A stretch of DNA of 34,737 nt from Candidatus Hydrogenedentota bacterium (GCA_034669905.1 JAXMOL010000069.1:1-34737), one strand, 5' to 3'; counted from the stretch's first letter, positions 1-34,737 are shown. Notes: generated by a model not told the origin, from the letters alone. A program made the numbers and translations.

Positions 1-317
1 CACCGACCACGTCACGTTAACCCAGCGGTGCGCACCACGTGGCCCATCCATGAACCTGCCCCCACGACACAAACGAACTAGTCGGGGCTGTGCCCCCTCT
101 ATATAAATCGACGTTGGACTTGAAGCGGGGGACGGCCCAGACGTCCACATGCACCACGCATTTCCAGGCATCCGATTTCGCCAAAACGTGGCTTACTCGT
201 GCCCGAATGTCCACGTCGGTGCCGTCCCCGAAGTTGGTAGTCACCTTCCCGATGCGCTACGGTAGAGGGTGGCGCGACGATGGGGTCGCGACTGAAGCAT
301 CAGGACTCGTCTGACCC

Positions 318-1712
318 ATGAAGAACACAGCTCCCCATTGGTTGTTTTTTCTTTTTCCTGCCGTGGCCATGCTCTTGGGCTGGGGACTGCGGGGTTATAT
401 TGGTGGGGGGCCCTATGGTGCGCTCATGCCGGGGTGTTTCGTGGCCTTGAGCCTGGCATTGCTGCTGGGGTACCGGGTAGAGACGGCGGCTATCGCGACC
501 CTCTTCGGGGCCATCGGTATTGGCTATGGGGGCAACATGACCTACGGGCAGACCCTGGGTTTTCTCCGCGAAACGGATACGGTTTATTGGGGCCTGCTGG
601 GTTGTCTGGTCAAGGGTACGGCGTGGGGGCTCCTCGGTGGTGCCGTCATGGGGATTGGGTTTTCCCGAGACCACTATGCACGTAAGACCGTGTGTATGGG
701 CCTGGTGTTGAGTCTGGTGGCCTATTATGCGGGGGTGTGGCTCATCAACGAGCCCAAGCTCATTTATTTTTCGGACCCGGTAAACAAGCCCCGGGGCGAA
801 TCGTGGGCAGGCATGTATGCGGCCGCGCTGGTCCTTTTGTTGTACTTGAAGACCCAGGGGAGCCGGAAGGCCTTTCAGCTGCCCCTGCACTTTGCACTGT
901 GGGGCGCGCTGGGGGGCGGGATTGGGTTTGCGGGGGGCGCACTCTGGATGGTGATTGGTCCGCTGCTGCCCTTGCCCCAGGCATGGATCGGCTGGTGGAA
1001 GGTCATGGAGTTCTTCTTTGGTTTCTCGCTGGGCGGTGCCTTCGGGTACTGCGCCTATCTCCACCGCGCCGCGCTCTATCAGGCGGGACAGGAGGGCGAT
1101 GCACCCGCGCCGAATGGTAAGGGCGCGTTGGGTTTTGTGGCCTATGTGGTGCTCCTGTTCTTCGGTTTTGCCCTGCTGCGGAACGCCATTTCCTTCACCA
1201 CCATTATGGGGATTGCGGCCCAGGTGCTCTTTGGTTACGTGCTCTTTGCCACGGTGGCCCTGTCCATTGGACTCTACTCCCGACACGCGGCCTGGCAGGC
1301 GGGCATCACCATGGCCTTTTTTCATACGGTGTTGGACTATACCCGTGACCTGAACACGACGGACCACTTTGGCTACACAGCACCTGGCTGGGTGCAGCTT
1401 ACGATAATCGTCCTCCTGTGTGCCCTCGTGGGCTACCTGGTCCATCGCTTTCAGGGGCACGAGCAACCGGTGGCATCCTTATTCCTGTTGGCCATCTGGG
1501 CGTGCTATCTGTCGGGTTGTGCCCGCTCTTTTCTGCACTATGATTACCTCTTCCCGCCGGAAGGGCAGGGGCGCATCGCCTATATTCTCGCGGAGAAATC
1601 AGCCCTGCCCTTTGTTCATCTGACCTTTACAGTGGCCGCACTGTGGTGTACGTGGACCGTCTACACCTACTTCCGACGTCCGGCGGAGGGCGCGTCGGAA
1701 TCATCATCCTGA
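318..1712 (+). CDS. Gly-rich polytopic membrane protein, function unknown
   Basis: 464-aa ORF with many hydrophobic Gly/Ala-rich segments and host-like codon usage; no family recognised. Confidence 0.8.
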   Translation: MKNTAPHWLFFLFPAVAMLLGWGLRGYIGGGPYGALMPGCFVALSLALLLGYRVETAAIATLFGAIGIGYGGNMTYGQTLGFLRETDTVYWGLLGCLVKGTAWGLLGGAVMGIGFSRDHYARKTVCMGLVLSLVAYYAGVWLINEPKLIYFSDPVNKPRGESWAGMYAAALVLLLYLKTQGSRKAFQLPLHFALWGALGGGIGFAGGALWMVIGPLLPLPQAWIGWWKVMEFFFGFSLGGAFGYCAYLHRAALYQAGQEGDAPAPNGKGALGFVAYVVLLFFGFALLRNAISFTTIMGIAAQVLFGYVLFATVALSIGLYSRHAAWQAGITMAFFHTVLDYTRDLNTTDHFGYTAPGWVQLTIIVLLCALVGYLVHRFQGHEQPVASLFLLAIWACYLSGCARSFLHYDYLFPPEGQGRIAYILAEKSALPFVHLTFTVAALWCTWTVYTYFRRPAEGASESSS

Positions 1713-1813
1713 GGGAGAATCCGTGTACTTCACCGGCGGGCCTATGCTAGGCTGACCGTCCAACGGATGGCATGGAGCGCCGTCTGAGTACAACGCGGAG
1801 CAGTGACAGCACG

Positions 1814-2758
<945 letters not shown>

Positions 2759-3052
2759 CATGGCAGGGCACGCTTTGCCCGTCCCTTGGCCAGGAGGTTC
2801 CACAATGGAGCAATGATTGGCCTTCCGGGGAACGATGGCATAAACTATATCGCCCTATAGTATGAAGGTTTTGTAAATTCCACTTATTTGCCTTCGATTT
2901 TCGGGGTTTCTGTGCTACGATCGTTTTTTCGGAGGGCAGGATGACAGCGCGTTTCGTAAAGGTGAACATGATCACGATGCCAGGCGAGTATACGTTTTGT
3001 GATAGAAGCGTAGTGGCTCGGGGCTTCATAGCCCGGACCGAAAGGTAGGAGT

Positions 3053-4618
3053 ATGCGCAATATCTCCGTACTGGCCATTGATGATAATCATATTGATCTG
3101 GAGTCGCTGGATCGGCATCTTCGTGCCTGCAAAGAGTTCAATGTTACGTTCAACGGATTTCAGGATTGGGAATCGGGCCTGAATGCCTTGGTCAATGGTG
3201 CGGCCGATGTCGTATTCCTCGACTATTACATGGAGGAAGTGACCGGCCCGGAGTTATTGGAGAAGATCCAGGAGCGGGCGGAGGGCTGTCCTGTCATCAT
3301 GTTGACGGGGGCGGGCGACGAGGAAACAGCCACAAAAAGTATCTGCTCCGGAGCGGCCGACTATATTCCCAAGAAAAAGCTGTCGCCCGAAGTATTGCGC
3401 CGCTCCATAGAGCGGGTGCACCGGGAGCAGCTGCTGCAGGCCGAAAAACGCTACCTGGAGCGGGCGCACCGGGCGCACCGGCATCTGGAATCATTGGATA
3501 CACTCGCAGGGGGGGTTGCCCACGACTTCAATAATCTGCTTGCGGGAATCCTGGCGAGCGCTGAGTTGGCAACCTTTCACAATCCTTCCAGCGCGGTGGT
3601 GGAAGAATTGGATCGCATCGTGGAGATCGTGGGCTCGGGGAAAGAGTTGGTCCAGCGTCTGCTTCATTTTCAGGCCTTCAACGGACTCAAAGAGGACCTG
3701 AACTACCTGGATATGGGAGAGTTGGTGGCAGATACCTTCTCTCTACTCGCCAATGCGAAGCCACCTGGTGTGCAGCTTCACGTGGCCCGGAATGCTTCTG
3801 ATGCATTGTATGTTCGCGGACGCTCGACCCGGCTTCATCAGATCGTGCTCAACCTCTGTGTGAACGCGATTGACGCCATGGAGCGTACCGGTGAACTGGA
3901 GGTGGCGCTTTATGGGGTCCACATTGACGATGGTGAAAAAGAGAAGCATCGGGGCGTTCCCGCAGGGGACTACGTGCTGCTGTTGTTTTCTGACACGGGT
4001 CCGGGGATCCCACCGGAGATTCAAGAGCGTCTCTTTGAGCCGTTTTTCACGACCAAGGAGGTGGGTGGACGTCGGGGCCGGGGACTGGGACTTTCCAACG
4101 TGTGGGACGCAGTGCGCGAAATGGGCGGTACCATTCGTGTGCATAGCGAGCTGAACGAGGGGACAACTTTCTTCGTCTATTTGCCCAGGGCAGATAACAA
4201 GGAGCGCTTCGAGGCCATCGGCTGCTCGACAGACCGCTGTGGTGGAGAGCATATTCTACTCCTGGACAAAGAGCCGGTGGTCCGGGATACGGTAGGGGGG
4301 CTACTCGCCCAACTTGGGTACCGTGTATACCGGGCAGGAAACCTGGAAGAAGCCCGCGCGGTACTGGATCGGGATGGTTGTCCCATCCACATGGTAATCG
4401 TAGACGGGGACCTTCCCGATGCCGTATTCCGAGAGCGCCTCCGCGCCTTCCAGGCGGCCCCTGCGGGTGGGAAGATTATTTATTCCATGCGATTGACCGA
4501 GCAGAAGGCGGGGGATCCGGACACGGGGCTGGTGGCCGATGGGATCGTGCATAAGCCCTTCCTGATTCGAAATCTCGCCAAAGAGATTCGCAGGGTTCTG
4601 GATCCGGCCCGTACGTGA
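3053..4618 (+). CDS. Hybrid histidine kinase / response regulator (REC-HisKA-HATPase-REC)
   Basis: N-terminal REC (IDD, FLDY, MLTG, DYIPK), H-box AGGVAHDFNNLL, N-box NLCVNAIDAM, DTGPGI, FFTTK, GRGLGLS, C-terminal REC ending HKPF; RBS AGGAG. Confidence 0.93.
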   Translation: MRNISVLAIDDNHIDLESLDRHLRACKEFNVTFNGFQDWESGLNALVNGAADVVFLDYYMEEVTGPELLEKIQERAEGCPVIMLTGAGDEETATKSICSGAADYIPKKKLSPEVLRRSIERVHREQLLQAEKRYLERAHRAHRHLESLDTLAGGVAHDFNNLLAGILASAELATFHNPSSAVVEELDRIVEIVGSGKELVQRLLHFQAFNGLKEDLNYLDMGELVADTFSLLANAKPPGVQLHVARNASDALYVRGRSTRLHQIVLNLCVNAIDAMERTGELEVALYGVHIDDGEKEKHRGVPAGDYVLLLFSDTGPGIPPEIQERLFEPFFTTKEVGGRRGRGLGLSNVWDAVREMGGTIRVHSELNEGTTFFVYLPRADNKERFEAIGCSTDRCGGEHILLLDKEPVVRDTVGGLLAQLGYRVYRAGNLEEARAVLDRDGCPIHMVIVDGDLPDAVFRERLRAFQAAPAGGKIIYSMRLTEQKAGDPDTGLVADGIVHKPFLIRNLAKEIRRVLDPART

Positions 4619-4710
4619 TGAGTCCGTTGCACTGGGTCCTCCTGCCCGTCGTGTGTTAGAGTGTTTTCCAACGCAATCATCGAGGCCCTCAGTCGCAGGA
4701 AAACTATACG

Positions 4711-6030
4711 ATGCCCAAACGTGGTCAACCCTCCTTGCTTGGAGAAAAGCTCGGTCCATACTATATTGAAGATCGCCTGGGACAGGGGGGAATGGGGGCG
4801 GTCTATCTCGCCCGTGATGTGGCGTTGGAGCGCAAGGTGGCCTTGAAGGTGCTCCTGGCCCGTTACGCCGATGATGAGGAGTTCGTGGCCCGGTTTCAAC
4901 GGGAAGCCCGCGCCTCCGCCAAACTGAATCACCCCAATATCGTCCAGATATATACGGTTGACGTGGCCTCCGACCCGCCCTATATGGCCATGGAATATAT
5001 CGAAGGGGAGAATCTCGATTCCCTTATTCGAAGAGAGCGACGATTGGACTGGCAACGGGCACTGGCCTTCGTTGGCCAGGTGGCCTCGGCGCTGGCCTGC
5101 GCCCATGGGGCGGGCATCATTCACCGGGACATCAAGCCCGCCAACGTGCTCGTGGATTCCAGTGGCCGGGCGCGGGTCACGGACTTTGGCATCGCGAAAA
5201 TCGTGGGTTCACAGACCCAGCTCACGGGCACCCAGCACACGGTGGGAAGTCCGAGCTACATGTCGCCCGAGCAGTGCGGCGTCGGTGAGATTGTGCCGGC
5301 CAGTGATCTCTTCTCTCTGGGCATCATGCTTTTCGAAATGATTACGGGTACGGTGCCGTTCAAAGGCGACAGTAGTGTGGTGGTCATGCGAAAGATCGCG
5401 GATGAGGATGTGCCGCCCCTTTCGAGCGTGGTCGATAATATCCCGTCGGCGGTGGAGCAGATTCTTCGTACCCTCACCGCGCGGGACGTTTCGGTGCGTT
5501 ATCAGACAGCCAGCCAGGTGATAGAAGATTTACGGGCCCTGCAGGCCGGGAATACCATGGATCATATGCAGGCACTGGCATTACAGCGGGCGGCCCATGC
5601 GCCAGCCAGCGAAACCGCCAGCGAGTTGACGCGCAGCCCGACCGGAAAGACCATCACGCTCAATGACTCGCTGGTGGAAGATCTGCTGGACGGTACGGAG
5701 TCGCGGGTAAAGCCGACCCCCGTTCGGCGAGCGCCCGATATGCCTTGGACCGGTTTACTGATCACGGGACTGATCGTGGTGCTGGGTGTGCTCGCCATGC
5801 TGTACTACAAGGGCTGGGAAGCGAGTCGACGCATGAACCCGACTTCGGCCTCCCCGTCGCAGGGAGGTCCGGGGCCCCAGTCGCCCCCAGCGGGACATCT
5901 GCCTCCACCCGGGATTCACCCACAGCCGGGAGAAGGCTTCGGTCCACCACCTCCCGGGGGGCGGCGCCCACCGCCCCGTGACGGACGGCGCCCGCCACCT
6001 CCCGGAGCTCCTTCACCTTCATCGGAATAA
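4711..6030 (+). CDS. Hanks-type Ser/Thr protein kinase with a TM helix and Pro-rich C-terminal tail
   Basis: LGQGGMGAVY, VALK, HRDIKPAN, DFG, YMSPEQ, SDLFSLG; TM segment WTGLLITGLIVVLGVLAMLYY; Pro/Gly-rich tail. Confidence 0.95.
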   Translation: MPKRGQPSLLGEKLGPYYIEDRLGQGGMGAVYLARDVALERKVALKVLLARYADDEEFVARFQREARASAKLNHPNIVQIYTVDVASDPPYMAMEYIEGENLDSLIRRERRLDWQRALAFVGQVASALACAHGAGIIHRDIKPANVLVDSSGRARVTDFGIAKIVGSQTQLTGTQHTVGSPSYMSPEQCGVGEIVPASDLFSLGIMLFEMITGTVPFKGDSSVVVMRKIADEDVPPLSSVVDNIPSAVEQILRTLTARDVSVRYQTASQVIEDLRALQAGNTMDHMQALALQRAAHAPASETASELTRSPTGKTITLNDSLVEDLLDGTESRVKPTPVRRAPDMPWTGLLITGLIVVLGVLAMLYYKGWEASRRMNPTSASPSQGGPGPQSPPAGHLPPPGIHPQPGEGFGPPPPGGRRPPPRDGRRPPPPGAPSPSSE

Positions 6031-6078
6031 TTGACCCCAAGCGGGCCCCATGGCCCGCGCTCAACGGAAACAGGAAGT

Positions 6079-6405
6079 ATGATGCAAAGTTGTACCGTTA
6101 CGGAATTACACCAGGAACTCCAATCGCCAGATGCCCCGCTTCTATTAGACGTGCGGACGGCAGAGGAACTGCAGATAGCCCATATTGATGGGGCGCACCA
6201 TATCGTGCTGGATGCCTTGCCTGCCCGCCTGGGCGAGCTGGAGGATTGGAAAGACAAGGACATTGTTTGCATGTGCCACCACGGCATGCGGTCGGCCCAC
6301 GCACAGCAGATTCTGTTGTCCAACGGCTTTACCCGGGTGCGAAATCTGACTGGGGGGATCCACGCGTGGTCGGTGGAGATTGACCCGGAGGTCGCGCAAT
6401 ACTGA
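6079..6405 (+). CDS. Single-domain rhodanese (sulfurtransferase)
   Basis: LLDVRT, HIDGA, active-site loop CHHGMRS, NLTGGIHAW; ATG 6079/6082 follows AGGAAG. Confidence 0.92.
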   Translation: MMQSCTVTELHQELQSPDAPLLLDVRTAEELQIAHIDGAHHIVLDALPARLGELEDWKDKDIVCMCHHGMRSAHAQQILLSNGFTRVRNLTGGIHAWSVEIDPEVAQY

Positions 6406-6486
6406 CCAATACCGTCGGGTGACACTGTTTAGTGGCCTGCTGCGAATGGACTTCAGGCAGGATGGAACACGACCCAAGGAGTGTAC

Positions 6487-7704
6487 ATGGCGGCCCGAGC
6501 AGTCAGTCAGTCGACGACGAAGGATGGGATTCCGCGGCCGTCGTTGCCCGAAACGGGTCTTGCGGAGGTTGCTTCCCGACACGTTTGGGACGTCGTCGTC
6601 GTGGGGGCCGGTATTGCCGGGGCGACCATCGCGCAGTTGCTCGCGGGGCATGGGTGTGCCGTGCTGCTGGTGGAGAAAAAGGCCTTTCCGCGCTACAAGG
6701 TATGCGGTTGCTGCCTGAACCTCCGCAGTCTTCGTTATCTGGAAGCGTTGGGGCTGACCGACCGCCTGGACCGGCTTGGGGCGCCGCTCCTGGATTCTGT
6801 TGCGCTGCATGCCGGGGGCTACAGCGCCCAGGTGGATTTGCCGGGGGGCCGTGCCCTTTCCCGAAGCCAGTTGGATTCCATCCTGGTGGAAGCGGCGTGC
6901 TCCGCTGGGGCGGATTGGCTGCCGGAGACGGTGGCGACCCTGGACCGCGATGTGGACCCCACGGGCAGAAGCGTTCACTTGACCCGGGATGGTGAGACCG
7001 TGTCGGTCCGGGCACGCCTTGTGATTGCCGCCGATGGACTTGGGGGCAGTCTTTTCGAAAGCGGGTCAGGGCTCGGTGCCATGATCGCACCGTCCAGCCG
7101 GATTGGATTGGGCGCCCTGGCTTCGGAGAGCCATAATCGGCTCCCGGCAGGAATCATTCAGATGTACTGCGGTAAGCAGGGATATGTCGGTGCCGTGGTG
7201 GTCGAGGGAGGCGCTGTCGATCTGGCGGCGAGTGTTCAACGAGAAGCGCTTCGTGAATCCGGGGGACCCGCCGCATGCATCGCGACGATATTTGACGAGG
7301 CCGGCCAGAAGCCGCCGGTAATCCTTGAGGAACTGGGGTGGCGTGGTACGCCTCCATTAACCCGTCGCAGTCGGGGTATCCATGCAGAACGGCTGGTGGT
7401 ATTGGGGGATGCGGCAGGCTATATCGAGCCCTTTACCGGCGAAGGAATGGCGTGGGCTTTCGAAAGCGCCTTTCAACTGAAGGCTCACCTGGAAGGACGG
7501 GAGGTCGCGGCGTGGGGCGAAGGGGTGCAGTCCTGGGCACGGGCATGTAACAATGGTCGTGGTAACAGGCACTTGTGGTGCAGGAGTATTTCTGCGGGAT
7601 TACGCCAGCCCGCGCTTACGTCTATGGCCGTACGGCTACTGGCCCGCGTGCCCTCGCTGTGCCAACCTGTTGTTAGTGGATTAAACCGAATCGCCAGGAG
7701 TTAG
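6487..7704 (+). CDS. FAD-dependent oxidoreductase/monooxygenase (geranylgeranyl reductase/FixC-like)
   Basis: VVVGAGIAG, EKKAFPRYKVCGCCL, IAADG, GDAAGYIEPFTGEGM; RBS AAGGAG before ATG 6487. Confidence 0.9.
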   Translation: MAARAVSQSTTKDGIPRPSLPETGLAEVASRHVWDVVVVGAGIAGATIAQLLAGHGCAVLLVEKKAFPRYKVCGCCLNLRSLRYLEALGLTDRLDRLGAPLLDSVALHAGGYSAQVDLPGGRALSRSQLDSILVEAACSAGADWLPETVATLDRDVDPTGRSVHLTRDGETVSVRARLVIAADGLGGSLFESGSGLGAMIAPSSRIGLGALASESHNRLPAGIIQMYCGKQGYVGAVVVEGGAVDLAASVQREALRESGGPAACIATIFDEAGQKPPVILEELGWRGTPPLTRRSRGIHAERLVVLGDAAGYIEPFTGEGMAWAFESAFQLKAHLEGREVAAWGEGVQSWARACNNGRGNRHLWCRSISAGLRQPALTSMAVRLLARVPSLCQPVVSGLNRIARS

Positions 7705-7705
7705 C

Positions 7706-8875
7706 ATGTCCGATACCGCGTCGCCCGAAGAAGTTGTCTCCACCGCGCCCCGTCCTGAAACGTTCCAAACACCGGTCCCCCGGGGTAAAATGTATATTGC
7801 CGGTCTGGGTACGGCGCTTCCGCCCTGCTCCATCCAGCAGGATGCCGCCGCGAAGATGGCCACCGGGCTTCGCGACTACGACGCCGATCAAAAGCGTCGA
7901 ATTGAGAAACTCTACGGGCTTACCCGGGTTGCTCAGCGCCACTGTGTTGTGCTGGACCACAATGGGAGCGGGGAGACGGAGCAACAGTTTTTTGAGCCGG
8001 CCAACGGAACCGGAGGGCTTGGCCCCCGGCTGAGTCGGCGGATGGAGCGCTATGAGGAAGCGGCGCCCCAGTTGGCCCTTGAAGCGGCCAGGAAGGCGAT
8101 GCAGGCTGGCGACATTGCGCCCGAATCCATCACCCACCTCATTACCGTTTCGTGCAGTGGGTTTACGGCGCCCGGAGTTGATGTGTTTCTCATTCGTCAC
8201 CTGGGATTGCCTGCGACGACCCAGCGCACCCACGTGGGATTCATGGGCTGCCACGGTGCCATGAATGCCGTTCGTGTGGCCCACGGTTATCTGGGGAACA
8301 TGCCCGCCGCGCGGGTGCTGGTGGTGGCGGTGGAGCTGTGCAGTCTCCACTATCAATACAGCACTGACGATGAGACCAATCTCGCCAATGGCCTGTTCAG
8401 TGACGGGGCGGCGGCCCTCGTGGCTACCGGGGACGTGCCAGAGCGAGGTCCCCGTTGGCAATGTGTGGACTCCGGTTCCTGTATATTGCCGGATTCCGAA
8501 GCGGCCATGACGTGGAAAATACGGGACCATGGTTTCCAGATGACCTTGAGCCGGGAAGTGCCCATTGCGATCAAGGCCCATCTGCTGCCCTGGATGACCA
8601 CCTGGCTCGCACGCAATGGACTGACGGTGGAGGAGGTGGCAAGTTGGGCGGTCCATCCCGGCGGTCCGGCCATCCTGCAGGGGGTGCAATCGGCCCTTTC
8701 GCTTAAGCATGACGACCTGAAGGCATCGTGGAATGTCTTGCGGGACTGTGGGAACATGTCGTCCCCAACGGTACTGTTTGTCATGGACGCGATGCGCCGT
8801 GCGTCGGCACCCATGCCGTGTGTGGCCTTGGGCTTTGGCCCGGGGTTGGCCGCTGAAGCGACGCTCTGGCGCTGA
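7706..8875 (+). CDS. Type III polyketide synthase (chalcone/stilbene synthase family)
   Basis: Catalytic Cys (FMGCHG), His (VHPGG) and Asn (GNMSS); VELCSLH, LFSDGAAA, GFGPG; RBS AGGAG. Confidence 0.95.
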   Translation: MSDTASPEEVVSTAPRPETFQTPVPRGKMYIAGLGTALPPCSIQQDAAAKMATGLRDYDADQKRRIEKLYGLTRVAQRHCVVLDHNGSGETEQQFFEPANGTGGLGPRLSRRMERYEEAAPQLALEAARKAMQAGDIAPESITHLITVSCSGFTAPGVDVFLIRHLGLPATTQRTHVGFMGCHGAMNAVRVAHGYLGNMPAARVLVVAVELCSLHYQYSTDDETNLANGLFSDGAAALVATGDVPERGPRWQCVDSGSCILPDSEAAMTWKIRDHGFQMTLSREVPIAIKAHLLPWMTTWLARNGLTVEEVASWAVHPGGPAILQGVQSALSLKHDDLKASWNVLRDCGNMSSPTVLFVMDAMRRASAPMPCVALGFGPGLAAEATLWR

Positions 8876-8910
8876 GCGTTCCTACCTCTTACCAGGTCTG
8901 AAGGAGTCTC

Positions 8911-9627
8911 ATGTTTCAATGTTTAGCCCACCGACGTCCCGCTCCGGAGGTGATGGATAGCGAAGAAATCGAACGTGACGCCCTGGAAGGCGCGCTGAAG
9001 GGGTTGATGCGGATGAATGCCGTGGGCAACGGCGTGGGCATCTTCTGGCCTACCCTTCATGGCCTGTTGGAACAGCGTGGGAGGGCCGCCGCGCCCCTCC
9101 GCGTGCTCGACGTGGGCTGTGGGGGCGGTGACCTTGCCTGCAAACTGACCCGTCGGGCGCGAAAAGCGGGGTTCGAGATGCAAGTCGACGGATGTGACCG
9201 GAGTGTGGTGGCCGTCGAAATGGCCCGTGAAGTTAATGAACGTGCGGGTGTTGCGGGCCAGTTTTTCGTGCTGGACGTGGAGTCAGATCCGATGCCGGAG
9301 GGGTACGATGTGCTGTTTACGTCGTTGTTCCTTCACCATCTGACGGAAGACGCGGCACGGAATCTGCTCCGGGGCATGGCGACGGCGGCGAAATCGATGG
9401 TCTTGGTGAGCGACCTGATTCGCTCTCGATTCGGCTTGTTTCTGGTCTACCTCGCCACACGGACCCTGACCCAATCGCCCGTGGTCCACACCGACGGTGT
9501 AACGTCACTTCGTGCGGCCTATTCCCTGGAGGAAATCGGGACCTTGCTCGAGGATATCGAACTCGGCGATGGGAAGCTCGAGCGTCGTTGGCCCGAGCGC
9601 TTCTTGTGGACCTACCGCAGTGACTGA
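8911..9627 (+). CDS. Class I SAM-dependent methyltransferase associated with the type III PKS
   Basis: VLDVGCGGGD motif I, SLFLHH, SDLIRS; RBS AAGGAG. Confidence 0.9.
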   Translation: MFQCLAHRRPAPEVMDSEEIERDALEGALKGLMRMNAVGNGVGIFWPTLHGLLEQRGRAAAPLRVLDVGCGGGDLACKLTRRARKAGFEMQVDGCDRSVVAVEMAREVNERAGVAGQFFVLDVESDPMPEGYDVLFTSLFLHHLTEDAARNLLRGMATAAKSMVLVSDLIRSRFGLFLVYLATRTLTQSPVVHTDGVTSLRAAYSLEEIGTLLEDIELGDGKLERRWPERFLWTYRSD

Positions 9628-9664
9628 CGTGCCGGGGAGTGTCCCTCGCTGATATACTGAAGGC

Positions 9665-10669
9665 ATGTCGAGAATCGGTCGCCCCAGAATAGTTTTGAGC
9701 CTTCGCAATGCTGCGAAGGCGCTTTGTGTCGCGCTCGGGCTCCTGTGGGGGGGCCATGTTTCCGCGGGAGAAACGGACCAGTTCCTCACGTGGGATATTG
9801 AGCTGCGGGATAGTTCGGGGGCGTTTAATGCCTTTCTCGACAAAGAGATTCGAGACTTCGTCACCCGGTCCAATGAGAAAACCCGCTGTACCGAGGAGGT
9901 GAATCTTTTTACGGAGTCCCTGTTTCGCCACCTGTTCCAGGGCTTGCACGCCTCCCGGGTCCGACGCTGGCTGAAGCGCAGCGATGCGGTGGAGCGATTT
10001 CCGGCCAATGATGTCTCTGATTTTGCCTATCAGCGGCAGAGTATTTTCCGGCGGCCCGCCTTCCCCTTTGTCTTGCCCATGGCCCAGACCATCCGGATTG
10101 GTGAGGTCTATTGCGGGATCGACAAAATCGGGCACATGCTGGGCTTCGGCAGACGCTATCATCAGATTTATCAACGGCACCGAAGTGCGGGATTATCTGA
10201 CGAGGAAGCGCTGGAAAAAACCATCAGGTGGGGGCTGCAGCACGAATCGAGTGTGGTCGGCAAGCTGGTGGACGGTATCTTCTCCCATGGCGACCTGGAG
10301 GCCAACTACCAGGGCCTGCGTCTGGCACTGGCCTTCAGCAGTGGGCCGTCTCCGTTGTTTTATCGTGAGGCAGGAAAATGGGTGTATCGCGGCGGACTTG
10401 ATATCCGGGACTTCATTACGCCTGACTTTGATGAGTCCTATAATCTGAACCACTACGCGACCTGGCGCCATAAACAGGTGGCACCAGAGCTTTCGCTTCA
10501 CTACGGTGATGGCGCGACGGGGCCGATTGTGCGGCAGCGATTCGCGCGGTATCGGCAGGGTTGGACGCCCAGTCGTTCCAAGGAAATTATCGATGCCTAT
10601 TTCATCGACCGTGGAGAAAATCCCCAACATCTCTGTTGGGTGGACAGGAATTGCAATGCAGCTACCTGA
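9665..10669 (+). CDS. Hypothetical exported protein with DKxxH...DxxAN motifs
   Basis: 334-aa ORF; signal-peptide-like N-terminus (LCVALGLLWGGHVSA-GE); GIDKIGH and GDLEANYQG motifs. Confidence 0.7.
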   Translation: MSRIGRPRIVLSLRNAAKALCVALGLLWGGHVSAGETDQFLTWDIELRDSSGAFNAFLDKEIRDFVTRSNEKTRCTEEVNLFTESLFRHLFQGLHASRVRRWLKRSDAVERFPANDVSDFAYQRQSIFRRPAFPFVLPMAQTIRIGEVYCGIDKIGHMLGFGRRYHQIYQRHRSAGLSDEEALEKTIRWGLQHESSVVGKLVDGIFSHGDLEANYQGLRLALAFSSGPSPLFYREAGKWVYRGGLDIRDFITPDFDESYNLNHYATWRHKQVAPELSLHYGDGATGPIVRQRFARYRQGWTPSRSKEIIDAYFIDRGENPQHLCWVDRNCNAAT

Positions 10670-11243
10670 AGGTTTTGTAGAAATTGACGGAGTCGTGGTG
10701 GACGTGCCCGCGCTGATGAAGTTGAAGCACTATTGCGACCCGAATCTTTGTAAGAATAAGCGCTACTGCTGCGCGAACTATGAGATTACCCTGGACAAGG
10801 CCGACATGGAACGGGCCGTGGGACTCATGCCCGAGGCCGCGAAATTTGCACCGGAAGTGGGGGAGGATGGGGAATTCGAAAACCCCTTCGAGAAAGTCGA
10901 GCCGGGCCGCTGGGCGATGGATTGCCATGAGGAGTCGGGCGCCTGCGCATTTTCCTTTCGGGACAAAGACGGATGCGGGTGGTGTTCCCTGCATGCCGCG
11001 GCCCTCGCGCAAGACCTGGACCCCTATGCCGAAAAGCCGGAAGTGTGCACCATGTGGCCCCTGGCGATTTCCGAAGGAGAAAACCAGGTGCTGTCCATTC
11101 AGGATGATGTCTATAGTTTTCCGTGTGCCTGGAAACGCCGCGGCACACCGAAGGCTCTTTACCCGGATATCGCCGCCAATGTGGAAGCTATATTCGGGAA
11201 AGCATTTCGCGAGAAGCTGGAGGCGGCCATCGCGGGGGATTGA
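10656..11243 (+). CDS. Cys-cluster protein (DUF3109/YkgJ-like)
   Basis: CDPNLCKNKRYCC, GACAF, CSLH, KPEVCTMWP; start at ATG 10656 (MQLPEG) overlaps the upstream stop. Confidence 0.75.
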   Translation: MQLPEGFVEIDGVVVDVPALMKLKHYCDPNLCKNKRYCCANYEITLDKADMERAVGLMPEAAKFAPEVGEDGEFENPFEKVEPGRWAMDCHEESGACAFSFRDKDGCGWCSLHAAALAQDLDPYAEKPEVCTMWPLAISEGENQVLSIQDDVYSFPCAWKRRGTPKALYPDIAANVEAIFGKAFREKLEAAIAGD

Positions 11244-11280
11244 GTCGGGGCCCGGCCCTTCCATAAGTCGTAAGAGCAAT

Positions 11281-11319
11281 CGCGGCGAATCGGAGCTTTT
11301 TGAGCTGCGATTCGCCGCG
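11281..11319. terminator. Stem-loop between convergent genes
   Basis: Perfect 12-bp inverted repeat CGCGGCGAATCG / CGATTCGCCGCG plus inner AGCT pairing. Confidence 0.65.
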
Positions 11320-11347
11320 TCATTATTGGGTGTGCGCTATGGACGTA

Positions 11348-12307
11348 TCAGTTGTCCAGATTGGCGAACATGCGCGTTACCGGGTTGATACCGGGGTACT
11401 TGACAAAGCTCACGTGTCCGTCCATGTAGAGTACATTGGAGCCACCGGGGATATGGCTGAAGTTCTCCGTGGAACGGGCCGTGCGGTCGTTGAGGATATA
11501 GATGTTGCTCTGCGCTTTGGCCGAACCGGCCGCGTTGTTGATATCGGTGATCAGGAAGCGCTCGATGCCTTCACGAAGTCGCAACATGGTCATGCCGACC
11601 CCAAGTACGGGGACACCGATGGTGGTCGCGACGGTGTCTACGTCGATATCATTGTCGACGAAATCGACCGGGGAGGAGGCGCCCACGGCAGCGGTGGCAC
11701 CGTTGTCGACCAGGAACTGCACGCCAAAGATCGCGCCCGGCACGTCGGGTGCCATGCCCAGGGAAAGGATCAGTCCGACCAGCGCCGTGGCATCAGCGAC
11801 GGAAGAAAAACCACCGTTGTTCAAGGTGTCCGGGCTTTGGCCCTGGAGGATGTCGCTATCATTGATGAGCCAGCCGAGGTAGGTATAAGACTCGTTGTCG
11901 AATTTACAGGGGAGGATAGGAAGTGTCGGGTCGCCACCAACATTCCAGCTGCCGTTGGTGACATTGTCGGCTTCCGCATCGGACGGGCAGAGCATGACCC
12001 CAACGTCGGAGAGGTATTCGGGATAGACCAGATCGCCTTCAAAGAAGAAGCCGTTGGAATCGGGTTCGTCACAGACACCGGCCGTGGCGCCTTCGGTGAC
12101 GGTCGAGAGGTAGGGATACGTTTCGCCTTCTGATTCGTTGGCGTACATCTTAAAAACGACGCCCATCTGCTTGAGATTGTTCTGGCAGCTGGCCCGCCGC
12201 GCCGCTTCCCGCGCCCGCGCCAGGGCAGGCAATAGGATTGCGGCCAGAATACCAATGATGGCAATGACGACCAGTAGCTCGATGAGGGTGAAACCTTGCT
12301 TTTTCAT
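11348..12307 (-). CDS. DUF1559 / prepilin-type N-terminal cleavage-methylation protein with C-terminal H-X9-DG motif
   Basis: MKKQG^[43 protein letters not shown]-terminal [15 protein letters not shown]; start set at ATG 12307 after AAGGA. Confidence 0.92.
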
Positions 12308-12765
12308 AGGATGAATCCTTGCGTTGATGGTGTTAAATTGACAGCGTGTACGCGCTGGGGCCCCGGCCGTGTGCGCGCGATGGCGCGCCTCGCCACGTCC
12401 TCCATATTGTGGTGATGGTTCTCGCTGTGTCGTTCCGCGCCCGGGGCGGCGAAGAGCGACTTCAATTCCGAAGTGGGCGTCGTATGATGACGAAAAAATA
12501 GCGCCACTTCGGCTCTCAGGAGGCCTTACGGTAGCTTCCTGATTGCGCTTATGAATACGAAATCGGGGTCGCAGGTTGGCGGCCGGGAACGCTCCGACGG
12601 GCACACGGCCCGGAGACAACCTGCACGTACTTTTTCCGGTCACCCATTTGCCAATCGGGAGTGACGCTCCAGAATGCGCCTTCGATGGCGCAACGGGCCC
12701 ACCTTGAAGGAATTGAATTCCCCTATGGGCAAGCATGTTACTTAACAGTAAATAGGTGCAGTGAT

Positions 12766-12794
12766 AGTCTGTCGTTTATGGGTAGAAATGTCAA
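12766..12794 (-). promoter_or_regulatory. Putative sigma70 promoter for the 11348-12307 gene
   Basis: Minus strand TTGACA (12794-12789), 17 bp, CAGACT (12771-12766) in a locally AT-rich stretch. Confidence 0.4.
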
Positions 12795-12945
12795 TAGAAA
12801 TCTTTACCAAAGGAGCTTTAATAGGGGGGGCGGGAATCGGCTGACCGTGAGGGGGCTATCCCCTGGGGCGGAGAAGGTCGCTGCGTCGCCAACGATGGCG
12901 TAATCCTCGCAAAGCCTCCTTGCTATGATGGGTTTTCGGGGATTC

Positions 12946-12985
12946 AAAGAATCGGCGGGAATCGCTTTGGGGCGATTCCCGCCGA
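12946..12985 (-). terminator. Intrinsic terminator after the 13035-14090 gene
   Basis: Perfect 14-bp stem TCGGCGGGAATCGC / GCGATTCCCGCCGA, 6-nt loop, followed by TTCTTT on the minus strand. Confidence 0.75.
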
Positions 12986-13034
12986 AGGGATCCGAGAGAG
13001 TCCAAGGGGGCGATAGACGCCACGTTCCGTGCGA

Positions 13035-14090
13035 TCAGGCGCCTTTGTTCAACAGCGAGTCAAATGTTGCGAAATTCAGGTTGGCCGTGCCTTCGCTTTC
13101 AGAGAATTTCACAAAGGCTGCGTGCCCATCCATATAAAGGAGATTGGCACCACCGGGAACGTGGTTGTAGTCCGCCGATACGCGACCCAAGCGGTCCCAC
13201 ATGACGAAGATCTGGCTCTGACCCTCGGCAGACGAGGCGGGGTTGTTGATGTCCGTGATAAGAAAGCGCTCGATGCCCTCCCGAAGCCGGAGGATGGAAT
13301 CACTCCCTGACGTGCCGGTGCCATTGGGCACACTCAAGTCCTCTTTCGTAAAGGCATTGAAATCCTCCAGGGTCTGCTGGGTCGGAGAACCTACAAAGGC
13401 CAGATAAAGGGGAAAGAGCACGTCCAGTATTTCCAGAATCATTTCATTGGCCTGCACAGGAATCAACAGCCCGGGGTCATAGGCATTGAAGGGATAGTCG
13501 CTGTAATCGGCCAGACCGGAGCCTTCCATGGTCGCCACCATCGTGGCAGGTGAGGTGGCCGGGTCACTGGCTTCAATACGATCCATAATATACCCGTAGT
13601 AGGCGTAGCTCTGATCGACACCGCTGGCGCAGGACCCGCCATGGCTGCAGCCAGCCCGCTCAGATTGGGCCCGGGCGTCCATCGTGCCAAAGAGGTTTTC
13701 CCCCTGGGTGCTGAAGCCGTTGTCCACACCGGTCCAGCGGAAGGCGCCGCCTTCGGCATCAGACGGACAGATGAGCACATTGGAGTCGGTCAGGTATTCG
13801 GGATAGATTTCCGGGACAGACGGCCCATAGTTCGATACGACGTTGATTCCAGCGCCCGCGCCGTCATCGGGAATATAAGCCTTGATGAAGAGACTGGGCC
13901 ATTGTTCCCCTTTGCTTTCATTGGCGAACATCTTGAAGACCACGCCCATTTGTTTGAGGTTGTTTTGGCAACTCGCACGCCGCGCGGCTTCTCGGGCCCG
14001 TGCCAGGGCGGGGAGCAGGATGGCGGCCAGGATGCCGATGATGGCAATGACGACCAGCAATTCGATCAGGGTAAATCCTCGTTTTTTCAT
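13035..14090 (-). CDS. DUF1559 / prepilin-type N-terminal cleavage-methylation protein with H-X9-DG motif (paralog)
   Basis: MKKRG^FTLIELLVV...[38 protein letters not shown]. Confidence 0.92.
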
Positions 14091-14497
14091 GGATACATGA
14101 TTCCTTCAGTATGTTGCGGTTACACAGTAGTTCGGGTAAAAAAGTAGGAATAGATAAGCGATAGACGTACTCAATAGTCTCCCGGTTCTATTGCGCACAG
14201 TTAGGTCCCATAGAAGTTTTCCACTGGGCTAGCCCCAGTTTGTCGCATTATGCGAAAAAAGTCAAAAACAATCTCCGTAGGGTATGGGGTTGCGCTGCCG
14301 GCGTCCCCATTTCGCCACGATGTGCTAGAATTTCGAGGGGCCGCCGGGCGTCGGTGTTGGATACCACTTTCCGCTTTCTTCTGCGATTTCGCACTTGGGG
14401 GGGCCGTTGTGGTACAAATGCCCGTCAGGATGACGGTCTGGCGCGTGTGGGCGCGCGGAGTTTTCAGCGTTAAACAGAAGTTGGAGTATCGGTAACT

Positions 14498-15457
14498 GTG
14501 AGCACACATGTTGTTGGGGTTGAAATTGGTGGGACCAAATTGCAGGTGGTGTTGGGAACGACGGCCGGTGAAATCGTGGCGCGAAAACGGGGGCGTGTCG
14601 ATCCAGAGGCCGGTGCTGCGGGGATACTTGCGTGGGTGGAGCAAGCGATTGACGCGACCCTGGCGGAAGCGCCCGATCGGCAGGCCATTGGCGCCATCGG
14701 CGTCGGCTTTGGTGGGCCGGTCGATACTGCGACGGGAAAGGTCCTTACGTCCCATCAGGTGGCGGGCTGGGATGGTATCGCGCTCAAGAGTTGGCTGGCG
14801 GACCGCTTCGCCTTGCCGGTAGTCATCGAAAACGACGCGAATGCCGCGGGGTGGGCCGAGTACTGTCATGGCGCCGGCAAAGGAACCCGCAATTTTGTCT
14901 ACTGCAATATCGGCAGTGGCATCGGAGGGGCACTTATCGCCAATGGCATGCTCTACAACGGCCAGGGCTACGGTGCCTGTGAGATTGGGCACACCTATGT
15001 TTCCGACTGGACCGCTGGGGTGCCGGGCGCTTCGGAGAAGCTGGAGAATCTTTGTTCCGGCTGGTCCATCACGTCCCGGATCCGGACGTGGCAGGATATT
15101 GCGGCCGATTCGCCCCTCGGAACCCAATGCCAGGGGAACGCGGAATTGCTGACCTGTCCCATGTTGGCGGACGCGGGGCGCGCCGGGGATGAGCGGGCCA
15201 TCCGGGAGATTGAGCAGATCGCGGGGGGCGTGGGGGCGGCCCTGACCAACGTGATTACCTTACTGCACCCCGAGCGGGTGGCGCTGGGAGGCGGCGTGTC
15301 ACTCATGGGCGATATTCTGCTTGATCCCATCAGGAACTATATTGCCGACCACGTTTTTGGTCCCTATAAGGAGAGTTTTTCGTTGGTGCCCTGTGCCCTC
15401 GAGGAAGACGTAGTAACGGTGGGAGCCCTGCTGTTAGCAGCCGGGGCCGAAACCTAA
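14498..15457 (+). CDS. ROK family sugar kinase (glucokinase-like)
   Basis: GVEIGGTK, GVGFGGPVD, ENDANAA, GSGIGG, EIGH, LGGGV; GTG start. Confidence 0.9.
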   Translation: MSTHVVGVEIGGTKLQVVLGTTAGEIVARKRGRVDPEAGAAGILAWVEQAIDATLAEAPDRQAIGAIGVGFGGPVDTATGKVLTSHQVAGWDGIALKSWLADRFALPVVIENDANAAGWAEYCHGAGKGTRNFVYCNIGSGIGGALIANGMLYNGQGYGACEIGHTYVSDWTAGVPGASEKLENLCSGWSITSRIRTWQDIAADSPLGTQCQGNAELLTCPMLADAGRAGDERAIREIEQIAGGVGAALTNVITLLHPERVALGGGVSLMGDILLDPIRNYIADHVFGPYKESFSLVPCALEEDVVTVGALLLAAGAET

Positions 15458-15582
15458 CCGCCTGGGGCCGCCGGTTTGCTACAGCCTGGCAATCGGAAAT
15501 TCAGTCCCTATGCGCGTTTGCGTGCAGATGAAGTCAGGACATATACTCTAACTCCGTAACCTGTCAGAATAGTGAGGATCTC

Positions 15583-16521
15583 ATGCCTGTCGAAGAAGTA
15601 TTCGTCTCCCTCCATAGTTTCGTCATCGTCGTTTCGCTCATTATGGGACTCCTCGTTGGCAGCTTTTGCAATGTGTGCGTTGGGCGCTGGCCCCACGGGG
15701 AGTCGGTGGTATCGCCCCGCTCCCGTTGTCCCAAGTGTATGAATGCCATCACCTGGTACGACAACATTCCGCTGTTGAGCTGGCTGATACTCGGTGCCAA
15801 GTGTCGCCATTGTAAGGCACCCATATCGTGGCAATATCCCCTGGTCGAGGCCCTGACCGGCGTCCTCTTCGTGGCGGTCTATCTACGATTCGGCCTGACC
15901 CTGGCCACACCAATCTACATGGTGATGGCGGCAGCCATGGTCGTTGTTACCTTCCAGGATTTGGCCGACTGGACGATACCGGATGAGATTACCCTTCCCG
16001 GCGTACCCATCGGACTGGGGCTTTCGGTCGTGGCCATGTTGATGGGCGACGAGTCCCTGTTGGTGAACCACCCCTTCGATGCGATCCTGGGGATTGTGCT
16101 CGGATTCGCCGTGCTCTACGGCCTGGACCGCGTCACCGTGCTGTTGCTGAAAAAGCCGGGCATGGGTATGGGAGACGTCAAGTTGCTCGCCATGCTGGGT
16201 GCCTTTATCGGCTGGCAGGGCGTACTGGGAACCCTGATGCTCGCGTCCGTGCTGGGCAGTACCATCGGGATTGCGGTCCTGATGTATTTCCGGATGAAGG
16301 AGGGGGCGGCGTCGGCCGAGGCCACGGTTTCGGCGACGGAAGGCGGCGAGGATAGTGCGGTCACCAAGGTCTCGGGAGACGAGGACGACGACGACGGTAT
16401 CAGCCTTGACCATCGCTACCTGCCCTTCGGCCCCTATCTTGCCATTGGCGGAATGGTCTATATTTTCGTCGGGCCACAGGTCTTGGCGTGGTATTTGTCG
16501 AGCTTGGCACTTCCCTACTAG
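15583..16521 (+). CDS. pilD: Type IV prepilin peptidase / N-methyltransferase
   Basis: GSFCNV, PRSRCPKC...CRHC zinc motif, WYDNIP, catalytic Asp motifs QDL and GMGDVKL, PFGPYL. Confidence 0.93.
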   Translation: MPVEEVFVSLHSFVIVVSLIMGLLVGSFCNVCVGRWPHGESVVSPRSRCPKCMNAITWYDNIPLLSWLILGAKCRHCKAPISWQYPLVEALTGVLFVAVYLRFGLTLATPIYMVMAAAMVVVTFQDLADWTIPDEITLPGVPIGLGLSVVAMLMGDESLLVNHPFDAILGIVLGFAVLYGLDRVTVLLLKKPGMGMGDVKLLAMLGAFIGWQGVLGTLMLASVLGSTIGIAVLMYFRMKEGAASAEATVSATEGGEDSAVTKVSGDEDDDDGISLDHRYLPFGPYLAIGGMVYIFVGPQVLAWYLSSLALPY

Positions 16522-16630
16522 GTAGCGGGGCACCTGCAGGGGCGTGCAGGCTGCCAGGAGTTGAAAGACGAGAAGGGCTCGCCCGCCCGACGGCATTGTT
16601 CGGCCGACAATGCGGTAGTAAGGAACAACG

Positions 16631-17728
16631 ATGTACCCAGCACTGATCCGATTCGATGAAGCTTACTGTGAGCGTCTCTGGGGGGGGAAACGGATGAGGG
16701 AAGTGCTGGGAAAGCCGGCACCCGCCGATCGCCCCGTGGGGGAAGCGTGGCTCATCGCTGACCACGCGAACCACGTGAGCACGGTCACGGATGGCGGTCC
16801 CTGGCACGGAATGACGTTGCACGGGGTGATGAAGGCCCATGGAGCGTATCTCCTGGGTAGTCATGCCCGGCCGACCATTCACGGTCAGTTTCCGCTTTTG
16901 CTCAAGATACTCGATGCGGCGGATGTCCTGTCCGTCCAGGTACACCCGGATGATGAGGCCGCGGTTGCATTGGGGGAGCCCGACGTGGGCAAAACCGAAA
17001 TGTGGCATGTGCTGGAGTCGGAAGCGGGAAGCGAGCTGATTTGCGGGCTGGACCCTACGGTGGATAAGACCCGGTTTCTCGATGCAATTGCCCGGAATGA
17101 TGTGCAAGATACCATGCGCAGCTTTCCCGGGTCGCCGGGGACTTCCGTCTTTGTGGCCGCCGGTACGGTGCACGCCATCGGGGCGGGCATCCTCCTGGCC
17201 GAGATTCAGCAAAACAGTGATTTGACCTACCGGATTTACGACTGGGATCGGGTAGACGCTGCGGGGAATAATCGGGCACTCCATCTGGATAAGGCGGCCA
17301 AGGTGACGCGTTTCGGGAGTCCCCATGGAGGGGCAGCTACGCCCTTGTCCTATTCGGAGGGCGATGCCACGGTAAGTCTGTTGGGGGCCTGTCGCCATTT
17401 TGCCACCGCCCTGGTGGAAGCACCGTCGCGGCACGTCCGTCAGACCCATGGTCGCTCCTTTCATCTCATTTTGGCCCGGGACGGGAAAACCGTCGTGTCA
17501 GCAGGGGAAACATCTGTTACACTTGATAGAGGCGCTGCGGTGCTTGTGCCCGCGGGGGTGGCGGAATATGCTTTGGAGAGCGATGGCGCCGTGATGGACT
17601 TTTTTGTCCCCGAATTGGGGGCCGATGTCGTTGCGCCGCTTCGGGCCGCGGGTCATTCTGATGCCGCGATAGGCGCACTGGGGGGCGACCCTGCCACGAG
17701 TGATGTAACGCAGGAGATAGGACCATGA
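16631..17728 (+). CDS. manA: Type I mannose-6-phosphate isomerase (cupin)
   Basis: WGG, PLLLKILDA, LSVQVHPDD, GKTEMW, GTVHAIG, EIQQNSDLTYRIYDWDR. Confidence 0.9.
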   Translation: MYPALIRFDEAYCERLWGGKRMREVLGKPAPADRPVGEAWLIADHANHVSTVTDGGPWHGMTLHGVMKAHGAYLLGSHARPTIHGQFPLLLKILDAADVLSVQVHPDDEAAVALGEPDVGKTEMWHVLESEAGSELICGLDPTVDKTRFLDAIARNDVQDTMRSFPGSPGTSVFVAAGTVHAIGAGILLAEIQQNSDLTYRIYDWDRVDAAGNNRALHLDKAAKVTRFGSPHGGAATPLSYSEGDATVSLLGACRHFATALVEAPSRHVRQTHGRSFHLILARDGKTVVSAGETSVTLDRGAAVLVPAGVAEYALESDGAVMDFFVPELGADVVAPLRAAGHSDAAIGALGGDPATSDVTQEIGP

Positions 17729-17849
17729 GTAAGCAAATGCTTGAAAAGCCGGTCCATTATGGAGCGATTCATGTGGGTTGCCGCTGGAAATCCCACGTAT
17801 ACTGTGTAATCTCAAAGAGTTGTGACTCGTCGTGCAGGGAGGAGTCGCG

Positions 17850-18449
17850 ATGCGTCAGTTGAGTGATGCGGCGCTGGTCCTTCGGTGTATCGAAGGAGAC
17901 AGCGATGCCTTCGGTGAAGTGGTCCGTCGCTATGAATCGGCGGTCTATGCCACTGCCCACTATTATGTGGGGCGATACGGTGTGGCGGAAGACGTTGCCC
18001 AGGAGTCCTTTTGGGCGGCCTATCGGAGCTTACGGCGCTTGCGGGACCCCAATCGGCTGGGGGCATGGATTCGCGAGATTACCACACGGACGTCTGCGAA
18101 TTGGCTGCGAAGGAATCGCTCCCGCTTGATGCAGGAGACGCCGCTGCCTCACCGGCGGACAATATCTATCGAAGATGCGCGCAAAGGACCGGATGTCCTG
18201 CTGCAACGCGAAGATTTGTATGCCCAACTGAGCCGGGCCATTGATACGCTCCCGGAGCGCTATCGCCTGCCGGTCATGTTGCGGTATCTGCAAGAACTGA
18301 GCTACGAAGAAATCAGTGATTTTACGGGAGAATCCCGCGATGAGATTCGCGGAATTCTTCATCGGGCCGGACGTCAGTTACGCGAGGTTCTACGCAACGA
18401 CGAAGATTCGGACGAAGGACAACTTTCTTGGCCACATGCTCACAGGTAA
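17850..18449 (+). CDS. ECF RNA polymerase sigma factor
   Basis: SDAALV..GDSDAFGEVVRRY, AEDVAQESF (region 2), LPERYR..LSYEEI (region 4); RBS GGAGGAG. Confidence 0.93.
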   Translation: MRQLSDAALVLRCIEGDSDAFGEVVRRYESAVYATAHYYVGRYGVAEDVAQESFWAAYRSLRRLRDPNRLGAWIREITTRTSANWLRRNRSRLMQETPLPHRRTISIEDARKGPDVLLQREDLYAQLSRAIDTLPERYRLPVMLRYLQELSYEEISDFTGESRDEIRGILHRAGRQLREVLRNDEDSDEGQLSWPHAHR

Positions 18450-19711
18450 ATACGTTCTTCCAAGCCTACGTGGATGGTGAGCTCTCTACGTCGGAAGATG
18501 CGGTGTTGGGTGCCCATCTGGCCCATTGCGCCCGGTGCCGTGAAGATGTGAGGTCCCTGGCGGTGTTCCATCAGGAGCTCGTTGGGGCCTGCGCGATGCA
18601 TCGCCAGCAGGGAAGTCTCCGGGACCGCGTGTTGGCCCATCTCCCCGATATGGAGCCGGCCCTCGCACAGGGGTCCCACCCGACCGATCCCAGCATGGCG
18701 CCTTCCCGAACGGGCGTGCGATTTCCTTTTCCCTTTGCGGCCGTAGCTGCCTTGCTCCTCATTGGACTGTTGGGGATTATGGTCTACCCCTATTCCGGAC
18801 AGGCCGCTCCCGAAGACGCGGTGGGCATGGTCATCCATACCAGTGGTTCTGGTGCCGTCCTGGTAGAAGCGGGTGAAGCTGAGTCGAGGGTGGCGCAGGT
18901 TGAGACCCTGATTGGCCGGGATGATGTGATACGCACCCTGGAGGATGGGCAACTCGGCATCGCGTTGGACCGGGGCTCTTCGGTGAAGGTGAATCTTAAC
19001 TCACACCTGGCGATCGAGGATGCCCGTAACGTGTATGTCTACGAAGGGCAGGCCTTCTTTGATGTGGGGCGGGACCGCAAGCACTTCTTCGTCAATACGC
19101 CTGCCGGCGAGATTCTCGTTTTTGGTACCGCCTTTGTCGTCGATGTGGCCCAGGATGTAACGACCGTGATTGTGGTGGAGGGCGACGTCCTGGTCAGCAC
19201 TTCGGTGGGGCGCTCGGCCCTCACCCGGGGTAAGCAGTCTCATTTGCGCCGTGGTCAGGCCCCCACGCCTCCGGAAGATGTCAGTAACCAGGCGCTCCTC
19301 GCCTGGGCGACAGGTGTAGATTTTATACCCGACAGCCATGCGGCCGCCCTCTACGATGAGATTTTCGGAGCCGACGGAGCAGATGCGGTTGCGCTGCCGG
19401 CGGAAGCCGTCTATGCGGTTCGTAACCTCCGGGATCGGGAAGTGGAGGGCGTTCAGTTGAGTTGGGAGCCCGATGGCATCGTGGGCGGTCATTGCGGCTA
19501 TTTTCTCCATGTGACGGATAGCGATGACAATCTGCTTTTCCTGGATACGGTGCCCAGCAAACTCTTCAACGATCTGAACACCCACTCCGTCACGCTCACA
19601 CCGCCTAACGGCCCCTTTTCCGGCGTGGATGTGGTCCATATCCGCCTCATACCGGACTATAACCGGGGCGCTATTGAAAGCACGGTGCGCGTCAACCTGA
19701 TCGTGCAGTAG
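18428..19711 (+). CDS. Anti-sigma factor: zinc-binding ZAS (zf-HC2) domain, TM helix, FecR-like domain
   Basis: C...AYVDGELS...HLAHCARC (HxxxCxxC), TM segment, EGQAFFDV..VNTPAGEILVFGTAF..VVEGDV FecR pattern; TTG start overlaps the sigma gene end. Confidence 0.85.
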   Translation: MATCSQVNTFFQAYVDGELSTSEDAVLGAHLAHCARCREDVRSLAVFHQELVGACAMHRQQGSLRDRVLAHLPDMEPALAQGSHPTDPSMAPSRTGVRFPFPFAAVAALLLIGLLGIMVYPYSGQAAPEDAVGMVIHTSGSGAVLVEAGEAESRVAQVETLIGRDDVIRTLEDGQLGIALDRGSSVKVNLNSHLAIEDARNVYVYEGQAFFDVGRDRKHFFVNTPAGEILVFGTAFVVDVAQDVTTVIVVEGDVLVSTSVGRSALTRGKQSHLRRGQAPTPPEDVSNQALLAWATGVDFIPDSHAAALYDEIFGADGADAVALPAEAVYAVRNLRDREVEGVQLSWEPDGIVGGHCGYFLHVTDSDDNLLFLDTVPSKLFNDLNTHSVTLTPPNGPFSGVDVVHIRLIPDYNRGAIESTVRVNLIVQ

Positions 19712-19826
19712 GCGACTCGGAGCCGGTCTCCGGAAGTCTCCGGTTACCGCGCACGATACCTCGAATGCTCCCCAACCGCCACTCTCCCTCACGGGTCCAC
19801 CGCTTTTTTTGTGGCGCCACATTTAG

Positions 19827-19844
19827 TTTTAGGTATGCTTCAAA
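19827..19844. promoter_or_regulatory. Candidate DtxR/MntR-family operator
   Basis: Imperfect palindrome TTTTAGGTATGCTTCAAA (12/18 self-complementary positions) just upstream of the -35; resembles TTTAGG-n4-CCTAAA boxes. Confidence 0.45.
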
Positions 19845-19849
19845 ATTAC

Positions 19850-19878
19850 TTGCGCTCTGGCTAAAATCGTGCTATAGT
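19850..19878 (+). promoter_or_regulatory. sigma70 promoter of the metal ABC operon
   Basis: TTGCGC, 17 bp, TATAGT with a TG extended -10. Confidence 0.6.
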
Positions 19879-19942
19879 CGGCCTATATCGTAGGAAGACC
19901 CGCGATGAGTTGGGTCAGAACGGTTAGGAAAGGTGTGATCCC

Positions 19943-20905
19943 GTGAACCATTACTGGACGATAATACGTGGCATGTTGATGGGGCTGGTCATTCTGGCGG
20001 GTGCCGGATGCAAAGTTTCTGAAATGTCCGAGGATAGAACCGCTCCCCGGGATGGCCCCTTGCGTGTGACCTGCACGATTGGGATGATATCGGATGTGGC
20101 TGCTGCCATCGGGGGGGAGCATGTGGCGGTTGTGGGGCTCATGGGGCCCGGGGTGGATCCCCATCTCTACAAAGCGACCCAGGGGGACTTGTCCCACTTG
20201 CGTGACGCCGACCTGATCTTGTACAACGGATTGCACCTGGAAGGTCGTATGGCGGACGTCCTGGTGAAGCTTGCCAGTCGCATCCCGACCTATCAGGTGA
20301 CAGACACGATTGATCCAAGCCTGCTGCGGGAGCCCCCGGAATTCTCGGGAAACTACGATCCCCATGTGTGGTTTGATGTATCGCTCTGGAAGACGGCGGC
20401 AACGCGCATCCATGAGATCCTCGTTGAGCATGACCCGGAGCACAAGGAATACTTTGATGGGCGGGCGACCGCATACCTCGCTCAGATGGACGAGTTGCAT
20501 GCCTATGCGGAGAGGGAACTGGCATCGATTCCGGCAGAGAACCGGATCCTGGTTACTGCCCACGATGCCTTTGGTTACTTCGGACGCGCCTATGGGCTCG
20601 AGGTGTTGGGAATTCAGGGAATCAGCACCTCGTCCGAGTATGGCCTACAAGATTTGAATGGATTGATCACTATTCTGGTTGAACGAAAGATTCCGGCGGT
20701 ATTCGTGGAATCATCCGTATCCCGCCGTTCCATCGAGGCATTGATTGCAGGTGCGGCCGCAAAGGGGCACCAGGTGAAGCTGGGCGGCGAACTGTTCTCG
20801 GATGCGATGGGTGCGGATGGCACGCCGGAGGGAACCTATCTTGGGATGGTTCGTCACAACGTAGACACGATTGTAAAGGCACTCCAACATGGCGACGCCC
20901 GCTGA
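19943..20905 (+). CDS. troA: Mn/Fe/Zn ABC transporter substrate-binding lipoprotein (TroA/MntA)
   Basis: Lipobox-like AGAGC, GVDPHLY, YNGLHLE, DPHVW, TAHDAFGYF, LFSDAMG. Confidence 0.92.
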   Translation: MNHYWTIIRGMLMGLVILAGAGCKVSEMSEDRTAPRDGPLRVTCTIGMISDVAAAIGGEHVAVVGLMGPGVDPHLYKATQGDLSHLRDADLILYNGLHLEGRMADVLVKLASRIPTYQVTDTIDPSLLREPPEFSGNYDPHVWFDVSLWKTAATRIHEILVEHDPEHKEYFDGRATAYLAQMDELHAYAERELASIPAENRILVTAHDAFGYFGRAYGLEVLGIQGISTSSEYGLQDLNGLITILVERKIPAVFVESSVSRRSIEALIAGAAAKGHQVKLGGELFSDAMGADGTPEGTYLGMVRHNVDTIVKALQHGDAR

Positions 20906-21683
20906 AGAAATTCCCATAGAAGTGCATGACCTGACGGTAGCCTATCAGCACCGTCCGGTGCTTTGGGACATCGATCTCCGCTTTCCTCAGGGACAGCTCA
21001 TCGGAATCGTGGGGCCCAATGGCGCCGGGAAAAGCACGCTGATTAAGGCGATCATGGGCCTGGTGCCGCTGGCTTCGGGCCATGTGGAGGTTTTCGGTCA
21101 GCGTTCCCGGCAGGCCCTTCGTTCGGTAGCCTATGTGCCGCAGCGGGAGTCCGTCGATTGGGATTTTCCGACCACGGCGCTGGATGTGGTGCTCATGGGG
21201 CGCTACGGCCAACTGCCCCTCTTCGGTCGGCCCCGTGCGAAGGACAAAGAGATTGCCCGACAGAGTCTGGCCAAAGTGGGCATGCAGGATTATGCGGACC
21301 GTCAGATTAGTCAGCTGTCGGGGGGGCAACAGCAACGGGTCTTCCTCGCCCGTGCGCTGGCCCAGCAAACCCGGGTATATCTGATGGACGAGCCCTTCGC
21401 CGGGGTGGATGCGTCAACGGAGAAGGCGATTGTCACCATTCTTCGTGAGCTTCAGGCCGAAGGGAGTACGATTATCGTTGTGCACCATGATTTGCACAGT
21501 GTGCCCGAGTACTTTGATCATGTTCTGCTACTGAATCTGCGAACCGTGGCCTTTGGGCCGGTGGCCACGACATTTACCGAGGAGAATCTGAATGCGACCT
21601 ATGGCGGTCGTCTCCACTTGCTCAGTGATGTAACCGAACGGTTGCGCCAGGGGGAGTGGAGTGCGCGGAAACAGGCGAAGTAA
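20889..21683 (+). CDS. troB: Metal ABC transporter ATP-binding protein (TroB/MntB)
   Basis: GPNGAGKST, YVPQRESVDWDFP, LSGGQQQR, LMDEPFAGVD, VHHD. Confidence 0.93.
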   Translation: MATPAEEIPIEVHDLTVAYQHRPVLWDIDLRFPQGQLIGIVGPNGAGKSTLIKAIMGLVPLASGHVEVFGQRSRQALRSVAYVPQRESVDWDFPTTALDVVLMGRYGQLPLFGRPRAKDKEIARQSLAKVGMQDYADRQISQLSGGQQQRVFLARALAQQTRVYLMDEPFAGVDASTEKAIVTILRELQAEGSTIIVVHHDLHSVPEYFDHVLLLNLRTVAFGPVATTFTEENLNATYGGRLHLLSDVTERLRQGEWSARKQAK

Positions 21684-21713
21684 TCGGCCGGTGCGAAGAC
21701 AGGACCACGCCCA

Positions 21714-23063
21714 ATGAAATCCACGACCATCGAAAGCCTACCTCCCTGGCTGGAATTCTTCACTTTTCCCAGTGTGAATGTCCTCCATGTGTTGTTGGGC
21801 TGTATTATTCTGGGCGTGAGTGCCGGCCTGCTGGGCTCCTTCGCATTCTTGCGTAAACGTTCCCTGTTGGGCGACGCCCTTTCGCACGCCGCCCTGCCCG
21901 GTGTTTGCATGGCATTCATGTTGACCGGCACCAAGAATCCGGCAGTCATTCTCTGCGGCGCGGTCTTGTCATGCTGGGTAGGTGCCCTGGCCATCGAGTG
22001 GATTGTGAAGTACACGCGGTGCAAGGAAGATAGTGCCCTGGGTATGGTGCTGTCGGTTTTCTTCGGGCTGGGGATCTTGCTGCTGACCCACATTCAGAAA
22101 TCCGGCCAGGCGGCCCAATCGGGTCTCGATAAATTTCTCTTTGGGCAGGCCGCCTCCCTCGTCGAGCGGGATCTCTACATCCTGGGCGGGTTGGGCTTGT
22201 TCTTATGTTTCGTCGTCATGCTGGCCTTCAAAGAATTCAAGATAGTTTCCTTCGACCCGGATTTCGCGCAGGCGGTGGGGCTTCCGGTTCGGTTGGTGGA
22301 ATTCAGTCTCGCGACTCTCATCGTGCTGGCGGTGTGTATCGGGCTGCAGGCGGTGGGCGTGGTGTTGATGGCGGCCATGCTGGTTACTCCAGCGGCCGCG
22401 GCCCGCTATTGGACCAACAATCTTTCGCGGATGCTCTGGCTTGCCACCCTGTTTGGCGGGTTGAGCGGCGCAATCGGGGCCTACGTCAGTTACCTCAGTG
22501 TGAAAATGCCAACGGGACCCTGGATGGTCGTCGCGGTAACGAGCATCTTTATCGGGTCGTTCTTGTTTGCGCCGCAGCGCGGTGCACTGGCTCGGGCGCG
22601 ACGTCATCGGCTCTTTCGCCAGAAAACCGCCAAAGAAAACATTCTGCGGACCACCTACAAGTTTGCGGAGCAGGCGGGCCGATGGGATACCCCGGTTTCC
22701 ATGAGTGAACTGCTCCAGCACCGCGAAATGTCCATGGCCCAATTGCGCAAGACGATCTCCCGTCTTACCCGCGCGGGATTTATGGATGAGGCCCACGCGG
22801 GACTATTCTATCTCACTGCGGCGGGCAAGGAAGAGGCCGAGCGTGTGACCCGTTTGCACCGCCTCTGGGAACTCTATCTTATGACCAAGTTGGAAATCGC
22901 GCCCGACCACGTGCACGATGACGCCGAAGAGATTGAGCATATACTTACGCCCGATCTGGAGCGGCGACTCCTGCAGGAACTGGAAGGGGAGTTAACCGAT
23001 CCCCATGGGCAGCAGATTCCCGGTGGCCCCACCGCGACCGCAGAAGGGAGTCCATCCAAATGA
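21714..23063 (+). CDS. Metal ABC transporter permease fused to a C-terminal DtxR/MntR-like repressor domain
   Basis: ABC-3 permease (GDALSHAALPG, LFGQ, TPAAAAR) followed by a wHTH-like region and LTAAG..RLHRLWELYL..HVHDDAEEIEH..DPHGQQIP. Confidence 0.9.
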   Translation: MKSTTIESLPPWLEFFTFPSVNVLHVLLGCIILGVSAGLLGSFAFLRKRSLLGDALSHAALPGVCMAFMLTGTKNPAVILCGAVLSCWVGALAIEWIVKYTRCKEDSALGMVLSVFFGLGILLLTHIQKSGQAAQSGLDKFLFGQAASLVERDLYILGGLGLFLCFVVMLAFKEFKIVSFDPDFAQAVGLPVRLVEFSLATLIVLAVCIGLQAVGVVLMAAMLVTPAAAARYWTNNLSRMLWLATLFGGLSGAIGAYVSYLSVKMPTGPWMVVAVTSIFIGSFLFAPQRGALARARRHRLFRQKTAKENILRTTYKFAEQAGRWDTPVSMSELLQHREMSMAQLRKTISRLTRAGFMDEAHAGLFYLTAAGKEEAERVTRLHRLWELYLMTKLEIAPDHVHDDAEEIEHILTPDLERRLLQELEGELTDPHGQQIPGGPTATAEGSPSK

Positions 23064-23974
23064 TGACCATGGATACGGTGTGGATACTGTTGATTGGAAG
23101 TCTCGTCGCGACATCGTGCGCCTTGGTGGGATGCTTTCTGGTCCTGCGTCGCCTGTCTATGCTGGGCGATGCCATCAGTCATGCGGTCCTGCCCGGGATC
23201 GTGTTGGCCTTCTTGCTTACGGGCAGCCGCAACATTGGTTTCATGCTGATTGGTGCCATGGCCATGGGCATGCTGACCGCCTTTCTGACCGATGTGCTCA
23301 GCCGTTTCGGAAAGCTGCAGTCCGATGCCGCCATGGGGGTGACCTTCACCTGGCTCTTTGCCATTGGCGTCATTCTGGTCAGCAAGTTTACCGGGATGGT
23401 TGATCTGGATGTGGATTGCGTACTCTATGGGGAAATTGTATTGGCCCCCCTCGACGTCATCGAATGGGAGGGACGGGGTTTCGGCCCGCGGGCGGTATGG
23501 CTGACGGGTATCGTATGCGTGGCCAATATCCTCTTTGTTTTGCTGGGCTATAAGCAGCTCAAGGTCTGCGCCTTTGACGCGGGCCTCGCGGCTTCCATCG
23601 GCATCTCGGTAGGGCTCTGGCACTACCTGCTGATGGGCTTCGTTTCCCTGACCACCGTAGCTTCCTTTGAAAGCGTGGGGGCGATTCTCGTAGTGGCCAT
23701 GCTCATCGTGCCGCCCAACACAGCGTATCTGCTGACCGATCGACTTTCCCATATGCTCCTGATTGCGGTCGGAGTGGGGATACTGAGTGCCGTGGGGGGC
23801 TTCTTGCTCGCGACCTGGCTGGACGGTGCTATCGCGGCGGCTATGGCGGTGGTGAGTGGCGTGTTCTATACGCTGGCGGCCCTCTTCGGTCCGCGCCATG
23901 GCGTTCTGGCGAAACACCGCGCCCACCGTCAACTCGACTTGCCGTTTTCGGAAGAAGCGGAACTCGAAAGCTGA
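23060..23974 (+). CDS. troD: Metal ABC transporter permease (TroD/MntD)
   Basis: GDAISHAVLPG, DLDVDCVLYGE, FESVGAILVVAMLIVP; ATGA overlap with the upstream gene. Confidence 0.92.
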   Translation: MMTMDTVWILLIGSLVATSCALVGCFLVLRRLSMLGDAISHAVLPGIVLAFLLTGSRNIGFMLIGAMAMGMLTAFLTDVLSRFGKLQSDAAMGVTFTWLFAIGVILVSKFTGMVDLDVDCVLYGEIVLAPLDVIEWEGRGFGPRAVWLTGIVCVANILFVLLGYKQLKVCAFDAGLAASIGISVGLWHYLLMGFVSLTTVASFESVGAILVVAMLIVPPNTAYLLTDRLSHMLLIAVGVGILSAVGGFLLATWLDGAIAAAMAVVSGVFYTLAALFGPRHGVLAKHRAHRQLDLPFSEEAELES

Positions 23975-24089
23975 CAGGGCCCGTGGTGTCCGAGCGGGCT
24001 TGTCCCGTGCGATGGGCATAGATTTCCGCCTTCGATTCTGCTAGGCTTAACGCGGTTTCGAGGCAGTCTACAGGAGGTCAGCACGAGTT

Positions 24090-24317
24090 ATGAAATATGA
24101 GATTACCTTTATGCGGCGGGGTGAGGTGACAGACAGTCAGAAGGAAGATCTCCTCAGGAAGCTGAAACTCAAATTGCTGAAGGAGAAAGAAAAGGGGCGC
24201 GCTGGTACCTGGATCGTCAAAGGGCCCAATGGGCTGAACGATGCCGATCTGGCAAAGGCCCTGCGACGCTTCAAGATTTCCAAGGAAATGAGCAAGGCGA
24301 CCGTATCGGAATTGTAG
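24090..24317 (+). CDS. Small basic hypothetical protein (75 aa)
   Basis: Strong RBS AGGAGG, Lys-rich, fills an intergenic gap. Confidence 0.7.
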   Translation: MKYEITFMRRGEVTDSQKEDLLRKLKLKLLKEKEKGRAGTWIVKGPNGLNDADLAKALRRFKISKEMSKATVSEL

Positions 24318-24332
24318 GCGCCTGGGGCGCTG

Positions 24333-25244
24333 CTAACGATACAGGGGCTCGCTGGTCGGGGGCTTGGCACCCCCCATGGAGGCATAGCCTTCTCCGTGGG
24401 CAATTGGATTTTCGCCGATCCACCGTTCGTCGATGGGGTCTGCGGCGGGTTGGAAACGCGTGTCGCAGGACAGGCGTACCCGGCCCTTTTTACTCAGGTT
24501 ATCCATGGACCCATGGAGCATGAACATGGGCATGATCACGACATCGCCAGCCTTGAATTCGGCGGTCAGCAGGTGGACGTCGGCCTCTTCGGCCATGGCT
24601 ACGGGATCCATGGTAACGTGTCCGGGGCGGCTCTTATCCTTGTCCACATCAAGCCCTTGGAATTGGGCGTGGAGATCGGTCCAGCGATGGGAGTTCTCTA
24701 CCAGCAACAAGGGGCCCTCTTCCAGGGCCACGTCACCCAAAACCGTCCAGACGGTGTAGAGCCGGTCAGTTCCCCGGTTCATATAGACGTGATCAAAGTG
24801 GAAGGCCGAAGCCCTTCCGGGATGCATGGTGCGTAGCCAGAGGAAGTCATAGGGGCGGACGGCTTCTCCCAACAGCTGCTCCATAATGGAGACAATGGGG
24901 CCGGCATGGGTCACGTTTCGCAGGACCTGCCCTTCGCAAATGGACTGCCAGAAGGCACCGAGATCGGAGACCATTTCGGACCGCAGGCTCGTGCCGGAGG
25001 AAAGCCCCTCGATCAGCGGTTCTTTGAACTCCCCGACGGAGGCAAGCTTCGTGAGGATTTCCAGGCGTGCGGCCAGTACGTCCTCCCGATTCAGTGCACC
25101 CCGTAGATACAGATAGCCTGCGTCGGCCATTTGCGCTTGGAGTGCGTCGGGGTCGCCTATCAGATGGGCGCTGTCCTGCATTTCGGCCAGCATGCCGTGT
25201 GGGATAGGGTGTTGATGGGCGGAGTATTCACCGTTGGTGTTCAT
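24333..25244 (-). CDS. Phytanoyl-CoA dioxygenase (PhyH) family Fe(II)/2OG enzyme
   Basis: HFD (HxD), LHGS distal His, RLSCDTRF, GYLYLRG. Confidence 0.88.
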   Translation of the reverse strand: MNTNGEYSAHQHPIPHGMLAEMQDSAHLIGDPDALQAQMADAGYLYLRGALNREDVLAARLEILTKLASVGEFKEPLIEGLSSGTSLRSEMVSDLGAFWQSICEGQVLRNVTHAGPIVSIMEQLLGEAVRPYDFLWLRTMHPGRASAFHFDHVYMNRGTDRLYTVWTVLGDVALEEGPLLLVENSHRWTDLHAQFQGLDVDKDKSRPGHVTMDPVAMAEEADVHLLTAEFKAGDVVIMPMFMLHGSMDNLSKKGRVRLSCDTRFQPAADPIDERWIGENPIAHGEGYASMGGAKPPTSEPLYR

Positions 25245-25422
25245 GCCTTCATGGGCCCTCCGTGTTAGTTCTGATCCGTTTTTTGATGATGGGACTCATC
25301 ATACGCGACGGTCGGGTATGGCGCAAGATCAGTTGGGAAAGATGTCCGGAGGTGGGGGAGCGTGCTACACTACGGGGCTGCAGACCCATCCTTTACCCGC
25401 TTGAAAAACAGGAATATTCCCC

Positions 25423-26115
25423 ATGCACGAAAAGAAGAAATTCGGAGGTAAGCACCAGCCAAAGGGGTTGTTGGTCCTTCACATGGATCGGGATATTCTG
25501 GTGGTCGACAAGGCCCCGGGGCTCCTGACCATGGGGACGGATCGGCAAAAGGTCGAGACGGCGTATTATCGGTTGACGGACTTCGTGCGGAAGGGCAATC
25601 CGAAATCCCGGGAACGCATCTTCATCGTCCATCGCCTGGACCGGGAAGTTTCCGGTATTTTGCTTTTCGCGCGCACGATTGAGGCCAAGAACAACCTCCA
25701 GGCCCAGTGGGATGCCGTAGAGAAGCGCTACCTGGCCCTGGTCCATGGGGTGCCCCGTGAGCCAGAAGGGGTGTTTCGCTCCTACCTGGTGGAGAATGGC
25801 GTGCATAGCGTGCACTCTACCGAGGACCAGAAACGGGGTAAGCTCTCCGAGACGGGGTATACGCTCATGGGCCAATATCGGGGGGTGAGTTGTCTGGACA
25901 TTCATCTCTTGACGGGACGCAAGCATCAGATTCGGGTCCACCTCTCGGAGAACAAGATGCCCATAGTAGGCGACACGAAGTATGGCGCGCCCAAAGGGGT
26001 GGCGAAACGTCTCGCACTTCACGCGAAGTCCATTGCGTTTAAGCATCCCTATACGGGAAAACCCTGTTTTTACGAGACCCGTACGCCCCACCTCTTCTCG
26101 CGGTACCTTCCCTGA
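25423..26115 (+). CDS. RluA family pseudouridine synthase
   Basis: VVDKAPGLL, VHRLDREVSG, TGRKHQIRVH, PIVGDTKY, LALHA. Confidence 0.93.
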   Translation: MHEKKKFGGKHQPKGLLVLHMDRDILVVDKAPGLLTMGTDRQKVETAYYRLTDFVRKGNPKSRERIFIVHRLDREVSGILLFARTIEAKNNLQAQWDAVEKRYLALVHGVPREPEGVFRSYLVENGVHSVHSTEDQKRGKLSETGYTLMGQYRGVSCLDIHLLTGRKHQIRVHLSENKMPIVGDTKYGAPKGVAKRLALHAKSIAFKHPYTGKPCFYETRTPHLFSRYLP

Positions 26116-26363
26116 ATCGGTGCCTTTTGAGCGCCGATCCAGCGTGTGATAGTATGCAGAGACGTTGCCTGAGGATGATGGCTTGTTCGTGGTGTAAAGT
26201 CCCGATTACATGATATTCCGGGGGCCCCGAATACAGTCATGAGCCCGGTATTGCAGGTGCTTTTTCGGGTGCGTAATTTTGGCGGTAGCGAAGTAGCAAG
26301 GTGTTCGCCCTGGCATGCAGGGCAAACGTCAGCGTATGTGGCCGTGCCACGCTAGGAACTTTC

Positions 26364-28397
26364 ATGGTACTTCATAAGAATCTAATGGCGTTCGTTGTGT
26401 GTGTAGGGACCGCCCTCCTGGCCGGTGCGGGGTATGCCGAGTCGCTCCCCTCGCCGTTGCGTGCGGCCGTCGACCGTGCGGTGTCCGTCGTCAAGCCGGC
26501 GCTGGTTCAGATCCATGTGGTGGAATCCTATTTCCGGGAAGGTCGGGAAACCAAGTACCAGATTTCGGGAAGTGGCGCCGTTATTACGCCCGAAGGCCAC
26601 GTCATCACCAACCACCATGTGGCCGGGCACGCCACCCGCATTAAGGTGATTTTTTTCGACAAAGAAGAGATGGAGGCGACGCTGGTCGGCAAGGATCCGC
26701 TGACCGATCTGGCCATCATCAAGTTACAGCCTGAGACCCCCCGCGAGTTTCCGACCGTGCCTTTTGGCGACTCGGACGCGGTGCGCGTCGGTGATCAGGT
26801 GCTGGCCATGGGAAGCCCCCGTGCCCTGTCCCAGTCGGTGACCTTGGGGATTGTGAGCAACACCCAGATGATCATGCCTGCGTCCATGCGCCGCTACGGT
26901 GGTATGGAAATGGACGGTGAAGACGTGGGAGCGCTCGTGCGTTGGCTGGGCCATGATGCCGCCATTTATCCCGGCAATTCGGGTGGGCCGCTGGTCAATC
27001 TCAATGGCGAGATTATCGGCATCAATGAAATTGGCGTGGGCCTCGGCGGGGCGATTCCTGGCAATCTTGCCAAGCAAGTCGGGGAAGAGCTCATTGCCAA
27101 AGGGAAGATGGAGCGCGCCTGGGTTGGTGTGGAAGTGCAGCCCCGGTTGAAGCACAGTCCCTATGATTCCGGTGTGCTGGTCAGCGGGGTCCTGTCAGCG
27201 TCTCCCGGTGCCGAGGCCGGAATCCAGGCCGGAGACGTGTTGATGGCTATCAATGACATCGGTGTGGACGTGCGCTTTGCCGAGCAGCTCCCTGATTTCA
27301 ACCAACTTGTGGCCGAGTTGCCCATCGGTCAGCCCGTATCCGTGACGCTCCAGCGGGGCGAAGAATCCCTTTCCGTTGAGGTGACCCCCATCGAGCGGGA
27401 GGTTTTCCTTCAGGACGAAGTAGAACTGCGGGCCTGGGGACTGACGGTTCGCGAAATGTCCTTCCGCATGGCGAAAGAGTTGAAGCGCGAGACAACCGAC
27501 GGTGTGCTGGTGACCTCGGTGCGACCAGGTGGTCCGGCCGGTTCCTCCAAGCCGCAGATCAAGCGCAACGACGTGTTGGTCTCGGTCGCCGGTGAAACGA
27601 TTACCGACCTGGCCTCATTGCGGGCAGCGACGGAAAAAATTCAGGTGGATGCCACCGACCCCATACCGACCCTCACCGGATTTGAGCGGAAGAACGGCCA
27701 GTTCTTGACGGTGGTCGATGTGGGACTGAAGGAATTGCAGGATCCGGGCCTGGAAGTGAAGAAAGCCTGGTTGCCCGTAGAGACGCAGGTGATTACGCGC
27801 GACATCGCGGAGCTGCTGGGGGATGAGTCCCTGACGGGGTTCCGGGTGACCCATGTCTACAAAGAGAGCACGGCTGAGAAAGCGGGTATCGAGGTGGGGG
27901 ACCTGATTCACGCGGTGGACGGGCTGCCCCTGACGGCAACGGCGTTGGAGCACTACGAAGAGTTGCCCACGTTGATTCGCCAGTATCGGAGTGGTACGTC
28001 GGTGACCCTGTCCATCAGCCGGGACGGTGAGGCCCGGGAAGTTCCCGTGGAATTGGTGCGTGCGCCGAAACTTGATCGGGAAATGAAGAAGTATCGCAAT
28101 GATGATTTTGAGTTTACCGTGCGCGACATTACCTTTTTCGACAAGGCGGAAGAAAGCTGGGCAACGAGTCAGGCTGGGGTCTTGATCGACGAGGTGACGT
28201 CGGGTGGTTGGGCTGCCTTGGGTCAGCTTGCGGTGGGGGACCTGTTACTGACTATCGACGGCCAGGCCGTCAACACGGTGGAAGACGTGGAGAATCTGCT
28301 GTCGGAACTGGCCGAAAAGAAAGCCGATACGGTCGTGTTCAAGGTGCTCCATGGTATCCACACCGAGTTCATCGAAATCGAGCCGAAGTGGTCTTGA
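26364..28397 (+). CDS. HtrA/DegP-like serine protease with four PDZ domains
   Basis: Signal peptide; triad ITNHHV, DLAII, GNSGGP; four PDZ-like units with G/N-D-[VL]-[LI] motifs; start at ATG 26364 or the next ATG. Confidence 0.9.
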   Translation: MVLHKNLMAFVVCVGTALLAGAGYAESLPSPLRAAVDRAVSVVKPALVQIHVVESYFREGRETKYQISGSGAVITPEGHVITNHHVAGHATRIKVIFFDKEEMEATLVGKDPLTDLAIIKLQPETPREFPTVPFGDSDAVRVGDQVLAMGSPRALSQSVTLGIVSNTQMIMPASMRRYGGMEMDGEDVGALVRWLGHDAAIYPGNSGGPLVNLNGEIIGINEIGVGLGGAIPGNLAKQVGEELIAKGKMERAWVGVEVQPRLKHSPYDSGVLVSGVLSASPGAEAGIQAGDVLMAINDIGVDVRFAEQLPDFNQLVAELPIGQPVSVTLQRGEESLSVEVTPIEREVFLQDEVELRAWGLTVREMSFRMAKELKRETTDGVLVTSVRPGGPAGSSKPQIKRNDVLVSVAGETITDLASLRAATEKIQVDATDPIPTLTGFERKNGQFLTVVDVGLKELQDPGLEVKKAWLPVETQVITRDIAELLGDESLTGFRVTHVYKESTAEKAGIEVGDLIHAVDGLPLTATALEHYEELPTLIRQYRSGTSVTLSISRDGEAREVPVELVRAPKLDREMKKYRNDDFEFTVRDITFFDKAEESWATSQAGVLIDEVTSGGWAALGQLAVGDLLLTIDGQAVNTVEDVENLLSELAEKKADTVVFKVLHGIHTEFIEIEPKWS

Positions 28398-28464
28398 GTG
28401 CAACGGGCTGTTTCAACAGGTCTAAAACATTTTCAATCAACCTTAAATAAGGATAGAGACGTTC

Positions 28465-29244
28465 ATGTACATCCTTCGCAAATACTTCGTTGTGGCCATC
28501 GCACTGCTGATGCTGACGGTTTCTCCAAGTGCACCGGCCCAGTCGGATGCGGAACAGGGGCGGGCCATCCTGGCTGCCAATCAGTCCGCGGTGGTCACCG
28601 TACAGATGGTGGTCAAGATAACCTGGTCTATGGGCGGAAACTCCAATCAGAACGAAAGCAAGGTCGAGGCGACGGGTACGGTAATCGGTGCCGACGGCCT
28701 GACCGTGCTGGCCTTGTCATCCACGGATCCGAGTAGCATCTCCAAGACCATGGGCAGCGACTTCAAGATGGATGCGGAGTTGAGCGATATCAAGCTGCTC
28801 TTGCAAGACGACACCGAAGTGCCGGCCGAGGTGGTTATTCGCGATGTGGAGCTGGACCTGGCTTTCGTGCGGCCCCTGGTAAAACCCGAAGCACCGATGG
28901 CCTTTGTCGATTTGAACGCCAGCGCCGAAGTGCAGATGCTGGACCGCGTGTTGACGCTCAACCGTTTGGGTCGGGTTGCCAACCGGGTATACTCGGCTTC
29001 CTTTGAGTATATCGACGCGGTGGTCGAGAAACCCCGCCGTTACTACATCCCCGGGAATGACCCGACCAGCACCAGTGCAGGCTGCCCTTCCTTCAGCATG
29101 GACGGCAAGATTGTGGGTGTCTTTGTGTTGCGGGCCATCAGCGCCGAAGCGGGAACTGCCGGGCGACGTGACAACGTCATGCCCATTATTCTGCCTGCCG
29201 CAGACATCCTCGATGGGGTAGCGCAGGTGCCGCCGTTCAAGTAA
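28465..29244 (+). CDS. Exported trypsin-fold protein with a degenerate catalytic triad
   Basis: Signal peptide; ATGTVIGADG, DLAFVR, TSAGCPSFSMDGKIVGV align to trypsin-like motifs, but catalytic His and Ser are substituted. Confidence 0.78.
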   Translation: MYILRKYFVVAIALLMLTVSPSAPAQSDAEQGRAILAANQSAVVTVQMVVKITWSMGGNSNQNESKVEATGTVIGADGLTVLALSSTDPSSISKTMGSDFKMDAELSDIKLLLQDDTEVPAEVVIRDVELDLAFVRPLVKPEAPMAFVDLNASAEVQMLDRVLTLNRLGRVANRVYSASFEYIDAVVEKPRRYYIPGNDPTSTSAGCPSFSMDGKIVGVFVLRAISAEAGTAGRRDNVMPIILPAADILDGVAQVPPFK

Positions 29245-29396
29245 CGTCTGGCCAGGTATCCGATTTGTAATCGGATCCTGCTGTAATTTTATGGGATAAC
29301 GCGCGCCCCTCTGCGGAGGGGCGTGTGTCTTCGGGAGCCGCCTCTTGCAGCGGCTTTTGCGTTCAGCAAGGAAGTAATTACGTCGTGTCGGGACTG

Positions 29397-30134
29397 ATGA
29401 AACTCAAGGGACAGACCGCCCTCGTTACCGGGGGGGCCAAACGTTTGGGGGCGGCCGTAGTCCGTGCCTTGGCGGCCGAGGGGGTGAACGGCGTCATCCA
29501 CTACCGAAATTCCCAGGCGGAGGCCGAAGCGTTGGCCCGGGAACTACGTGAGACGGGGGTAGAGGCATTCACCGTGCAGGGGGACCTGGCAGAGCCCGCG
29601 ACCGCCCGACGGGTATGGACCGAGGCCGTGGAAGTGGCCGGTCCCATCGACATCCTCATCAACAGTGCGTCCATTTTTCCCGAGGGGGGATTGGATTCGT
29701 TGAACGAGCAGACGCTGACGGAGAATATGAACGTCAACGCCTTGTCGCCCTTCCACCTGTCGCAATGCATGGCCGAAGCGGAGCAGTCGGGCGTCATCAT
29801 CAATTTCATTGACACCATGGTGCGTGACTATGACAAGCGGCATGTTCCCTATCATCTGAGCAAAAAGGTGTTGCACGATCTGACGCGGATGATGGCGGTG
29901 GAGTATGCGCCGAATATACGCGTGAACGCCGTGGCGCCGGGCCTGGTGCTCCCTCCGGAAGGCAAGGATGAATCCTATCTCGAGGGGCTGAAGCACTCCA
30001 ATTTACTGCAATCTTACGGCTGTGCGGAACAAATCGCCCATGCGGTGTTGTTTCTGTTGACCAATACCTTTGTTACCGGCCAGACCATTTACATAGACGG
30101 CGGCCGCAATTTACGGGGTTCCATGTATGAGTAA
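29397..30134 (+). CDS. folM: SDR pteridine/dihydromonapterin reductase (FolM/PTR1-like)
   Basis: TGGAKRLG (PTR1-type Arg), IHYRNS, INSASIF, YHLSK, VNAVAPG, IDGGR; first gene of the pterin operon. Confidence 0.8.
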   Translation: MKLKGQTALVTGGAKRLGAAVVRALAAEGVNGVIHYRNSQAEAEALARELRETGVEAFTVQGDLAEPATARRVWTEAVEVAGPIDILINSASIFPEGGLDSLNEQTLTENMNVNALSPFHLSQCMAEAEQSGVIINFIDTMVRDYDKRHVPYHLSKKVLHDLTRMMAVEYAPNIRVNAVAPGLVLPPEGKDESYLEGLKHSNLLQSYGCAEQIAHAVLFLLTNTFVTGQTIYIDGGRNLRGSMYE

Positions 30135-30507
30135 GGCGTTAGACAGGATTTATATACGCGATCTTCGGCTCCGTTGTATCGTCGGAATCTATCCGGAAGA
30201 GCGAACCAACAGGCAGGATGTGCTGATCAACGTGGTCATGTGGTGTGATTTGCGGCGGGCGGCGGAAACCGATCAGATAGAAGATACGGTCAATTATAAG
30301 TTTGTAAAGAAAGGTATTACGGCCCTCGTGGAGGGCTCGGACTATCTCCTCATCGAGCGGATGGCGGGCGCTATCGCCGATCTCTGCCTGGAGGAGGCCG
30401 GCGTCGCGCAGGTGCAAGTGACCGTAGACAAGCCCGGTGCCCTGCGATTTGCGCGGAGTGTGGCCGTGGAGATTACCCGAACCCGTGAGGGTAACCATGA
30501 CGGATAG
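30127..30507 (+). CDS. Dihydroneopterin aldolase / triphosphate epimerase (FolB/FolX family)
   Basis: IRDLRLRCIVGIYPEER..RQDV, DTVNY, LIE, DKPGALRFARSV. Confidence 0.9.
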   Translation: MSKALDRIYIRDLRLRCIVGIYPEERTNRQDVLINVVMWCDLRRAAETDQIEDTVNYKFVKKGITALVEGSDYLLIERMAGAIADLCLEEAGVAQVQVTVDKPGALRFARSVAVEITRTREGNHDG

Positions 30508-31027
30508 CCCGTTGGTCGTGGCCTTTGTGTCCGTGGCTGGAAATCTGGAGCCGGAACGGCATCTAGTTGCCGCCATGGAGGCGCTGGAGCAACAGGTGAC
30601 GATCACCGGCGTGTCCCGTTTTTTTCGGACGGCCGCTATTGGAAGACCCGAGCAGCCAGACTACCTGAACGGGGTCATAACAATTCGCACGGGCTTAGCC
30701 CCGGTGGCACTGAGAAACGAACTGTTACGGCCTATTGAGTCCCAGCTGGGGCGCCGTCGCAGCAGCGACCGTTATGCGGCCAGGCCCATTGACTTGGATT
30801 TATTACTCTATCACGACTTGGTGATAGCGGACGAAGAACTGACCCTGCCGGATCCAGATATTCTAACGCGCCCTTTTTTGAGCGCGGGCATACTGGACTT
30901 GGCTCCCCATATGAGGTTGCCGGGCGACGAGCAAGCGCTGCGGCAACGCGTGGATACCCGGGCTATGGCCAATCTTACGGTGGATAGGGCCCTTACCCAA
31001 CGACTCAAGGAGAGATTCATCCCATGA
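30497..31027 (+). CDS. folK: 6-hydroxymethyl-7,8-dihydropterin pyrophosphokinase
   Basis: [37 protein letters not shown]; start at ATG 30497. Confidence 0.88.
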
Positions 31028-31596
31028 ACCAGGAACGTATCGCCGCGCTGGTGCGCGAACTACTCATAGAGTTGGGGGAGGATCCCGACCGGGAAGGCTT
31101 ACAGAAAACGCCCGAACGGGTGGCCCGTGCGATGGACTTTCTCACCTCGGGCTATCGGCAGGATATCGACACCATCATCAATGGCGCGGTATTTGAAGCC
31201 GAATCGAACAATATGATTATCAGTCGTGATATCGAAATCTACAGCCTCTGCGAGCACCACATGCTGCCCTTTTTCGGCCGTTGCCATGTGGGCTATATCG
31301 CGGAAGAGAAGGTGTTGGGCCTGAGTAAGCTCGCGCGCATTGTGGATTTCTATGCGCGGCGCCTGCAGATTCAAGAGCGACTGACGGCGCAGATTGCCGA
31401 AGAAATCATGAACCAGACCCAGGCGGAAGGGGTGGGCGTGGTCATCGAATGCCAGCACCTCTGCAGCATGATGCGGGGCGTGGAGAAACAAAGCTCCGTC
31501 ATGACGACCTCCTCGGTGTTGGGAAGCTTCCGCGATGAAGCCGTAACCCGTCAGGAATTCATGGGCCTGCTCTCCCGGAGTCTACCGCCCATGTAG
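31024..31596 (+). CDS. folE: GTP cyclohydrolase I
   Basis: [49 protein letters not shown]. Confidence 0.96.
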
Positions 31597-31618
31597 GACC
31601 CCGGATGGCGTGTTCAGC

Positions 31619-31648
31619 TTGCAACCCACCGCCCGCCTTTGGTACTAT
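31619..31648 (+). promoter_or_regulatory. tRNA promoter
   Basis: TTGCAA, 18 bp, TACTAT with a TG extended -10, 14 nt upstream of the tRNA. Confidence 0.55.
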
Positions 31649-31662
31649 TTGCAACACTTCAT

Positions 31663-31738
31663 GGGGCTGTAGCTCAGTTGGTAGAGTGCTGCGTTCGCAA
31701 TGCAGAGGTCAGGAGTTCGATCCTCCTCAGCTCCACCA
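31663..31738 (+). tRNA. tRNA-Ala (anticodon CGC)
   Basis: 76-nt cloverleaf: acceptor GGGGCTG/CAGCTCC with G3:U70, anticodon arm CTGCG-TTCGCAA-TGCAG, T-loop TTCGATC, encoded CCA. Confidence 0.97.
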
Positions 31739-31747
31739 TGTAAGTTC

Positions 31748-31789
31748 TTGCCGCGCAAGGGTTTAGGGAAACCAGCCTTTGCGCGGCAA
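31748..31789. repeat. Inverted repeat immediately after the tRNA
   Basis: TTGCCGCGCAAGGG / CCTTTGCGCGGCAA (11 bp perfect plus 3 bp with one G:T). Confidence 0.75.
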
Positions 31790-31806
31790 TTCTGTATTTA
31801 GGGGCC

Positions 31807-31827
31807 GTTATCATTTTGTTATCATTT
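31807..31827. repeat. Tandem 10-bp direct repeat GTTATCATTT (11-bp period), candidate integrase arm-type sites
   Basis: GTTATCATTT at 31807-31816 and 31818-31827, about 70-90 bp from the tRNA 3' end. Confidence 0.6.
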
Positions 31828-31828
31828 C

Positions 31829-32149
31829 TTACCCGCCCGCCGTCCGTAGGTGCCGCAGCTCCGCACGCGCGCTTTCCAGCTGCTTTTCCAGCGTCGCCAC
31901 CTTCGCCGCTAACGTGTCGATATTCTCGGCCTTGCTGTACCCTTGCTGGGGTTGCGTTCGTGCCTTGTGGGGCATCCTCGGGCCTTTATTTTGAGCGAAT
32001 AGGCTGCGCGGTAGCGGTTTCGGCTCTGTGCGCCGCTTTGCGGGCTTTCCGCGCGCCGGTGTCGGCTTTCGGGTCGGTCGCGGGCCGTAGCAGAGCCTAC
32101 GGAATACTTCAATATCGCCTATGCGCGTAATGCGCCAGTATGTTTCCAT
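31829..32149 (-). CDS. Hypothetical basic protein with a C-terminal coiled coil (106 aa)
   Basis: Start METYW after GGAG; Arg/Lys/Pro-rich middle; heptad tail IDTLAAKVATLEKQLESARAELRHL. Confidence 0.55.
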   Translation of the reverse strand: METYWRITRIGDIEVFRRLCYGPRPTRKPTPARGKPAKRRTEPKPLPRSLFAQNKGPRMPHKARTQPQQGYSKAENIDTLAAKVATLEKQLESARAELRHLRTAGG

Positions 32150-32167
32150 TGGGTGTGCTCCGTGGTT

Positions 32168-32206
32168 AAAAAAAGCCCCGCCACTCTGGAGAAGGAGTGA
32201 CGGGGC
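32168..32206 (-). terminator. Intrinsic terminator ending the capsid operon
   Basis: Minus strand GCCCCGTCACTC-8nt-GAGTGGCGGGGC-TTTTTTT. Confidence 0.88.
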
Positions 32207-32259
32207 GCACGCAGAAAACCCGACTGGCATAAGAGGCCGTATGCCGGGACTTCTAAAAC

Positions 32260-32700
32260 TTATGCGCTCAGGGCACTAACGGCCTGCGCGCTGGCAATCA
32301 CGGTAGCGTCCTGCGTAACAGGTGCCGCGTCTGCATTGCCCTGAATGGCGATGATTCCACCCACTACCGCGTCAGCCGTGCCACGGGTCAATACAGCCCG
32401 TGCATACCGACGAAGCGGGTAGGTGAGTTCCACGGCCATCAGCTTGCTATCCGCATCAGATGCGCCAGCGGTAAACGTCGTGGTCGCCGTCGTGGCTTCC
32501 ATGTCGCTGTTGTCGCTCTCGTCGCCGTGCTGAATGGTGAGGGTCAACACGCTGGTGTCGGTGACGTCACCCAGGAGGGTGGCGAAGGTCACCGTATCGA
32601 AGCCCTTCATGTCCAGCGTGTCGCTGGTCAGCGTGGTCTGTCCAGCCGCCGCAGCCGCTTCCGCCACACACAACTTATTGTTTTCGAGAAAGTTATTCAT
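32260..32700 (-). CDS. Putative capsid cement/decoration protein
   Basis: 146-aa Thr/Ala-rich protein with beta-strand patterning directly after the capsid gene; LDMKGFDTVTF..IQHGD..RRYAR pattern; RBS AAAGG. Confidence 0.55.
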   Translation of the reverse strand: MNNFLENNKLCVAEAAAAAGQTTLTSDTLDMKGFDTVTFATLLGDVTDTSVLTLTIQHGDESDNSDMEATTATTTFTAGASDADSKLMAVELTYPLRRYARAVLTRGTADAVVGGIIAIQGNADAAPVTQDATVIASAQAVSALSA

Positions 32701-32712
32701 GGGGTGCCTTTC

Positions 32713-33846
32713 TTAGCTCAAACCGCTGAGCTGGCAGAATGCTGCTTCATGGGTGGCGAATACGTCCATGGGAAGGATGACGCGGAATTGCACCATATCC
32801 TTATTGAACACGCCGTCACCGTGGAAGCTGGTATCTAGCCGCACGCCAGTAGGTGAGACGGCATAGAATAGTTTCGAGAAATCCCCGACAAACGCGAGCG
32901 CGTCGGTGGCCTTCGTCGTGGTGTACTTCGGGAGTGCGTCATACCCACGGGGCGGGTTCAGATACTGCCCGTCGTTCGAGTCCTTGAGAATAGCCAATTC
33001 GTAGTCCGTGCCGGGACTCCAAATCGCGCCGGTAGGCTCGTGGAACGCATTGCGCACGGTCTTTACCGCGTTCAGGATGTCGTCATAATTAACGTCACCA
33101 ACGCCGGTAATTGAGCCGATGCCGTCCATATTTGCGAGTCCGGTAGGCTCTTCGCCCGCGCCATCGCCCAGGAGGGCCACACGGTCCATTTCCGCGCCGA
33201 GCGCGTTCTGTAGCGTCTGCTGAATAAGCTGTGCCGCGTTGTCGCCGTACTCGATAAGCTCACGCGATGCACTAACAAGGCAGGTGATTTTCCGGAGTCG
33301 GATAGACTGAATTCCAAAGGTCATCTCGGATTCAGGAATGGTGCCGCCTTCCGGCGTAAACTGCACGTCCGGGTCCGTGAGCAGTTTGGCCATACGGCCC
33401 TGATTATATCCGTCCGGTAAAACCACGGTCTGTGCACCCGCCGCCGTTACGACGGACTTGGCACGGGCAAGGTCGATAGCCCCCCGCGATGCCGGGGTAG
33501 TCAGCAGGTACCCGCCCGTCGAGTCTTGGCCGGTGACATGCGCCTTGGTGTCAAGGTCGGGGTCATCCTTGCCGGTGATAATAGACTTAATGAGCCGCCC
33601 AAGTACGGGGTCCGTGCTCGGTGCGGTCAGCCGGTCGCCCTTCGCCAGGCAGGTAATTTCTCGCCCGTCTTCCATCTTCCAGCGCATGCCGGTCGTGTGG
33701 GCCTTCTGGGCCGTCGTGGTGGGGGTGTTCAGCTTGGCCTCGAGTTCGTCGACACGGTCGGCGGTCTTGTCCAGCTTGGTAATCTGCTCTTCTTTGAATT
33801 CGGAAAAGTCTTTTCCGATATCCTCGATTAGGGTGTCAATTTCCAC
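32713..33846 (-). CDS. Phage major capsid protein, HK97 fold, with N-terminal delta/scaffold domain
   Basis: Coiled-coil N-terminus, TK-AHVTGQDSTGGYLL, PEGGTIPES, SRELI, LLGDGAGEEPTGL, LKDSNDGQYL, GDFS, FNKDMVQFR, HEAAF; GTG start after AAGGA. Confidence 0.9.
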   Translation of the reverse strand: MEIDTLIEDIGKDFSEFKEEQITKLDKTADRVDELEAKLNTPTTTAQKAHTTGMRWKMEDGREITCLAKGDRLTAPSTDPVLGRLIKSIITGKDDPDLDTKAHVTGQDSTGGYLLTTPASRGAIDLARAKSVVTAAGAQTVVLPDGYNQGRMAKLLTDPDVQFTPEGGTIPESEMTFGIQSIRLRKITCLVSASRELIEYGDNAAQLIQQTLQNALGAEMDRVALLGDGAGEEPTGLANMDGIGSITGVGDVNYDDILNAVKTVRNAFHEPTGAIWSPGTDYELAILKDSNDGQYLNPPRGYDALPKYTTTKATDALAFVGDFSKLFYAVSPTGVRLDTSFHGDGVFNKDMVQFRVILPMDVFATHEAAFCQLSGLS

Positions 33847-34010
33847 TGAATCATTTCCTTGAAATACATAACGATGTGTTTGAAGCTCCCGTCTATAGCG
33901 TCTCGCTCAGCGATTGCTTTGTATCCATCAGCCAAGAGGGCCATGGATTGTTTACGGGAAAGCCCAACGTCTCGCAGTGCTCTCTCGATTTCTCTTTTCC
34001 CGGGGGTCAT
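33828..34010 (-). CDS. 60-aa protein resembling only the C-terminal extension of HK97-type prohead proteases
   Basis: KREIERALRDVGLSRKQSMALLADGYKAIAERDA resembles the 'REFE..LRDAGFSR..A..G..A..RDA' protease tail as I recall it; own RBS (GGAG) and ATGA overlap. Confidence 0.6.
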   Translation of the reverse strand: MTPGKREIERALRDVGLSRKQSMALLADGYKAIAERDAIDGSFKHIVMYFKEMIQWKLTP

Positions 34011-34225
34011 GACTCCGCCCGAAATGCTTTGCTTGCCTCACGGAATGAGGCCAATACTTTTTCCGCCGCTTCCTCGTGGCGTGCCACCAGTCGCGCATGG
34101 GTGTTTATGCCTAAAAGAATCCGGATGAATTCCGAGACGGTCACGCCGTGCCCGTGGGCCGTGTGCTTGAGTTGTTCCGCGTCTTCGGTGGGAATCCGGA
34201 ATGTGATCATGCTTGTTTCGCTCAT
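34007..34225 (-). CDS. Ribbon-helix-helix (CopG/Arc-like) DNA-binding protein
   Basis: MITFRIPTEDAEQLKHTAHGHGVTVSEFIRILL beta-alpha-alpha pattern. Confidence 0.72.
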   Translation of the reverse strand: MSETSMITFRIPTEDAEQLKHTAHGHGVTVSEFIRILLGINTHARLVARHEEAAEKVLASFREASKAFRAES

Positions 34226-34737
34226 GCCATAACCGCCGCTCTGTTGGTTGTGTTGTCTGCAATTTGCCGGAGTAGGTCTACCTGTTGCCGGTCACTGTTT
34301 CGCTCCATGGAATACGTGGGTCCACGAAAGGAGGTAAGGCGCGCGCTACCGGTGCCAGCCTCGCCCATGTCTTGGTTAATCGTCGCCTGTTTGGACTTCT
34401 CAGCGGTAATAGCCTTCTCGGTGTCCAGTCGGTCACTTGCCGCCGTATTAGCGAAGTTATCCGCCTTGGCTTGCTGCTCGTGCATATAGGCTTGGAATCG
34501 GTCGCCTAGGCCTTTACCGTCGCGCCGTCGGCCTGCTATAGCGTCTATCTTGGCCTGCGCCTCTGCCGCTTCCGCTGCGTAGCCGTCCGCCATCCGCCCG
34601 AAGCTTACACTCTCATTCTCCGCGCCGCCCGCCGCGTCAAGTAGGCGTTTAGCCTCTGCGCGGTGTTCCGGCGGGATGCCGCTAAGAATACGCTTTTCAG
34701 CCGTCCGCTTGCCGCGCTCTTCGGAGCCGGTGAGGAT
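34222..34737 (-). CDS. Partial helical protein, possibly the C-terminus of a tail tape-measure-like protein
   Basis: Frame stays open from 34222 to the window end (adds ILTGSEERGKR...SFGR before MADG); Ala/Glu/Gln-rich; ends QQVDLLRQIADNT. Confidence 0.45.
   Translation of the reverse strand: MLTGSEERGKRTAEKRILSGIPPEHRAEAKRLLDAAGGAENESVSFGRMADGYAAEAAEAQAKIDAIAGRRRDGKGLGDRFQAYMHEQQAKADNFANTAASDRLDTEKAITAEKSKQATINQDMGEAGTGSARLTSFRGPTYSMERNSDRQQVDLLRQIADNTTNRAAVMA

Follow-up and report, generated by a model that had tools for sequence, protein, structure and literature searches.

In the PICI model (PMC10085698), a capsid gene is one of five core components and tail genes are forbidden. Of 29 reference PICIs, 21 have a capsid gene (PMC10111431), and the PICI EcCICFT073 carries both capsid and head-decoration genes (PMC6092414); a capsid gene without a portal gene is the standard layout of Gram-negative PICIs. 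PICI-like tycheposons carry capsid or TerS genes (bioRxiv 2020.12.28.424599), and VEIMEs, considered as a match, were set aside because they lack capsid genes (PMC9618062). Satellite tape measures were published in 2025-26 (PMC12987554, PMC12822802). Both PLE11 and some cf-PICIs have them, and that of PLE11 lets the satellite evade its own anti-helper factor (PMC12987554).

The window analysed here (34,737 nucleotides; Candidatus Hydrogenedentota bacterium, GCA_034669905.1, JAXMOL010000069.1:1-34737) is an entire contig, C69, in which one end of a mobile element integrated at a tRNA gene is located. With a probability of roughly 0.75, the element is a PICI-like satellite, some 9-10 kb long, that would depend on an HK97-type tailed helper phage for its mobilisation; its size and its presumed lack of portal and TerL genes are extrapolated from relatives that serve as a guide, the middle of the element being unassembled. 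It resembles the Gram-negative PICIs with a capsid gene (EcCICFT073, PmCI172; SatelliteFinder PICI type A) in the order integrase, candidate AlpA-like regulator, primase and then capsid without portal (PMC6092414, PMC10085698), in its single gene direction, and in its expected size, the PICI median being 9.5 kb; a cement-like gene stands here where EcCICFT073 has head decoration (PMC6092414). In contrast to these PICIs, it carries a tape measure and a free protease tail, and its HK97-type capsid protein belongs to a separate clade. TerS, a PICI component, was not seen in the assembled part and may lie in the gap.

The integrase with att sites, primase-replicase and capsid gene by which SatelliteFinder recognises a PICI are all found. 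For the AlpA/MerR/Stl regulator in the same definition, the candidate is a 72-aa HTH_17-type protein with matches near or below cut-off (see below). The same model excludes tail, holin, portal and head-tail genes, and the tape measure is one of these, assuming that the tail profiles of the model cover tape measures. It is a real mobile element, probably an intact one, which would function as capsid-encoding PICIs do except that it has this tail gene. Current detection models may reject its set of capsid, cement-like and tape-measure genes without portal or TerL, because tail genes are forbidden. The first-pass annotation had proposed a new satellite type; capsid without portal or protease is, however, a core PICI trait (PMC10085698) seen in EcCICFT073 (PMC6092414), and satellite tape measures are already in print (PMC12987554, PMC12822802). 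The layout is therefore partly known and represents a variant of PICI-like satellites. The family of islands to which the element belongs appears to be undescribed: searches of the literature, subscription papers and supplements aside, turned up neither a description of it nor one of a satellite encoding a free protease tail. Extended Data Fig. 10 of the PLE11 paper or the SatelliteFinder tables may hold such elements.

Other satellites share parts of the layout. Ccm of SaPIbov5 is likewise an HK97 capsid homologue encoded by a satellite that supplies neither portal nor protease; it contains a delta domain and makes small heads (PMC8569155); a cement gene, a tape measure and a protease tail are added here, and co-assembly with a helper capsid is here a proposal only. 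Within ~11 kb, EPIPs of Mycolicibacterium combine genes for TerS, a tape measure and the major capsid protein, although the same paper also states that EPIPs lack capsid proteins (PMC12822802). Compared by description only, EPIPs have a serine integrase, scaffold, head-tail adaptor and stopper, and induce their helper (PMC12822802), whereas the present element has a tyrosine integrase, an AlpA-like gene, a primase and a cement-like gene, with no head-tail adaptor or stopper seen in its assembled part. PLE11 of Vibrio cholerae also has a satellite tape measure, which was shown to enter chimeric tails; PLEs rely on the capsid of the helper and contribute a baseplate hub as well as a tail chaperone (PMC12987554), neither of which is seen here. 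The element also departs from the PLE definition, which includes marker genes and a Vibrio host with ICP1, in having its own capsid. The cf-PICIs share the integrase, candidate regulator, primase and own capsid (bioRxiv 10.1101/2022.09.08.507074) but carry in addition protease, portal, head-tail connectors, HNH, TerS and TerL, none of which lies in the assembled 6 kb.

Organization of the tRNA-Ala end

The integration target is an intact tRNA-Ala(CGC) gene (31663..31738, plus strand, ARAGORN). The 47-bp att core (31694..31740, plus strand) is identical to a sequence near 103.85-103.90 kb of contig C24 of the same genome (G000:C24), beside an integrase gene. An inverted repeat supplied by the element 3' of the tRNA (31748..31789, plus strand) forms a hairpin that was matched in stability by 0 of 200 shuffles (z -5.9), and is likely a replacement terminator.

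The genes of the element lie on the minus strand, and the operon of partial helical ORF, RHH gene, 60-aa ORF, HK97 capsid gene and cement-like gene noticed in the first-pass annotation was found in its entirety. From the contig end inward, it comprises the final 171 codons of a tape-measure gene that runs off the contig (34222..34737), followed by genes for a 72-aa ribbon-helix-helix (RHH) protein, likely a regulator (34007..34225), a 60-aa protein (33828..34010), the major capsid protein (32713..33846) and a 146-aa protein (32260..32700). At each of the first two junctions, start and stop codons overlap by 4 bases and a GG-rich site lies upstream, and no stops or frameshifts interrupt the assembled element genes. 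As had been pointed out, neither a portal nor a catalytic protease gene is located ahead of the capsid gene in the window. The operon is closed by an intrinsic-terminator-like hairpin (32175..32206, minus strand, 12 pairs, 7 U), which is more stable than 200 of 200 shuffles (z -4.8), is retained with small changes in a sister copy (see below), and lies 437 bp from the tRNA gene, close to the 430 bp or so first estimated.

The capsid module is not the terminal module of the element, as had been thought. Between the operon terminator and the att site lies an ORF for a basic 106-aa protein with a likely C-terminal coiled coil (31829..32149, minus strand), which has a GGAG site and a sister copy on contig C53 (87% identity, dN/dS 0.43) and has no PHROG match at E 1e-6. 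A 133-aa version of this ORF was rejected, its initial codons spanning the terminator and being frameshifted in the sister.

Capsid and cement proteins

The 377-aa capsid protein has an HK97 fold with an N-terminal helical extension, likely a delta domain, and matches PF05065 (E 7e-23) and phrog_10 (E 2e-34). It is only 22-28% identical to capsids of GenBank phages, reaching at most ~28% among the best 15 of 54 records. In a tree of 104 sequences, in which the phage capsids are a subset of those retrieved, it falls in a clade of 44 tips (FastTree support 0.90), 18 of them without readable context. The clade loci were found with the element's own capsid profile, so that the clade is partly a product of construction and the genomic context is the evidence.

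The 146-aa protein is predicted by AF2 to be a jelly roll (pLDDT 92.7). A fold search (VIA-align) returned the phage capsid chains 9hz8_G (Z 8.2), 8cjz_B (Z 7.3) and 3j4u_H (Z 7.2), together with unrelated jelly rolls up to Z 10.3, the top hit being an unrelated protease domain; no family was singled out. The protein has 500 homologues, and in the phage and island loci inspected the gene of this family comes after the capsid gene. It is likely a capsid cement or decoration protein, a name that rests on the predicted fold and the position after the capsid gene, since unrelated folds score as high as the capsid chains. Used as single queries, the capsid, full tape-measure and cement proteins did not retrieve any close viral record.

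Tape measure and protease tail

Protein P0176 (486 aa), which matches the tape-measure family phrog_9483 at E 1.7e-38, shares 81% identity with the helical ORF over its residues 316-486. By homology, the ORF is the C-terminus of a tail tape measure, a role that had been suggested as a possibility. Variants in the tape-measure gene in run X2 fall predominantly at third codon positions (19 of 29). Among 80 retained loci, the closest viral homologues are encoded by L209 (48% over 478 aa) and by L210 and L211 (42%), all three of which are full phage contigs with TerL, portal, protease and capsid; a head-tail adaptor, tail tube and chaperone were also confirmed for L209. In L209 and L210 the tape measure leads into further tail-region genes, whereas here the RHH gene follows directly. 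The possibility of a shortened tape measure was dropped, as the protein has 486 aa compared to 488 aa in L209; for the same reason, it would not retune tail length. P0176 itself is encoded on a 38.5-kb contig that could be a phage, an observation that counts against a satellite.

To judge from its matches, the 60-aa protein corresponds to the C-terminal tail of an HK97-type prohead protease, encoded on its own and lacking the catalytic domain. Over 36 aa it is 67% identical to the prohead-protease tail of L209, it matches the end of the prohead-protease genes of SfI, ST64B and YeP1 (among the best 25 of 32 records), and it hits phrog_22327 at E 2e-10. Similar free-standing proteins occur in clusters of 71-314 members. 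None of the other islands examined yielded the protease tail, which also counts against the satellite explanation. The tape measure (48% identity) and the protease tail (67%) both point to a single siphophage lineage, but the capsid does not and is distant from that of L209. A predicted complex of the 60-aa protein and a pair of capsid 1-110 segments scored 0.01, which gives no answer either way.

The integrase end and a sister element

Contig C24 carries, 3 kb from its end, the 47-bp copy of the tRNA-Ala 3' end. Inward of this copy are genes for a 413-aa tyrosine integrase (PF00589 and PF13356), a 72-aa AlpA-like protein and a Prim-Pol primase (PF09250, E 7e-25) that runs off the contig; the duplicated tRNA end, integrase and primase had all been predicted from the window. 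The AlpA-like protein, encoded between integrase and primase, matches HTH_17 at E 6e-4 (below cut-off) and phrog_66 at E 5e-4, and no repressor-sized gene is present between the integrase, HTH_17 and Prim-Pol genes of this arm. Outside the att copy, a terminator resembles the one that follows the empty tRNA-Ala site of genome G004. The link between C24 and C69 is their common att core, not continuous sequence.

A sister element at a tRNA-Leu(CAA) gene has two ends of the same kind, split over contigs C53 and C70. C53 terminates in a copy of the cement region (92% identical), and C70 starts with an 86% identical primase, beyond which its integrase is a different one (34% identity) and its att copy is 60 bp long. 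Between the sisters, dN/dS is 0.19 for the primase and 0.59 for the cement gene, the latter with few changes. That the two copies occupy different tRNAs and have different integrases, yet carry a near-identical capsid module, points to recent spread or exchange. Since C24 and C70 both stop where they converge, the shared middle of the two copies probably collapsed in assembly. The depth over the capsid module was 9.6 and 9.5 in runs X1 and X2, compared to ~5-6 in the flank, about the twofold value that two collapsed copies would give, although this signal is weak and comes from contigs only.

The assembled tRNA-Ala element amounts to 6,026 bp. With the missing 0.95 kb of the tape-measure gene and ~1.2 kb of the primase gene (estimated from a 758-aa paralogue) added, 1-2 kb is left if a size of 9-10 kb holds. 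No contig of the bin contains the middle, and the contigs of four runs do not span it. The bin, a 96% complete MAG, gave no match to profiles for portal, TerL, protease or TerS, the unassembled gap lying outside that search. Two results count against a satellite: by those four profiles the bin holds no helper phage, and the contigs of the four runs show neither an excision joint nor strong amplification. Twelve CRISPR spacers from one array match no retrieved locus, and the other integrase islands of the genome (C11, C2 and C15) have no capsid match.

Islands of the capsid clade

Capsid-profile searches, with thresholds that differ between them, matched 9 of 135 genomes of the host's own phylum, 7 of 401 Phycisphaerae-class genomes, 9 of 401 Planctomycetia-class genomes and, at E <= 1e-60, 0 of 401 alphaproteobacterial genomes. 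Clade proteins are nonetheless named from Marivita and Parvibaculaceae; the host range given by these searches is thus provisional. These islands extend capsid-encoding PICI-like satellites to lineages for which the literature searched has no report.

Sixteen clade members are bounded by both att copies or by a flanking direct repeat. Fifteen of them measure 9,160-10,242 bp and one 5,948 bp, and the tight range of 9.2-10.2 kb points to a shared small head. TerL is present in none of the 16 (local profiles and PHROG scans), while TerS is found in at least six. Portal genes occur in two, both in genome G008, whose two islands carry TerS and portal; one of these is located at the same tRNA-Ala site. 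This cement family is present in three islands, and in two others a different 240-aa gene takes its place. No integrase was recognised in the islands of G191 and G292. Four bounded islands have a tape measure (L062, G107:C125, L311 and L315), and capsid and tape measure are also paired in the incomplete members G338, L032, L314 and L316. L062 is complete within 9.9 kb, with integrase, primase, TerS, capsid, cement and tape measure. Because the best matches of the island tape measures fall in four different PHROG families, their sequences suggest repeated capture. Among 60 capsids from outside the clade, 28 have portal and TerL genes no more than 7 kb away. Two exceptions within the clade count against satellites: L292 (2.8 kb), with a portal and a protease-capsid fusion, and L040, with a protease. 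The folE-tRNA site, empty in G004, holds in G008 a related 9.3-kb island with an integrase 55% identical to that on C24.

A satellite with its own capsid is favoured because C69 and C24 share the att core, with integrase, HTH_17 and Prim-Pol genes beyond it, because the sister shows the same two ends, because complete clade relatives are 9-10 kb islands without TerL, and because the RHH gene rather than tail genes directly follows the tape measure. The original idea that the element supplies capsid and tape measure and takes portal, protease or tail from a helper gains from the ends on C24 and from these relatives; its full gene set is only partly displayed, the middle being unassembled. The dispensability of the EcCICFT073 capsid gene (PMC6092414, PMC10111431) counts against it.

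If the gap instead held portal, terminases and head-completion genes, the element would be a capsid-forming satellite of the cf-PICI kind, which builds and fills its own head and borrows a tail only. Its own capsid and cement genes would fit, the distance between its capsid and that of the candidate helper would make sharing a portal harder, the G008 islands and L292 show that portal genes do occur in the clade, and tmp genes are found in some cf-PICIs (PMC12987554, Extended Data Fig. 10 legend). This is quite unlikely, given the absence of TerL from all complete clade members, the 1-2 kb available if the size is 9-10 kb, and the reduction of the protease to its tail.

A full-size prophage with rearranged late genes, present in two copies and with its middle missing from the bin, is very unlikely. 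The gap could be of any length, a two-copy middle could be dropped by binning, and full phages (L209 and L210) have the nearest counterparts of both the tape measure and the protease tail. Against this stand the lack of tail genes after the tape measure, the left arm of integrase, AlpA-like gene and primase, the tie of the capsid clade to 9-10 kb islands, and the 9.3-kb island at the same site in G008. Least credible is a decaying island or prophage remnant with protease tail, capsid and tape measure out of use: the fragmentary protease, the cement dN/dS and the lack of any sign of activity in the four contig runs are outweighed by genes free of stops and frameshifts, ribosome-binding sites at the coupled starts, a pair of copies at different tRNAs whose capsid modules are near-identical beside 34% identical integrases, and the third-position bias of the tape-measure variants.

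Proposed mechanism

For a satellite mobilised by a helper, L209 may serve as a stand-in for the helper phage, a putative role. Infection by the helper would turn on the AlpA-like gene, upon which the element would excise and replicate with its own primase. Its capsid protein, alone or mixed with that of the helper as for SaPIbov5 Ccm, would form a small head fitting ~10 kb, stabilised by the cement protein, with portal, protease and large terminase supplied by the helper. Its tape measure, of helper lineage and equal length, would replace that of the helper in a chimeric tail, as with PLE11. In the least certain step, the free protease tail would bind helper or satellite procapsids and bias head assembly.

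The C-terminal tail of the HK97 protease is said, from work by Duda in 2013, to target the protease to the capsid. The free tail may be a decoy, and a role on helper procapsids, as candidate decoy or adaptor, is favoured because it matches the lineage from which the tape measure came and not that of the capsid. It is a small candidate for a new mode of interference with phage head maturation. A broader proposal, which we regard as doubtful, is that capsid-bearing satellites of 9-10 kb in Planctomycetota and the host's phylum repeatedly capture parts of the helper virion, among them cement, portal and tape measures of four or more PHROG families, and that this member adds an interference device, in which the capsid-targeting tail of the helper protease, as a free peptide, would keep helper heads from maturing as the satellite assembles a small head of its own and a chimeric tail.

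The RHH protein matches Pfam RHH-type families at E 5e-5 to 2e-3, all below cut-off. An Arc-like gene precedes the portal gene in the tRNA-Leu island of G008.

Comparison with related elements

The sister element in the same genome (G000) is located at tRNA-Leu(CAA), is split over two contigs (C53, positions 49604–50763, and C70, positions 1–3094) and carries an integrase unlike that of the tRNA-Ala element. Its 107-aa ORF (the counterpart of window ORF 31829–32149) is followed by an additional acidic ORF of 70 aa, and the starts of these two ORFs are similar. Within the tRNA-Ala element, a contig in all four sequencing runs compared matches the window from position 32641, with at least 255 differing bases before that point. 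The motif of these differing bases was not found in the bin, and the diverging contigs possibly represent another organism or a third variant.

Two islands of 9.3 kb each in G008 (L025, 4839–14259; L028, 7305–16710) contain TerS, portal and capsid, with TerL and protease absent from both, and their gene layout is intermediate between PICI and cf-PICI. In two integrase or primase islands, from G074 (L198, 1–7020) and G108 (L179, 5493–8629), the replication genes are immediately followed by a tape measure; in the former, the tape measure is followed by the start of a ClpP-type protease at the contig end.

Other islands of G000 and flanking genes

A 52 kb island (C11, 3283–55120), bounded by tRNA-Val att copies, encodes a related integrase (56%), an AlpA-like gene and a primase, and has no capsid match; its cargo, judged by eye, apparently includes BREX-type and other defence genes. 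At a contig end (C15, 141178–145312), an HTH gene and a helicase-like gene accompany another integrase belonging to this family (54%), the third in number. The tRNA-Met island (C2, 229795–253247), also with an integrase, has its att copy on C64 (2431–2484) and apparently carries type III restriction-modification genes. Spacers of the single CRISPR array (C47, 33544–34348; 13 repeats) matched none of the loci compared.

On C24, the outer side of the att site of the tRNA-Ala element adjoins an RHS-repeat C-terminal fragment (L001, 3965–5803) with an apparent intein-like domain and a toxin-like tip. Immediately upstream of the tRNA is an ordinary folate/pterin operon (window 29325–31596; pteridine reductase, folB, folK and folE, named by eye), and the folE–tRNA-Ala order is conserved in six of the seven same-genus loci compared.
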